Shown: positions 1 to 64,000 of the stretch, one piece after another
Numbering within the stretch: position 1 is the stretch's first letter
Layout: every line of letters starts with the position of its first letter
Source of the DNA: Acidobacteriota bacterium
GTDB taxonomy: Bacteria > Acidobacteriota > Thermoanaerobaculia > Gp7-AA8
Direction of reading: 5' to 3'
DNA: 64,000 nucleotides
Assembly: GCA_019244185.1 (NCBI GenBank)
Contig: JAFATB010000009.1
Coordinates: forward strand, 25,218 to 89,217
Notes under the pieces: generated by a model
Databases searched by the model: none
The model's input: the letters and a program-made list of their open reading frames with translations, nothing else
Told to the model about the DNA's origin: nothing
Position numbers and translations under genes: made by a program

Positions 1-322
1 CGACGCCGGCGACGAGCACTTGTCTGCGGCCGAGCGCGTCGAGCCGCGCGGCAAAAACGTCGCAGCCGTGCGCGGAGAAGCACAGCTTCTCGATCGGCGC
101 GTAGCCGTACGTCTCGTCGAGCGCGCGGCGCAGCGGCTCGATCGTCGGGCCGAGTCCTTTGACGTACTGCTCGGTGACGAGCGCGGGGACGCCGAGGAGA
201 TGACAGCCGCGCACGAGGCGCTCGACGTTCTTCGCGACCGCGTCAGCGCGGTCGATGACCGGCATCAGCTTCTCCTGCACGTCGATAACGACGAGGACGG
301 CTTGCTGAGGATCGAGTTTCAT
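1..322 (-). CDS. Isochorismatase-family hydrolase (runs off window edge)
   Basis: Manual minus-strand translation MKLDPQQAVLVVIDVQEKLMPVI...VTEQYVKGLGPTI...IEKLCFSA...QVLVAGV matches the YcaC/isochorismatase pattern. The start overlaps the upstream stop (ATGA). Confidence 0.85.
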   Translation of the reverse strand, partial: MKLDPQQAVLVVIDVQEKLMPVIDRADAVAKNVERLVRGCHLLGVPALVTEQYVKGLGPTIEPLRRALDETYGYAPIEKLCFSAHGCDVFAARLDALGRRQVLVAGV

Positions 323-1233
323 ACGCGATGCAGCGGCTCCTGTCCGTGGAGAAACAGCAGCACGTTCGTGGCAGCGATGCGCGCCATCGCGTTGCGCGCC
401 TCTTCGGTCGCGGAGCCGATGTGCGGCACGACCACGACGTTCGGCATCGCGAGCAGGCGCGGGTTCACGGCCGGCTCGTGCTCGTAGACGTCGAGCGCGG
501 CGCCGCGCAGCTGGCCGCGGTCGAGCGCGTCGCAGAGCGCGTCTTCGTCGACGAGCGGTCCGCGCGCGGTGTTGACGAGATACGCGTCCCGCTTCATGCG
601 CGCGAGCGCGGCGGCGTCGATGATGTGATGCGTCTCGCGCGTGAGCGGCGCGTGGATCGAGAGGATGTCGCTCGTTGCGAGCAGCTCGTCGAGCGGCTCG
701 CCGCGGCGCACGCCGAGGACGTCCATGCCGAAGGCGCGGGCGCGCGTGGCGACGGCGCTGCCGATGCGGCCCATGCCGAGAATGCCGAGGCGTTTGCCCT
801 GGAGCGAGGCGCCGAGGAGCTTGAGCGGCTCCCACGGAGAGCGTCCGGTCTCGCGCACTTCGCGATCGCCTTCGACGACGCGGCGCGTCACCGCGAGCAG
901 TAGTGCCATCGTGAGATCGGCGGTCGCTTCCGTGAGCACGCCGGGCGTGTTCGTGACGGTGATGCCGAGCTCGCGCGCGGCGTCGACGTCGATGTTGTTC
1001 GTGCCGACGGCGAAGTTCGAGACGATGCGCAGGTTCGGATTCGACTCGAGGACGCGGCGCGTGATCGGATCGGAGAGCAGCGTGATCGCGGCGTCGGCGT
1101 CGGCGAGGATCGTGATCACATCCTCCTCCGAACGCTCCGGCTCCGTCGGATGCTCGATGAGATCGAAGTGTGGCGCGAGCAGCGCGCGGGCGACGTCGGG
1201 AAAGCGCGCGGTGAGAACGACGGTGTAGCGCAT
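319..1233 (-). CDS. D-glycerate dehydrogenase / D-2-hydroxyacid dehydrogenase
   Basis: Motifs GILGMGRIG, VNTARGPLVDE, LDVYEHEP, PHIGSAT. Start MRYTVVL at 1233, with TAATG overlap with tetR. Confidence 0.92.
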   Translation of the reverse strand: MRYTVVLTARFPDVARALLAPHFDLIEHPTEPERSEEDVITILADADAAITLLSDPITRRVLESNPNLRIVSNFAVGTNNIDVDAARELGITVTNTPGVLTEATADLTMALLLAVTRRVVEGDREVRETGRSPWEPLKLLGASLQGKRLGILGMGRIGSAVATRARAFGMDVLGVRRGEPLDELLATSDILSIHAPLTRETHHIIDAAALARMKRDAYLVNTARGPLVDEDALCDALDRGQLRGAALDVYEHEPAVNPRLLAMPNVVVVPHIGSATEEARNAMARIAATNVLLFLHGQEPLHRV

Positions 1234-1967
1234 TACTCTTCGATGCCGAGGTAGCCGAACATCATGCGCGTCAGCTCGGCCTCGAGGTCGGCCGGCGCGC
1301 GCAGGCCGTGCGGCTGTTCCGCTTCGAGCACGACGGTCTGCAGGATCGAGGCGAGCGTGATCATCATGAACTCGATCGCGACCTCGACGTTCGGATGCGC
1401 GATCTGGTCGCGGTAGCGCATCATCAGCATGGCCACGGCGGCGGTGGAGGTGCGGTTGATCTCGTGCGCGGCGCGGCGGAAGGCGGGGTCGGGATGCGTG
1501 CGCGAGAACTGCAGCAGCGCGCGGAGCAGGTTGCGCCGGCGGCGGTACGAGTCGAGCGTGCCGCGGATCATGCCGCGCAGCAGCTCGGGCAGCGGGATGT
1601 GCATGGCCATGCACGCGTCGAGAATCGACGCGGTCTGCTCGCGCTTCTGCGCGAGGTATCGCTGCCAGACCGCGCGGAGGAGCGTGTCCTTGTCGACGAA
1701 GCGGCGGTAGACGACGCCGACGGACACGCCGGCTTTCGCGGCGATGGCGGGCACGGTGGCTGCCTCGAGTCCGCCTTCCTCGAGCAGTTGCTCGGCGGCG
1801 TTGAGCAGGCGCGAGACGGTTTCCAGGCTGCGGGCCTGTTTCGGCGGCGTGGCCTGCACGTGCTCGAAGAGCGCGTCGACGTGCTGGTTTTTTCCGCGCT
1901 TGAGCGCCTCGCGCGCGTACAGCGCCTTGACCTCCTGCGTGAACGAGCGTTCCCGGGTCTGCTTCAT
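1233..1967 (-). CDS. TetR/AcrR family regulator
   Basis: HTH TVPAIAAKAGVSVGVVYRRFVDKDTLL. Confidence 0.92.
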   Translation of the reverse strand: MKQTRERSFTQEVKALYAREALKRGKNQHVDALFEHVQATPPKQARSLETVSRLLNAAEQLLEEGGLEAATVPAIAAKAGVSVGVVYRRFVDKDTLLRAVWQRYLAQKREQTASILDACMAMHIPLPELLRGMIRGTLDSYRRRRNLLRALLQFSRTHPDPAFRRAAHEINRTSTAAVAMLMMRYRDQIAHPNVEVAIEFMMITLASILQTVVLEAEQPHGLRAPADLEAELTRMMFGYLGIEE

Positions 1968-1978
1968 CCGCGACTAGC

Positions 1979-2008
1979 TTGACACATTGCGAATGCGAAT
2001 GTACATTC
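1979..2008 (+). promoter_or_regulatory. sigma70 promoter TTGACA-N17-TACATT overlapped by 12-bp palindrome GAATGTACATTC (candidate TetR operator)
   Basis: TTGACA at 1979-1984, TACATT at 2002-2007, palindrome at 1997-2008, ATG 7 nt after the -10. Confidence 0.7.
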
Positions 2009-2014
2009 ACGTTT

Positions 2015-2941
2015 ATGCGAACGGAGATTCACATTTCAGGACTGCGGAAGGTCTACGGCCAGGTGACCGCGCTGGACGGCCTCGACCTCGACATCGGCGA
2101 GGGAGAGCTCTTCGGCCTCCTCGGTCCCAACGGCGCCGGGAAGACGACCACCATCGGCATCCTGACGACGCGCGTGCTCGCCACGAGCGGCACCGCGGTC
2201 GTGGCGGGGCGCGACGTCGGGAAGGATCCGGTCGGCGCTCGTCGCATGATCGGCGTCGTGCCGCAGCGGCCGAACCCCGACCGCAGCCTGCTCGTCGGCG
2301 AGAATCTCGTCTTCCACGCCACGTACTTCGGCATCCCGCGCGCGGAAGCGTCGCGCCGCACCGACGCGCTGCTCGAGCAACTCGGCCTCACCGACAAGAA
2401 GAAGGCGAAGGCGGATGCGCTCTCCGGCGGCCAGCAGCAGCGCCTCATGATCGCGCGCGCGCTCATCCACGAGCCGCGCGTGCTGTTCCTCGACGAGCCG
2501 ACGGTCGGCCTCGATCCGCAGGCGCGCCTCGCGTTGTGGGACGTGCTGCGCGAGCTGCACGGGCAGGGCCGCACGATCGTGATGACGACGCACTACATGG
2601 AAGAAGCGGATCAGCTCTGCGACCGCGTGGCCATCGTCGACCGCGGCAAGCTGCTCGCGCTCGACACGCCGTCGGAGCTGAAGGCAAAGGCGCCCGGCGA
2701 GACGATCATCGAGGTCACGCTCGACCGTCCGCTGCCGGACGAGCCGCTGTCGCTCGCGGGCGTCACGCGCACGGAAGTGCGCGGGCCGGTCGTGCGCGCG
2801 TTCGCCGAGCGGGCCGCGGCGGCGGTGCCGTCGCTGCTGTCGTTTGCGGAGTCGCGCGGCTACGCGGTGAAAGACATCCATCTCTCCAAGCCGAGCCTCG
2901 AGACGCTCTTCATTTCGCTCACCGGGAGAAAGCTCGCATGA
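2015..2941 (+). CDS. ABC exporter ATP-binding subunit (DrrA-like)
   Basis: Motifs GPNGAGKTT, LSGGQQQR, FLDEPTVGLD, TTHYMEEA. Confidence 0.93.
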   Translation: MRTEIHISGLRKVYGQVTALDGLDLDIGEGELFGLLGPNGAGKTTTIGILTTRVLATSGTAVVAGRDVGKDPVGARRMIGVVPQRPNPDRSLLVGENLVFHATYFGIPRAEASRRTDALLEQLGLTDKKKAKADALSGGQQQRLMIARALIHEPRVLFLDEPTVGLDPQARLALWDVLRELHGQGRTIVMTTHYMEEADQLCDRVAIVDRGKLLALDTPSELKAKAPGETIIEVTLDRPLPDEPLSLAGVTRTEVRGPVVRAFAERAAAAVPSLLSFAESRGYAVKDIHLSKPSLETLFISLTGRKLA

Positions 2942-3708
2942 ATGGAAAAGTCTTCGGCGCCCTGCTGCTGCGCGACGCCATCGTGGCGCGGCGCGAGATC
3001 GTGGCGCTGCTGGTCCGCACGGCGTTTCAGCCGGTGCTGCTCGTAGTCGTTTTCGGCTACGTGCTGCCGTCGATGGGGATGATCCCGCGCGGCTACGCCA
3101 CGACGATGGTGCCCGGCGTGGCCGCGCTCTGCCTGTCGATGGCGTCGCTGATGTCGGTGGCGATGCCGCTGGTAGTGGACTTCGGCTTCACGAAGGAGAT
3201 CGAAGACCGGCTGCTCGCGCCGATTGCGACGGACCTCATCGCCGTCGAGAAAGTGATCGTCGGCGCGCTGCAAGGCTTCGTCTCCGCGGCGATCGTGCTG
3301 CCGTTGTCGTATCTCGTCTCCGGACGCGCGGCGGGGTTGTCGCTCTCGCATCCGCTGCTGCTCATCGTGGTGATGCTGCTGACCGGCGCCGCGTTTTCGT
3401 CGTTCGGACTTTGGCTCGGCACGGTGATGCAGGCGCAGCAGATGCAGGTCATCATCAGTGTCATCTTCGTGCCGATGATCATGTTCGGCTGCGTGTATTA
3501 CCCGTGGAGCGGCCTCGAACATCTGCCGGTCCTGAAGTACGCGGTGCTCATCAACCCGGTGGTCTACGCTTCAGAAGGTTTGCGCGCGTCGCTCACGCCG
3601 GCGGTGCCGCACATGCCGCTCGTGGCAATCTTCGGCGCGCTGCTCGTTTCGCTCGCGGTGCTGCTGTCGCTCGGACTGCGCTCGTTCCGCAAGAAGGCGA
3701 TCACGTAG
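2938..3708 (+). CDS. ABC-2 type permease
   Basis: Six hydrophobic segments, INPVVYASEGLR, ATGA coupling to the ATPase. Confidence 0.88.
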   Translation: MNGKVFGALLLRDAIVARREIVALLVRTAFQPVLLVVVFGYVLPSMGMIPRGYATTMVPGVAALCLSMASLMSVAMPLVVDFGFTKEIEDRLLAPIATDLIAVEKVIVGALQGFVSAAIVLPLSYLVSGRAAGLSLSHPLLLIVVMLLTGAAFSSFGLWLGTVMQAQQMQVIISVIFVPMIMFGCVYYPWSGLEHLPVLKYAVLINPVVYASEGLRASLTPAVPHMPLVAIFGALLVSLAVLLSLGLRSFRKKAIT

Positions 3709-3886
3709 ACGGCTTGCGCGCGAGCAGCCAGCCGAGGACGAAGAGCGCGCCGCCGATGCCGAGGAGGCGGACCTCGACGGCGACGTTGTCGTTCATCAGG
3801 CCGTAGGAGAGGCCGATCGGCAGCAGCACGAGCGCGACGAGCTGCAGCAGGCGGCCGAGCGTCGCGGCCATCGTTCCGCTCGTCAT
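3701..3886 (-). CDS. Small two-TM membrane protein
   Basis: MTSGTMAATLGRLLQLVALVLLPIGLSYG...; ATGA coupling to the upstream gene. Confidence 0.6.
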   Translation of the reverse strand: MTSGTMAATLGRLLQLVALVLLPIGLSYGLMNDNVAVEVRLLGIGGALFVLGWLLARKPST

Positions 3887-6480
3887 GGCCGCGGCGAATC
3901 CTTCGGCTGCGTCTGCGCGGCGATGGCGAGGAGATCGTCTTCGAAGAGCCCGTTCGGGCGCTCGACGATGCGGCCGAGCTCCTGGCCGTCGCGGTAGTAG
4001 ATGAACGTCGCGACTTTGTCGATGTGCTTGCCGGCGAGGAGCGCCTCCGGCTTCTGCTTCGCGCGGTCGACGGCGACGAACGACGCCGGCAGCTCGACGC
4101 CGTACGTCTTCAGATCGTCGACGATGCGCAGGAACTTCGGCACCTCGCGCTGCGAGTCGGTGCACCACGTGCCCATGTAGACCTCGATACGGTCGCCTGG
4201 CTTCACGTACGTCTTCATCATCTCAACGACGGACGGGTCGGCCTGATAACCGGCCTTGCGCTGTTCGTACTCGGGAACGCCGTGCAGCAGGCGGTCGGGC
4301 GTCGTCGGACCGATCTCGAGCGGCAGCGAGACGTTGGCGATGTTCGCGATCGCGTCGGCGCTGACGGGCGGATGTTCGTCGATGGTGATCGTCTCCACGC
4401 GGTCGCCGCGCTCGGTCTGATCGACGACGCCCGTCATGCCTTCGTAGACGCGCGCGAAGATCGTGTAGCCGCCGTCGAGGTGTGGCTGCGGCGAATGCGT
4501 GATGAAGAACTGCGAGCCGCCGGTGTCGGGACCGGAGAGCGCCATGCCGACGGCGCCGCGCGTGTACTTCTGCAGGTTGATCTCGTCGCGGATGGCGTAA
4601 CCGGGACCGCCGCTCATGTCGTTGCGCGGATCGCCGCCCTGAATGACGAAGTTCGGTACGACGCGCATGAAGCTCGTGTTGTCGAAGTACTTCTTCTTCG
4701 CCAGCTGCGCGAAGTTCCACGTCGTCAGCGGCGCGTCCTGCGTCAGCAGCGCGAGCTGGATGAGGCCGCGCGTCATGTGAATCGTGGCCGTGTGCGGCTG
4801 CCGCGACCAGCGCACGATCTCCTCGTATTTGTTCTGCGCGCGCTCGCTTGCGATCGGCGTGTACTGCATGCGCGGCAGGTGTTCCTGCTCGACGAGCTGG
4901 TCGGACGCGAAGCGGCGCACGACCGGGTCGGCGTCCGCGAGCAAGCCGATGAGGAACTTGCGGCGATCCGGATGCGCGAAACCGGCGATGGCTTCGATCG
5001 CGGCCAGGCGCGCGTCGTTCTGCGGGGCGGTGCGCTCGCGCTGTTCGATCGCATGCAGTGTGGCCAACCAGCGTCCGGCCTGGATCTTCGTCAGCAGCGG
5101 ATACTTCGAGATCGCGGTGGCGCGGACCACGACGTCGGGATCATCCATGGCTTTGATCACGCGCGGACCTTCGACGTCGATGAACTGCTCGCCGATGGCG
5201 CCGATCGCCGACGCGCGTACGAACGGTTCCTTGTCGTCAAAGTAGACGGCGCGGACTTCCGTGCCGATCGCGCCGCTGTGCTCCGTCGCCTCGATCGCGC
5301 GCACGGCGCTCCAGCCGGTGAAGCCGCTGACGAAGTGCAGGTCGCTGAGCGCTTTGATGAAGTGCTTCGCGAACGCGCCGGCGGCGAGCTCGCGTTCCCA
5401 CTGCGAGCCGTTCTTCAGCACGTCATTCAGCCGCCCTTTCGCGGTCTCGTTCATCTCCGCGTACGCGGCGAGCGGCTCGATCATCGACGCGCGCACGCCG
5501 GGATCGGGATCGTCGAGCGCGGCGAAGACGCGCGGCAGATCGTTCGCGTTGAGGATGTCCTTGTGTTTGTCCGCGAGGCGGCCGATCGCGACGGCGGCGT
5601 TCGTGCGCACCCACGGATGCGCGTCGCCGAGCGCGTTGATGAGCGCGCGCGCGGACGCGGGATCGCCGATGCGGCCGAGCGCGGTCGCGGCGTACGCGCG
5701 CGTGAGCACGTTCGTATCCGTGAGGAGCAGCTCGAGCTGCGCGCGCGCCGGTGCATACGCGCGGCGCGCGAGCGTGTACGCCGCTTCCTGCCGGATCGCG
5801 GGCGACGGCGAGTCGAGCGCGCGCAGCGCGACGACGCTCGCCTCGTCGTTGTCGAAGCGGAAGAGGAAGCGGATCGCGCGCGCGCGAACGCCTTCGTGCG
5901 TCTTCTCGTCAGCGAGCCAGAGGTAGCGCTGCAGCCGCAGTCCGCTCGTGTCGCCCGGCGCGACCTTCGACAACGCTTCGACCGCTTCCGCGGCCACGCC
6001 CGCGTCGGGGTCGCCGGTCAGGTATTCGATCGTGCCGAGCCCGTGCTCGTCGCCGATCTCGCCGAGGGCGAAGGCCGTCATCTCGCGCACGTTGCGGTCG
6101 GCGTCGTGCGCGAGCGTTCCGAGCTCGCTGATGCCGGCCTGCGTCTCGGATGGCTCGCGCGTGCCGTTCTTGTTCTCGTCGGCGAACGCGTGCGGACCGA
6201 TGCGCGCGAGCGCGAGCGCGATGCGCAGGCGATGCAGCGGATTCGGATGCGCGACCCACTGCGCGACGAGCGCGGGGTCGTACTGGCGCCGGTCTTCGAG
6301 CGCGAGGATGCGCGCTTCTTCCTGCACGGTGAAGCCGTACGTGCCGGTGCCGTCGGAGGGGGCGGGCGTTGCCGGCGACGGCGATGCAGCTGTCGCGGAC
6401 GTGGTGGTGGAAGTCGGGTTCGTGGTCGTGGTGCCGCACGCGATGCCGAGGAGGAGCGCGGCGACGGAAAGCTTGCGCAT
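3883..6480 (-). CDS. Lipoprotein: HEAT repeats + cyclophilin-type PPIase + C-terminal thioredoxin-like domain
   Basis: Lipobox LLLGIAC; HEAT-like repeats (VREMTAFALGEIG, TRAYAATALGRIG); cyclophilin FMRVVPNFVIQGGDP...DTGGSQFFITHSPQPHLDGGYTIF; thioredoxin-like GTWCTDSQREVPKF. Confidence 0.85.
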   Translation of the reverse strand: MRKLSVAALLLGIACGTTTTNPTSTTTSATAASPSPATPAPSDGTGTYGFTVQEEARILALEDRRQYDPALVAQWVAHPNPLHRLRIALALARIGPHAFADENKNGTREPSETQAGISELGTLAHDADRNVREMTAFALGEIGDEHGLGTIEYLTGDPDAGVAAEAVEALSKVAPGDTSGLRLQRYLWLADEKTHEGVRARAIRFLFRFDNDEASVVALRALDSPSPAIRQEAAYTLARRAYAPARAQLELLLTDTNVLTRAYAATALGRIGDPASARALINALGDAHPWVRTNAAVAIGRLADKHKDILNANDLPRVFAALDDPDPGVRASMIEPLAAYAEMNETAKGRLNDVLKNGSQWERELAAGAFAKHFIKALSDLHFVSGFTGWSAVRAIEATEHSGAIGTEVRAVYFDDKEPFVRASAIGAIGEQFIDVEGPRVIKAMDDPDVVVRATAISKYPLLTKIQAGRWLATLHAIEQRERTAPQNDARLAAIEAIAGFAHPDRRKFLIGLLADADPVVRRFASDQLVEQEHLPRMQYTPIASERAQNKYEEIVRWSRQPHTATIHMTRGLIQLALLTQDAPLTTWNFAQLAKKKYFDNTSFMRVVPNFVIQGGDPRNDMSGGPGYAIRDEINLQKYTRGAVGMALSGPDTGGSQFFITHSPQPHLDGGYTIFARVYEGMTGVVDQTERGDRVETITIDEHPPVSADAIANIANVSLPLEIGPTTPDRLLHGVPEYEQRKAGYQADPSVVEMMKTYVKPGDRIEVYMGTWCTDSQREVPKFLRIVDDLKTYGVELPASFVAVDRAKQKPEALLAGKHIDKVATFIYYRDGQELGRIVERPNGLFEDDLLAIAAQTQPKDSPRP

Positions 6481-6534
6481 GCGGCGAATGATATGGCTTG
6501 CGCAAAACCGGCCGCCACGCGAGACTCCGGAACA

Positions 6535-7185
6535 ATGTCCGCGGTCCCGGCCGAGTCTGCAGTGGAAGTCGAGGGAGTGTCGCGCCGCTACGGGCGCCGC
6601 TGGGCGCTCGCGGACGTGAGCTTTCGCGTTCCCGCGGCGAGCGTGCTGATGATCGCGGGACGCAACGGCGCGGGGAAGTCGACGCTGCTGCGCGTACTGG
6701 CGACGGCGATCCGCCCCGATCGCGGACGCGTGCGCGTCGGCGGCTTCGACGCCGTGCGCGAGCGTGAGGACGTCCGCAAACGCACCGCGCTCCTCAGCCA
6801 TCACAACTATCTCTACGAGTCGCTGACCGCGCGCGAGAACCTCGTCGTCGTGGCCGATCATCTGCGCGCAAGCCGCGATTCCATCGACGGCATCCTCGCG
6901 GAAGTCGGACTTGCGGCCCGCGCGCACGATCTCGTGTCGACGTTCTCGGCCGGCATGCGCAAGCGGCTCTCGTTCGCGCGCATCCTGCTGCAGCAGCCGC
7001 GCGTCGTGCTGCTCGACGAGCCATACGGCGCGCTCGATCCCGCCGGCTTCGACCTCGTCGACGCGTTCATCCGCGCGTTTCGCGAGCGCGGCGCGACGGT
7101 GCTCTTCGCGACGCATCAGCTCGAGCGCAGCGCGAAGCTCGCCGACGCGAGTCTCGTGCTCGAAGACGGTCGGGTGGTCGCGTGA
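6535..7185 (+). CDS. ccmA: Heme exporter ATP-binding protein CcmA
   Basis: GRNGAGKST, FSAGMRKR, LLDEPY; first gene of the ccm cluster. Confidence 0.88.
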   Translation: MSAVPAESAVEVEGVSRRYGRRWALADVSFRVPAASVLMIAGRNGAGKSTLLRVLATAIRPDRGRVRVGGFDAVREREDVRKRTALLSHHNYLYESLTARENLVVVADHLRASRDSIDGILAEVGLAARAHDLVSTFSAGMRKRLSFARILLQQPRVVLLDEPYGALDPAGFDLVDAFIRAFRERGATVLFATHQLERSAKLADASLVLEDGRVVA

Positions 7186-7838
7186 TCGCCGCGCTGCGCA
7201 AGGAGTTGCTGCTGCAGTGGCGATCGCGTGCGCAGTTCCTCGCGGTCTTCGTCTTCGGCGCGGCGTCGCTGCTGCTGTTCAGTTTCGCGGTCGGTCCGAA
7301 CGCGCGCGCGCTGCGCACGTTCTCCGCCGGATTTCTGTGGCTCGGCCTTTTGCTCTCGTCGACGCTCACGCTCGCGGAGTCGTTTCACGCGGAGATGGAG
7401 AACCGCGCGCTCGAAGGGCTGCTGCTGTTGCCGTCCGATCCGCGCGCGCTCTACTACGGCAAGGCCATCGCGAACTGGCTGCAACTGACGCTGCTCGGCT
7501 TCGCGCTGGTGCCGGTGATGGTCGTGCTCTACGACGCCGGCACGCTCGAGCTCGCGCGGCTCGCCGTCATCATCGCGCTCGGCGCGGCGGGGCTCTCCGC
7601 GCCCGGAACGCTGTACGCCGCGATGACGTCGCAGGTGAAGGCGAAACAGACGCTGCTCCCTTTGCTGTTGTTCCCGCTGATCGTCCCGGCTCTGCTCGCG
7701 TCCGTCAAAGCGACTTCGCTCGCGATCCTCGGCGATCCGATGGCGCAGTCGCGGTCGTGGATGGCGCTGCTGGCCGCGTTCGATTTGATTTACTGGTCGT
7801 TGTGCGGTCTGCTGTACGGACGCGTCGTCGAAGAGTGA
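7182..7838 (+). CDS. ccmB: Heme exporter protein CcmB
   Basis: Hydrophobic; LLPLLLFPLIVPALL motif; operon position. Confidence 0.9.
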   Translation: MIAALRKELLLQWRSRAQFLAVFVFGAASLLLFSFAVGPNARALRTFSAGFLWLGLLLSSTLTLAESFHAEMENRALEGLLLLPSDPRALYYGKAIANWLQLTLLGFALVPVMVVLYDAGTLELARLAVIIALGAAGLSAPGTLYAAMTSQVKAKQTLLPLLLFPLIVPALLASVKATSLAILGDPMAQSRSWMALLAAFDLIYWSLCGLLYGRVVEE

Positions 7839-7847
7839 GAAAAGGTC

Positions 7848-8558
7848 ATGGAACTGCCCAACCATAAAACGGGGTCCGCGCCGTACTGGATGCTCGCGCT
7901 CGGCATCGTCTGCCTCATCGCCGGCTCGTACGTCGGCCTCTTCCGCGCGCCGGCCGAGGCGTACATGGGACAGGTGCAGCGAATCATGTACGTGCACGTG
8001 CCGACGGCGTGGAACGCGCTGCTGGCGATGACGTTCGCGTTCGCCTGCGCGGTCGTGTTCCTCTTCAAAGCCGATTTCAAGTGGGACGCGCGGCTCGAGG
8101 CGGCCATCGAAGTCGGCGTCCTGCTCGCGTTCCTGCTCTGCTGTCAGGGTGCGATCTGGGCGAAGCCGACGTGGGGCGTCTGGTGGGATTGGGATCCGCG
8201 CCTGACCACGACCGCGGTGCTGCTCTTCGCGTTCCTCGGCATCCTCGCGTTGCGGAAGTTCGTCGACGATCCCGCGCGCCGCGCGATGTGGTCGTCCGTC
8301 GCGACGATCATCGCGTACGCCGACGTCCCGATCGTCTACTACTCCGTGCGCTGGTGGAACTCGCTGCATCAGCAGCAGTCGAGCCCTTCGACCGTTTCGT
8401 CGCAGTTCTACTTTCCGCTGCGCGCGAACGCGTTCGGCGTGCTGTTTCTCATGACCGGCTTCATCATGATCCGCGCGCGCATCGCCACGCTGCGGCTGCG
8501 CACCGAGCTCGCTGCGCCGCCGGTCCTGCGCGGCGACGAAGCAGGAGAGATGGCATGA
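7848..8558 (+). CDS. ccmC: Heme exporter CcmC
   Basis: RIMYVHVP, WAKPTWGVWWDWDPRLT (WWD domain), WWNSLHQ. Confidence 0.95.
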   Translation: MELPNHKTGSAPYWMLALGIVCLIAGSYVGLFRAPAEAYMGQVQRIMYVHVPTAWNALLAMTFAFACAVVFLFKADFKWDARLEAAIEVGVLLAFLLCCQGAIWAKPTWGVWWDWDPRLTTTAVLLFAFLGILALRKFVDDPARRAMWSSVATIIAYADVPIVYYSVRWWNSLHQQQSSPSTVSSQFYFPLRANAFGVLFLMTGFIMIRARIATLRLRTELAAPPVLRGDEAGEMA

Positions 8559-8689
8559 ATGGCATCATTGTCGGCGGATGGCAATACGTGTGGAGCGCCT
8601 ACGGACTCACGTTTGCCGCATTCCTCATCTATGGAGTGACGCTGTTCGTGCGGTACCGAAAGGAGCTCGCGCATGACGACCGCCACTGA
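8555..8689 (+). CDS. ccmD: CcmD
   Basis: 44 aa, YVWSAYGLT single TM, between ccmC and ccmE. Confidence 0.8.
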   Translation: MNGIIVGGWQYVWSAYGLTFAAFLIYGVTLFVRYRKELAHDDRH

Positions 8690-9170
8690 GCTGACGGCCA
8701 CCGAGGTGATGCGCCGCAAGTCGCGCCTCTTCATGATCGGCGCGTTCGCCGTCGCCGCGATCGCGTTCGCCGTCATCGCCGCGAGCAGCATCAACAAGAA
8801 TCTCGTCTACTACTGGACGCCGAGCGATCTCCGCCACGCCGGCTCGAAAGCCTACGGCGCCACGATCCGCCTCGGCGGCATGGTGAAGAAAGGCTCGATC
8901 CACAAGCTCGGCGGCTCGGCGGTGGAGTTCGACGTGAAAGACGCCACGCAGGTCGTGCACGTGAAGACCACCAGCGTGCCGCCGCAGATGTTCCGCGAGA
9001 ACATCGGCGTCGTCGTCGAAGGGACGATGGTGCCGGGCGGTTACTTCCAGAGCGACCGCCTGATGGTCTCGCACAACAACGAATACCGCGCGCCCGCGAA
9101 GGGCCATCCGGTCGACCGGAAAGAGCTCGAGCGGCTCATGAAGTCGACCGAGGGACTCGAAGGAAAATAG
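8673..9170 (+). CDS. ccmE: Heme chaperone CcmE
   Basis: YYWTPS, IRLGGMV, PQMFRE, HxxxY motif (HNNEY). Confidence 0.92.
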   Translation: MTTATELTATEVMRRKSRLFMIGAFAVAAIAFAVIAASSINKNLVYYWTPSDLRHAGSKAYGATIRLGGMVKKGSIHKLGGSAVEFDVKDATQVVHVKTTSVPPQMFRENIGVVVEGTMVPGGYFQSDRLMVSHNNEYRAPAKGHPVDRKELERLMKSTEGLEGK

Positions 9171-9175
9171 ATCGG

Positions 9176-11170
9176 ATGCTGGCTCCCCTCGGAAAGATGT
9201 TGATTCTCGCGTCGCTGCTGGTGTCGGCGGCCGGCGCGCTGCTCGGGTTCGCGGCGGGACGCACGCGCTCGCGCGAGGCGCTGCTGTGGGCGCGCCGGTT
9301 CGCGTACGCGTTCGCCGCGCTCATGGGGCTGGCCACGCTGACGATGGAGTACGCGCTGCTCACGCACGACTTCCGCGTCAGCTACGTCGAGCACGTCGGC
9401 TCGCGCCTCGTGCCGACGTGGGTCACCATCGTCAGTTTGTGGTCGTCGCTCGAAGGCTCGATTCTCTTCTGGGGCTTCGTTCTCGGCATCTACATCGCCG
9501 TCGCGACGTACCTGACGCGCGGCCAGTACGAGGACTATCAGCCCGACGCCATCGGCGTGTGGCTGTCGTCCGCCGCGTTCTTCAGCTTCCTCATCGCCGG
9601 ACCGGCCAGCCCGTTCGGCGTCGTCGCCAATCCGCCGCTCGATGGACCGGGGCCAAATCCGCTGCTGCAGAACCACGTGCTGATGGCCATCCATCCGCCG
9701 TTTCTGTACCTCGGCTACGTCGGCATGACCATTCCGTTCGGCTTCGCGTGCGCGGCGCTCTTGCGCGGACGACTCGGGCACTCGCTGCTCAAACCGTTGC
9801 GCGCGTCGCTGATGGTGCCCTGGATCTTCCAGACCATCGCCATCATGCTCGGCGGCTGGTGGGCGTACGAAGTGCTGGGCTGGGGCGGTTACTGGGCGTG
9901 GGATCCGGTCGAGAACGCGTCGCTGCTGCCGTGGCTCACGGCGACGGCGGCGTTGCATTCGATCGTGGTTGTCGAACGCCGCGGCATTCTGAAAGGCTGG
10001 ACCGTCACGCTCATTCAGGCGACGTTCCTCCTCGTCATTCTCGGCACCTTCATGACGCGCTCGGGCGTCTTCAACTCCGTGCATTCGTTCACGCAGAGCG
10101 CGATCGGACCGACGATCCTCGCGTTCCTCGCGGCGTCGATCCTGTTCGTCGTCGTGCTGCTCGCGTTCCGGATCGATCGCCTCGAAACCGAAGGACGGAT
10201 CGAAGGTGCGGCGAGCCGCGAGGCGATGTTCCTCGTCAACAACCTGCTGTTCGTCCTGCTCACGTTCACGGTGCTGATCGGCACGGTCTTCCCGCTCGTG
10301 GTGGAGGCGCTCAAAGGCAAACAGATGAGCGTCGGGCGGCCGTACTTTGACAGCATGGTCGTGCCGATCGGCGCGGCGCTGTTGTTCCTCGTCGGCATCG
10401 GTCCCGCGCTGCCGTGGGGCCGCGCGACGCGCGAGCAGTTGAAGAACGCGCTGCTGCCGCCGCTGTTCGGCGCGGGACTCTTCGCGGTGATCGGCTACAT
10501 CCTGAACATCCGCGCGCCGTGGACTCTGGTCACGCTCGCCTTCGGCGGCTACGCCGCGCAGGTCACGCTCGGGCAGATGCTGCTGACGGTGTTGCAGCGC
10601 ACGAAGCGGGGCGAGTCCGCGGCCGCGGCGTTCGTCGATGGCAACCTGCGTCGCGGACGCCGGCGCTTCGCGTCGTACATCGTGCACGGTGCGGTGACGG
10701 TGGCGATCATCGCCATCGCCGTCAGCAGCTCGATGCGGCAGACCACCGAGCTCGCGTTCACGAAAGGGCAGACGCTGCGCGCGTCGGGCTACGATCTCAC
10801 GTTCCTCGGCTTCGAACAGCGGCAGGAGCCGCATCGTGCCGTGACGGGCGCGCGCTTCCGCGTCGCGCGCGACGGCAAGGTCGTGGCCACGCTCGAGCCG
10901 AAGATGAATCAGTATCAGATGATGCGCGAGCCGGTCGGCTCGCCCGCGGTGTACAGCACGGCCGCGGGCGATCTGTATCTGTCGCTCGCGAACCTCGACG
11001 TCGCCAATGAGAGCGTGTTCATCACGGTGTATGCCGCGCCGCTGGTGATGTGGATCTGGGTGTCGGTGATCCTGATGGGGCTGGGCGCGCTCTTCTCGCT
11101 CGTCCCGGCGCGGCGCGCCACGGCGGTGCAGTCGCGCGAGAGCGTCCCCGCGGCGGCGGAGACGGCATGA
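9176..11170 (+). CDS. ccmF: Cytochrome c synthetase CcmF
   Basis: HPPFLYLGY, LGWGGYWAWDPVENAS, SVHSF. Confidence 0.96.
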   Translation: MLAPLGKMLILASLLVSAAGALLGFAAGRTRSREALLWARRFAYAFAALMGLATLTMEYALLTHDFRVSYVEHVGSRLVPTWVTIVSLWSSLEGSILFWGFVLGIYIAVATYLTRGQYEDYQPDAIGVWLSSAAFFSFLIAGPASPFGVVANPPLDGPGPNPLLQNHVLMAIHPPFLYLGYVGMTIPFGFACAALLRGRLGHSLLKPLRASLMVPWIFQTIAIMLGGWWAYEVLGWGGYWAWDPVENASLLPWLTATAALHSIVVVERRGILKGWTVTLIQATFLLVILGTFMTRSGVFNSVHSFTQSAIGPTILAFLAASILFVVVLLAFRIDRLETEGRIEGAASREAMFLVNNLLFVLLTFTVLIGTVFPLVVEALKGKQMSVGRPYFDSMVVPIGAALLFLVGIGPALPWGRATREQLKNALLPPLFGAGLFAVIGYILNIRAPWTLVTLAFGGYAAQVTLGQMLLTVLQRTKRGESAAAAFVDGNLRRGRRRFASYIVHGAVTVAIIAIAVSSSMRQTTELAFTKGQTLRASGYDLTFLGFEQRQEPHRAVTGARFRVARDGKVVATLEPKMNQYQMMREPVGSPAVYSTAAGDLYLSLANLDVANESVFITVYAAPLVMWIWVSVILMGLGALFSLVPARRATAVQSRESVPAAAETA

Positions 11171-11685
11171 ACCGCACGGTGTTCGCGATCGGCATCGTCA
11201 TCGCGGCGGCGGTCGTCGGCGTGCTCTTCGCCGGACTGGGCAAAGATCCCGCGGTGATCCAGTCGCCGCTCATCGGCCGCAGCGCGCCGACGTTCGCGCT
11301 GCAGGAAGTCGGCACCGGCCGCACGATCGACATCGCGCAGCTTCGCGGACGTCCGCTGGTCATCAACTTCTGGGCGACCTGGTGCGGCCCATGTTGGGAA
11401 GAGCATCCTGTGCTCGTCGCCACCGCGCGCCGGCTGCAGCCGAACGTGCAGTTTCTCGGCGTCGTCTTTCAGGATCAGGAAGACAAGATCCTCGGCTTCC
11501 TGCAGCAGCGCGGCACGAGCTACCCGACGCTCGTCGACGTGAAGGGAAAGACCGCGCTCGCGTACGGCGTTGGCGGCGTTCCCGAGACGTTCTTTCTCGA
11601 CGCGAACGGGACGATCGTCGCGAAGTACGCGGGACCGATGGACGCCGATACGCTGCAGGCGAACCTGATGAAGGCGATGCGCTGA
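11167..11685 (+). CDS. ccmG: Thiol:disulfide oxidoreductase CcmG/DsbE
   Basis: NFWATWCGPC, YGVGGVPETF, N-terminal TM. Confidence 0.9.
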   Translation: MNRTVFAIGIVIAAAVVGVLFAGLGKDPAVIQSPLIGRSAPTFALQEVGTGRTIDIAQLRGRPLVINFWATWCGPCWEEHPVLVATARRLQPNVQFLGVVFQDQEDKILGFLQQRGTSYPTLVDVKGKTALAYGVGGVPETFFLDANGTIVAKYAGPMDADTLQANLMKAMR

Positions 11686-12173
11686 TGATCTTCGCGCTGC
11701 TGCTCTTCGTCGCCACGTTGCGCGTGCCGGATGCCGCGCAGTTCGTCGGCGCGCCGAAGGGGATGCCGGTCGCGGACGCGCAACTCGCAGCGCGCACGCA
11801 CGAGGTGGCGTCGCTGCTGCGGTGCCCCGTCTGTCAGGGGATGTCGGTCGCCGACTCGCCGTCGGAGATGGCCATCAACATGAAGGAGCAGGTGCGCGAG
11901 CTGCTCGCGCGCGGCTACACCGAAGAACAGATTCTCAAATACTTCGAGCTGTCGTACGGGCAGTTCGTCTTGCTGCGTCCGAAGTTCGAAGGCGTGAACG
12001 CGCTGGTCTGGCTGCTGCCGCTGTTCGCGGTGGTCGTTGGCGTTGCGATCGTGCTGCTCAAGATTCGGAAGCTCGAACAGCCGCTGCCGCCCCGCGCGGA
12101 ACCCGAAGCGGCGAACGACGATCCGTACGTGTCGCGCGTGCGCGAGCTCGTGCGCGGAGACAAACAGGGATGA
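11685..12173 (+). CDS. ccmH: CcmH
   Basis: LRCPVCQG motif, YGQFVLLRP, C-terminal TM. Confidence 0.92.
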   Translation: MIFALLLFVATLRVPDAAQFVGAPKGMPVADAQLAARTHEVASLLRCPVCQGMSVADSPSEMAINMKEQVRELLARGYTEEQILKYFELSYGQFVLLRPKFEGVNALVWLLPLFAVVVGVAIVLLKIRKLEQPLPPRAEPEAANDDPYVSRVRELVRGDKQG

Positions 12174-13495
12174 ATCCACCAACCGACTGGGCGAGCGCGA
12201 TCGCCATCCTCGCCGCGGGCCTGCTCCTCGGCGCACTCTTCGTCTACTTCTACAAGCGCCGCACGCCCGCCGCGCCGCTCGCCGCCGAGCCCGACCTCGC
12301 GCGGCGCGATCTCGAGGCGAAACGCGACGCGCTCGTCGCGGAACTGCGCGCGCCCGATGTCGACGCCGCGGAACGCGCGCGCCTCGAGCGCGAGACCGCG
12401 GACGTATTGCGGCAACTCGATGCGATGCCCGCGCGCGCGACGAGCAGCGCGTCGACGACGGCGGCGGCGCGTCCGGCGATGTCGCCGCAGGTGCAGGGCT
12501 TCCTCTGGGGCGCGGGCTCGATGGCGCTGCTCGCGGCGCTCGGCTTCTACGTCATGAATCACGCCTCCGATCGCAAGACAGGGGAGGGTGCGACCGGCGG
12601 CGGTCCGATGCAGTCCGCGCAGCAGCAGACCTCGACCATCGCCCCGGCGCAGCAGGCGCCCGATCCGGCGGTGCTGCAGCTCGAGGCGGCGGTGCAGAAA
12701 GATCCGAACAACCTCCAGCTGCGCAACGAGCTCGCGCAGGCGTACCTCGAGCGCGAGAACCTCATGGGCGTGTTCGAGCAGACGCGCGTCGTGCTCGCAA
12801 AGTCGCCGAACGACAGCCGTGCGCTGACGTTCCAGGCGCTCGTGCGGATGTCGATGGGCGACCAGGCGTCGGCGAAGCAGATGCTGCAGCAGGCGACGAA
12901 GTCCGATCCGAAGAACCTCGACAGCTGGGTTGCGCTCGCGTGGATCGACGCGCAGAACGGCAAGATCGACGAAGCGCAGAGCTACATCGCCGAGGCGACG
13001 CGACAGGTGCCGGCGGAGAAAGCGCGGCTCGACGCGGTGTTCGCGCAGATGAAGCAGCACGTGACCGACCCGCAGCAGCTGGCGCAGGGCGGTGGTGGCG
13101 GCGAACAGCAGTTGCCTCCGGGACATCCGTCGATCGACGGCGCCGGAGCGGCGGCGTCGCCGGCCGCGTCCGCGCAGAACTCCGGACCGAGCGTGCGCGT
13201 GACGGTCGATCTCGATCCGTCGGCGAAGGGAAAGAGCGGGATTCTGTTCGTGTTCGCGCGCAATCCCGCGGGTGGTCCGCCCGCGGCGGTGAAGCGACTG
13301 GCGGACGTCACGTTCCCGGTGACCGTCGAGCTCAGCTCCGCCGACTCGATGCTCGGCCAGCCGCTGCCCGCGAGCTTCCGGCTCGAAGCGCGGCTCGACA
13401 GCGACGGAAACGCGATGACGCGCACGCCGGGCGATCCGTCCGCGGCGCAGGAGAACGTGACCCCCGGCGCGGCGGTGCGGCTGTCGTTGAAGTAG
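12170..13495 (+). CDS. ccmI: CcmI-like TPR protein
   Basis: Two N-terminal TMs, TPR-like repeats, LPPGHP, C-terminal LFVFAR...ARLDSDG domain; last gene of the ccm operon. Confidence 0.75.
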   Translation: MNPPTDWASAIAILAAGLLLGALFVYFYKRRTPAAPLAAEPDLARRDLEAKRDALVAELRAPDVDAAERARLERETADVLRQLDAMPARATSSASTTAAARPAMSPQVQGFLWGAGSMALLAALGFYVMNHASDRKTGEGATGGGPMQSAQQQTSTIAPAQQAPDPAVLQLEAAVQKDPNNLQLRNELAQAYLERENLMGVFEQTRVVLAKSPNDSRALTFQALVRMSMGDQASAKQMLQQATKSDPKNLDSWVALAWIDAQNGKIDEAQSYIAEATRQVPAEKARLDAVFAQMKQHVTDPQQLAQGGGGGEQQLPPGHPSIDGAGAAASPAASAQNSGPSVRVTVDLDPSAKGKSGILFVFARNPAGGPPAAVKRLADVTFPVTVELSSADSMLGQPLPASFRLEARLDSDGNAMTRTPGDPSAAQENVTPGAAVRLSLK

Positions 13496-13502
13496 AACGA
13501 GG

Positions 13503-13807
13503 TGCGCGCTGCAGTTGACGCGGCGCTTCGCGCCGCGCAACTGAGCGGCGCACATGCAGTGGCGCGCTGACTCGTCGATCCCGCCGTCGCGCACAGACGC
13601 GCAGATCGCGCGCAGGTCGTCATCGGTCATCCGCTTCAACTCGCGCGCCGTTGCGCGCTGCAGTTGACGCGGCGCTTCGCGCCGCGCAACTGAGCGCGCA
13701 CATGGAGTGGCGCCCTACTCGTCGATCCCCGCCGTATGCGTCGGCGGCAGTGTGCGCAGATACGCATAGATCGCGCGCAGATCGTCGTCCGTCATCCGCT
13801 TCAGTTC
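13503..13807. repeat. Tandem duplication of a GC-rich hairpin plus the 3' end of the cytochrome c gene (copy 1 13503-13642, copy 2 13652-13807)
   Basis: Identical 44-bp tgcgcgctgcagttgacgcggcgcttcgcgccgcgcaactgagc at 13503 and 13652; both copies encode ELKRMTDDDLRAI on the minus strand. Confidence 0.9.
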
Positions 13808-14659
13808 CGGCCACGGCATGAACGGATGGATCGCGTTCCCCTCCGGATCCTTCCCCGTGCGGATCGCGCGCAAAAAGTCCGCCTCGCTCCAGCGGCCGAT
13901 GCCGGTCTCGGAATCGGGCGTGAGGTTCGACGGCCGCGCGGGAAAGTCCGCCGGCGGCTTCGGCACGCCCGCGAGCAGGCGTGAGCGGTCGGGCTTCTGC
14001 AGCAGCCCCGTGCGCGGCGTGTGGCATTCGGCGCAGAGCGCGGCATGCTGCGTGAGGTACGCGCCGTACGCCGCGTTGGCTCCCGCCGGCGTCGAGGCGA
14101 CGGCGAGCTCCGGCTTCGGGCGGAGGAACAGGACCTTTCCGATGCGGAAGATGACGTTCGGACTCTGGCGCACCTCGGCGCGCACGGGCGGCAACGTCTT
14201 GAGATAGCGCGCGATCGCGAACGCGTCGGCGTCCGACAGCTCGTGGAACCATTCGTACGGCATCACTGGCGCGAGCAGGCGTCCGTCGCGGCGCACGCCG
14301 TTGCGGATCGCGCGCACCAGCTCCGCGTCCGTCCAGCCGCCGATGCCGGTGTCGGCGTCGGACGTGAGATTCGACGCGCGCGCCACGCCGATGCGCCAGT
14401 TCCGGAACTCCTTTCCTCCGGCCAGCGCTCCATCCGGATTCTTCGCGTCGGCGGAATGACAGCCGCCGCACACCGCCACGTTGCGCACGAGATACTCGCC
14501 GCGCGCGACCGATGCGTCGCCTGCCTCCGGCGCGGGCACGCGCGGCAGCGGCACTTGCGAATGCCCGCAGCGCAGCGCGGTCAGTGTGAAGAGGAAGATC
14601 GTCGCGGCGGCCGGAACGCGTCCGCGCGCGGAGGGCCGGAGAAATCGTGCAGCGTCCAT
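13715..14659 (-). CDS. Diheme c-type cytochrome
   Basis: CGGCH and CAECH, two repeated NLT.D..TGIG.W / MP units, N-terminal export signal. Confidence 0.9.
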   Translation of the reverse strand: MDAARFLRPSARGRVPAAATIFLFTLTALRCGHSQVPLPRVPAPEAGDASVARGEYLVRNVAVCGGCHSADAKNPDGALAGGKEFRNWRIGVARASNLTSDADTGIGGWTDAELVRAIRNGVRRDGRLLAPVMPYEWFHELSDADAFAIARYLKTLPPVRAEVRQSPNVIFRIGKVLFLRPKPELAVASTPAGANAAYGAYLTQHAALCAECHTPRTGLLQKPDRSRLLAGVPKPPADFPARPSNLTPDSETGIGRWSEADFLRAIRTGKDPEGNAIHPFMPWPELKRMTDDDLRAIYAYLRTLPPTHTAGIDE

Positions 14660-14727
14660 CGACAGCACCTCGCGTCTGCCGGGCGCTGCAAGACGGGAGC
14701 CCGCGCCGCCTCTGCTACACTCTCCGC

Positions 14728-14810
14728 CAGCCTCGGGGTGGCCGCGCATCGCACGGCCTGAGATCAAACCCGTGGAACCTGATCCGGCTCGCACCGGCGT
14801 AGGGAAGGCA
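14728..14810 (+). ncRNA. TPP riboswitch
   Basis: GGGGTG...CTGAGA...ACCCGTGGAACCTGATCCGG...CCGGCGTAGGGAA matches the TPP aptamer core; lies immediately upstream of the TonB receptor ATG. Confidence 0.92.
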
Positions 14811-14811
14811 A

Positions 14812-16866
14812 ATGAAACGACTCGCCGCGGTTTTTCTCCCTCTCTTTCTTTTCACCATTCCAGTGCTCGCGGATGATCCGCCGTTTACGGAGACCATCGT
14901 CGTCTCCGCGATCCGCGCGGACGACGCGAAGCCGGTCACGAAGACCGACATCCCGCGCGGGGAGATCGAGGCCGACTATCACGGGCAGGACGTGCCGCTG
15001 CTGCTGCGCGACGCGCCGTCGGTGCACGCGTGGAGCGAGTCGGGCGCGGGCGGCGCCGGCTACTCGTACATCTCGCTGCGCGGCGTCGCGGCCACGCGGC
15101 TCAATTTCACGCTCGACGGCGTGCCGCTCGCCGACTCCGAAGACATGGGGACGTACTTTGCGGACTTTCCCGATCTCGCGCGCTCGCTGGAGAGCATTCA
15201 GATCCAGCGCGGCGTCGGCACGTCGACGGTCGGCAGTCCGTCGTTCGGTGGATCCGTGAATCTCGAATCGATCGCAGTCGGCAGCGATCAGCAGTTCGAC
15301 GCCACCGTCGGCGGCGGCTCGTTCGGCAATCGCCAGCTCTCGGCCGGCTATCACTCCGGCGCGTTCGCGAACGGCTTCGCGTTCTACACGCGGCTCTCGC
15401 TCCTCGAATCCGACGGCTATCGCGACAACTCCGCCATGCGCCAGCGCGATCTCTTCTTCAGCGGCGTCAAGCCGATCGGCAACGCGCTGCTGCAACTGAC
15501 CGGCTTCTCCGGGCACGAGCGCCAGCAGCTCTCGTTCTACGCCGCCGACGCGGACACGCTGCGCGTCGATCCGCGCGCGAATCCGCTCTCGCCCGACGAG
15601 CATGACAGCTTCGGCTACGACCTCGCGCAGCTCCAGTACATCCGGCCGCTCGGCGCATCGAGCGACATGACCGCGTCCGCGTACTACCAGCGTGGCTACG
15701 GCTGGTATCGGCTCTTCGACGAAGAAGCCACGCTGCGCCAGTACGGTCTCGATGGCCTGCTCGCCGGCACGATGCTCACGTACTCGCATGCGGTCGGCGG
15801 CTTCACGCTCAACAGCGGCGTGCACGTGAACCGCTTCGAACGCGAGCACACGCGCGACGACGTCGTGGCGCAGACGCGCGACTACGCCAACGACGGCGTA
15901 AAGTCCGAGGCCAACGCCTTCGCGAAGCTGACGTGGCAGGCCGCGCGCTGGACGATCTACGGCGACGCGCAACTGCGCACCGCGCGCTTCGCGTACCACG
16001 GCGACGTCTCCATCGATCCGATCTCCTGGACCTTCTTCAATCCGAAAATCGGCGCGCGCTACGGGCTCACGTCGAATGCCAGCGTCTACGCGTCGGCGGG
16101 CCTCTCGACGCGCGAGCCCGCGCGCAACGATCTCTTTCAGGGCGAAGACAACGCGTCCATTCCGCACGACCTCAACGCGGTGAAGCCCGAGCATCTCGCC
16201 GACTTCGAGGCTGGCTGGAACTGGCGGCGGCGCGGAGTCGAAGTCGCGGCGAACGTCTACGCGATGGAGTTCCACGACGAGATCGCCGCGACCGGCGAGC
16301 TCTCCGACATCGGCCTCGCGCTGCGCCGCAACGTCGACCGCAGCTCGCGGCGCGGGCTCGAGCTCGAGGCGAAATGGCAGGTGCGCCCGAACGTTCGGCT
16401 GCGCACCGACGCGAACGTCAGCCGCAATCGCATCCGGACGTGGACGCAGTTCTTCGACGTCTACGACGACGCCGGCACCTTCACCGGCTCCGATGCCGTC
16501 ACGTACCACGACGTCGAGCCGCTGCTCACGCCGAACGTGCTGCTCAATCAGACGATCGAGTACGCCCCGACGCGCCGCGTCTCCCTCGGCGCCGTCGCGC
16601 GCTACGCCGGCCGCTCCTATCTCGACAACACCGGCAATCCCGCGTTCGCGACGCCGTCGTTTTTCACCGCCGACGCGCGCGTTGCGTATGCCGTCACGCC
16701 GCGGGCGCGCGTTTCGCTCCAGGTCGACAACGTGTTCGACAACGACCGCGTCTACGCGAACGGCTACAGCTACCTCTACGAGTCCGGCGGCGCGCGCACC
16801 GGCACCGCGTACTACTTCCCGCAGGCCACGCGCTCGGCGAGCGTGCTGCTCGATCTGGACTGGTGA
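14812..16866 (+). CDS. TonB-dependent receptor, probably thiamine (Omr1-like)
   Basis: Signal peptide, TonB box ETIVVSA, plug (ISLRG...TLDGVPL...IQIQRGVG), C-terminal aromatic residue; TPP riboswitch upstream. Confidence 0.88.
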   Translation: MKRLAAVFLPLFLFTIPVLADDPPFTETIVVSAIRADDAKPVTKTDIPRGEIEADYHGQDVPLLLRDAPSVHAWSESGAGGAGYSYISLRGVAATRLNFTLDGVPLADSEDMGTYFADFPDLARSLESIQIQRGVGTSTVGSPSFGGSVNLESIAVGSDQQFDATVGGGSFGNRQLSAGYHSGAFANGFAFYTRLSLLESDGYRDNSAMRQRDLFFSGVKPIGNALLQLTGFSGHERQQLSFYAADADTLRVDPRANPLSPDEHDSFGYDLAQLQYIRPLGASSDMTASAYYQRGYGWYRLFDEEATLRQYGLDGLLAGTMLTYSHAVGGFTLNSGVHVNRFEREHTRDDVVAQTRDYANDGVKSEANAFAKLTWQAARWTIYGDAQLRTARFAYHGDVSIDPISWTFFNPKIGARYGLTSNASVYASAGLSTREPARNDLFQGEDNASIPHDLNAVKPEHLADFEAGWNWRRRGVEVAANVYAMEFHDEIAATGELSDIGLALRRNVDRSSRRGLELEAKWQVRPNVRLRTDANVSRNRIRTWTQFFDVYDDAGTFTGSDAVTYHDVEPLLTPNVLLNQTIEYAPTRRVSLGAVARYAGRSYLDNTGNPAFATPSFFTADARVAYAVTPRARVSLQVDNVFDNDRVYANGYSYLYESGGARTGTAYYFPQATRSASVLLDLDW

Positions 16867-16867
16867 C

Positions 16868-17428
16868 TTGAGCCCGATCGAGATCGTCGCCGCCATCGTC
16901 ACCGTCGCCAGCATCGCGCTGGCGACGCGCGAGAACGTCTGGTACTACCCGACCGGCATCGCCAGCGTGCTGCTCTACGCGTGGGTCTACTTCTCCGCGC
17001 GCCTGTACGCGGAGTCGATGCTGCAGCTGATCTGGCTCGCGCTCATGATCTACGGCTGGCACCAGTGGCTGCACGGCGGCGCGAACAAGCGCGAGCTGCC
17101 GGTGACGCGCACCACGCGCTGGGGCTGGATCGTGGTCGCGTTCCTCGGACTCGTGCTTTCCGCGATCATCATCGGCATCCAGCGCCGCTGGACGAACAAC
17201 CCCGCGCCGTACGTCGACTCGTCCATCGCGGCGTGGAGCATCGTCGCGCAGTGGATGACCGCGCGGAAGTGGATCGAGAACTGGATCCTCTGGATCGTCA
17301 TCAACGTCGCCGCGGTCGCGCTCTACATCAACCGCCAGCTCTGGCCCACCGCCGTCGTCTACGCGATCCTCTTCATCCTCGGCATCGAGGGCTATCGCAA
17401 GTGGCGCAAGTCGCTCGTGTCGTTCTGA
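16868..17428 (+). CDS. PnuC-family vitamin transporter (PnuT-like)
   Basis: TTG start; YGWHQW, ARKWIENWILWIVIN PnuC motif. Confidence 0.88.
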   Translation: MSPIEIVAAIVTVASIALATRENVWYYPTGIASVLLYAWVYFSARLYAESMLQLIWLALMIYGWHQWLHGGANKRELPVTRTTRWGWIVVAFLGLVLSAIIIGIQRRWTNNPAPYVDSSIAAWSIVAQWMTARKWIENWILWIVINVAAVALYINRQLWPTAVVYAILFILGIEGYRKWRKSLVSF

Positions 17429-17919
17429 CCGGCCCCGAGTCGACGGGGAAGACGCAGCTCGCGCAGCGCCTGGCGCGCGACCTCGGCGTCGCGTGGGTTC
17501 CCGAATACGCGCGCGAGTACGCGGAAGCGCGCGGCAACGCGCTGACAGCCGCCGACGTCGACTGGATCGCGCGCGGCCAGATCGCGAACGAAGACCGCGC
17601 GCCGGACGCGCCGATCCGCGACACGGACCTCATCTCGACCGTCGTCTATGCGCGCCACTACTACGGCGCGTGTCCGGCGTGGATTGAAGCGGAAGCGCGC
17701 GCGCGCCGTGCGGCTCTCTATCTGTTGCTCGACACCGACGTCGAATGGCAGCCGGACGCCGCGCGCGATGCCGGCGGCGACGAGCGCGAGGATCTCTTCG
17801 ACGCCTTTCGCGCCGCGCTCGACGAATTCGACACGCGCTGGGAGATCGTGAGCGGCGACTGGGACGAACGCTACCGCGCCGCGCTACGCCACATCGGCCA
17901 GATCGACGGTGATCAGTAG
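17401..17919 (+). CDS. NadR-like P-loop kinase (AAA_28)
   Basis: LTGPESTGKT, VPEYAREY, IARGQ, DTDLIST. Confidence 0.85.
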   Translation: MAQVARVVLTGPESTGKTQLAQRLARDLGVAWVPEYAREYAEARGNALTAADVDWIARGQIANEDRAPDAPIRDTDLISTVVYARHYYGACPAWIEAEARARRAALYLLLDTDVEWQPDAARDAGGDEREDLFDAFRAALDEFDTRWEIVSGDWDERYRAALRHIGQIDGDQ

Positions 17920-18363
17920 GAGGCAGCCGTCGGCGGACGCCACGACGTCGCCGTGATGCGAGCCGGCGTCCACCTGATGAAAGTCTCCCGCGGCCAGCGC
18001 GACGCCGCCGATGTGGCAGCTCCCGCGCACGACGTACGACTCTTCCGCGCCCTTGTGATCGTGCGCCGGCAGGATCGACTGCGGCGCCAGCTCGAGCAGA
18101 CACGTCATCGTGTTGCGGCGCGCGTCCTTCGTCAGCTTCTTCGTGCGCACGCCCGGTGCGACGTCGACCCAGCGTCCTTCGTCCGCGCGCACCGTGCGGC
18201 TCTCGTCTGGCCCCGGCACGCGCTCGTCGAGCTGCGGCGTGCGCGCGATCTGTGCGAGCACCTGCGCCCGCACGTGCGGCGGCGGCACGACCGGCGCGAT
18301 CGTCTCCTTCGCGAGCGCGTCGAGCACGGCGAGTTCTTCGGCAGACAGTACGTCGCTCAACAT
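17884..18363 (-). CDS. ChrR-like cupin domain protein
   Basis: PPPHVRAQVL linker, LPAHDHKGAEESYVVRG, SHH. Confidence 0.78.
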   Translation of the reverse strand: MLSDVLSAEELAVLDALAKETIAPVVPPPHVRAQVLAQIARTPQLDERVPGPDESRTVRADEGRWVDVAPGVRTKKLTKDARRNTMTCLLELAPQSILPAHDHKGAEESYVVRGSCHIGGVALAAGDFHQVDAGSHHGDVVASADGCLLLITVDLADVA

Positions 18364-18422
18364 GTCCCCCGAGATTGTACGGGCAGAACGGCCGATCGGT
18401 TCATTCAGTACCATCTGACCCC

Positions 18423-18980
18423 ATGAACTGGCTGGTGAAGAACTTCCTGCGCGGCCTCGTCATCGTCGTTCCGATCGCGCTGACGCTCTACCTGCTCTAC
18501 CAGTCCTTCATCACCCTCGACGGTCTCCTGCATCTGCCCGCGCCCGGACTCGGCCTCCTCGTGCTCGTCGCCGCGACCATCGTCGTCGGTGCGTTCGCGT
18601 CGAACTTCGTCGGACGCCGCCTCGTGCGCGTGACGGACGCGCTCTTCACCACCGCGCCGATCGTGCGCATCGTCTACGCGGCGATCAAGGACCTGCTCGA
18701 GGCGTTCGTCGGCAACAAGCGCCGCTTCGACAAGCCGGTGTCGATCGACCTGAGCGAAGGCGTCCGCGTCTTCGGCTTCATCACGCAGGACGAGATGGGC
18801 GCGCTGGCGCGGCCGGGCGACGTCGCCGTGTACGTGCCGTTCTCCTACACGTGGGACGGGTGTCTGCTCGTCGTCGCACGCGAGCGCGTGCGGCCGCTCG
18901 ATGCCGACAGCGCCAGCGTGATGGCGCTGGTGATCTCCGGCGGCGTGTCGCGCACCGCAGCGGGCGAGACAATTCGCTGA
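18423..18980 (+). CDS. DUF502-family membrane protein
   Basis: FLRGLVIVVPIALT, PIVRIVYAAIKD, VAVYVP, ALVISGG. Confidence 0.82.
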   Translation: MNWLVKNFLRGLVIVVPIALTLYLLYQSFITLDGLLHLPAPGLGLLVLVAATIVVGAFASNFVGRRLVRVTDALFTTAPIVRIVYAAIKDLLEAFVGNKRRFDKPVSIDLSEGVRVFGFITQDEMGALARPGDVAVYVPFSYTWDGCLLVVARERVRPLDADSASVMALVISGGVSRTAAGETIR

Positions 18981-18991
18981 AGCGAACGGCC

Positions 18992-19019
18992 TTGCGTCAC
19001 CACTGAAATTGAATATGAT
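18992..19019 (+). promoter_or_regulatory. Candidate sigma70 promoter of the act operon
   Basis: TTGCGT-N16-TATGAT in an AT-rich intergenic patch. Confidence 0.4.
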
Positions 19020-19115
19020 GCGCCTCGCCCGCGCGTCTCGCGCGCTCAGCCACGCGGCAGCGTCCCTGCCCTCTCACGGATTGAAATCTTCATCGACCGG
19101 ACGGTAGCACCTTAG

Positions 19116-19763
19116 ATGGCGCAGATCTTCCACCGCAGTGCCAATACGCTCTCGCGCGTCACGATCTTCGGCGCGATCTTCGTGGCCGGTTTCGTGCTCT
19201 GGACCATCGGCGGCATCGTCCGTTCGCCGTACTTCACGAACCAGGGCATTCATCGCGAGCAGGTCGTTCCCTTCAGCCATCAGCACCACGTCGCGGGACT
19301 CGGCATCGACTGCCGTTACTGCCACACGTCGGTCGAAGTCTCGAACTTCGCCGGCATCCCGCCGACCTCCACGTGCATGAACTGCCATGCGCAGATCTGG
19401 ACCAACGCGGAGATGCTCGAGCCGGTGCGCGCGTCGTACCGCACCGGGCAGCCGCTGCACTGGGTCCGCGTGCATCGCCTGCCCGACTTCGTCCACTTCA
19501 ATCACAGCATCCACGTCGCTAAAGGCGTCGGCTGCGCGACCTGCCACGGCCGCGTCGACCGCATGAATCTGATGTATCAGGCCTCGCCGCTCACGATGGA
19601 GTGGTGCCTCGACTGCCACCGCGCGCCGGAGAAGTACCTCCGGCCGAAAGAGGAAGTCTTCAACATGGCTTACGTCGCGAAGGATCAGGCGACGCTCGGC
19701 CCGCAACTGGTGAAAAAGTACGCCGTCCGGAGTCTCACGCACTGCTCGACCTGTCACTACTGA
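19116..19763 (+). CDS. actA: Alternative complex III pentaheme cytochrome c
   Basis: Five CxxCH motifs (CRYCH, CMNCH, CATCH, CLDCH, CSTCH), N-terminal TM, FSHQHH, FNHSIH. Confidence 0.93.
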   Translation: MAQIFHRSANTLSRVTIFGAIFVAGFVLWTIGGIVRSPYFTNQGIHREQVVPFSHQHHVAGLGIDCRYCHTSVEVSNFAGIPPTSTCMNCHAQIWTNAEMLEPVRASYRTGQPLHWVRVHRLPDFVHFNHSIHVAKGVGCATCHGRVDRMNLMYQASPLTMEWCLDCHRAPEKYLRPKEEVFNMAYVAKDQATLGPQLVKKYAVRSLTHCSTCHY

Positions 19764-19791
19764 GCCGGACGACGGCGGCAGAACCCGAATC

Positions 19792-22700
19792 ATGAGCGAT
19801 CAAAAAACCTTGAATTTCACCGAGTTCCGCGCGCGCGTGGGCGACCTGCGCGGCAAGGAATTCTGGCGCAGCCTCGAGGAGCTGTCGCGCAGCGACGTCT
19901 TCGACGAGTTCTTCGAACAGGAGTTCCCCCAGCAGGCGCTTCCGCTGAAGAAAGGCGTCGACCGCCGCGACTTCATGAAGCTCATGGGCGCGTCGGTGGC
20001 CATGGCCGGACTTGCGGCCTGCCGTCAGCCGGCGGAAGCCATCATTCCGTACGTCCGCCAGCCCGAGAGCATCATCCCCGGACGCCCGCTCTACTTCGCC
20101 AGCGCCATGACCCTCGGCGGCGTCGCCACCGGCGTGCTCGTCGAGAGCCACATGAACCGCCCCACCAAGATCGAGGGCAATCCCGAGCATCCGTCCTCGC
20201 TCGGCGCGAGCAACTCGTTCATGCAGGCCTCGATCCTCGGCCTCTACGATCCCGACCGCTCGCAGGTCGTCCGCCGCCTCGGCGACACCGCGACCTGGTC
20301 CGACTTCATCGGCGCGATCCAGCCGGTGCTCAACGCCGCGAAGACGAACGGCGCGGGGCTCCGCCTCCTCACGCAGACCATCACCTCGCCGTCGCTCGGC
20401 GCGCAGATCCAGCAGCTCCTCGCCATGTTCCCCGGCATGAAGTGGCACCAGTGGGAAGCGGTGAGCTACGACGGCGCGCGCGAAGGCGGACGGATGGCCT
20501 TCGGCAGCTACGTCAACACGGTCTACGACTTCACGAAAGCGAACGTCGTCGTCTCCCTCGGCTCGAACTTCCTCGACGAAGGTCCCGCGCACCTCCGCTA
20601 CGCGCGCGACTTCATGGGCCGCCGCCGCGTCCGCGCGGGCGAGGCCAACCGCATGAACCGCCTCTACGCGATCGAGGCCGGCATGACCTCGACCGGCTCC
20701 GTCGCCGAGCATCGCCTCGTCGTCAAGCCGTCGCAGATCGGCGAGATGGCGAACGCGCTGCTCAATGGCCAGGGCTCGAATCCCTTCCTCGCCGCGCTGC
20801 TCAAGGATCTCGAAGCCAACCGCGGCGCGAGCGCCTTCATCGCCGGCGACGAACAGCCCGCCGCCGTGCACGCGATCGCGCACGCGCTCAACGCGCGCTA
20901 CGGCAACATCGGCACGACCGTCACCATCACCGACTCGCTCGAAGTCGCCCCCACGAATCAGCTCGCGTCGCTGCAGGAGCTCGTGCGCGACATGAACGCC
21001 GGCGCCGTCAACGCGCTGGTGATCCTGGGCGGCAACCCCGTCTTCGACGCGCCGGTCGATCTGCAGTTCGTGAAGGCGCTCGACAAGGTGCCGTTCCGCG
21101 TCCATCACTCGCTGCACTACGACGAGACCTCGCTGCACTGCCACTGGCACATCCCCGACACGCACTACCTCGAGACATGGGGCGATGCGCGCGGCCACGA
21201 CGGTACGGTCTCAATCATCCAGCCGCTCATCGCGCCGCTCTACAACGGCCGCGCGACGTCCGAAGTCCTCGGCGCGCTCATCGGCGGTCTCGATCAGACG
21301 CCGTACGAGGCGGTACGCGCGTACTGGTTCGCGCACGGCGCAACCGAAGAGTCGTGGCGCCGCTGGGTCCACGACGGCGTGATTCCCAACAGCGCGCTCC
21401 CCGCGCGTGCGGGCGCCGTCCCGAACGCGCCGTCGCCAGCGCCCGCGATCGCGTCGAGCGGCATCGAGATCGAGCTGCGCCACGATCCGACGCTCTACGA
21501 CGGCCGCTTCGCGAACAACGCCTGGCTGCAGGAGCTGCCGAAGCCGCAGACCAAGATCACGTGGGACAACGTGATGATCGTCGGACCGAAGACGTCCGAG
21601 AAGATCGGCTATGACGCCGACGATCGCGACGGCAACGTCAACGAGCGCCGCACGCGCTTCGCCGACGTCCAGTACCGCGGCGTGAAGATGCGCCTGCCGG
21701 TGTGGGTCGTACCGGGACACTGCGAAGACGTCGCGACGATCTACTTCGGCCCCGGCCGCGAGCGCGGCGGCAAAGTCGCGGAAGGCACCGGCTTCAACAC
21801 GTATCCGCTGCGCTTCTCCGACGCGCTGCACGGCGGCCCCGGCGCGCAGATCGCCATGTCGGCCGCTTCGGAGATCTATCCGATCGCGTGCACGCAGGAA
21901 CATCAGTCGATCGATCCGAAAGTCGTCGGCGAGCGCGGCATCATCCGCGCCGGAACGCTCGCGGCGTATCTGAAGAACCCGCGCTTCGCGCAGGCCGAGG
22001 AGCATGGGAGCGACGTCGCCGGCGAAGGCAACGAGTCGTTCTACAAGCCGTACGACTACAGCGACAAACACGCCTGGGCGATGGTCATCGACCCGAGCGT
22101 TTGCACCGGCTGCAACGGCTGCGTCGCCGCGTGTCAGGCGGAGAACAACATCTCCGTCGTCGGCAAAGAGCAGGTCGTGCACGAGCGCGAGATGCACTGG
22201 CTGCGCATCGACCGCTACTACCGCGGCGACGTCGAGAATCCCGACGTCTTCCATCAGCCGGTGCCGTGCATGCAGTGCGAGCTCGCGCCGTGCGAGCCGG
22301 TGTGCCCGGTCGAGGCGACCTCGCACAGCGAAGACGGCCTCAATGACATGACGTACAACCGCTGCGTCGGCACGCGGTACTGCTCGAACAACTGCCCGTA
22401 CAAAGTGCGGCGCTTCAACTTCTTCCATTACGCCGACTACGACACGCCGTCGTTCAAGCCGATGCGCAATCCCGACGTCACCATCCGCACGCGCGGCGTC
22501 ATGGAGAAGTGCACGTACTGCGTGCAGCGCATCAACGCCGCGAAGATCGACGCCGAGCGCGAAGGCCGCCGCGTGCGCGACGGCGAAGTCGTCACCGCCT
22601 GCCAGCAGGCGTGCCCGACCCAGGCCATCGTCTTCGGCGACATGAACGACAAGACCAGTGCCGTCGCGCGCCTCAAAGCCCAGCCGCAGAACTACGCGAT

Positions 22701-22806
22701 GCTCGAAGAACTGCAGACGCGCCCGAGAACGACGTATCTCGCGACGATCCGCAACCCGAACCCGGAGCTGAAGCCGGAAAGCGCGGACACGGGGCGGGAG
22801 GGATAG
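19792..22806 (+). CDS. actB: Alternative complex III molybdopterin-oxidoreductase-like/Fe-S subunit
   Basis: WRSLEEL...RRDFMKLMG TAT-variant leader, RPTKIEGNPEHP, C-terminal ferredoxin cysteines (CTGCNGC, CMQC..C...CP, CVGTRYC, CTYC). Confidence 0.95.
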   Translation: MSDQKTLNFTEFRARVGDLRGKEFWRSLEELSRSDVFDEFFEQEFPQQALPLKKGVDRRDFMKLMGASVAMAGLAACRQPAEAIIPYVRQPESIIPGRPLYFASAMTLGGVATGVLVESHMNRPTKIEGNPEHPSSLGASNSFMQASILGLYDPDRSQVVRRLGDTATWSDFIGAIQPVLNAAKTNGAGLRLLTQTITSPSLGAQIQQLLAMFPGMKWHQWEAVSYDGAREGGRMAFGSYVNTVYDFTKANVVVSLGSNFLDEGPAHLRYARDFMGRRRVRAGEANRMNRLYAIEAGMTSTGSVAEHRLVVKPSQIGEMANALLNGQGSNPFLAALLKDLEANRGASAFIAGDEQPAAVHAIAHALNARYGNIGTTVTITDSLEVAPTNQLASLQELVRDMNAGAVNALVILGGNPVFDAPVDLQFVKALDKVPFRVHHSLHYDETSLHCHWHIPDTHYLETWGDARGHDGTVSIIQPLIAPLYNGRATSEVLGALIGGLDQTPYEAVRAYWFAHGATEESWRRWVHDGVIPNSALPARAGAVPNAPSPAPAIASSGIEIELRHDPTLYDGRFANNAWLQELPKPQTKITWDNVMIVGPKTSEKIGYDADDRDGNVNERRTRFADVQYRGVKMRLPVWVVPGHCEDVATIYFGPGRERGGKVAEGTGFNTYPLRFSDALHGGPGAQIAMSAASEIYPIACTQEHQSIDPKVVGERGIIRAGTLAAYLKNPRFAQAEEHGSDVAGEGNESFYKPYDYSDKHAWAMVIDPSVCTGCNGCVAACQAENNISVVGKEQVVHEREMHWLRIDRYYRGDVENPDVFHQPVPCMQCELAPCEPVCPVEATSHSEDGLNDMTYNRCVGTRYCSNNCPYKVRRFNFFHYADYDTPSFKPMRNPDVTIRTRGVMEKCTYCVQRINAAKIDAEREGRRVRDGEVVTACQQACPTQAIVFGDMNDKTSAVARLKAQPQNYAMLEELQTRPRTTYLATIRNPNPELKPESADTGREG

Positions 22807-22811
22807 AGATG

Positions 22812-22927
22812 AAAAGCGAATTGAGAACGCGGAACGCAGAACGAAGAATGCAGAAAAAGGACGCGTGTCCTGCGCGGTCCTCTTTCTACGTTCTGCGTTC
22901 TGCGTTCTGCGTTCTTCATTCGCTTTT
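22812..22927. repeat. Heptamer (GCAGAAC/GTTCTGC) inverted-repeat element
   Basis: Arms of about 55 bp (aaaagcgaa...ttcgctttt) built from heptamer units. Confidence 0.85.
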
Positions 22928-22937
22928 GGACTAATCC

Positions 22938-24371
22938 ATGGCCACAAAAGACGAAAAGCCACCACTCCACGAACTGCGTCCCGTCACGCAGGAAGTGCGC
23001 ATTCCCGAGCGCTTCATCCCGACGCCGACGATCGAGCCGGGGCACAACTTCGCCACGATCACCGATCACATCTCCACGATCGTCCTGCGCCGCAAGACGC
23101 CGTTCGGCTGGCTGATCGGCTTCCTCATCGCCCTCGGCGGCGTCGGCCTGCTCATGGCCACGCTGGCGCTGCTCGTCGGCAAGGGCGTCGGCATCTGGGG
23201 CATCAACCATCCGGTCGGATGGGGCATGGACATCATCAACTTCGTCTGGTGGATCGGCATCGGCCACGCCGGCACGCTGATCTCCGCGATCCTGCTCCTT
23301 CTCCGCCAGGAGTGGCGCACCTCGATCAACCGCTTCGCCGAAGCGATGACGCTGTTCGCCGTCGCCTCGGCCGGCCTGTATCCCGCGTTCCACACCGGCC
23401 GTCCGTGGTATGACTTCTGGCTCTTCCCGTACCCGAACACGATGACGCTGTGGCCGCAGTTCCGCAGCCCGCTGATGTGGGACGTCTTCGCGGTCTCGAC
23501 GTACGCCACCGTCTCGGCGCTCTTCTGGTACGTCGGCCTGATTCCCGATCTCGCGACGCTGCGCGATCGCGCCACGAACCTCTGGGTCAAGCGTGCGTAC
23601 GGCGCATTCGCGCTCGGCTGGCGCGGCTCGGCGAAGCACTGGCATCGCTACGAGCACGCGTACCTGCTGCTCGCGGGTCTGTCGACGCCGCTCGTGCTCT
23701 CGGTCCACACCATCGTCTCGTTCGACTTCGCGGTCGCGCAGCTGCCCGGCTGGCACGCGACGTTTTTCCCGCCGTACTTTGTCGCCGGCGCCGTCTTCGC
23801 GGGCTTCGCGATGGTGCTGACGCTGGCCATCCCCGCGCGGAAGTTCTTCCGCCTCGAGGACTTCATCACCATGAAGCACCTCGAGAACATGGGCAAGGTC
23901 ATGCTCGCGACGGGACTCATCGTCGCGTACGCGTACGCGATGGAGTGGTATTACGGCCTGTACAGCGGCAACGTCTTCGAGACGTTCATGCTGAAGAACC
24001 GCGCCACGGGTCCGTACTGGAAGATGTACGTCGCGCTGTGGGTGTGCAATGGTCTCGCGCCGCAGATGATGTGGCTCAAGCGCTGCCGCACGTCGACGTT
24101 CTGGCTGTTCGTCACGGCGATGTTCGTCAACGTCGGCATGTGGCTCGAGCGCTTCGTCATCATCCCCGCGTCGCTGCACCGCGACTTCCTCGTGTCGTCG
24201 TGGGGCATGTATCACGGCTCGAAATACGACTGGAGCTTCTTCATCGGCTCGATCGGTCTCTTCTTCGCGCTGCTGTTCCTGTTCGTCCGCTTCCTGCCGA
24301 TGATCTCCATCTTCGAGATGCGCACGCTGGTCCCCGAGGCGCAGGTGCATGCGGAAGGGGAGGAGCACTAA
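22938..24371 (+). CDS. actC: Alternative complex III NrfD/PsrC-family quinol-binding subunit
   Basis: FVWWIGIGHAGTLISA, INRFAEAMT, HTGRPW, WLERF. Confidence 0.95.
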   Translation: MATKDEKPPLHELRPVTQEVRIPERFIPTPTIEPGHNFATITDHISTIVLRRKTPFGWLIGFLIALGGVGLLMATLALLVGKGVGIWGINHPVGWGMDIINFVWWIGIGHAGTLISAILLLLRQEWRTSINRFAEAMTLFAVASAGLYPAFHTGRPWYDFWLFPYPNTMTLWPQFRSPLMWDVFAVSTYATVSALFWYVGLIPDLATLRDRATNLWVKRAYGAFALGWRGSAKHWHRYEHAYLLLAGLSTPLVLSVHTIVSFDFAVAQLPGWHATFFPPYFVAGAVFAGFAMVLTLAIPARKFFRLEDFITMKHLENMGKVMLATGLIVAYAYAMEWYYGLYSGNVFETFMLKNRATGPYWKMYVALWVCNGLAPQMMWLKRCRTSTFWLFVTAMFVNVGMWLERFVIIPASLHRDFLVSSWGMYHGSKYDWSFFIGSIGLFFALLFLFVRFLPMISIFEMRTLVPEAQVHAEGEEH

Positions 24372-24376
24372 ACCTC

Positions 24377-24925
24377 ATGGCCATCGGAAAAATCAGAGAA
24401 GGGTTGTACGGCGTGATCGCCGAATTTCACGACCCGCAGGCGCTGCTCGACGCGACGAACGCGGTGCGCGAGCACGGCTACACGTCCATCGACGCGTTCT
24501 CGCCGTTCCCGATCCACGGTCTGGCCGAGGCGGTCGGCTTCCACAAGTCGCGCCTCTCCGCGATCGTTCTCGGCATGGGCATCCTCGGCGGTCTGGGCGG
24601 CTTCTTCATGTGCTGGTACGCGAACGTCGTCAGCTATCCGCTCAACATCGGCGGCAAGCCGTACAACTCGTGGCCGGCGTGGATCCCGATCACGTTCGAA
24701 TGCACGATTCTCCTCGCCGCGTTCGGCGCCGTGCTGGGCATGCTCGCCCTCAACGGGCTGCCGATGCCGTATCACCCCGTTTTCAACGTGCGCCGCTTCG
24801 ACTCCGCGTCGCGCGACAAGTTCTTCCTCGTCATCCAGGCGCGCGACCCGCGGTTCAACCTCGACGAAGCGCGCGCCCTCCTCAAAACGCTCGGACCACG
24901 GGAGGTCACCGATGTTCCGTGGTGA
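24377..24925 (+). CDS. actD: Alternative complex III subunit D (DUF3341)
   Basis: DAFSPFPIHG, YPLNIGGKP, PITFE. Confidence 0.92.
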   Translation: MAIGKIREGLYGVIAEFHDPQALLDATNAVREHGYTSIDAFSPFPIHGLAEAVGFHKSRLSAIVLGMGILGGLGGFFMCWYANVVSYPLNIGGKPYNSWPAWIPITFECTILLAAFGAVLGMLALNGLPMPYHPVFNVRRFDSASRDKFFLVIQARDPRFNLDEARALLKTLGPREVTDVPW

Positions 24926-25619
24926 TGATCGCGCGCTGCGCGCGCGGAATGAAGAACGCAGAACGCAGAACGCAGAATGCAGAAAGCGTTCTCCGCGTCG
25001 TCATTCTTCATTCTTCATTCTGCGTTCTGCGTTCTTCATTCTGCTTTTCGTCATGGCCGGTTGCCGGCAGAAGATGTCCAACCAGCCCAAGTACGACCCG
25101 CTCGAGGCGTCGGACTTTTTCGCGGACGGCATGTCCGCGCGGCCGCGCGTGCCGGGCACGATCGCGCGGGGCGAGCTGTCGAACGATCCGTTTCTCGATA
25201 CCGGCAAGATCAACGGCGTCGAGGCGGACGGCTTCCCGTTCCCGGTGACGCGCGCCGTCGTCGATCGCGGCGAACAGCGCTTCAACATCTACTGCTCCGA
25301 ATGCCACGGCCGCGTCGGCGACGGCAACGGCATGATTCCGTCGCGCGGCTATCGCCATCCGCCGTCGTTCCACACGGCGTCGCTGCGCGCGGCGAACACG
25401 GGACATTTCTTCGACGTGATGACCAGTGGATTCGGCGCGATGCCGCCGTACGGCACCATGATTCCGACGCGCGACCGCTGGGCGATCGTCGCCTACATCC
25501 GCGCGCTGCAGCTCAGCCAGAACGCGACCGTGGCGGACGTGCCGCCCGCGCAGCGCGCGAACCTCGACGCTCCGGCGGAAGACGCGGCCGCGAGCCCGGC
25601 GGCGGAGGCGACGCACTGA
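24912..25619 (+). CDS. actE: Alternative complex III monoheme cytochrome c lipoprotein
   Basis: Lipobox MAGC followed by RQKMSNQPKY, CSECH, GAMP, RWAIVAYIRALQ. Confidence 0.9.
   Translation: MFRGDDRALRARNEERRTQNAECRKRSPRRHSSFFILRSAFFILLFVMAGCRQKMSNQPKYDPLEASDFFADGMSARPRVPGTIARGELSNDPFLDTGKINGVEADGFPFPVTRAVVDRGEQRFNIYCSECHGRVGDGNGMIPSRGYRHPPSFHTASLRAANTGHFFDVMTSGFGAMPPYGTMIPTRDRWAIVAYIRALQLSQNATVADVPPAQRANLDAPAEDAAASPAAEATH
24944..25044. repeat. Heptamer inverted-repeat element inside the actE 5' end
   Basis: gaagaac/gcagaac run followed by attcttc/gttctgc run. Confidence 0.85.
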
Positions 25620-26833
25620 TGAGCGCCGATACGCAAACCTCCCGTCCGCACGCCACCGGCATCGCCCGCGCGCAGACGCCGCTGCTCATCGTCGGCATCA
25701 TCGGCATCGTCGTCGCCGCGATCGGCTTCGTCACGAACGCGCCGGAGTTCTATCGCGCCTGGCTGCCGGCGTTCATCTTCTGGTTCTTCATCCCCGCGGG
25801 CGCGCTCGGCGTGCTCTGCCTGCAGTACGTCACCGGCGGCGAGTGGGGTCTGCTCATCCGCCGTCCGCTCGGCGCGGCCGCGCGCACGCTGCCGCTGTTC
25901 CTCCTCTTCGGATTGCCGATCGTCTTCGGCCTGCAGTACGTCTACGCGTGGGCGAACCACGACATCGTCGCGCACGACGTGCTGCTCTCGCGCAAGTCGG
26001 TCTATCTCAATCCGACCGCGTGGATCATCCGCACGCTCGTCTATTTCGCGCTGTGGACGCTGTGGGCGTGGCGCATCCGCATCCTCTCGCTCGACTTCGC
26101 GAAGACGCGCTCGCCGTACACGGAGCTCACGCGCCGCCGCTGGAGCGCCGCGGGCCTGCTGATGATCGTGCTCACGCTCACCACGACCTCGGTCGACTGG
26201 GTGATGTCGCTCGAGCCGAAGTGGTATTCGTCGATGTACGGCATCGCGTTCACCGTCAGCGCGGGTCTCTCCGCGTTCGCGTTCGTGACGTTCTTCCTCA
26301 CGCTCCTCGCCGACAACCCGGCCATGGAAGGCGTGCTCAAGCCGATGCACTTCCGCGACCTCGGCAACCTGATGCTCGCCTTCACGATGCTCTGGGCGTA
26401 CACGAACTTCTCGCAGTTCCTGCTCGTCTGGTACGGCAACATCAAGGAAGAGACGCCCTACTACCTCAAGCGCATGCACGGCGTCTGGGGCTGGATGGCC
26501 GCGGCCCTCGTGCTGTTCCACTTCTTCCTGCCGTTCTTCATGCTGCTCATGCGCTCGATCAAGGACCGGCCGAAGACGATCGCCATCGTCACGGTGGTGA
26601 TCCTCATCATGCGCTTCGTCGATACGTACTGGCTGATCGGCCCGGCGTACGGCTACGAGCACTTCCACTTCTCCTGGATCACGATTTTCGCGTTCATCGG
26701 CATCGGCGGGCTGTGGCTCGCCGCGTTCATCGCGCAACTGAAGGGACAGACCATCATCCCGATTCACGAGTCGTGGGTCGACGAGGCGCTGCGCGAGGGA
26801 ACGCTGCAACGGGAGGCCGTGCGCCATGCCTGA
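25619..26833 (+). CDS. actF: Alternative complex III subunit F
   Basis: About 10 TMs, DWVMSLEPKWYSSMYG, DLGNLMLAF..LWAY..FSQFLLVWYGN. Confidence 0.92.
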   Translation: MSADTQTSRPHATGIARAQTPLLIVGIIGIVVAAIGFVTNAPEFYRAWLPAFIFWFFIPAGALGVLCLQYVTGGEWGLLIRRPLGAAARTLPLFLLFGLPIVFGLQYVYAWANHDIVAHDVLLSRKSVYLNPTAWIIRTLVYFALWTLWAWRIRILSLDFAKTRSPYTELTRRRWSAAGLLMIVLTLTTTSVDWVMSLEPKWYSSMYGIAFTVSAGLSAFAFVTFFLTLLADNPAMEGVLKPMHFRDLGNLMLAFTMLWAYTNFSQFLLVWYGNIKEETPYYLKRMHGVWGWMAAALVLFHFFLPFFMLLMRSIKDRPKTIAIVTVVILIMRFVDTYWLIGPAYGYEHFHFSWITIFAFIGIGGLWLAAFIAQLKGQTIIPIHESWVDEALREGTLQREAVRHA

Positions 26834-27443
26834 GCATTACCACTACGAGGACGACGATCTCTTCAACCCGGAGACGAAGCACGAGGAATCCGACGTGCCG
26901 CTCAGCCCCCTTTTCTGGGGTATCGCCGGCTTCATCGTCTTCGCAATCATCACGCACTTCCTGATCTACGGCTTCTATCAGGGACTGCGCAAAATCGAGC
27001 GCGGGCACACGCCGCCGCCGCAGACCGCGATCGCCATTCCGCCGAACTCCAACGTTCCGCAGAACCAGCCGCTGCTCCAGCCGTTCCCGCGCAAGATCGC
27101 GAACGGCGAGATCCTCGCGCCGAACCGCGGCACGCCCGTGGTCGACCTGCTGGACATGCGGAAAGGCGAGGAGAAGGTCCTGCGGAATTACGGCTGGGTC
27201 GACAAGCAGAAAGGCGTCGTGCACATCCCGATCGACGTCGCCAAAGATCTCGCCGTGCAGCGCCTCGCCAGCGCCGCGCCGCACGTTCCCGCGTCCGCTC
27301 CGGGCGCCGGCGTGCCGCCGGCGGCGGTGACGCCCGACACCGGCGTCGCTCCCGCGCCCGCCGCGACGAATCCCGCCGCCGCGGCGCCGGCGGGCGCGAA
27401 CACCGCCACCACGACCTCGACCACCGGAGGCACGCCGCAGTGA
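26826..27443 (+). CDS. actG: Alternative complex III subunit G-like
   Basis: HEESD, single TM, YGWVDKQKGVVHIPIDVA; position after actF. Confidence 0.7.
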   Translation: MPEHYHYEDDDLFNPETKHEESDVPLSPLFWGIAGFIVFAIITHFLIYGFYQGLRKIERGHTPPPQTAIAIPPNSNVPQNQPLLQPFPRKIANGEILAPNRGTPVVDLLDMRKGEEKVLRNYGWVDKQKGVVHIPIDVAKDLAVQRLASAAPHVPASAPGAGVPPAAVTPDTGVAPAPAATNPAAAAPAGANTATTTSTTGGTPQ

Positions 27444-28258
27444 TCCTCCGCCGCGCGTGTGCCGCGTTGTTGCTCGTCGCTGCCGTCGCCGCGTCCGCGC
27501 AGACGTCGTCGACGCCCGCGCGGCTTCCCGGCAACGTCAGCATCGCGCAGAAGCTCGGCTCGCGCATTCCGCTGCAGCTGATGTTCCGCGACGAGACTGG
27601 CGGCGTCGTGCATCTCGACTCGTACTTTCATCACGACAAGCCGGTGCTGCTGCAGTTCGTCTACTACAGCTGCCCGATGCTCTGTCCGATGGTCCTCGAG
27701 GGGACGACCAGCGCCCTGACGGAGCTGAAGTTCGACATCAACAAACAGTTCGACGTCATCACCGTCAGCATGGATCCGCGCGACAAGCCGGCCGCGGCGA
27801 TGCAGTTCAAGGAGAAGTACCTTCGCCGCTACGGACGCCTCGAGTCCGCGCCGGGCTGGCACTTCCTCACGGGCAACGAGTCGTCGATCAAGGCGCTCGC
27901 GGACTCCGTCGGCTTTCAGTTCGCGTACGACGGGCAGCGCGACCAGTTCGCGCACGGCGCCGCGCTGATGGTCCTCACGCCCGAGGGGGTTACGTCACGG
28001 TATTTCTACGGCTTCGAGTACAAGCCGCGCGATCTGCGTTTGGCCATCACCGAAGCCTCGGCAGGAAAAGTCGGAGGGTTCACCGAACAGCTTCTTCTCC
28101 TCTGCTACCACTACGACCCGGCCGTCGGGAAGTACAGCCGCGACGCGATGACGTTCGCCCGCGCCGGCGGCGTCGCCACCGTGGCCTTCCTGGGGGGCTT
28201 CATCTTCCTCATGCTGCGGAGTGAGCGGCGGAAGTCATCGTTCGAGACGACACCATGA
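27440..28258 (+). CDS. SCO-family copper chaperone
   Basis: CPMLC (CxxxC), QFAH, C-terminal TM. Confidence 0.9.
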   Translation: MILRRACAALLLVAAVAASAQTSSTPARLPGNVSIAQKLGSRIPLQLMFRDETGGVVHLDSYFHHDKPVLLQFVYYSCPMLCPMVLEGTTSALTELKFDINKQFDVITVSMDPRDKPAAAMQFKEKYLRRYGRLESAPGWHFLTGNESSIKALADSVGFQFAYDGQRDQFAHGAALMVLTPEGVTSRYFYGFEYKPRDLRLAITEASAGKVGGFTEQLLLLCYHYDPAVGKYSRDAMTFARAGGVATVAFLGGFIFLMLRSERRKSSFETTP

Positions 28259-29307
28259 TGCTTGCGGATTTCCCACTGTTTCCCGAACAGGCGTCGACCG
28301 CCGCGCGCACCGTCGACACCCTGTATCTGTTCCTCGTCGCCCTCACCGGCACGGTGTCGATCCTCATCTGGATCGTCATCTTCTACTTCGCCATCAAGTA
28401 CCGTCGCCGTCCCGACAACGAGCTGGCGCAGGAGCAGGAGCCGCCGAAGGCGCTCGAGCTCACCTGGACCATCGTTCCGACCATCATCTTCCTCGGCATC
28501 TTCGTCTGGGGCGCGTGGGCGTTCTTCCACGTGCAGCGCGTGCCGGACGACGCCATCGAGGTCTACGCGACCGGCCGCCAGTGGATGTGGAAGTTCCAGC
28601 ACGCGAGCGGACAGCGCGAGATCAACACGCTGCACGTGCCCGTCAATCGGCCCGTGAAGATCACGTTCGCATCCGAAGACATCATTCACAGCCTCTGGTT
28701 CCCCGCGTTCCGCGTGAAGGCGGACGTGCTGCCGAGCCGCTATCGCACGATGTGGTTCCAGGCCACGAAGACGGGACGCTTCCACATCTTCTGCGCCGAG
28801 TACTGCGGCACGCTGCACTCCGGCATGACGGGGTGGGTGGAAGTGATGGAGCCGACCGCGTATCAGCGCTGGCTGGCCGGCGGCAGCGAAGGCTCGATGG
28901 CCTCGCAGGGCGAGCAGCTCTTCCAGAAATACGCGTGCAACACCTGCCACACGAACGACGCCACCGGCCGCGGCCCCGTGCTCGCGGGCCTGTACGGCAA
29001 GACCATTCAGCTCGCCGACAACCGCAACGTCGTCGCCGACGACAACTACATCCGCGAGTCGATCCTCAATCCGCAGGCGAAGATCGCGAAAGGCTTCACG
29101 CCGATCATGCCGACGTTCCAGGGACAGGTGAGCGAGGAAGACCTCATGCGCCTGCTCGCGTACGTGAAGTCGCTCGGCCAGCCGCAGACGTCGTCGCTCG
29201 CGGTCGAGTCGCCGCGATCGCTGCAGACGAGCGCCGGCGCTCCGACCACGACCGGCGCCGCCGCATCGACGAGCACCGCCGCTCCGGCCACGAACACGAA
29301 TCCATAG
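28255..29307 (+). CDS. coxB: Cytochrome caa3 oxidase subunit II with fused cytochrome c
   Basis: CuA site DIIHS...[12 protein letters not shown]; CNTCH. Confidence 0.95.
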
Positions 29308-29317
29308 GTATCGAACG

Positions 29318-30979
29318 ATGACCACAACGACCATCGACGAAGCACCGTTCATCGAGCCGAGCACCACGGCCAAGCGGAACTACATCAACGACGAATACGG
29401 CGTGATGTCGTGGCTGCTCACGCGGGACCACAAGCGCATCGCCATCCTCTACATGATCAGCGTCACGGCGCTGTTCTTCGTCGGAGGCTTCTTCGCGTTC
29501 ATGATGCGCCTCGAGTTGCTCACGCCCGAGGGCGACCTGTTCACGTCCGACACCTACAACAAGTTCTTCACGCTGCACGGCATCGTGATGATCTTCTTCT
29601 TCCTGATTCCCGCGATCCCGGCGGTGCTCGGGAACTTCATCCTGCCGATCATGCTGGGCGCGAAAGACCTCGCATTCCCGAGGATCAACCTGCTCAGCTG
29701 GTACATCTACATGATCGGCGCGATCTTCGGGATCTACGTGATCGTCACCGGCGGCGTCGACACCGGCTGGACGTTCTACACGCCGTTCTCGACGCAGTAC
29801 TCGAACACGCACGTCTTCGCCACGACGATGGGCGCGTTCATCACCGGCTTCTCGTCGATCCTCACGGGCCTCAACTTCATCGTCACCGTGCACCGCATGC
29901 GCGCGCCGGGACTCACCTGGTTCCGCCTGCCGCTGTTCGTCTGGTCGATGTACGCGACGAGCGTGGTCATGCTGCTGGCGACGCCGGTGCTGGCCATCAC
30001 GCTCGCGCTGCTGATGATCGAGCGCGTGCTGAGCGTCGGCATCTTCGATCCCGCGCTCGGCGGCGATCCGCTGCTGTATCAGCACCTCTTCTGGTTCTAC
30101 TCGCACCCGGCCGTCTACATCATGATTCTGCCGGGCATGGCCGTGATCTCGGAGCTCGTGGCCGCGTTCACGCGCAAGAAGATCTTCGGCTACAAGTTCG
30201 TGGCGTTCTCCTCGCTCGCGATCGCCTTCCTCGGCTTCCTCGTGTGGGCGCACCACATGTTCGTGGCCGGCATCTCCGTCTACTCCGCGCTCGTCTTCTC
30301 GTTCCTGACGATGTTCGTCGCGGTGCCGTCAGCGATCAAAGTCTTCAACTGGACCGCCACGATGTACAAGGCCTCGGTGTCGTGGCAGACGCCGATGCTG
30401 TACGTCCTCGGCTTCATCGGCCTCTTCACCATCGGCGGCGTCACGGGACTCTTCCTCGCCGCGCTCGGCGTCGACGTGCACGTGCACGACAGCTACTTTG
30501 TCGTCGCGCACTTCCACTACATCATGGTCGGCGGCACGGTGATGGCCTACCTCGGCGGCATTCACTACTGGTGGCCGAAGATCACCGGGCGCATGTATCC
30601 CGAATGGTGGGCGCGCCTCTCCGCGCTGCTCGTCTTCGTCGGCTTCAACCTGACCTTCTTCCCGCAGTTCCTCGTCGGCTACGTCGGCATGCCGCGCCGC
30701 TATCACGCGTACGCGCCGGAGTTCCAGGTGCTGAACGTGCTCTCGACCGCGGGCGCGACGGTGCTCGCCGCCGGCTATCTGCTGCCGATGATCTACCTCG
30801 CCTGGTCGCTCAAGTTCGGCCGCCGCGCGGGCGTCAATCCGTGGGGCGCGGTCGGACTGGAATGGGCGACCTCGTCGCCGCCGCCGAAAGAGAACTTCCA
30901 CGAGACGCCGGTCGTCACGTGGGACGCGTACGACTATCCCGCGTTCCTCAAGGCGATGAAGGAAACGCAGAATGTCTGA
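29318..30979 (+). CDS. coxA: Heme-copper oxidase subunit I, type A2
   Basis: WFYSHPAVY (YS motif), VWAHHM, VAHFHY, MPRR. Confidence 0.96.
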
Positions 30980-31685
30980 CGTCACGCTCCATCACGGCGC
31001 CGAGCACGCGGCCGAGCCGCACGCGCACGCGCATCACCATCCGTTCCTCCAGCATCACTTCGAGGACCTCGGGCAGCAGCACGAGGCTTCGACGCTGGGC
31101 ATGTGGATGTTCCTCGCGACGGAGATCCTCTTCTTCGGCGGCTTCTTCCTCGCGTACACGGTCTATCGCAACATGTATCCCGAGGCGTGGGCCGCGGGCG
31201 CGCATCATCAGAACTGGATGGTCGGCACGATCAACACGATCGTGCTGATCGGCAGCTCGCTCTCGATGGCCCTCGCGGTGTACGGAGCGCAGACCGCGAA
31301 GCGGAAGTTCACCACGCTGATGCTCGTCCTCACGCTGCTCCTCGGCGGCGTGTTTCTCGGCGTGAAAGCGTACGAGTACAGCATTCACATCGAGGAAGGT
31401 CTCTTCCCCGGCTCTCACTTCACGTACGTGCATCACGCCGATCCGTCGCTCACGCGCGGCATCGAGCTGTTCATGGTCTTCTACTTCGGCATGACCGGCA
31501 TGCACGCGCTGCACATGGTCATCGGCTTCGGCCTGCTGCTGTACTTCATCCGCCGCGCGTGGCGGGGCGACTTCGGCGAGGAGTACTACAGCCCGATCGA
31601 GATCATGGGTCTGTACTGGCACTTCGTTGACATCGTCTGGATCTTCCTCTTCCCGCTGCTGTATCTGATCCACGGAGGAGCGTGA
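30972..31685 (+). CDS. coxC: Cytochrome c oxidase subunit III
   Basis: [25 protein letters not shown]. Confidence 0.94.
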
Positions 31686-32026
31686 TGGCGCAATCGCATC
31701 ACACAACCGATCACTCCGATCATGTCGGCCACGCGCCGGCGCATCACGAGGCGTCGCTGACGGCGTACTTCGTCGTCTTCTTCGCGCTGATGGTCTTCAC
31801 GGTGCTCACCGTCGCGGCGAGCCGCGTGAACCTCGGCGTCTGGAACACGCCGCTCGCGCTGGCGATCGCGGTCACGAAAGCGGTGATGGTCATCCTCTGG
31901 TTCATGCACGTGATCCATTCGCCGCGCATGACGTGGATCGTGATCATCAGCTCGTTCCTCTGGCTGGGCGTGATGTTCGTGCTGATCTTCTCGGACTACC
32001 TGACGCGCGCGTTCAACATCTTCTGA
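31685..32026 (+). CDS. Cytochrome c oxidase subunit IV
   Basis: Three TMs, AVTKAVMVILWFMH. Confidence 0.85.
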   Translation: MAQSHHTTDHSDHVGHAPAHHEASLTAYFVVFFALMVFTVLTVAASRVNLGVWNTPLALAIAVTKAVMVILWFMHVIHSPRMTWIVIISSFLWLGVMFVLIFSDYLTRAFNIF

Positions 32027-32029
32027 GCC

Positions 32030-33391
32030 TCACAGCGGCGCGATCGTTTTCGCGGCGAGCTTCTCGAAACGCACCAGCAGCAGCACCGCGACGACGCTGA
32101 GACCCGCGCAGAGTCCCCACCACAGTCCGACGACGCCGAGGCCGGCGTGGAAGCCGAGCCAGAGCGCGACCGGCAGGCCGATGAGCCAGTGGCCGAGGAG
32201 ATTCGCGTACATCGGAAAGCGCGTGTCGCCCGCGCCGCGCAGCGCGCCTGCGCCGATGGCCTGCAATCCGTCGGAGAGCTGGAACACGGCGGCGACCATG
32301 AAGAGCGGGATCGACGCGAGGATGATCGTCTCCTGATCGGTGACGAGCCGCGCCACGCGCGTCGGCGCGAGCGCGAACGTCAGCGCGGCGAGCGTCATGA
32401 TGCCGGCGCCGGCGAGAAATGCCACGCGTCCCGCGGTGCGCGTCGCGAGCGGATCGCGCGCGCCGATGCCGATGCTCACGCGCACGGTGCCCGCCGCCGC
32501 GACGCCGAGCGCAATCGTGTACGTGAAGGACGCCACGCTGAGCACGAGCTGATGCGCGGCGAGCGGTGCCGTGCCGAGCCGCGCCGCGAGCACGCCGACC
32601 AGCGCGAAGATGCCGATCTCCGCGCCGAGCTGCAAGCCGATCGGCATGCCGACGCGGAACGCTTTCGCGAGATCTTCGCGGCGCGGGCGGCGGTCGACGC
32701 GCTCGCGCGATCCGACGCGGCGCGCGGCCGCGGCGAGCATCGCCAGCTGTAGGAAGTTGCAGAACACCGTCGACAGCGCCGCGCCGGGCACGCCCATCGC
32801 CGGAATGCGCCGCAACGGTCCGCACCACGCCGGCAGTCCGCCGCCGCCGAAGATCAGCAGAATGTCGCCGCCGAAATTCACCACGTTCGCCGCGAGCATG
32901 GTCGTCAGCATCGGCCGCGTCACGCCGTGTGCCTGCAGGTACGCGCGGATGACGAGGTAGACGAGGAACGGCAGCACGCTGATCATGCGGATGAGCAGGA
33001 AGCTGCGCGACGGCGCGACGAGCTCCGCCTGCACGCCCGCATACGGCAGCGCGATCGCGACCGACGTCATCACGATCATCAGCGCGATCGAGACGAGCAT
33101 CGCCAGCCAGACGCCCTGCCACAGCATCCGCCGCGCACGCGCGGGATCGCCCGCGCCGATCGCCTGCGCGATGAGCGGATCGACGCCGAACACCGTGCCC
33201 ATGCCGATGATCGCCGCGGAGAAGAAGAGCGTGTTGCCGAGTCCCGCCGACGCGAGCTCGCGCGCGCCGACGCGGCCGAGGACCGCGACGTCGACGAGAC
33301 CCATGAGCTGCGTGCCTGCCTGCGCCGCGGCAATCGGCGGCGCCAGGCGCAGCAGCTCGCGCCATTCGCGCTTCGTGACGGAAACGGGCAT
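32030..33391 (-). CDS. MATE efflux transporter
   Basis: LLRLAPP, VDVAVLGRVG, FQLSDGLQ...GALRGAGDT. Confidence 0.93.
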   Translation of the reverse strand: MPVSVTKREWRELLRLAPPIAAAQAGTQLMGLVDVAVLGRVGARELASAGLGNTLFFSAAIIGMGTVFGVDPLIAQAIGAGDPARARRMLWQGVWLAMLVSIALMIVMTSVAIALPYAGVQAELVAPSRSFLLIRMISVLPFLVYLVIRAYLQAHGVTRPMLTTMLAANVVNFGGDILLIFGGGGLPAWCGPLRRIPAMGVPGAALSTVFCNFLQLAMLAAAARRVGSRERVDRRPRREDLAKAFRVGMPIGLQLGAEIGIFALVGVLAARLGTAPLAAHQLVLSVASFTYTIALGVAAAGTVRVSIGIGARDPLATRTAGRVAFLAGAGIMTLAALTFALAPTRVARLVTDQETIILASIPLFMVAAVFQLSDGLQAIGAGALRGAGDTRFPMYANLLGHWLIGLPVALWLGFHAGLGVVGLWWGLCAGLSVVAVLLLVRFEKLAAKTIAPL

Positions 33392-33447
33392 GAAGCGCCG
33401 GATTTTAGTAGGATTCGCGCCCTGAACCTCGTCTGAAGGACTTCTCC

Positions 33448-34476
33448 ATGCGTTATCTCGTCACCGGCGGCGCCGGTTTCATCGGCTCGAACTTCATCCG
33501 CTTCCTCTTCAACAAGTACGGCGACGATGCCCAGGTCGTGAACCTCGACAAGCTCACGTACGCCGGCATCCGCGAGAACCTCGCCGAATACGAAGGGAAG
33601 CCGAACTATCGTTTTCTCGAGGGCGACATCGCCAATCCGGCCGATGTGACCGAGGCGTACCGCGGCGTCGACGGCAACGGCACCGACGTCGTCGTCAACT
33701 TCGCCGCGGAGACGCACGTCGACCGCTCGCTGATGGAGGCCGGCACGTTCATCCAGACCGACGTGCACGGCGTCCTCGTGCTGCTCGAGGAAGCGCGCCG
33801 TCACGCGCCGAAGCTGCGCCGCTTCGTGCAGATCTCCACCGACGAGGTCTACGGCTCGATCGACGACGGCTCGTTCAGCGAAGGCGATCCGCTCAATCCG
33901 CGCAACCCGTACTCCGCGTCGAAAGCCGGCGGCGACCGCATGGCTTATGCGTACGGACAGACGTATGGCTTGCCGGTGATCGTGACGCGCGCCTCGAATA
34001 ATTTCGGGCCTTATCAGTATCCGGAGAAACTGATTCCCCTCTTCGTCACGAACGCGATGGACGACCTGCCGCTGCCGCTCTACGGCGACGGAAAAAATGT
34101 CCGCGACTGGCTCTTCGTCGACGACCACTGCGCCGCGATCGACTTCCTCATCGAGTACGGCACGAACTCCGAGACGTACAACATCGGCGGCGGCAACGAG
34201 CGCGAGAACCGCGAGATCACGTACCGCATCCTCGAACTGCTGAAGAAGCCGGAGTCGCTCATCAAGCCGGTCGGCGACCGCCAGGGCCACGACCGCCGCT
34301 ACTCCCTCGACACGCGCAAGCTCGAGCGCCTCGGATTCAAATGCGACACCGACTTCGACGCCGCCCTCGAGCGCACCGTGCGCTGGTACGTCGAGAACGA
34401 GCCGTGGTGGCGCGCCATCAAGGAGCGCAGCGCCGAGTTCCGCGCGTACTACGAGAAGCAGTACGCGAACCGGTAG
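33448..34476 (+). CDS. rfbB: dTDP-glucose 4,6-dehydratase
   Basis: VTGGAGFIGS, DKLTYAG, AAETHVDRS, ISTDEVYG, YSASK, GHDRRY. Confidence 0.95.
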   Translation: MRYLVTGGAGFIGSNFIRFLFNKYGDDAQVVNLDKLTYAGIRENLAEYEGKPNYRFLEGDIANPADVTEAYRGVDGNGTDVVVNFAAETHVDRSLMEAGTFIQTDVHGVLVLLEEARRHAPKLRRFVQISTDEVYGSIDDGSFSEGDPLNPRNPYSASKAGGDRMAYAYGQTYGLPVIVTRASNNFGPYQYPEKLIPLFVTNAMDDLPLPLYGDGKNVRDWLFVDDHCAAIDFLIEYGTNSETYNIGGGNERENREITYRILELLKKPESLIKPVGDRQGHDRRYSLDTRKLERLGFKCDTDFDAALERTVRWYVENEPWWRAIKERSAEFRAYYEKQYANR

Positions 34477-34524
34477 GTGGCGCGAACCAGCAGGTGACGC
34501 GTCCGCGGTGCGCGGCCGCAGCGT

Positions 34525-34926
34525 CTAGCTCCCCGTGCATGCCCGGATGTCGTCCATCAGCCGGGCCATGTCGAACGGCTTCGCGTGGATCTTGTAGACC
34601 GGCACGTCGAAGCGGCGGAGGATCTCGCTCTCGGGGACGGCGGACGCGATGATCGTGCACTTCAGCATGTCCGGATGGTGCGCGCTGAGGTGGCGCAGCA
34701 CGCCGAAACCGTCGACGCGCGGCATCATCAGGTCGAGCACGATGACGGAGTAGTCGTTGTGCGCGTCGATCTGTTGAATCGCCTCTTCGCCGTCGCGCGC
34801 CGTATCGACGTCGAGGTCCTGCCGGGAAACGACTTTGGACAGCATGGCGCGGATCGGGTCGTCGTCGTCGACGACCAGCGCGCGTTTTCTCTCGACCACG
34901 GATCCCGCAGCATTCAAAAAACGCAC
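34525..34926 (-). CDS. Single-domain response regulator
   Basis: LVVDDD, LDLMMP, KPF. Confidence 0.88.
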   Translation of the reverse strand: MRFLNAAGSVVERKRALVVDDDDPIRAMLSKVVSRQDLDVDTARDGEEAIQQIDAHNDYSVIVLDLMMPRVDGFGVLRHLSAHHPDMLKCTIIASAVPESEILRRFDVPVYKIHAKPFDMARLMDDIRACTGS

Positions 34927-35196
34927 CTAGGCCAGCGCGGAGATCAGCGCCACCGGCACGAGCACGATGGCCGCGAGGACGATCAGCGGCACGACGACGG
35001 CCACGATGAGACTCACGACGGCGATGCCGGCGACGAGCAGGAACGCCATCTTGACGATGAACAGCACGGCGAAGAGCGGCAGCAGCAGGAGCTTGAGCGG
35101 CAGCAGCGCGAGCTTGATCGTGAACTTCAGCAGCGCCGCGCCGAGCGCGAGGACCACCACGCCGGCGACGAAGACGAAGACGAGAAAAGCGAACAT
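34927..35196 (-). CDS. Small hydrophobic membrane protein
   Basis: GGAGG SD upstream; 89 aa, almost entirely hydrophobic. Confidence 0.7.
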   Translation of the reverse strand: MFAFLVFVFVAGVVVLALGAALLKFTIKLALLPLKLLLLPLFAVLFIVKMAFLLVAGIAVVSLIVAVVVPLIVLAAIVLVPVALISALA

Positions 35197-35253
35197 GGTC
35201 GTTCCTCCCGCTTCGTTACTACGGCGCGCGGCCTCGCGAGTTTCCGCCGATGA

Positions 35254-36336
35254 TCAGCCGGCGTACGCCGCCGCAGCACCGTGGCGCTCGCCGACGTACA
35301 CCGACTGCGGCCGGATGATCCGCCCGACGCGCCGCTGCTCGAATGCGTGCGCGAGCCAGCCCACCACGCGCGCGACGGCGAACGTCGGCGTGAAGAGCGG
35401 CACCTCGAGCCCGAGGCCGTGCAGCAGGAGCGCGGTGTAGAACTCGACGTTCGTCTGCAGCTTGCGTCCCGGCTTGTGCTCCTCGAGCAGCCGCAGCGCC
35501 GTCGCCTCGACGTCGCGCGCGAGGTTGTAGAGGCTCATGTCGCCCGCGCGCGTGAACATCCGCTCCGCCGCCGCCGCGAGCACGTCCGCGCGCGGGTCGC
35601 GCACTTTGTACACGCGATGCCCGAAGCCCATCAGCCGTTCGCCCGCCGCGATCTTCGCGCGCAGCACGCCTTCCGCGCGCGAGGCCTCGCCGATCTCGAA
35701 GACCATGTCGAGCGCCGGCCCCGGCGCGCCGCCGTGCAGCGGACCTTTGAGCGCGCCGACGGCGCCCACGATCGCGGAGACGAAATCGGATCCCGTCGAC
35801 GCGACGACGCGCGCGGTGAACGTCGACGCGTTGAGCCCGTGATCGACGACGGTATTGAGATACGTTTCGAGCCCGCGTACGAGCTCCGCGTGCGGCTCGC
35901 GTCCCGTGAGCAGGTAGAGGTAGTTCGCCGCGATGCCGAGCTCCGCGCGCGGCGCGAGCGGTTCTACGCCATGAAGAAGACGCCAGTACGCGGCGACGAT
36001 GACGGGGAAGCTGCCCGCGAGCATCCGCGCCGCGTCCGCGTCGTCTTCCGCGCTCAACGTGCCCGCGGCCATCCGCAGCGCGTCCATCACCGGCACGCGC
36101 TTCGGTGCGACGTCGCGCAACAGCTGCAGCGTGTGCGGCGGAAGCGCGCAAACAGCCGGTTTTCCCTCGAAACCAGCCAGTCCCCACAGCAGCGACGCGA
36201 CGTCTTCGAAACCCCAAGACGCCAGCTCTTCGACCGCGTATCCGCCGATCACGAGCTCGCCCCGCTCGCCGTCGACCATGCTCAGCCGCGTCTCCGCGGC
36301 GACGATTCCTTCCAGTCCGTTGTGCACTTCGTTCAT
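35254..36336 (-). CDS. Citrate synthase family protein (B. subtilis CitA-like, NVEFY)
   Basis: GLEGIV, DHGLNASTF, GPLHGGA, GFGHRVY, TNVEFY. Confidence 0.9.
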   Translation of the reverse strand: MNEVHNGLEGIVAAETRLSMVDGERGELVIGGYAVEELASWGFEDVASLLWGLAGFEGKPAVCALPPHTLQLLRDVAPKRVPVMDALRMAAGTLSAEDDADAARMLAGSFPVIVAAYWRLLHGVEPLAPRAELGIAANYLYLLTGREPHAELVRGLETYLNTVVDHGLNASTFTARVVASTGSDFVSAIVGAVGALKGPLHGGAPGPALDMVFEIGEASRAEGVLRAKIAAGERLMGFGHRVYKVRDPRADVLAAAAERMFTRAGDMSLYNLARDVEATALRLLEEHKPGRKLQTNVEFYTALLLHGLGLEVPLFTPTFAVARVVGWLAHAFEQRRVGRIIRPQSVYVGERHGAAAAYAG

Positions 36337-36342
36337 GCACCG

Positions 36343-36389
36343 AAACTAGGTTTGGTTCCGTGGGATGTCAACATTGATTGTACAATCAA
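36343..36389. promoter_or_regulatory. Divergent promoters plus perfect 16-bp palindrome TTGATTGTACAATCAA
   Basis: Minus strand: TTGACA (36371-36366)-N17-TAGTTT (36348-36343)-N6-ATG. Plus strand: TACAAT at 36381-36386, 6 nt before ATG. Palindrome at 36374-36389. Confidence 0.8.
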
Positions 36390-36392
36390 CCA

Positions 36393-37574
36393 ATGGCTCG
36401 CAGGCCACAATGGATTGACGCACGCGAGGCGACCCGTCTCCTCGGCGTGAGCCGCGCGACGTTGTACGCGTACGTCAGCCGCGGCTACCTGCGCTCGGAG
36501 CCGGTGCCCGGCAAGACGCGCGAGCGCCGCTACGCGCGCGAGGATGTCGAACGCCTGCGCAGCCGCGCCGAGGAGCGGCGCAATCCGGAGAAAGCAGCGG
36601 AACATGCGCTGCGCTGGGGCGTGCCGGTGCTCGAGTCGTCGATCACGCTGATCGCCGACGGGCAGCTCTACTACCGCGGCCACGACGTCGTGGAGCTCGT
36701 GCATACGCGATCGCTCGAAGAAGTCGCGGCCCTCGTCTGGACCGGCTCGTTCGAAGCGGACATCTTCGATACGCCGCTCCACGTCGTCGGTGGCGGCGCC
36801 GCGCACGATCTGCCCTTCATCAGCCGTGCACAATCCGTCCTCCCGATCGTCGCCGCGCGCGATCCGCTCTCGTTCGACCTCCGTCCGAAAGCGGTCGCGC
36901 AGAGCGGCTGGCGCATTCTCAATCTGCTCACCAGCGTCGCCGCTGAATCGCAAACGCTGGAGGCGACGATCGAGGAGACGCTCGCACGCCGCTGGGCGCC
37001 GAAACAGAAACGCGCCGCGGACCTCATCCGCGCGGCGCTGATCGTCTGCGCCGATCACGAGCTCAACGTCTCCGCCTTCACCGCGCGCTGCGTCGCCTCC
37101 GCCGGCTCGAATCCGTACTCGGTCGTCGTCGCCGGCCTCGCCGCACTCGAAGGCACGAAACACGGCGGCGCCACCGCACGCGTGGAAGCACTCTTCGACG
37201 AGCTCCGCCGCGCCCGCGATCTCCGCCGCGCTCTCGCCGAACGCCTCCGCCGCGGCGATCCCATCGAGGGCTTCGGCCACCCGCTCTATCCCGAAGGCGA
37301 TCCACGCGCACGCCTGCTGTTCGATCTCCTCCCGAAGTCGAAGGAGCTGACCTTCGCCCGCTCTCTCGCCAACGCCGCGAGCACGGTCCTCGGCGAAGAA
37401 CCCACCGTCGATTTCGCCCTCGTCGCCTTCGCCCGTGCGTTGGGACTCCCGCACGGCTCCGCCCTCACCCTCTTCGCCATCGGCCGCACGATCGGCTGGA
37501 TCGCCCACGCCATCGAGCAATACGAGCAAAACGTGATGATTCGGCCACGTGCTCGGTACGTGGGGCCGCGGTGA
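36393..37574 (+). CDS. Excisionase/MerR-like HTH fused to a citrate-synthase fold
   Basis: N-terminal WIDAREATRLLGVSRATLYAYVSRG; DHELNVSAF, KHGGA, GFGHPLY, TVDFAL. Confidence 0.88.
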   Translation: MARRPQWIDAREATRLLGVSRATLYAYVSRGYLRSEPVPGKTRERRYAREDVERLRSRAEERRNPEKAAEHALRWGVPVLESSITLIADGQLYYRGHDVVELVHTRSLEEVAALVWTGSFEADIFDTPLHVVGGGAAHDLPFISRAQSVLPIVAARDPLSFDLRPKAVAQSGWRILNLLTSVAAESQTLEATIEETLARRWAPKQKRAADLIRAALIVCADHELNVSAFTARCVASAGSNPYSVVVAGLAALEGTKHGGATARVEALFDELRRARDLRRALAERLRRGDPIEGFGHPLYPEGDPRARLLFDLLPKSKELTFARSLANAASTVLGEEPTVDFALVAFARALGLPHGSALTLFAIGRTIGWIAHAIEQYEQNVMIRPRARYVGPR

Positions 37575-37770
37575 GGGATGACGATGGGGACGACGAAGGG
37601 CCTCCGGCGGGCCGGCGCGGCCGGCACCGCTAAGGGCTTAGCCGAGACGCACGTGCGGCTGCAGTCAACGACGTTAACCGCGACCGCACGTGCGTCTCGG
37701 CTAGGCCCTTAGCGCCGCCGGCCTCGCCGGCCCGCCGGAGGCCTCTCGTCGTCCCCGTCGTCATCCCCTC
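37573..37770. repeat. About 198-bp imperfect palindrome between convergent genes
   Basis: Arms of about 97 bp (gagggatgacga...gtcaacg / cgttaac...tcgtcatcccctc), 1-nt centre. Confidence 0.92.
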
Positions 37771-39136
37771 AGAGCCGCGACACGTTGTCGAAGTACTTGA
37801 CGAACGACACGATGCCGCCGCTGGCTTGGGGCCAGTCGTAGTTCTCGTTCGGGGCGTGGTAGCCGTGTTCGGGGAGCGAGAGGCCGAGGAACATCACCGG
37901 CGTCTTGAGCACCTTCTCCATCGAGATCACGGCGCCGATCGAGCCGCCTTCGCGGACGAAGACCGGCTCGCGGCCGAACGCGAACTTCATCGCGTCGCGG
38001 ACCGCGTCGGCGAGAGGACCACTGGTCGGCGCCTTGTAGGGCCACATCGAATTCTCGACTTCGATTTTGACGTCGGGATTGCGTTCTTTCACGAACGCGC
38101 GGACCAGCTTCTCGATCTTGCGCGGGTCCTGATTCGCGACCAGGCGGCAGGAGATCTTCACCTCGGCGCGCGGCGGGATGATCGTCTTGATGCCGGGGCC
38201 GGTGTAGCCGCCGACGAGGCCGTGAACCTCGAAGGTCGGCAGCGCCCAGATGCGTTTCATCACGTCGACGGGGTCGTCGCTGCGGATCGACTTGAAGAGG
38301 TGATCCTTCTTGAACTGCTTGATCGTGAAGCCGGACGCCTTGAAGTCTTCGATCTCGCGGCGGCTCGGCGGGACGACGTCGTCGTAGAAGCCTTTGAGCT
38401 TCACCTTCCCGGAGCGCGCGTCGAACATCTCGGAGACGAGCTGCATCAGCTCCGCGAGCGGATTGCGCGCGGCGCCGCCGGTGACCCCCGAGTGCTGATC
38501 GGTCGTGCCGGTTTCGAGCGTCAGCGAAAAGCCCTGCAGGCCGCGGAGGCCGGCCGGGCAGGCGGGGCGTTGGCGGGAGACCCAGATCGTGTCGGAGACG
38601 AGGATGTGATCCGTGGCCAGCGTCTTCGCGTGCGTCTTGATGCCGCTCTCGAAGTTCGGCGAGCCGATTTCCTCTTCGAGCTCCCACAGCACGCGGAGGT
38701 TCAGCTTCACGCCGGCCTCGCGCGCGGCGCGGATGCCGTAGAGCGCGCTGAGCGCGGGACCTTTGTCGTCGGTGGTGCCGCGGCCGAAGTAGCGGTCGCC
38801 TTCCTTCGTGAAGACGAACGGCTCCGTGTTCCACGGCTCGGTCTCGCGCGACGCGGGCTGCACGTCCATGTGGTTGTACATCGTCAGCGTCGGCGCTTTC
38901 GGATCGACGTCGAAGCGGCCATGGATGAATGGATATCCATCCGTCTCGAGAATGGCCGGCTCGCCGCCGGCGTCGCGGATCAGCTGCGCGGCCGCCTCGG
39001 CGCAGCGGCGGACGTCGCCGGCACGTGCGGGCTCGGCGGAAACGGACGGGATCTCGACGAGCGTGCGGAGGTCTGCTTCGAAACGCGTGCGCTCGTTCGC
39101 GGCCCATGCCGCGAGCGATTTCTTGTCGATCTTCAT
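37769..39136 (-). CDS. M20/M25/M40 metallopeptidase (dipeptidase-like)
   Basis: YNHMDVQP, GRGTTDDKG, EEEIGS, REGGSI, HAPNE. Confidence 0.92.
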   Translation of the reverse strand: MKIDKKSLAAWAANERTRFEADLRTLVEIPSVSAEPARAGDVRRCAEAAAQLIRDAGGEPAILETDGYPFIHGRFDVDPKAPTLTMYNHMDVQPASRETEPWNTEPFVFTKEGDRYFGRGTTDDKGPALSALYGIRAAREAGVKLNLRVLWELEEEIGSPNFESGIKTHAKTLATDHILVSDTIWVSRQRPACPAGLRGLQGFSLTLETGTTDQHSGVTGGAARNPLAELMQLVSEMFDARSGKVKLKGFYDDVVPPSRREIEDFKASGFTIKQFKKDHLFKSIRSDDPVDVMKRIWALPTFEVHGLVGGYTGPGIKTIIPPRAEVKISCRLVANQDPRKIEKLVRAFVKERNPDVKIEVENSMWPYKAPTSGPLADAVRDAMKFAFGREPVFVREGGSIGAVISMEKVLKTPVMFLGLSLPEHGYHAPNENYDWPQASGGIVSFVKYFDNVSRL

Positions 39137-39157
39137 GGCGGCGAATCGTATCGCACG

Positions 39158-40861
39158 TCAGTCGCCGGCGGCTTCGCCGCCGCGGCGCGTATCGGCGGCG
39201 CCCATGCGCGTGCCGTTCGTGTCGATGCCGATCATCTGCGCGTCGCCGATCGTGTCGGAGTCCGCGAAGCCGGCCTTCGCGCGGAGCTTGTGGCCCATGC
39301 GCTCGAGCGCCGCGCGTGTATCACCCTGCAAGTCGAACGGCTCCCAATAGAGCTCGTCGGGCAGCCATTGATGATGGATGCGCGGCGCGCTGACGGCTTC
39401 GGCGATGTTCATCTTGAAGTCGATGACGTTGACGAGCAGCTGCAGCACCGTGTTGATGATCGTGGGACCGCCGGGGCTGCCGAGGGCGTAGGCGAGCTTG
39501 TTGTCCTTCAGCACGATCGCGGGAGTCATCGAGGAGAGCGGGCGCTTGCGCGGCGCGATCGAGTTCGCCTCGCCTTGAATGAGCCCGTAGTAATTCGGAG
39601 TGCCGGGCGCGGAGCTGAAGTCGTCCATCTCGTCGTTGAGGAGGAAGCCGAGGCCGGTCGCGGTGACGCCGGCGCCGTAGCTGTCGTTGAGGGTGTACGT
39701 ATTGCTGACCGCGTTGCCTTGTGCGTCGATGACGCAGAAGTGCGTGGTCTGCGTCGACTCGTACGGCGCGGGATCGCCGGCGCCGGTCGTGGCGCTCGGC
39801 GTGGCGTGCTCGGGATCGATCGTCTTGCGGCGCGATTCCGCGAACGCGGCCGAGGTGAGCGCGGCCACCGGCACCTTCACGAAGTCGGTGTCGCCGAGAA
39901 ACTGCGCGCGGTCCGCGAACGCCCGCCGCATCACCTCGGTCATCAGGTGGACGTGTTGCGACGAATGCCAGCCCATCGCGCCGAGGTCGTACGGCTCGAG
40001 CATGTGCAGCATCTCGATCAGCGCGATCCCGCCGGACGACGGCGGCGGCATGGTCAGGATCTCGTAGCCGCGATAGGTCGTGCGGAGCGGCGTGCGCAGC
40101 GTTGGCTCGTACGTGCGCAGATCTTCGGCGGTGACGAGGCCGCCGTGCGCGCGCATGTCGTCGACGAGCTGCTTCGCGGTTGCGCCTTCATAGAAGTCGC
40201 GTGGATCGGTGGCGATGCGCGCGAGCACGCGCGCGAGCTCCGGCTGCACGAGCTTGTCGCCCATGACGTACGGCTTGCCGTTGTTGAGGAAGATGCGTTT
40301 GCTGTCGGCGAACGGTTCCATCTTCTCGATGGACGATTTCTCGGCGAGGCTCTTGGCGAGCATGTAGTTGATGGTGAAGCCGTCGGCGGCGAGCTTCTGC
40401 GCCGGCGCAATGAGCTCCTTCCACGGCAGCTTGCCCCAGCGCTTGTGCGCGAGCGCGAGGCCGGCGACAGTGCCGGGGACGCCGACCGCTTTGTAGCCCT
40501 GCGTCGAGAGCTTCGGGATCACCTTGCCGTTCGCGTCGACGTACATCGTGCGCGTGGCGGCGAGCGGCGCGCGCTCGCGGTAGTCGAGGGCGATGGCGTT
40601 GCCGTCGGCGGTGCGCACGAGCATGAAACCGCCGCCGCCGAGGTTGCCCGCGGACGGCCACGTCACCGCGAGCGCGAAGCCGACCGCGACCGCGGCGTCG
40701 ACGGCGTTGCCGCCTTTCGCGAGGACGTCGGCGCCGATGTGCGAGGCGATCGGCGAGACGCACGAGACCATTCCGTGCGGCGCGCGCACCGGCTCGCGCG
40801 AGGCGGCCTGGAGCGCGTGGGGAATCAGCAGCAGAACGAGCAGCGCGAGGCGGCGATTCAT
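39158..40861 (-). CDS. ggt: Gamma-glutamyltransferase
   Basis: GGNAVDAA, GGGGFM, DYRERAP, nucleophile TTHF, PLSSMTP, GSPGG; signal peptide. Confidence 0.95.
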   Translation of the reverse strand: MNRRLALLVLLLIPHALQAASREPVRAPHGMVSCVSPIASHIGADVLAKGGNAVDAAVAVGFALAVTWPSAGNLGGGGFMLVRTADGNAIALDYRERAPLAATRTMYVDANGKVIPKLSTQGYKAVGVPGTVAGLALAHKRWGKLPWKELIAPAQKLAADGFTINYMLAKSLAEKSSIEKMEPFADSKRIFLNNGKPYVMGDKLVQPELARVLARIATDPRDFYEGATAKQLVDDMRAHGGLVTAEDLRTYEPTLRTPLRTTYRGYEILTMPPPSSGGIALIEMLHMLEPYDLGAMGWHSSQHVHLMTEVMRRAFADRAQFLGDTDFVKVPVAALTSAAFAESRRKTIDPEHATPSATTGAGDPAPYESTQTTHFCVIDAQGNAVSNTYTLNDSYGAGVTATGLGFLLNDEMDDFSSAPGTPNYYGLIQGEANSIAPRKRPLSSMTPAIVLKDNKLAYALGSPGGPTIINTVLQLLVNVIDFKMNIAEAVSAPRIHHQWLPDELYWEPFDLQGDTRAALERMGHKLRAKAGFADSDTIGDAQMIGIDTNGTRMGAADTRRGGEAAGD

Positions 40862-40933
40862 GGGGTGGAAGTGTAACGACAATGGGCGTTGCGGAACGCG
40901 CGGGTTGGGCGTAGATTGGCTGCGGTCCCTGCC

Positions 40934-41293
40934 ATGAAAGAGCAACTCCGGATGAGCGTCGTGCGGCGAAGCAATCGCTTTCGCGTGCTCATGAACCTTC
41001 CGCTCCGGATCGGCCGCAAGGACGGCACGCTCGTCGACATCAGCACCACCGGCGTCCTCGCCACGCACGCGGGCGTGCTGCAGACCGGCTCGAGCATCGA
41101 GATTTCCTTCACGCACGACAACCGCCGCTTCGTCTCCGAAGCCCGGGTCGAGACCTGCACGGTCGTCGGCCTCGGCGCCGGCCCAGGCGGCGCGACGCTC
41201 TACGCCTCGCGGCTCTTCTTCACGAAGCTGAGCGACGAGTCGAAGTCGATCCTCGAAAGCCTCGTCGGCGCCGACGACGGCTTCATTCCTTAG
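40934..41293 (+). CDS. PilZ domain protein
   Basis: RxxxR (RRSNR) and DxSxxG (DISTTG). Confidence 0.8.
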   Translation: MKEQLRMSVVRRSNRFRVLMNLPLRIGRKDGTLVDISTTGVLATHAGVLQTGSSIEISFTHDNRRFVSEARVETCTVVGLGAGPGGATLYASRLFFTKLSDESKSILESLVGADDGFIP

Positions 41294-41759
41294 CCTCGAT
41301 CGCTTTCGCGCGGCGCAGGTGGTTGAGCCGCGAGAGAAAGTGATAGGACGCGCCGGCCGCGATCGCGCCGGCAGCGGCGCCGATCGAGATGCGTCCCGCC
41401 CCGACCAGCACCCACGCGCCGTACAACGCCATCGGGATGTAGAGCAGCGTGCCGGTGACGACGCCGGGCGAGTAGCGCCGCATGCGGATGGTCGCCGCGA
41501 GGTGGAAGATGCCGTTCGCGCCGAGGAGCGTGGCGAAGAGGAGGAAGAACGCCGGGCCGATGGACGTACGCTGATCGATGCCGACGGCGAAGCAGCCGAA
41601 GAGCAGGGCGGCGTTGATCCAGAAGATGAACCGCCGCGACGCGCTGCTGGCGATCTCCGGATACGTGCGGTGGTACCAGGCGGTGAAGCCGCCGGGCCAG
41701 AAGAATTCTTCGACGATGTGGGCGGACGCGGCGGCGAGGGGAAGCCAGAAGAGGAGCAT
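41283..41759 (-). CDS. HXXEE-domain membrane protein
   Basis: HIVEEFFWPGGF, NGIFH, YSPGVVT. Confidence 0.85.
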   Translation of the reverse strand: MLLFWLPLAAASAHIVEEFFWPGGFTAWYHRTYPEIASSASRRFIFWINAALLFGCFAVGIDQRTSIGPAFFLLFATLLGANGIFHLAATIRMRRYSPGVVTGTLLYIPMALYGAWVLVGAGRISIGAAAGAIAAGASYHFLSRLNHLRRAKAIEAKE

Positions 41760-41775
41760 GGGGATGTGAGGTGGT

Positions 41776-41816
41776 ACGCGCGCGCCGCGGCGAGGTTTCA
41801 GCCGCGGCGCGCGCGT
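41776..41816. terminator. GC-rich hairpin downstream of argJ
   Basis: Stem acgcgcgcgccgcggc / gccgcggcgcgcgcgt; no U-tract. Confidence 0.5.
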
Positions 41817-41828
41817 CAGCTGCGGTCG

Positions 41829-43001
41829 TCAGCTGCGGTAGTCAGCGTTGAGACTGACGTAGTCGTGCCCGAGGTCGCTGGAGAGGATGACCGCGCGCCC
41901 GGAGCCGGCGCCGAGGTCGACGTGCAGCGGCACGCGCTCGCGCGCGAAGATCTTCGCCGCGTCCTTTTCGCGATAGACAACAGGTTGACCATCGCGCACG
42001 AGCGGCAGCGAGCCGGCGGTGAGCGAGACGCGCTTGACGGAAAAGCGCGCGCCGCTGCGGCCGGCGGCGGCGAGGATGCGTCCCCAGTTCGGATCGCCGC
42101 CGTGCAGCGCGGTCTTGACCAGCGGCGACGTCGCGATGGCGTGCGCGGCGAGCTTGGCCTCGCGCTCGGAGCGCGCGCCGGTGACTTCGAGCTCCATGAC
42201 GCGCGTCGCACCTTCGCCGTCGCGGACGATCATCCACGCGAGGTCGCGGCAGAGCGTGTTGAGCGCGCGCTGGAAGTCGGCGAGATCGGCGCCTTCGTCG
42301 TTGCCGAGCTTTCCCGACGCGAGCAGGAACACGGTGTCGTTCGTCGACGTGTCGCCGTCGACGGAGATCACGTTGAAGCTCTGATCGACGGCGGCGCGCA
42401 GCGCGCGCTGCAGCGCGGCCGGCTCGAGCGCGGCGTCCGTCATGACGAAGCCGAGCATCGTGGCCATGTTCGGATGGATCATGCCCGCGCCTTTGGCGAC
42501 GCCGACGAGGCGTCCGCGTTTGCCGCCGAGCGTGAACGTCGCCTGCGCGACTTTCGGCCCGACGTCGGTGGTGAGGATCGCGTGCGAGAGTCCTTCGCCG
42601 CCGCCGATGGAAAGGCGCGTGACGGCGTCGGGGAGCGATTCGCGGATCTTCTTGTCGGGCAGCACGACGCCGATGACGCCGGTCGACGCGAGAAGGATCT
42701 CCTCTTCGCCGCAATGCAGCAGCTCCGCGGCGCGCGTGCGGACGCGTTTCGCGGCGTCGAGACCTTCGCGTCCGGTGACGGCGTTCGCGCAACCGGCATT
42801 GACGACGATCGCTTTCGCGCGGCCGCCGGTTTTCTTCAGCGCCGCTTTCGACAGCACGACCGGCGCCGCCTGAAAGCGGTTCTTCGTGAACACGGCCGCG
42901 GCGTTCGCGCCGTCTTCGGCGACGATGAGCCCGAGGTCGGGGCGCTTCTTGCGGATGCCGGCGCGCACGCCGGAGGCGAGGAACCCCTTCGGCAGTTTCA
43001 T
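41829..43001 (-). CDS. argJ: Ornithine acetyltransferase ArgJ
   Basis: KGAGMIHPNMATML, DGDTSTND, DGEGAT, DPNWGRI. Confidence 0.96.
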   Translation of the reverse strand: MKLPKGFLASGVRAGIRKKRPDLGLIVAEDGANAAAVFTKNRFQAAPVVLSKAALKKTGGRAKAIVVNAGCANAVTGREGLDAAKRVRTRAAELLHCGEEEILLASTGVIGVVLPDKKIRESLPDAVTRLSIGGGEGLSHAILTTDVGPKVAQATFTLGGKRGRLVGVAKGAGMIHPNMATMLGFVMTDAALEPAALQRALRAAVDQSFNVISVDGDTSTNDTVFLLASGKLGNDEGADLADFQRALNTLCRDLAWMIVRDGEGATRVMELEVTGARSEREAKLAAHAIATSPLVKTALHGGDPNWGRILAAAGRSGARFSVKRVSLTAGSLPLVRDGQPVVYREKDAAKIFARERVPLHVDLGAGSGRAVILSSDLGHDYVSLNADYRS

Positions 43002-44254
43002 GCGAGTGCCTCCAGCGCGGCCCGCGCCGCGTCGCGCACGCGCGCGGGGGCGGTGCCGCCGTAGACGTTCTTCTTCGCGAGCACGTCGTCGACCGATCGG
43101 GTCGAGTGCGCGCCGGCGCGGCTCACGCGTTCGTGCGCCTCGCGAAACGGCACGCCCTGCGCCGCGAGCTCGTCGGCGGCGTCGGTGGCGAGGAGCAGCG
43201 GGCTCGCGGCGGCGGCGCGGAGTTTGTCGCGGTCGAGTTGCAGTCCGCCGATGAGCGCGGTGAGCGCGGGCAGCAGCACGGCGAGCGTCGCGCGCGTGCG
43301 GAAGAGCGGCTCTTTGTCGAGCTGCAGGTCTTTGTTGTACGCGAGCGGCAATCCTTTCAGCAGCGCGAGAAAGCCGGTGAGCTCGCCGAGCGCGCGCGCC
43401 GCGTGGCCGCGCGTCAGCTCGAGCACGTCGGGATTCTTTTTCTGCGGCATGCGCGACGAGCCGGTGGCCATCGCGTCGGGCAGCTCCGCGTAACCCGCCT
43501 CGTCGCTCGTGAGGAAGATGAGGTCTTCGGCGAAGCGCGACAGATGCGTGAGCAGCAGCGACGCGGCGAAGAGGTACTCCGCCGCGAAGTCGCGGTCGGA
43601 GACGGCGTCGAGCGAGTTCGCGGTGGCGCGCGCGAAGCCGAGGGTGTGCGCGAGACGCGCTCGGTCGATGGGCAGCGGAGTGCCGGCGAGCGCGGCGGAG
43701 CCGAGCGGGCATTCGTCGCCGCGCGCTTGCGCGTCGTTGAGGCGCGAGAGATCGCGCTGCAGCATGGCCACGTACGCCAGGCACCAGTGTCCGAACGTCA
43801 CCGGCTCCGCTTGTTTGAGATGCGTGTAGCCGGGCATCGGCGTTGCGGCCTCGTCGAGCGCGCGTTGCGCGAGCATGCGCGCGAGCGCCTTCGTCAGCGC
43901 GATGGCGTCGTCGCACGCGCGCTTGAGCCACAGCTTGAGATCCGTCGCGACCTGATCGTTGCGCGAGCGGCCGGTGTGCAGTTTTCCGGCGAGCGCGCCG
44001 AGATCTTTGCGCAGCGCGTCCTCGACGAACGAATGCACGTCTTCCGCGTCGGAATCGGTGAGCGTCACGCGGCGCAGCGCGGCGACGAGCGCGTTCGCTT
44101 CGTCCGCGGACAACACGCCCGCGGCGCCGAGCTCCGTGACCCACGCGATCGAACCTTCCACGTCTTCCGCGAACAGCTCCCGATCGAAGGCAAACGAGTC
44201 GTTGAGCGCGCGCAGCAGCGCGGACGGCCCTTCCGAAAAGCGGCCGCCCCACAT
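42998..44254 (-). CDS. argH: Argininosuccinate lyase
   Basis: WGGRF, HTGRSRNDQ, GSSRMPQKKNPD, LAYNKDLQ. Confidence 0.94.
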   Translation of the reverse strand: MWGGRFSEGPSALLRALNDSFAFDRELFAEDVEGSIAWVTELGAAGVLSADEANALVAALRRVTLTDSDAEDVHSFVEDALRKDLGALAGKLHTGRSRNDQVATDLKLWLKRACDDAIALTKALARMLAQRALDEAATPMPGYTHLKQAEPVTFGHWCLAYVAMLQRDLSRLNDAQARGDECPLGSAALAGTPLPIDRARLAHTLGFARATANSLDAVSDRDFAAEYLFAASLLLTHLSRFAEDLIFLTSDEAGYAELPDAMATGSSRMPQKKNPDVLELTRGHAARALGELTGFLALLKGLPLAYNKDLQLDKEPLFRTRATLAVLLPALTALIGGLQLDRDKLRAAAASPLLLATDAADELAAQGVPFREAHERVSRAGAHSTRSVDDVLAKKNVYGGTAPARVRDAARAALEALA

Positions 44255-44256
44255 GC

Positions 44257-45470
<1,214 letters not shown>

Positions 45471-45474
<4 letters not shown>

Positions 45475-46658
45475 GCTGCTTTCTCCTTTGCCGGAGCGAG
45501 GATGGAATCGAGCGACTCGACGAACGACGCGAGTGCTTTCTTCGGAACGATGTAGGGCGGCAGGAGCCGCAATACTTTTTCGCGCGCGGTGCCGACGACG
45601 AAGCCGTGCGTGAGCAGCTCGCGCGCGACCGGCGCGGCGGGACGATCGAGCTCGATGCCCCACATCAGCCCCGCGCCGCGGATGTCGACGATGCCGGTTT
45701 TGACGCGCGCGAGCTCGGACGCGAACCATTCGCCGAGCGCGTTGATCTGCGGCAGCAGTTTCTCGGTCTCTTCGAGCACGACCGCGCCGAGGCGGCACGC
45801 CACCGGGTTGCCGCCGAACGTCGTGCCGTGATGTCCCGGCTTCACAACGCCTTCGAGCGCGGCGCCGGTGAGCACCGCGCCGAGCGGCAGTCCGCCGCCG
45901 AGCGGCTTCGCGAGCGTGACCAGATCGGGCACGATGCCGCTCTTCTGAAAGGCGAAGAGATGACCGGTGCGCCCGAGGCCGCACTGGATTTCGTCGAGGA
46001 CGAGCATCGCGCCGGTGCGGTCGGCGATGCGCCGCGCGGCGATCAGAAAATCGTCGCTGAGCGGGATGATCCCGCCTTCGCCCATGACCGGTTCGAGGAA
46101 GATCGCGGCGGTGTCGTCGTCGACGGCCGCTTCGAGCGCGGCGATGTCGTTCGGCGCGACGAAGCTCACGCCCGGTACGAGCGGCGCGAACGGCGTGCGA
46201 TACGCCTCGTGTCCGGTCAGCGACAGCGACCCGAGCGTGCGGCCGTGAAAGCTCTCCTCGAGCGCGACGAGCTTCGTCTTCTTCGTGGCGAGACGCGCGA
46301 ACTTCAGCGCCGCTTCGTTCGCTTCCGTGCCGCTGTTGCAGAAGAACGCGCGGCAGAGTCCCGACGCGCGCACGAGCTTCTCGCCGAGGATGCCCTGCGC
46401 GGGGTGGTAGTAGAGATTCGAGACGTGCAGCAGCTCGTCGCCGGCGCTGCGCAGCGCCTTCACGATGCGCGGGTGCTTGTGCCCGAGCACGTTGACGGCG
46501 ATGCCGCCGAGCAAGTCCCAATACGCGCGGCCGTCGGCGTCGATGAGCTTCGCGCCGCGTCCGTCGCGCGGATGGAACGGCGTGCGTGCGTACGTTTTCA
46601 CGAGGAACGCGCTCTCGCGCGCCTCCACGGCGGCGGGTGATTCGTCATGCAGCAACAA
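45471..46658 (-). CDS. argD: Acetylornithine aminotransferase
   Basis: NSGTEANE, FHGRT, DEIQCG, AKPLGGG, HGTTFGGNP; TTG start after GGAGG. Confidence 0.92.
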
Positions 46659-47379
46659 GGCTGGTTCCTCCTTCTTCGCCAATCTCGATCGTGGGAACTC
46701 CCGCGCGCAGCGCCGCCAGCGCGGCCTGCAGCTTCGGACGCATGCCGCCGCTGACGCCGGCCAGAAACGCCTCCGCGTCGTCGGCGCCGAGCAGCGGCAC
46801 GACGTGGCCGTTCGCGTCGAGGACGCCGGCAACGTCGGTGAGAAAGCGCAGCGCCTGCGCGCGCAGCGCGACCGCAAGCGCGGACGCCGCGGCATCGGCA
46901 TTCACATTGAGCAACGTGCCGTGCGGACCTTCGGCGATCGACGAGACGACCGGCAGCACGCCGTAGGTCAGCATCGCGCGCACGAGCGTGGCGTTCGCGC
47001 GCGTGACGCGGCCGACGTGCCCGAGGTCGACGCCGTCGATCGGCTCGTGGCGTTCGGCGACGAGCGTCGCGCCGTCGCTGCCGCTGATGCCGGCCGCGCG
47101 GATGCCGCGCTTCGTCAGCTCCGCGACGAGCCTCTTGTTGACGCTGCCGCCGAGCACCGAGACCACGACGTCGAGCGTCGCGTCGTCGGTGATGCGCAGC
47201 CCCGCGTGCGTCCGCTTGGCGATGCCGAGCTTCGCCAGCATCGCGTCGATGTGCTTGCCGCCGCCGTGCACGAGCACGAGCTGCTCGCCGCGATTCCACG
47301 CCGCGGCGATGGCATCGAGCATCGCGTCGCGCCGCGACAGATCGTCGAGCAGCGAGCCACCGAGCTTGATCACCTTCAC
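46645..47379 (-). CDS. argB: Acetylglutamate kinase
   Basis: IKLGGS, VHGGG, GLRITD, NVNAD, GGMRPKL. Confidence 0.94.
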   Translation of the reverse strand: MKVIKLGGSLLDDLSRRDAMLDAIAAAWNRGEQLVLVHGGGKHIDAMLAKLGIAKRTHAGLRITDDATLDVVVSVLGGSVNKRLVAELTKRGIRAAGISGSDGATLVAERHEPIDGVDLGHVGRVTRANATLVRAMLTYGVLPVVSSIAEGPHGTLLNVNADAAASALAVALRAQALRFLTDVAGVLDANGHVVPLLGADDAEAFLAGVSGGMRPKLQAALAALRAGVPTIEIGEEGGTSLVAA

Positions 47380-48407
47380 AGCAGTCCCTCCGTCTCCGCG
47401 AATCCGCACATGCGGTTGAAGTTCTGTACGGCCTGCGAGGCCGCGCCCTTGAGCAGGTTGTCGATGGCCGCGACGATCACCGCCCGCCGCCCGCCCTGCA
47501 GCAGCGTGAAGCCGAGATCCGCGTACGGCGTATTCACGACGTCCTTCAGCTCCGGCAGCTGCGGCTTCACGCGCACGAGCGGCGCGTGCGCGTACGCGGC
47601 GGCATACGCCGCGCGCAGCTCGTCCGCGCTCACCGGATTCGTGAAGCCGACGTGCATCGTGGTGAAGATGCCGCGCGCGATCGGCAGCAGCTGCGGCACG
47701 AAGACGAGCGTCGTCTTGTCGCCGAGGTGCAGCCCCTGGCGGATCTCCGGCTCGTGCTTGTGATGGCCGACGCCGTATGCCTTGAAGTTGCCGAAGAGCT
47801 CCGAGAACGAGTACGCGAGGTCGGACTTTTTGCCCGCGCCGGTGACGCCGCTCTTCGCGTCGATGATCACCGGCTGCGCGCGGTCGATGAGATACGTGAT
47901 CGGCCGCAGCGCGAGCAGCACGGACGTCGGATAGCAGCCGGGGTTCGCGACGAGCCGCGCGCGCGTGAGCTCGCCGTTGCACCATTCGGTGAGGCCGTAG
48001 ACCGCGTCGGCGAGAAGCTCGGGATGCGGATGCGCGAAGCCGTACCACGACGGATAGAGCGCCGGCTCGCCGAGACGAAACGCGCCAGAGAGGTCGATGA
48101 CGCGCTTGCCGCGCGCGACGAGCTCCGGCGCGACGTCCGCGGAGACTTCGTTCGGCGTCGCGAGAAAGACGACGTCCGCTTCCGACGCGAGCAGCGCGTC
48201 GAGCGAGAACGTTTCGCTGGAAAGCGCCGCCGCGACATGCGCGTGCGGATGCCGCGCGAGCAGGCGCACGAGCTCCGCGCCCGCGTAGCCGGTCGCGCCC
48301 GCGATGGCCACGGTCTGGGTCGTGGGGGAGGGGAGAGGAACGGCGCGAAGCGCGGGCGCCTCCTCTCTTTCTGCAACGACACGAATATTCATGCTCAGGT
48401 TTTCCAT
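47376..48407 (-). CDS. argC: N-acetyl-gamma-glutamyl-phosphate reductase
   Basis: GATGYAG, ANPGCYPT, HKHEPEI, DNLLKGA. Confidence 0.94.
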   Translation of the reverse strand: MENLSMNIRVVAEREEAPALRAVPLPSPTTQTVAIAGATGYAGAELVRLLARHPHAHVAAALSSETFSLDALLASEADVVFLATPNEVSADVAPELVARGKRVIDLSGAFRLGEPALYPSWYGFAHPHPELLADAVYGLTEWCNGELTRARLVANPGCYPTSVLLALRPITYLIDRAQPVIIDAKSGVTGAGKKSDLAYSFSELFGNFKAYGVGHHKHEPEIRQGLHLGDKTTLVFVPQLLPIARGIFTTMHVGFTNPVSADELRAAYAAAYAHAPLVRVKPQLPELKDVVNTPYADLGFTLLQGGRRAVIVAAIDNLLKGAASQAVQNFNRMCGFAETEGLL

Positions 48408-48427
48408 GGCGGCCTTCCGGGTCCGCG

Positions 48428-48910
48428 CTAGGCGCGCGTACGGCGGCGCTGCGGCGCGAGGCCGGCGCTCTGGTGGACTCGCCGCGCGAATGCGGTGGCG
48501 GCGGCGGGAGTGCGGAACGCGACGAAGATCGTGTCGTCGCCGCCGATCGTGCCGAGGGCGTCTTCGATCGGGCTGGCGTCGATGGCGCTCGCGAGCGGCT
48601 GCGCGGCAGCCACCGGCGTCTTGATCACCACGAGATTCGCCGCCGCCTCGGCGAACACGACGGAATCATGCAGCAGCTGCTCGAGGCGGTGCTCGCGCGT
48701 CTCGCGCGGGCGGAAGTCGGCCACCGGCGCGAGCGCCTGCGGCGAGACGTAGCCGTTGGCGGTCTTCACGAGGCCGAGCTCGCGCAGGTCGCGCGAGAGC
48801 GTCGGCTGCGTGACCTGGAAGCCGCGCTTGCGCAGTGCCGCGAGCAGCTCGTCCTGCGAATGGACGGCCGTCTCGCCGACGACGCGGAGGATTTCCTCCC
48901 GCCTGCGCAT
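48428..48910 (-). CDS. argR: Arginine repressor
   Basis: VTQPTLSRDLREL, GTIGGDDT; GGAG SD upstream. Confidence 0.93.
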   Translation of the reverse strand: MRRREEILRVVGETAVHSQDELLAALRKRGFQVTQPTLSRDLRELGLVKTANGYVSPQALAPVADFRPRETREHRLEQLLHDSVVFAEAAANLVVIKTPVAAAQPLASAIDASPIEDALGTIGGDDTIFVAFRTPAAATAFARRVHQSAGLAPQRRRTRA

Positions 48911-48920
48911 CGCGTCTCCG

Positions 48921-48974
48921 CCTGCATGAATATTCATCGTCATGAATCTTTATGCATGAACCGGTTGCTGTCAA
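48921..48974 (-). promoter_or_regulatory. Tandem ARG boxes and -35 of the arg operon
   Basis: ccTGCATgaatATTCAtc (48921-48938) and caTGAATctttATGCAtg (48941-48958), 2-bp spacing; TTGACA on the minus strand at 48974-48969. Confidence 0.85.
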
Positions 48975-49053
48975 CTGCTATTTCAAGAAGTTCGGCTGAG
49001 AGTCGTGAGGGACTTTGAGCGCGTTTTGCGCGACTGAGAGCAGGAGGCCTCTC

Positions 49054-49785
49054 ATGTCCAAACGGTTCCTCGCCCTCGTCGTCGCTGTTTCCCTGCTCGC
49101 CGTCCCCGCATTCGCGAAGCGCCGCGCCGTCCGCGCGCCGGGACGCGCCGCCACGCCGCAGTGCTTCACCTTCGACTTCGTCACCGCGGGCACCACCGCG
49201 AGCTATCTCTCGACGACCCCCGGCGGGAACGTCACCTTCACCATTCATTGGCTGAGCGACACCGCCACCGAGACGCATACGACGCAGAGCGTGACCACAC
49301 CGCAGGCCACCGCGCAGGTCGAGACGATCCTCACCGGCGAGGCTGTCGGCACGCTCCGCGGGCTGCGTCACATTTATACGAAGACCACGACGCCCGTGCC
49401 GGTCATCGGCTCGACCGTCGTCGAGGTGGACATCGACTTCGTGCCGTCGCTCGTCGCCGGTCCCGCCGGCGGCTGGTGCACCAACGCGACGTGGACCGTG
49501 CCGGCGTCGACCGAAACGATCGTGACGAAGAGCGCCTTCGGTCAGCAGCAGCAAATCGTCACCACGGCCGCCTCGGAAGGGCAGGTCCTCGCCGTCGGCG
49601 AGTCGATCACCGTTCCGGCCGGCACGTTCGACACCGTCAAGTACCGCGGCGCGCTCGTGAACGGCTCGAACGTGCAGACGTCGATCACGTGGGTGTCGAT
49701 GGAGCGCAATATCGTCGTACGACAGGACACGCTCGACGGCGACGGCAACGTCACCACCACGACCGTGCTGACCTCAGTCCAATGA
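49054..49785 (+). CDS. Secreted Thr-rich beta protein with N-terminal KRRAVR motif
   Basis: AGGAGG SD; signal peptide ending AFA; ETITVPAGTF-like motif (ESITVPAGTFDT). Confidence 0.8.
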   Translation: MSKRFLALVVAVSLLAVPAFAKRRAVRAPGRAATPQCFTFDFVTAGTTASYLSTTPGGNVTFTIHWLSDTATETHTTQSVTTPQATAQVETILTGEAVGTLRGLRHIYTKTTTPVPVIGSTVVEVDIDFVPSLVAGPAGGWCTNATWTVPASTETIVTKSAFGQQQQIVTTAASEGQVLAVGESITVPAGTFDTVKYRGALVNGSNVQTSITWVSMERNIVVRQDTLDGDGNVTTTTVLTSVQ

Positions 49786-49835
49786 TTCCGCTGCACCGTT
49801 TTTTGCATCAGGCGCAATGGGAGGTCTTGGAGCCC

Positions 49836-50024
49836 ATGTCACGCGTCGAACGCACGAACGTCACGCAGAATCCCGGCGAGCGCCGCGGCTCGGAGCAGTT
49901 GCGCCAGGCCCGCAGCGGCCGCGCCGGCTCGAGCCGCGAGTCCAGCAATCCCGGCCACACCCCGACCAAGGCGGAAGGAGAAGTGGCCGACGTCGAACAG
50001 GCACTGAAGAATCAGAAGGAATAA
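49836..50024 (+). CDS. Small hydrophilic hypothetical protein
   Basis: GGAG SD, 62 aa, followed by a terminator. Confidence 0.55.
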   Translation: MSRVERTNVTQNPGERRGSEQLRQARSGRAGSSRESSNPGHTPTKAEGEVADVEQALKNQKE

Positions 50025-50048
50025 GGCGGGTCGCACCGACCCGCCTTT
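50023..50048 (+). terminator. Intrinsic terminator, possibly bidirectional
   Basis: aaggcgggtcg-cac-cgacccgccttt between convergent genes. Confidence 0.7.
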
Positions 50049-50050
50049 CC

Positions 50051-51826
50051 CTACACGTCGATTCCCACGCTCCGCATCAGCTCGAGTGCGTTGCTTTTCG
50101 TGACGATCCCCGGGCGCATGCGATAGTCGAACACGACCTGCCCCTCCTCCACGCGATCCTCGAAGTGCACGTTCGCCGCGCCGGGGAGCGTTTCCGCGAT
50201 CTGCGCCAGCGCGAGGTCGTGCGTCGAGACGAGCCCCGCGCCGCCGCGCGCGACCAGGTTCCGCACGATGCCTTCCGCGCCGATGCGGCGGTCGTGCGAG
50301 TTCGTCCCGGCGAGCACTTCATCGAGCAGAAACAAGAGCGGCCCGCGCGTCGCGAGCTCGAGCACCTGGCGGATGCGCAGGATCTCGGCGTAGAAGCGCG
50401 ACGCGTTCTCCTGCAGCGAGTCGTGGATGCGGATCGACGCGCCGACCTGCGCCGGCGCGATGCGCAGCGCGCTCGCGCAGACCGGCCCGCCCGTCATCGC
50501 CAGCACCGCCGCGATGCCGACGCTGCGCATCATCGTCGACTTGCCGGACATGTTCGAGCCGCTCACGAGCAGCAGCCGCGTCTGCGCGTCGAGACGCAGA
50601 TCGTTCGTGACGCGGCGGTCGTCCGGAATGAGCGGATGGCCGAGGTCGCGCGCATCGAACAGCGGGCCCTCGGCGACGATCTCCGGGGTCGCGAACGACG
50701 GATGCTCGAACGCGAACGAGGCGAGCGACGACAGCGCCTCGACTTCGCCGACCGCCTCGATCCAGTCGCCGATGCGCGCGCCGGAGCGGAGGCGCCAGCG
50801 TTCGATGGCGAAGCCGACGTTCGTCGTCCAGAGCAGCAGTTCCGCGAGCGCGGCGAAGAACTGGTTGCGCCGCGCGTCGAGCAGTGCGACGAGCTTGCGC
50901 AGACGTTCGATGTCGTCGGCGCCGCGCAGGCGTTCGGCGAGCGCGGTGAGACGCGGCGACGTGAAGCGCTCGCGTTCGAGACGGGCGAGGAGTGCGCCGA
51001 GGAGCGCGAGGGCCGGCTCGGCCCGCTCGACTTCGGCGACGAGCGGCTTGACGCGCGGCGCGAACCAGCGGCCGAGGGTGAGCGTGATGAGGACGGAGAA
51101 GAGGAGAGGGGAGAGAGGAAAGGTGGCTGGTTCGCCGAGCATCTTCGCGACGAGCGACGGCAGCGTGACGACGAGCAGCACGACGTTGATCGCCGGAAAC
51201 ACGAGCGCGGCGATGCGCTCCCACGCCGCGAAATGCACCGGAGGCAGCGCCGCCCACGCGTCGAGGCGTGCGGACTCGATGTCGTGCGCGACGTCCGCGG
51301 CTTCGACCGCGACGTCTTCGCGCAGCTCGACCGCGTCGCGCAGCTCCGCGACTGCTTGCTGCCGCGCCACGATCTCCTCGCGCGCGGTCGCCGGCGTCTT
51401 CAGCCACGTCGCGAGTCGGGCGCGCCCGGCCTTCGTGATCGCGAGCGAGATCAGCTCGAACAGCGAGCCGCGTCCGAAGAGATCGAAGTCGCCCGCGTAC
51501 GGATGGTGATCGTCCGCGAACTCGCTCCCCGCATCGCCGCCTCCCGCCCACCGCCCGTCGAGCCGCGCCAGACCGCGCGCGTAAAACGCGGCGATCTTCT
51601 CCGCCCGCATCCGCCGCCGCACGACCCGCTCGTGCACGAACACCAGCGCGATGAAGACGGCCACCGGCACGATCGCCCACGCCACCGCCCACCACGCGAT
51701 GCCGATCGCCAGCGCGACGGCCACGAGCCGCGCCGTCGATACGCGCCGCTCCCGCGCGCGCAGCGCCACGACCTCCGCCTGCCGCGCCGCCGCCCGCTCA
51801 GAGTAAAGTTCCCTCGCGTTAGCCAT
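50051..51826 (-). CDS. Membrane-anchored MutS-related ATPase (domain V only)
   Basis: N-terminal TMs; SGSNMSGKST, SRFYAE, LLDEVLAGTNSHDR, STHD. Confidence 0.9.
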   Translation of the reverse strand: MANARELYSERAAARQAEVVALRARERRVSTARLVAVALAIGIAWWAVAWAIVPVAVFIALVFVHERVVRRRMRAEKIAAFYARGLARLDGRWAGGGDAGSEFADDHHPYAGDFDLFGRGSLFELISLAITKAGRARLATWLKTPATAREEIVARQQAVAELRDAVELREDVAVEAADVAHDIESARLDAWAALPPVHFAAWERIAALVFPAINVVLLVVTLPSLVAKMLGEPATFPLSPLLFSVLITLTLGRWFAPRVKPLVAEVERAEPALALLGALLARLERERFTSPRLTALAERLRGADDIERLRKLVALLDARRNQFFAALAELLLWTTNVGFAIERWRLRSGARIGDWIEAVGEVEALSSLASFAFEHPSFATPEIVAEGPLFDARDLGHPLIPDDRRVTNDLRLDAQTRLLLVSGSNMSGKSTMMRSVGIAAVLAMTGGPVCASALRIAPAQVGASIRIHDSLQENASRFYAEILRIRQVLELATRGPLLFLLDEVLAGTNSHDRRIGAEGIVRNLVARGGAGLVSTHDLALAQIAETLPGAANVHFEDRVEEGQVVFDYRMRPGIVTKSNALELMRSVGIDV

Positions 51827-51832
51827 CGTTCA

Positions 51833-51875
51833 ATTCTGCATTCTGCATTCTGCCTTCTGCATTCTGCCTTCAGCT
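51833..51875. repeat. Heptamer tandem run (ATTCTGC/CTTCTGC), single arm
   Basis: attctgc attctgc attctgc cttctgc attctgc cttcagc. Confidence 0.85.
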
Positions 51876-51929
51876 TTTGAACCTCCACGCCCGCACGCCC
51901 TCGCCACTGCGCGGCGTAGACTAATGTCC

Positions 51930-52376
51930 ATGCGCACCGTCGAGAATCTCTTCAACGACTACGCCGCGTACCACCGCACGCCCGGCAACAAAGCGTTCCA
52001 TCGCATCGGCATCCCGCTGATCATGCTGACGCTGATCGGCATGCTCGTGCGCGTCGCGTTCGTCGTCGCCGGCACGCGCCTCGACGCCGCGATGATCCTC
52101 ATCGCCGTCGCCACCATCTACTACCTCGTCATCGAGTGGCGCCTCGCGCTGGCGATGCTCGCCGTCTCCGTCGGCTTCTACTTCCTCGGCGCGGCGATGC
52201 CGTTCTGGCTCAACGTCGCGCTGTTCGTCCTCGGATGGATCTTCCAGTTCATCGGCCACAGCGTCTACGAGCATCGCCAGCCCGCGTTCTTCCGCAATTT
52301 CCTGCACCTTCTCGTCGGACCGCTCTGGATCCTCAACGACCTCCTGCCAGTGGTTCGCACCACGCGCACGACCTGA
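51930..52376 (+). CDS. DUF962/Mpo1-like membrane protein
   Basis: YAAYH..PGN...H.IGIP, WIFQFIGHSVYE.RQPAF. Confidence 0.88.
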   Translation: MRTVENLFNDYAAYHRTPGNKAFHRIGIPLIMLTLIGMLVRVAFVVAGTRLDAAMILIAVATIYYLVIEWRLALAMLAVSVGFYFLGAAMPFWLNVALFVLGWIFQFIGHSVYEHRQPAFFRNFLHLLVGPLWILNDLLPVVRTTRTT

Positions 52377-52426
52377 ACGACGCGCGCGGGCCGGATTTTT
52401 GCTCGTGACGCAACTCGGGACCGAGA

Positions 52427-52810
52427 GTGGGGAACGAACAGTACGGAGTGCTCGTCGTCGAAGACGATCCGGCCATTCGCCGCCTCGTGACGATGGTGCT
52501 GCAGCGGCAGGGTTATCGCGTCGACATCGCCGCCGACGGACTCGAGGCGGTGCTCAAGCTCGGCGTCTCCGAGTACGACGTCATCGTCCTCGATCTGATG
52601 ATGCCGAACCTCGACGGCTTCACGTTCCTCTCCACCGTCGCGCGCAACCAGCCCGAGCGCCTGCGCAAGGTCATCGTCACGAGCGCCGCGTCGCCCGCCG
52701 TCATCCGCGAGCGGATGGAAGGAACGCCGTTCTCGCTTCTGCCGAAACCGTTCGACATCGGCGAGCTCGTCGAGCGCGTCCGGTCGTGTATCGACGCGCA
52801 GCAGAACTAA
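52427..52810 (+). CDS. Single-domain response regulator
   Basis: LVVEDD, LDLMMP, KPF. Confidence 0.9.
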   Translation: MGNEQYGVLVVEDDPAIRRLVTMVLQRQGYRVDIAADGLEAVLKLGVSEYDVIVLDLMMPNLDGFTFLSTVARNQPERLRKVIVTSAASPAVIRERMEGTPFSLLPKPFDIGELVERVRSCIDAQQN

Positions 52811-52819
52811 AATGACGCC

Positions 52820-53872
52820 GTGGTCCCCCACGGCTCCGATCGTCTCCGCACTGCCGGAGGAAAACTCCTCCTCCTTTCCCTCCTTCCCAAAGGATGGACG
52901 GCGCGGACGCCGAAGACCTCGACCACCGCGGAGTTCCCCGGCACCGCCGTCTTCTGGGACGAGCAGTATTTCGAGGTGCTCGACGCGAAGCCGCAGCCGC
53001 GCGGCGTGCTCTACGTGCTCGCGCCGTGGAGCGACGCGCACACGATCCGCACGTTCGCGCCATACGACGACGCCTCCGAAGCGCGACTCGCAACGGAAGC
53101 GGAGGCCGCGGCGCGGCGGCAGAAGCAGTCGTTTGCCGCGCAACTCTCCGGCGTGCTTCTCGGACATCTCCCCGCCGCCGTACAGGACCGCATCGGCAGC
53201 GAGCTCGGGGTCGCGCCGTCGCGGATGACGCTGCTCTCTTGCGTCATCGGTCCGCTGACGCTCGGCGCGTGCTTCTGGAAGTGGTCCGGCGCCGCGCTCG
53301 CGCAACAGCCGTCGCCCGTTCCGCTGTGGGCGTGGCTCGTCGCCGGCGCGCTGATGCTCGACAGCATCATCCGCTTCCTCATCGTCTTCGCGCAGGACCG
53401 CGCCGCTGGCTCGCTGCCCGGCATCTTCGTCTACATCGCCATCTGGCTCGTCGCGCCGAAACGCGTCGGGCTCGTCTCACCGTTCGCATCGGCGCGCGGG
53501 ACCGCGCTCTTCACGCTCGCGCCGCCGGACGATGTCGCCACGCGCGACGCGATCGAGATGCGCGGCTCGATCTTTTCGCTGCTCACGCCCGCCGAACAGG
53601 CGAGCCTCGCCGCGCGCTACGGCTTCGACTACCGCCGCTACGCGTTCGGCATGAGCTGGACGATCCTCGCCGGCGCCGCGATCGGCGTCGTGACCTCCGC
53701 GGTGAAAGTCGCCGACAGCCGCAGCGTCTCCGCGTTCGTCTCGCTCGTCGTCGCCGCGGTGCTCGCCGTGGAACAGCTCGTCCGCCTCCCGTCGCTGCAA
53801 CGCGGTCCCGCCGGCAGCATCCTCGGCGCCCTCGTGCGTCCGTTCGTCCGCGGCTATCTGGAGCGTGGATGA
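52820..53872 (+). CDS. Hypothetical membrane protein
   Basis: Several hydrophobic segments; ATGA-coupled to the next gene; start uncertain. Confidence 0.65.
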   Translation: MVPHGSDRLRTAGGKLLLLSLLPKGWTARTPKTSTTAEFPGTAVFWDEQYFEVLDAKPQPRGVLYVLAPWSDAHTIRTFAPYDDASEARLATEAEAAARRQKQSFAAQLSGVLLGHLPAAVQDRIGSELGVAPSRMTLLSCVIGPLTLGACFWKWSGAALAQQPSPVPLWAWLVAGALMLDSIIRFLIVFAQDRAAGSLPGIFVYIAIWLVAPKRVGLVSPFASARGTALFTLAPPDDVATRDAIEMRGSIFSLLTPAEQASLAARYGFDYRRYAFGMSWTILAGAAIGVVTSAVKVADSRSVSAFVSLVVAAVLAVEQLVRLPSLQRGPAGSILGALVRPFVRGYLERG

Positions 53873-56013
53873 CAGGCGACGCTCGCGCGCGGCGCCTCGC
53901 CCTCGCGTCGTTCATCGCCGTCACCCTCGCCGCCGTCACGTGGGCGCGGCTGTGGCTCGTCGATCACCTGCACGACCAGGGCTGGTTCACGAAGTACGTG
54001 GTCTTCGCCGATGAGATTCGCGCCGGCCACATTCCGTACGCGCGCATCGGCGACGTCAGCCCGGCGTATCTCTGGCTGATGGTCGCGTTGCGCGCGCTCG
54101 GCACCGGCGTGCACGGCCTGCGCGTCCTGCAGGTCATCGCGCTGACGCTCGCCGCGCTCTTCTGCGCGCTCGCCGCACATCGCCTCGGCGGCTGGATCGC
54201 CGCGCTCACGACCGCGCTGCTGATCCTCGGCAATCGCGCCGCGCTCGTGCTCGCGACCGAGATCGAGCCGGAGACGCTGATCCTGCTGCTCACGTCCGCC
54301 GCGATCGCGGTGCTCGTCGCGCGCCGCCGCTTCGCGCCCGCGCTGCTCGGACTCCTCGTCGGACTCTCCGCGATCGCGCGCCCCGTCGCGTTGCTGCTCC
54401 TCGTGCTGCTCGTCGCGTGGATGTTCTTCCGCGAGTCGCGCCGCGATGCGCTGCTCCTCGCCGGCGCCGCGGCCGTGCCGATCGTGACGATCCTCCTCGT
54501 CAACGCGAGCCTCACCGGCAGCGTCTTCATCATGCAGCCCGGCGCGCAGTTCTACGAGGGCAACAATCCGCTCGCCACCAGCTGCGCCGGCGTGCTGCCG
54601 CGCATCGTCGCTGATCTCGACACGAACTCCCACGAGCCCGACTACCTGCACGTCGCCTATCGCCTCATCGCCGCGCGCGCCACGAACACGCCGATCGACG
54701 CGCGCCGCTCGAACCGCTACTGGAGCGCGAAAGCATTCGCGTTTCTGCGCGACGAGCCGCGCGCCGCGCTCGCGCTCTTCGCGTGGAAGGGCGTGCTCGC
54801 CGTGCATCACTACGATGTCTGGGACCTCTACACGATGCGCGCGAAAGCCATCGAGCTCGCGCGCTATCCGGCGATTCCGTTCGGCGCCGGCTTCGTGCTC
54901 GCCGTCGCCGCGTTCGCGCTGCGCCGCGACCGCGCGCGCCTCCTCCCGATCGCGTTCTTCGCCGTCTCCACGTTCGCCGCGCTCGTCCTCTTCAACGTCA
55001 GCGCGCGCCAGCGCAACGCGCTCCTCCCGCCGCTCGCGGTGTTGGGAGGTGCCGGCGTCGCCGAGATCGTCGCGCTCGCCCGCACGCGCCCCCGCGCCGA
55101 CCGCGCCCTCCTCGCCTTCGGCGCCGTCATCATCGCCATCCCGCTCCTCGGCATCGAAGGCAATCCGATGCGCGAGTACGAATACGACTGGTGGAGCTGG
55201 ACCCGCGCCTACGGGCTCCGCGACGCCGCCTACCGCGCCCGCGCCGCCGGCGACCGCGTGACCGCCGCCCGCTTCGCGGCGACGGCCTCGGTGCTCGAGC
55301 CCGGCGAAGAACCGCTCGTCTCCGCCCCTACGCTCCGTTCGTTCGCGCTGGCCGACCTCGCCGCCAACGCCGGCTCCGACCAGCACCGCTTCGACGCCGC
55401 CGTCGCCCTCGAAAAAGCCGGCGCCTGGCGCGAAGCCGACACCGTCCTCGCCACGCTCGACGACTACACCCCCCGCCGCGAAAACCGCGCCGTGAGCTCG
55501 GTCGCGTATTACCGCGCGCGCGCCGCGCTGGCCACCGCTCCCTCCCTCCCTCCCGCCATTTCCCCCGCTGTCCTGCTTTCTACTTCGCCCGCCCTCCCGC
55601 CTTCCCGCCCTCCCGCCGAAACGTTGCGCCGCCACCTCACCCGCGCCCTCGCCGAATCCCGCGGCGACCCCTACGTCCTCGCCCTGGCCGCGCTGACGCT
55701 CTCCGACTCCCGCGCGCGCGCCGAACTCGACGCGCTCTACGACCCCTTCACCCGCGGCACCGCCCTCGCCGCCGCCTACCAGGATTTGGGCGACACCCCC
55801 CGCGCCCGCGCGCTCCTCGCGCAGGTCGCGCAACGGTTCCCCGAGTGGCGCCGCCCCGTGGCGTTGCTCGCGACGATGCCGCCGGCCACACCGGCGCCCG
55901 CATCCGCATCGACATCCGCGCCGGCGTCTGCACCCGTCCCCGCACCGCCGCCCGCCGCCGCAGCGACACCTATCTCGCGTTCAATCTCCAGACGCGCCAC
56001 TCCGAGCCAGTAG
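53869..56013 (+). CDS. GT-C fold (ArnT/PMT-like) glycosyltransferase with TPR-like C-terminus
   Basis: Multi-TM; SPAYLW, ETL, GLSAIARP, FYEGNNP, RQR; helical tail. Confidence 0.7.
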   Translation: MTGDARARRLALASFIAVTLAAVTWARLWLVDHLHDQGWFTKYVVFADEIRAGHIPYARIGDVSPAYLWLMVALRALGTGVHGLRVLQVIALTLAALFCALAAHRLGGWIAALTTALLILGNRAALVLATEIEPETLILLLTSAAIAVLVARRRFAPALLGLLVGLSAIARPVALLLLVLLVAWMFFRESRRDALLLAGAAAVPIVTILLVNASLTGSVFIMQPGAQFYEGNNPLATSCAGVLPRIVADLDTNSHEPDYLHVAYRLIAARATNTPIDARRSNRYWSAKAFAFLRDEPRAALALFAWKGVLAVHHYDVWDLYTMRAKAIELARYPAIPFGAGFVLAVAAFALRRDRARLLPIAFFAVSTFAALVLFNVSARQRNALLPPLAVLGGAGVAEIVALARTRPRADRALLAFGAVIIAIPLLGIEGNPMREYEYDWWSWTRAYGLRDAAYRARAAGDRVTAARFAATASVLEPGEEPLVSAPTLRSFALADLAANAGSDQHRFDAAVALEKAGAWREADTVLATLDDYTPRRENRAVSSVAYYRARAALATAPSLPPAISPAVLLSTSPALPPSRPPAETLRRHLTRALAESRGDPYVLALAALTLSDSRARAELDALYDPFTRGTALAAAYQDLGDTPRARALLAQVAQRFPEWRRPVALLATMPPATPAPASASTSAPASAPVPAPPPAAAATPISRSISRRATPSQ

Positions 56014-56059
56014 CGCAGTCCTCTGGCCGGCCTAATCCCTTCCGCGACCCCGCGTGCAC

Positions 56060-56895
56060 CCGCCCTCGCGCGCACCCGCCCTCGCGCGCACCCGCACCTC
56101 GCCACCGCCCTCCGCCACCCTCGCTCCTTCTGCCACGGCAATCTCCTCCGCCTTCCACCTGCGCTGCCTGCTCTCGTGCCGCGACGCCCCTCTTCTCGTC
56201 ACCGCCTCTGCCCTCCGCCACCCGCCCTCACTCCGCCCACCCATCCCAGTTCACTCCCCACGGCCGCCTCCCAAGGCACGCCCTCGCGCCTCCGCCCTCC
56301 GCTACCCTCGCTGCTTCTGCCACCGCAATCTCCCTCCGCCTTCCGCCTGCACTGCCTGCCTCCCGCGCCCCGACGCCGCTTTTCTCGCCACCGCCCTGCC
56401 CCTTCCGCCACCCGCCCTCACTCCTTCCGCCACCTCCGCCTCCCCCCCGCCCGCCCATCCCAGTTCACTCCCCACGGCCGCCATCTCCCCAGGGCGCGCA
56501 CTCCGCACCTCGTGCCACCGCCCTCCGCCACCCTCGCTCCTTCTGCCACCGCAATCTCCCTCCGCCTTCCGCCTGCACTGCCTGCCTCCCGCGCCGCGAC
56601 GCCGCTCTTCTCGCCACCGCCCTGCCCCCTTCCGCCACCCGCGCTCACTCCTTCCGCCACCGCGCTCTCTCCGTCCGCCACCTCCGCCGCCCACCAACCC
56701 CTCCCAGTTCACTCCCCACGGCAGCCATCGCCCAAGCGCACGTACCCGCGCCTCGCGCCAACGCCCTCCGCCACCCGCCCTCGCTCCTTCCGCCACCGCA
56801 ATCCCTCTCCGCCGTCTGCCCGCCACCTCCACCCCCGCCACCCACCCATCCCAGTTCTCTCCCCACCGCGCCCCCTCCCAAGGCACGCCCTTCGC
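56060..56895. repeat. Degenerate C-rich tandem repeat, about 3.5-4 units of 150-245 bp
   Basis: cccagttc(a/t)ctccccac at 56245, 56459, 56703 and 56850; ...ctgccaccgcaatctccctccgcc... recurs in each unit. Confidence 0.85.
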
Positions 56896-56907
56896 ACCAC
56901 GCCCGGC

Positions 56908-58905
56908 GTGGTTCGAGCGGAGTTGGACGGCAGAAGTCGCGTCATCATCGAAGCCCCGTCGCCGATCGTCGACGGCGGCACATACCCCGCGAAACGCGTG
57001 GCGGGCGATCTCGTGCTCGTCGAGGCCGACATCTTCGCGGACGGCCACGACCTCATCTCCGCGGTCGTCCTGCATCGTCGCGACGGCGAGAAGAACTGGA
57101 CCGAAACGCGGATGCGCCCCCTCGTCAACGACCGCTGGCAGGCCGCGTTCCCCGTGCGCGAGCTCGGCTTCTATCGCTTCACCATCGAAGCGTGGATCGA
57201 CCATTTCCTCACGTGGCGCCGCGACCTCGAAAAGCGCGTCGAGGGCGGCGCATCGGATGAAGACCTGCGCGTCCAACTCCTCATCGGCCTCGAATATCTC
57301 CGCGCCGCGGCCAAACGCGCCGGCGCCCGCGACCGCCGCAAGCTCGAGTCGTTCATTACAGGACTCGAAAGCGACGATCCGATTGAAGACAAACTCGCCG
57401 ACGTTGCGAGCGAAGACCTGCTCGCGCTCATGCACCGCAATGCAGAGCGCAGTTTCGCGGCGCGTTATGACGATGAATTGCTGATTGAAGTCGACCGGCC
57501 GCGAGCCGCGTACAGCACGTGGTATGAGTTCTTTCCGCGTTCGACGGCGGCGGAGCAGGGGAGGCACGGCACCTTTCGCGACGTCGAGGCGCAATTGCCG
57601 CGGCTCGCGCGGATGGGATTCGATGTGCTGTACATGCCGCCGATCCATCCGATCGGCACGACCTTCCGCAAAGGCAAGAACAACAAAGTCTCCGCCGAGG
57701 CGGACGACGTCGGGAGTCCGTGGGCCATTGGCGGAACGGAGGGCGGGCACAAGTCGATTCATCCGCAATTGGGCACCATGGAGGATTTCGAGCGGCTCGT
57801 CGAGGCGGCGAAACGCCACGGGATGGAGCTCGCGCTCGACATTGCATTTCAGGCGTCGCCGGATCATCCGTATGTGAAAGAACATCCGGAATGGTTTCGC
57901 AAACGCCCGGACGGCACGGTCCAGTACGCGGAGAATCCGCCCAAGAAATACCAGGACATCTATCCCTTCCATTTCGAGAGCGAGGCGTGGCGCGCATTGT
58001 GGGAAGAGTTGCGCGACGTCTTCCGCTTCTGGGCTGGAAAAGGCGTTCGTGTCTTCCGCGTCGACAATCCGCATACGAAGCCGCTCCCGTTCTGGGAGTG
58101 GACGCTGCGTGAGCTGAAGCGCGAGTGGCCCGATCTGGTTTTTCTGGCCGAGGCGTTCACGCGGCCGAAAATCATGTACAGGCTGGCGAAGGCGGGTTTC
58201 ACGCAGTCGTACACGTATTTTGCGTGGCGCAATACCAAGGCGGAGCTGACGGAATACTTTGAAGAGATCGCGCGGCCGCCGGTGAGCGACTTCTTCCGAC
58301 CGAACGCGTGGCCGAACACGCCCGACATTCTCCCGGAATTCCTGCAGCATGGCGGACGAGCGGCGTTCGCGCAGCGCCTCGTGCTCGCCGCGACGCTCTC
58401 CGCGAATTACGGCATTTACGGGCCGGCGTACGAGCGCTACGAGCACCTGCCGCGCGAGCACGGCAGCGAGGAGTATCTCAATTCGGAGAAATACGAGCTC
58501 CGTCACTGGCCGGAAACGGACGACGACCTGTCCGATCTGATCGCGGCCATCAATCGCATCCGCCGCGAAAATCCAGCGTTACAGCAAAACGCAACCCTGC
58601 GCTTCCATCCCACCGACAACGACCAGCTGATCTGCTATAGCAAGTCAGCGGGCGACAACGTCGTTGTGGTCGTGGTCAATCTCGACCCGCACAATGCGCA
58701 TACGGGCTGGGTCACGCTGGATCTCGAGGCGCTGCAACTCAACGGCATCCGCTCGTTCCAGGTGCACGACCTTCTCAGCGGCGCCCGTCATACTTGGGAC
58801 GGCGCCCGCAATTTCGCGCGGCTCGACCCGAACGTCGTGCCCGCGCACATCTTCCGCATCCGCCGCCGCGTCCGCACCGAACGCGATTTCGAGTACTTTC
58901 TGTAA
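56908..58905 (+). CDS. glgE: Alpha-1,4-glucan:maltose-1-phosphate maltosyltransferase
   Basis: IFADGHD, WYEFFPRS, YAENPPKKYQDIYP, FRVDNPHTKP, LAEAFTRP, NTPDIL; start 56908 (GTG) or 56923 (TTG). Confidence 0.95.
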   Translation: MVRAELDGRSRVIIEAPSPIVDGGTYPAKRVAGDLVLVEADIFADGHDLISAVVLHRRDGEKNWTETRMRPLVNDRWQAAFPVRELGFYRFTIEAWIDHFLTWRRDLEKRVEGGASDEDLRVQLLIGLEYLRAAAKRAGARDRRKLESFITGLESDDPIEDKLADVASEDLLALMHRNAERSFAARYDDELLIEVDRPRAAYSTWYEFFPRSTAAEQGRHGTFRDVEAQLPRLARMGFDVLYMPPIHPIGTTFRKGKNNKVSAEADDVGSPWAIGGTEGGHKSIHPQLGTMEDFERLVEAAKRHGMELALDIAFQASPDHPYVKEHPEWFRKRPDGTVQYAENPPKKYQDIYPFHFESEAWRALWEELRDVFRFWAGKGVRVFRVDNPHTKPLPFWEWTLRELKREWPDLVFLAEAFTRPKIMYRLAKAGFTQSYTYFAWRNTKAELTEYFEEIARPPVSDFFRPNAWPNTPDILPEFLQHGGRAAFAQRLVLAATLSANYGIYGPAYERYEHLPREHGSEEYLNSEKYELRHWPETDDDLSDLIAAINRIRRENPALQQNATLRFHPTDNDQLICYSKSAGDNVVVVVVNLDPHNAHTGWVTLDLEALQLNGIRSFQVHDLLSGARHTWDGARNFARLDPNVVPAHIFRIRRRVRTERDFEYFL

Positions 58906-58910
58906 AGACA

Positions 58911-62165
<3,255 letters not shown>

Positions 62166-62292
62166 TGCAGCGAAGTGCGCTTGATTCTACGAGTCGCAGA
62201 GTTTGACGCGCGGTGCTGTCCACGCGCCGACTCATTTCCTACGCACGGTAGAAGTTCGAGGTTTGCCGTGGGTGCCGAGGGATCCTCGGCGC

Positions 62293-63258
62293 ATGACGAA
62301 TAAACCGAAACTGCTCGACTCCGTTCGTGGCGAACTACGCGCCCGGCACTACAGCCGCCGGACCGAGGAAGCGTACGTCGGCTGGATCAAGCGCTTCATC
62401 TTCTTTCACAACAAACGGCATCCGGCGTCGATGGGCGCGGACGAGGTCAACGCGTTCCTAACGAGCCTCGCCACGCAGTCGCACGTGAGCGCGCCGACGC
62501 AGAACCAGGCGTTGTGCGCGCTGCTGTTCCTCTATCGCCGCGTGTTGCAGGATCCGCTGCCGTGGCTGAAGGATGTCGTCCGCGCGCGTCGCATGGCGCG
62601 AGTGCCGACCGTCCTCACGCCGGAAGAAGTACGAATGGTGCTCAAGGCGATGTCCGGCACCCCGCAACTGATCGCGCAACTGCTGTACGGCGGCGGCCTG
62701 CGCCTCCTCGAATGCCTCCAGTTGCGCGTCAAGGATCTCGACTTCGCGCGCCGTCAGATCTACATCCGCGACACGAAAGGCCGACGCGATCGCGTCACGA
62801 CGCTCCCGCAACTCGTCATCAGCGACTTAACTACGCACCTCGCGCTCGTCAAAGAACAACACGATGACGACCTCCGCGACGGCTTGGGCTCCGTTTGGCT
62901 CCCCGACGCCATCGGCCGCAAGATCCCCAACGCCGACACCGAATGGCGCTGGCAATGGGTCTTCCCCGCCACCTCCCACTACACCGACGAAGAAACCGGC
63001 ATCAAGCGCCGCCACCACCTGCACGAAACCGTCATCCAGCGCGCCGTCCGCGCCGCCGCCACCCGCGCCGGCCTCACCAAACGCGTCACCTGCCACACCT
63101 TCCGCCACTCCTTTGCCACCCACCTCCTCGAACGGGGCAACGACATCCGCACCGTCCAGGAACTCCTCGGCCACCGCGACGTCTCCACCACCATGATCTA
63201 CACCCACGTGCTGAGGCTGGGGCCGCTGGGGGTGCGGAGCCCACTGGATCCATATTGA
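62293..63258 (+). mobile_element. intI: Integron integrase
   Basis: [30 protein letters not shown], integron-specific insert [43 protein letters not shown]. Confidence 0.95.
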
Positions 63259-63389
63259 TGGCAGCTTCACCGCCGTGGTATGCGACGCGTGTGTGGTTTG
63301 CGAAACAGCCAGAACGGGGGCCTGCTGGCAGCTCTAGCTGCCGCCGCCCTGCGTGTGTTATTCATCGGCAGCCAATGAGTAATGATGAC

Positions 63390-63428
63390 GACTAATTCGC
63401 TACGAGAGGTAGCATCGCGAGGTTAGGC
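63390..63428 (+). other. Candidate attI / recombination core site downstream of intI
   Basis: GTTAGGC (GTTRRRY) at 63422-63428 with an imperfect inverse GACTAAT at 63390-63396; followed by ATG at 63434 and compositionally atypical DNA. Confidence 0.45.
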
Positions 63429-64000
63429 GACCGATGACGCGGCCGCGACTGCCGCGAACAACGCACTCACGGGTGGCTACCGAAGAGGCGGCTCCTCGGA
63501 TGCGTCGTGGGTGCAGCCGTTGTAACTCTTCGCCTCTTCTACGTCTCGTCTACGTCCCAAGCTATGCCGATCGGCCAAATACAAGTTGTGCGGACGGCTC
63601 GTGTCATGCGCAGACTCAGGTTCGTGATGTCCGAGATGCATATGCGAAGCGACTGCTGCTCCGCTTCGGAGTAAACGCGTGCACGCGAGCCGCAGCGTTC
63701 GCAATGCCACCGGCTGCCCGCGCTGCGCTCTTCAGTGGTGGCGCCTGAGGCACATTCTTCGTGTGCGGTGGTTCTCGCTACGCGCGTGCACCCGACTGGC
63801 AGCCGGTGGCATCGCTTCGGAAGGAACGCGTCTCCGGATCGGTGAAGCTTTCGCTCCGCAGCAGCCGCCCGCGTCCGCGCCGTTGTGACTGCCCGCTCGG
63901 GCCGCGGCTTCGTGCTTCCGTAGTTGCCAGTGCCACGCGTCGGCCGGTCGTACCGCCGTACCGCGTCGCACCGTGCAGCTGAGACGCGAGTGCCGGCGGC

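Follow-up and report, generated by a model that had tools for sequence, protein, structure and literature searches.

Two genes of the citrate synthase (CS) fold lie back to back in an Acidobacteriota genome (Thermoanaerobaculia, Gp7-AA8; assembly GCA_019244185.1), and the product of one of them begins with a helix-turn-helix (HTH) domain. Here, we mainly ask whether this fusion protein serves as an enzyme, as a regulator of the facing gene, or as both, and at which DNA site it might act. The window, to which all coordinates refer, is the whole stretch of 64,000 nucleotides analysed from contig JAFATB010000009.1 (positions 25,218 to 89,217, forward strand). From sequence comparison, we assign a probability of about 70% to the reading that the fusion would be a dimeric one-component regulator, which represses its own gene and controls the neighbouring condensing-enzyme gene by way of a CS ligand.

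The divergent gene pair

The presumed regulated gene (35,254..36,336, minus strand) encodes a CS of 360 amino acids, which matches Pfam Citrate_synt at 2.5e-100 in a profile search and belongs to the CitA type, as it exceeds the cut-off of NCBIfam PRK12350 (346.4 versus 332 bits). Its motif TNVEFYT places Glu at the position of the catalytic base, as in its best solved relative, 2c6x ('citrate synthase 1', 1.3e-80), which is presumably CitA of Bacillus subtilis and in which NVEFY aligns to NVEFY. Furthermore, TNVEF[YF] is found in 38 of the 44 partner CSs from related loci. Because NVEFY is common to a solved CitA-type enzyme and to the related partners, it is a trait of the clade, neither a sign of divergence nor a defect of the window's copy.

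The presumed regulator gene (36,393..37,574, plus strand) encodes 393 amino acids from its ATG, with an alternative TTG start at 36,378 in the open-reading-frame list, and its product matches the Pfam families HTH_17, MerR_1 and Citrate_synt and carries the motifs KHGGA, GFGHPLY and PTVDF. An intergenic spacer of 56 bp (36,337-36,392) separates the two genes. The pair itself, a CS gene divergent from an HTH-CS fusion gene, was recovered with every sequence feature first ascribed to it.

Domain architecture of the fusion protein

The N-terminal domain (residues 7-55; 36,411..36,557, plus strand) is a winged HTH of the MerR type with TLYAYVSRG as its recognition helix, and it scores above the cut-offs of both HTH_17 (31.7 versus 27 bits) and MerR_1 (25.4 versus 21.6 bits). 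Seven residues of this helix (T23, Y25, Y27, V28, S29, R30 and G31) are invariant in 68 family sequences sharing 42-82% identity. In structural comparison, the model of the domain lies nearest to BldC (6ama), Pukovnik Xis (4j2n) and the DNA-binding domains of SoxR, MtaN and CarH, all of them weak matches (E 0.02-0.25; the best at E 0.022, with an rmsd of 1.8 Å over 51 columns), and a weak fold match to the DNA-binding domain of HiNmlR is also found. The AF2 model of the entire protein (pLDDT 93.6) confidently joins the HTH domain through a long helical stretch, comprising helices 49-63 and 65-75, to a CS fold of 318 residues. Neither the coiled-coil dimerisation helix nor the small C-terminal effector domain of MerR-type proteins is seen in this model, and the Pfam search of the fusion returned HTH_17, MerR_1 and Citrate_synt only, with no GntR-type HTH or aminotransferase domain of the MocR/GabR kind.

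The CS fold (residues about 76-393; 36,618..37,571, plus strand), which we presume to be the ligand sensor, is complete: it matches Citrate_synt (PF00285) over the full length of the family, in two stretches, at 4e-65, and its top Foldseek matches are methylcitrate and citrate synthases (3hwk, 8s9d, 3o8j and 2p2w; TM about 0.7 over about 350 columns). Residues H222, H257, H296, R305, D340, R365 and R386, which we take to correspond to the catalytic (His-His-Asp) and oxaloacetate-binding (His/Arg) residues of known CSs, are all present in the window's fusion. Among 80 family representatives, H222 is kept in 76, H257 in 73, H296 in 76, D340 in 71 (with Glu in 5 more), R305 in 80, R365 in 78 and R386 in 77, that is, in 71-80 of 80, compared with a mean column identity of only 40% across the fusion family. 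Additionally, 37 columns are conserved in the fusions and the partner CSs alike, and 20 columns differ between the two groups.

Does the fusion protein still catalyse?

Since the full catalytic and oxaloacetate-binding set is kept throughout the family, the fusion may still be a catalysing enzyme. The preliminary description had proposed an enzyme fold repurposed as a sensor; the complete fold is indeed there, and the word repurposed may understate what has been retained, given that the conserved set would suit an active enzyme no less than a sensor. One reading that competes with ours, and overlaps with it, is that of a trigger enzyme, in which the fusion would bind DNA while also being active as a citrate or 2-methylcitrate synthase, so that regulation reads turnover (flux) instead of ligand occupancy; it departs from ours in claiming catalysis. 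We hold it to be a minority possibility, to which the active-site conservation, the columns held in common with true CS partners and the nearest folds lend weight, as does the GFGHP motif common to the fusion and to prpC-type partners (GFGHPVYT). Against it, the fusion falls below every curated NCBIfam cut-off for citrate or 2-methylcitrate synthases (best TIGR01800, 163.6 versus 421.3 bits; PRK12350, 155.8 versus 332 bits), and the fusions carry other residues in place of the basic ones of the canonical GFGH-R-VY-K/R motif (Pro at H+1 in 43 of 80 and at H+4 in 67 of 80), whereas the partner CSs retain both the R and the K/R. These two basic positions are presumably those that contact the CoA phosphates. 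A stricter form, which we regard as rather doubtful, would have the open-closed catalytic cycle of a live synthase gate DNA binding, making the fusion a flux-sensing factor that sets the level of a second condensing enzyme.

A further point comes from Caulobacter, where CitB and CitC are adjacent minor CS paralogues beside the housekeeping CS, and CitB complements an Escherichia coli gltA mutant while CitC does not (2020, eLife, PMC7083601). The failure of CitC to rescue gltA counts against catalysis by the fusion only if CitC belongs to the fusion family. Complementation assays of this kind say nothing about DNA binding by CitC. The authors also remark that rhizobia often have three CS paralogues, and their article speaks nowhere of an HTH domain, of binding to DNA or of an operator ('helix-turn-helix', 0 hits; PMC7083601). 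No Caulobacter name appears among the 120 best relatives listed for the Agrobacterium fusion protein.

A conserved palindrome between the two genes

The spacer contains a perfect 16-bp palindrome, TTGATTGTACAATCAA (36,374..36,389, assigned to neither strand), composed of the half-sites TTGAT and ATCAA with centres 11 bp apart, which ends 3 nt before the fusion start codon. At up to three mismatches, this candidate operator has one match in the window, compared with a mean of 0.02 in 100 shuffles, two of which contained a match. Because the window holds five perfect 16-bp palindromes, of which TTGATTGTACAATCAA is the sole AT-rich one (GC 0.25 versus 0.673 for the window), such a palindrome is by itself unremarkable here, and it is conservation in relatives that lifts it above chance.

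Related loci were taken as the best 80 of 595 matches, close kin included, of which 77 had usable upstream DNA. In 72 of the 77 (41 N6 and 31 N7), the 200 bp upstream of the fusion gene contain an exact TTGAT-N6/7-ATCAA motif, compared with two such sites in the 347,207 bp of the same loci outside those upstream regions. As close kin make the raw locus counts overstate independence, the motif was also counted by cluster: 45 of the 49 clusters formed at 70% identity contain it, as do 30 of the 33 formed at 60%. In the 5.3-Mb genome it occurs once, at the fusion locus. A shared TTGAT-N6-ATCAA motif in homologous divergent spacers, a check set beforehand, was therefore borne out, with N7 as a second spacing. 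Each arm is fixed in its five outer bases, while the four to five central bases vary freely, a combination that is the signature of a protein-binding site and not of a promoter box or an RNA element. An RNA element or terminator was considered separately and rejected, the palindrome lying between two divergent start codons and its centre not co-varying as a stem needs. In N7 loci the wing of the HTH domain often has one residue less and the linker is shorter, with L072, L073 and L079 as exceptions.

The candidate operator is kept in named carriers from four phyla, including Thermoanaerobaculia and Latescibacterota metagenome-assembled genomes, plasmid At of Agrobacterium fabrum C58 and a Deinococcus plasmid. 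In 39 of 73 cases, no more than 6 nt separate the palindrome end from an in-frame ATG, and the operator would therefore sit on the fusion's own promoter or start. Half-sites of this sequence also make up the FNR/FixK box, the FNR/CRP consensus being TTGAT-N4-ATCAA, so the palindrome could in principle belong to another regulator, most obviously of the FNR/CRP type, with the fusion's HTH domain doing something else. This is very improbable: the spacing is N6 (as in the window) or N7, and never N4, in those 72 of 77 loci, the site is single in the genome, unlike those of a global regulator, and it travels with the fusion gene over four phyla and six kinds of partner gene.

Partner genes and family phylogeny

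The genes divergent from the fusion always encode a condensing enzyme or belong to related acyl-CoA or organic-acid metabolism. In 52 of 69 loci the facing gene is of the CS fold, most commonly a Glu-type CitA-like CS, although GltA-type CSs also occur; the remainder comprise HMGL-like genes (6), cupins (3), CoA-transferase III genes (2), prpB followed by prpC (2), an unknown ORF followed by prpC (2) and others (2). The fusion thus stands opposite prpB-prpC in L094 and L116 and opposite an operon ending in prpC in L083 and L093, the assignments resting on 522.8 bits for methylisocitrate lyase (cut-off 353) and 720.4 bits for 2-methylcitrate synthase (cut-off 550). In a quick tree, a single split (SH-aLRT 100) separates the CS domains of the fusions from all partners and from the housekeeping CS, and the same loci group together in the fusion and in the partner subtrees, indicating that the pair is co-inherited. 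A search of 50%-identity cluster representatives returned 1367 proteins at E <= 1e-30; of the 150 matches listed, most cover the HTH domain. The family carries no annotation other than 'citrate synthase (family protein)'.

These partners bear on a second alternative, raised already in the preliminary description, namely that the fusion and the neighbouring CS form a heterodimer through the CS dimer interface, which would tether the enzyme to DNA or create a mixed active site and make regulation depend on the partner. Co-inheritance of two proteins of a dimeric fold is consistent with this, as is the single deviation that each shows at canonical positions (Glu in the partner; Pro at H+1 and H+4 in the fusion). 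However, the variety of partner kinds argues against an obligate CS heterodimer, and the idea cannot be general, since in at least 13 of 69 loci the fusion directly faces a gene without the CS fold and the operator is still kept, as is also seen on the Deinococcus plasmid. Moreover, at L011 the partner CS has been lost while the fusion and the candidate operator remain; the Glu variant is present in a solved stand-alone CS (2c6x); and a palindrome needs two HTH domains, which a homodimer has and a 1:1 heterodimer does not. We consequently consider a heterodimer improbable.

Promoter-like elements and the sign of control

On the minus strand, TTGACA (36,366..36,371), a -35-like element of the CS gene, lies 2 bp from the palindrome, where it also forms a third TTGA-type element abutting the candidate operator, and it is followed after 17 bp by the -10-like TAGTTT (36,343..36,348), 6 nt before the ATG. 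On the plus strand, the -10-like TACAAT of the fusion gene (36,381..36,386) lies inside the palindrome, likewise 6 nt before the ATG, so that on the fusion strand the palindrome overlies both a -10-like box and the gene start; leaderless transcripts would be expected from both layouts. The hexamers TTGACA and TACAAT occur where they had been proposed as -35 and -10 elements, yet they are best described as promoter look-alikes: TAGTTT agrees with the -10 consensus in three of six positions, there is no good -35 upstream of TACAAT, and a generic promoter scan of 34,800-37,900 called no sigma-70-type promoter. The placement of TACAAT within the palindrome is kept only in the window's close relatives (L002 and L003), the centre varying elsewhere.

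The elements on the CS side are more widely conserved. GTCAA[TC] or GATCAAT recurs at a fixed distance of 1-2 bp from the palindrome in both operator groups (N6 and N7), and a match of at least 5/6 to TTGACA is found in 32 of the 49 CS-partner loci. TAnnnT follows 16-18 bp from the TTGAC element in 22 of the 49, all of the N6 type, and the CS start codon comes 5-8 nt after TAnnnT in 16 of those 22. MerR-family operators sit inside the over-long (19-20 bp) -35/-10 spacer of the promoter they regulate; no such placement is seen here, the palindrome lying upstream of TTGACA and the CS spacer being 17 bp.

The sign of control could be read in two ways. With the operator centre near -45.5 of the CS gene, a position typical of activators, control could be positive, and the preliminary description had favoured this version, in which the dimer would recruit RNA polymerase to the CS promoter and repress its own gene. 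Class II-type activators of divergent genes are often placed in this way, and the fixed 1-2 bp interval directly upstream of the -35-like element in both operator groups is in keeping with it. Nevertheless, activator-dependent promoters usually lack a -35-like element of 5-6/6 consensus, seen in those 32 of 49 loci, and the 17-bp spacer with TAnnnT, seen in 22, and a protein bound to a site of 16-17 bp at a distance of 2 bp would, with a footprint of normal size, extend to the -35. The conserved consensus -35 of the neighbour argues for repression as much as for activation, and we give activation tentative standing only. A search for sequencing runs containing the locus returned six DNA runs, three of which may be sources of the DNA, and no RNA run.

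A proposed mode of action

To our knowledge, the CS fold is dimeric in all known members, and because of this a fusion dimer would present two N-terminal winged HTH domains of the MerR/excisionase type. This pair would bind TTGAT and ATCAA, whose half-site centres, 11-12 bp apart, fall on one face of the helix. Since the palindrome ends so close to the fusion start and covers the -10-like box, a bound dimer would be expected to shut off the fusion's own gene, and since the palindrome abuts the conserved TTGACA, the same dimer would also govern the divergent CS gene. The CS body, its active site intact, would act as the sensor: a CS ligand would drive the open-to-closed domain rotation typical of citrate synthases and thereby reset the HTH pair. 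Candidate ligands are oxaloacetate, with or without acetyl-CoA or propionyl-CoA, or the products citrate and 2-methylcitrate. As a guess, both promoters would be repressed and the substrate would release them, so that the accessory CS is made when oxaloacetate or acyl-CoA accumulates.

Comparison with known regulators

Jin and Sonenshein reportedly described, in 1994, citA of B. subtilis with the divergent regulator gene citR. Like that pair, the locus couples a minor Glu-variant CitA-type CS gene to a dedicated adjacent regulator gene; unlike CitR, which is LysR-type and lacks a CS fold, the window's presumed regulator is itself a CS paralogue. In joining an N-terminal DNA-binding domain to a whole dimeric enzyme fold with its site kept, the fusion resembles the MocR/GabR/PdxR proteins, BirA, PutA, NadR and the ROK repressors. 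Regulators of the MocR/GabR/PdxR type, and other enzyme-fold regulators, are usually divergent from the gene they control and autoregulated. The resemblance to MocR/GabR is one of logic only, the HTH being MerR/Xis-type instead of GntR and the enzyme fold a different one, and we know of no case in which a CS fold is used in an enzyme-fold regulator.

Similar to CarH, the fusion attaches a MerR-type DNA-binding domain to a non-MerR sensor module, although this module is a CS fold and not the B12-binding domain of CarH/LitR. CarH and BldC bind direct repeats head-to-tail, whereas the candidate site of the fusion is an inverted repeat. In Salmonella, the sigma-54 regulator PrpR senses 2-methylcitrate and regulates the methylcitrate operon; the fusion occupies the position of a prp regulator at the four prpC-containing loci named above (L094, L116, L083 and L093), and its protein family is unrelated to PrpR.

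Implications for citrate synthase annotation and metabolism

A search of the literature outside subscription journals found no paper presenting an HTH-CS fusion as a regulator, in agreement with the earlier statement that no characterisation of the module was known. Given its DNA-binding head, the minor CS gene back to back with it and a site conserved in distant bacteria, the fusion most likely represents a switch that senses a metabolite, is made from a Krebs-cycle enzyme and has so far escaped study. Because the operator is short, hardly varies and occurs just once in the genome, a single protein and a single oligonucleotide suffice for a direct test of the hypothesis.

How bacteria and other cells regulate the first step of the Krebs cycle is a textbook subject, but a large family of fusion proteins is annotated merely as citrate synthase. 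If its members are regulators, genome annotations and metabolic models over-count citrate synthases, and biosensors for oxaloacetate, citrate or acyl-CoA could draw on a new sensor domain derived from an enzyme. The flux-sensing reading, if true, would place a trigger enzyme that is widespread and spans phyla at the point where the Krebs and methylcitrate cycles are entered. Finally, if the family does consist of regulators, it becomes possible to test what the 'redundant' CS paralogues of many soil and plant-associated bacteria are for.

Divergent gene pair in the window

Sequence comparisons suggest that the fusion protein of the window, in which an excisionase/MerR-type winged helix-turn-helix (HTH) is joined to a complete citrate synthase (CS) fold, is probably (about 70%) a dimeric one-component regulator. 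Its gene (plus strand, ATG at 36393, end at 37574) encodes 393 residues with matches to HTH_17 (residues 7–55, 31.7 bits), MerR_1 (25.4 bits) and Citrate_synt (4e-65) and with the motifs KHGGA, GFGHPLY and PTVDF, and is divergent from a CitA-type CS gene of 360 aa (35254–36336, minus strand; Pfam Citrate_synt 2.5e-100; NCBIfam PRK12350 346.4 bits, cut-off 332). The 56-bp spacer, with a GC content of 0.446 against 0.673 window-wide, holds the perfect 16-bp palindrome TTGATTGTACAATCAA (36374–36389), with TTGACA 2 bp away on the minus strand (36366–36371) and TACAAT inside it (36381–36386); the coordinates and sequence strings that the preliminary description gave for the gene pair and spacer were all verified in the window sequence. 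Five perfect 16-bp palindromes occur in the window, so that such symmetry is nothing unusual there; the one in the spacer is the sole AT-rich example, and no second copy of it was found in the window with up to three mismatches allowed (2 of 100 shuffles had a match). Since a generic promoter scan around the CS/fusion locus called zero promoters, the two hexamers are regarded as promoter look-alikes.

The window CS reads TNVEFYT at the position where NVDFY is usual in CSs. Its closest solved relative, 2c6x (1.3e-80), likewise has NVEFY in the aligned sequence, and among 44 full-length partner CSs (encoded divergently from the fusion) of related loci, 38 carry TNVEF[YF], five carry Asp and one was unmatched; the Glu thus characterises the clade and does not reflect decay of the window CS. 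A third CS-fold gene of the genome (G000:C26:420515–421600, locus L005), located on another contig, is of the GltA type (Citrate_synt 453 bits, 437-aa open frame) and likely encodes the housekeeping CS, so that the window organism has three CS-fold genes and the window pair is accessory.

Downstream of the CS gene, the minus strand encodes a very hydrophobic 89-aa protein (34927–35196) and a 133-aa response regulator that consists of a receiver domain only (34525–34926), both of which may be co-transcribed with it; a terminator-like hairpin (34939–34922) lies between these two genes. At related loci, synteny extends to the response-regulator gene in L001, L011 and L039, and to the gene for the 89-aa protein in L010 only.

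Conservation of the predicted operator

Related loci numbered 92 (4 from genome contigs, 8 from a phylum scan and 80 from metagenomes, the best 80 of 595 confirmed matches), of which 15 were dropped because the contig ends inside the fusion gene or less than 150 bp ahead of it. Among the 77 kept, 72 have an exact TTGAT-N6/7-ATCAA site, the predicted operator, in the 200 bp preceding the fusion start, which bears out the shared motif anticipated in the preliminary description; 41 loci have N6 and 31 have N7 spacing, and the other five contain one-mismatch or odd-spacing versions. Two such sites occur in the other 347,207 bp of the same 77 loci. As related loci are kin rather than independent, clusters were also counted, with the motif present in 45/49 at 70% identity and 30/33 at 60%.

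The consensus is tGTCAAtaTTGATt....AATCAAtat in the N6 group and ttgaTCAATCTTGATT.....aATCAATATGa in the N7 group. Variation is confined to the centre, which changes freely between fixed half-sites (GTAC, GTAG, CGGC, AGTT, AAAT and others across loci), and the TACAAT previously read as a -10 element in the window palindrome is consequently kept only in the close relatives L002 and L003. In these two loci, the fusion also has a short N-terminal extension, encoded by ACGGACAACGG-type repeats in the first ~40 nt right after the start codon, which the window gene lacks. The putative recognition helix, TLYAYVSRG, shows no variation among 68 N-terminal domains, an invariance that matches that of the half-site.

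The operator is kept by named carriers from four phyla, including three Thermoanaerobaculia MAGs and one Latescibacterota MAG; it is present in the Agrobacterium fabrum C58 plasmid At, between ATU_RS25365 and ATU_RS25370, and in a Deinococcus sp. QL22 plasmid. The motif occurs once in the window's 5.3-Mb genome, at the CS/fusion locus, so the perfect-site regulon comprises the divergent pair alone. The FNR consensus has the same half-sites at N4 spacing; an FNR-type site was rejected as the identity of the palindrome on account of the N6/7 spacing and the single occurrence in the window's genome.

Control-region layout and proposed mode of regulation

The in-frame fusion ATG lies within 6 nt of the palindrome end in 39 of 73 cases, including the window, at 7–20 nt in 18 and further away in 12, while no ATG was found in 4. 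At distances of up to 6 nt, a ribosome-binding site would not fit between the palindrome and the ATG, so the operator must overlie the promoter or start of the transcript that encodes the fusion; this transcript is probably leaderless in such cases. On the partner strand of the N6 group, TTGAC[AG], a 16–18-bp spacer and TAnnnT are present (22/49 CS-partner loci), with the partner start codon 5–8 nt past TAnnnT in 16 of those 22, and the partner transcript of this group looks leaderless as well. The window fits the N6 layout (TTGACA, 17 bp, TAGTTT, 6 nt, ATG); the TTGAC[AG]/TAnnnT arrangement was not found in N7-group loci.

In N7 loci of a 39–42%-identity group (e.g., L089, L096, L101, L103 and L106), the TTGACA-like element gives way to an 8-bp palindrome, TTGATCAA, which follows a conserved TCGACAG, and the CS gene has a Shine-Dalgarno-like AAGGAG leader rather than the leaderless layout; the control region is rebuilt there and the operator retained. 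In L014 (G134:C3), ~100 nt of GCTAGCG-type tandem repeats separate the operator from the fusion start codon, unlike the tight layout elsewhere.

If both transcripts begin as inferred, the palindrome is centred around −11.5 relative to the fusion gene and around −45.5 relative to the CS gene; this position implies autorepression, provided that the fusion binds DNA. At the partner gene, the bound fusion might act as an activator, a role that the operator position fits; we nevertheless consider activation less likely and favour repression of the partner because of the conserved consensus -35 and near-consensus spacing. The fusion would thus repress the partner gene, and a CS substrate would relieve this repression.

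Genes facing the fusion

In the 69 loci with at least 700 bp upstream, the facing gene has a CS fold in 52 (51 detected by tblastn, and that of L086 by Pfam; the genes in L069 and L086 belong to the GltA type). Six loci (L055, L057, L060, L063, L095 and L098) have an HMGL-like condensing enzyme, under all NCBIfam cut-offs and nearest to homocitrate/isopropylmalate synthase, and the fusion on the Deinococcus plasmid is likewise paired with an HMGL-like gene. The others comprise CoA-transferase family III (L076, L077), a cupin (L084, L097, L109), methylisocitrate lyase followed by 2-methylcitrate synthase (L094, L116; 522.8 bits in L094, cut-off 353), an unknown small ORF followed by 2-methylcitrate synthase (L083, L093; 720.4 bits in L083, cut-off 550) and other genes (L011, L104). 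In L011 (G056:C27, 2688–3215), from a same-family genome, the CS gene is absent, the operator and TTGACA are intact, and the next gene corresponds to the response-regulator gene found after the CS gene of the window.

The constant elements are the fusion and operator; what varies is the partner, which encodes either a condensing enzyme that forms citrate-type acids or a protein of related acyl-CoA/organic-acid metabolism, a pattern expected of a dedicated regulator. An obligate CS–CS heterodimer of the fusion and its neighbour is hard to square with this constancy beside varying partners, non-CS ones included.

On A. fabrum C58 plasmid At (L119, 8090–13176), the CS/fusion pair adjoins genes for an ECF sigma factor, an FecR-like protein, a TonB-dependent siderophore receptor and an iron-siderophore ABC transporter. 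Citrate chelates iron, and a link of this pair to iron uptake is possible; the adjacency may also be coincidence.

Structure and active site of the fusion protein

The predicted fold is of high confidence (pLDDT 93.6, pTM 0.83), with residues 7–48 modelled as strand-helix-helix-hairpin, followed by helices 49–63 and 65–75, a short low-confidence linker and the CS fold. The best Foldseek matches (TM ~0.7) are Mycobacterium tuberculosis methylcitrate synthase 3hwk and CitA 8s9d, Salmonella PrpC 3o8j and Thermotoga CS 2p2w. Modelled alone (pLDDT 81), the first 82 residues most resemble BldC, mycobacteriophage Pukovnik Xis, RacA and the SoxR/MtaN/CarH DNA-binding domains, all weakly (best E 0.022; rmsd 1.8 Å over 51 columns). 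The CS fold is dimeric and would supply the dimer of the fusion.

Alignment A1 of 80 family representatives, in which columns average 40% identity, shows that the residues used by known CSs for catalysis and oxaloacetate binding are kept: H222 in 76, H257 in 73, H296 in 76, D340 in 71 (Glu in five more), R305 in all 80, R365 in 78 and R386 in 77. Fusions and partner CSs share 37 conserved columns. The motif after the second His is GFGH-P-LY-P in fusions (Pro at H+1 in 43/80 and at H+4 in 67/80), GFGHPVYT in prpC-type partners and GFGH-R-[VI]Y-[KR] in CitA- and GltA-type partners, where the basic residues are presumably CoA phosphate contacts. With the active site kept, oxaloacetate, citrate/2-methylcitrate and acyl-CoAs are candidate ligands. 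The same residues would suit a working enzyme, a reading that seems doubtful given the substitutions at the presumed CoA-phosphate contacts; moreover, the available part of a Caulobacter study reports that CitC fails to complement Escherichia coli gltA (PMC7083601), which counts only if CitC is a family member.

A quick maximum-likelihood tree of 42 fusion CS domains (half of the fusion rows being omitted), 43 partners and the genome's GltA-type CS has one branch (SH-aLRT 100) that sets all fusions apart from the partners and the GltA-type CS, ruling out the fusion as a recent copy of its partner. The same loci group in the fusion and partner subtrees; together with the split, this points to an old separate lineage travelling with its partner.

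Distribution and relation to known regulators

Searching 1.84 billion cluster representatives with the fusion yielded 7722 matches at E <= 0.001, of which 1367 reached E <= 1e-30. Among the best 150 listed relatives (40–58% identity), the majority align from about residue 5 and hence include the HTH, and all seven representatives scanned contain both HTH_17 (under the Pfam cut-off in three) and Citrate_synt. Source annotations read "citrate synthase", "citrate synthase family protein", "citrate/2-methylcitrate synthase" or "helix-turn-helix domain-containing protein". Distribution within the window's phylum is patchy, with a near-full-length match in 9 of 401 genomes searched (G000, G040, G056, G070, G083, G134, G014, G176 and G268), a tally that takes in the unpublished genome G024, entered as without the fusion. 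Relatives also occur in 83 plasmid records from Agrobacterium, Roseomonas, Paraburkholderia, Ensifer, Burkholderia, Deinococcus, Azospirillum and others. Among the representatives, P0215 (792 aa) is an apparent tandem of two HTH-CS units in one frame (HTH matches at residues 2–48 and 410–441), and P0210 (764 aa) has ~377 extra N-terminal residues without a Pfam match ahead of the HTH-CS part; both may be real fusions or gene-calling artefacts. In G134, a 678-aa open frame on a different contig contains a second match resembling the fusion.

MocR/GabR are enzyme-fold regulators, and BirA and PutA are trigger enzymes; the fusion shares their logic but differs in both DNA-binding class and enzyme fold, and is therefore not a member of these groups. 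A classical MerR regulator was also rejected, because a CS fold makes up the C-terminal part and the operator is not contained in a long -35/-10 spacer. Among genes already studied, those that come nearest are probably citB and citC of Caulobacter, whose products are both taken as putative enzymes, with DNA binding unmentioned, in the available part of the source (PMC7083601). No description of the fusion family as regulators was found in the literature outside subscription journals. While introducing no new principle, the fusion family would constitute a large, unstudied group of enzyme-derived regulators.
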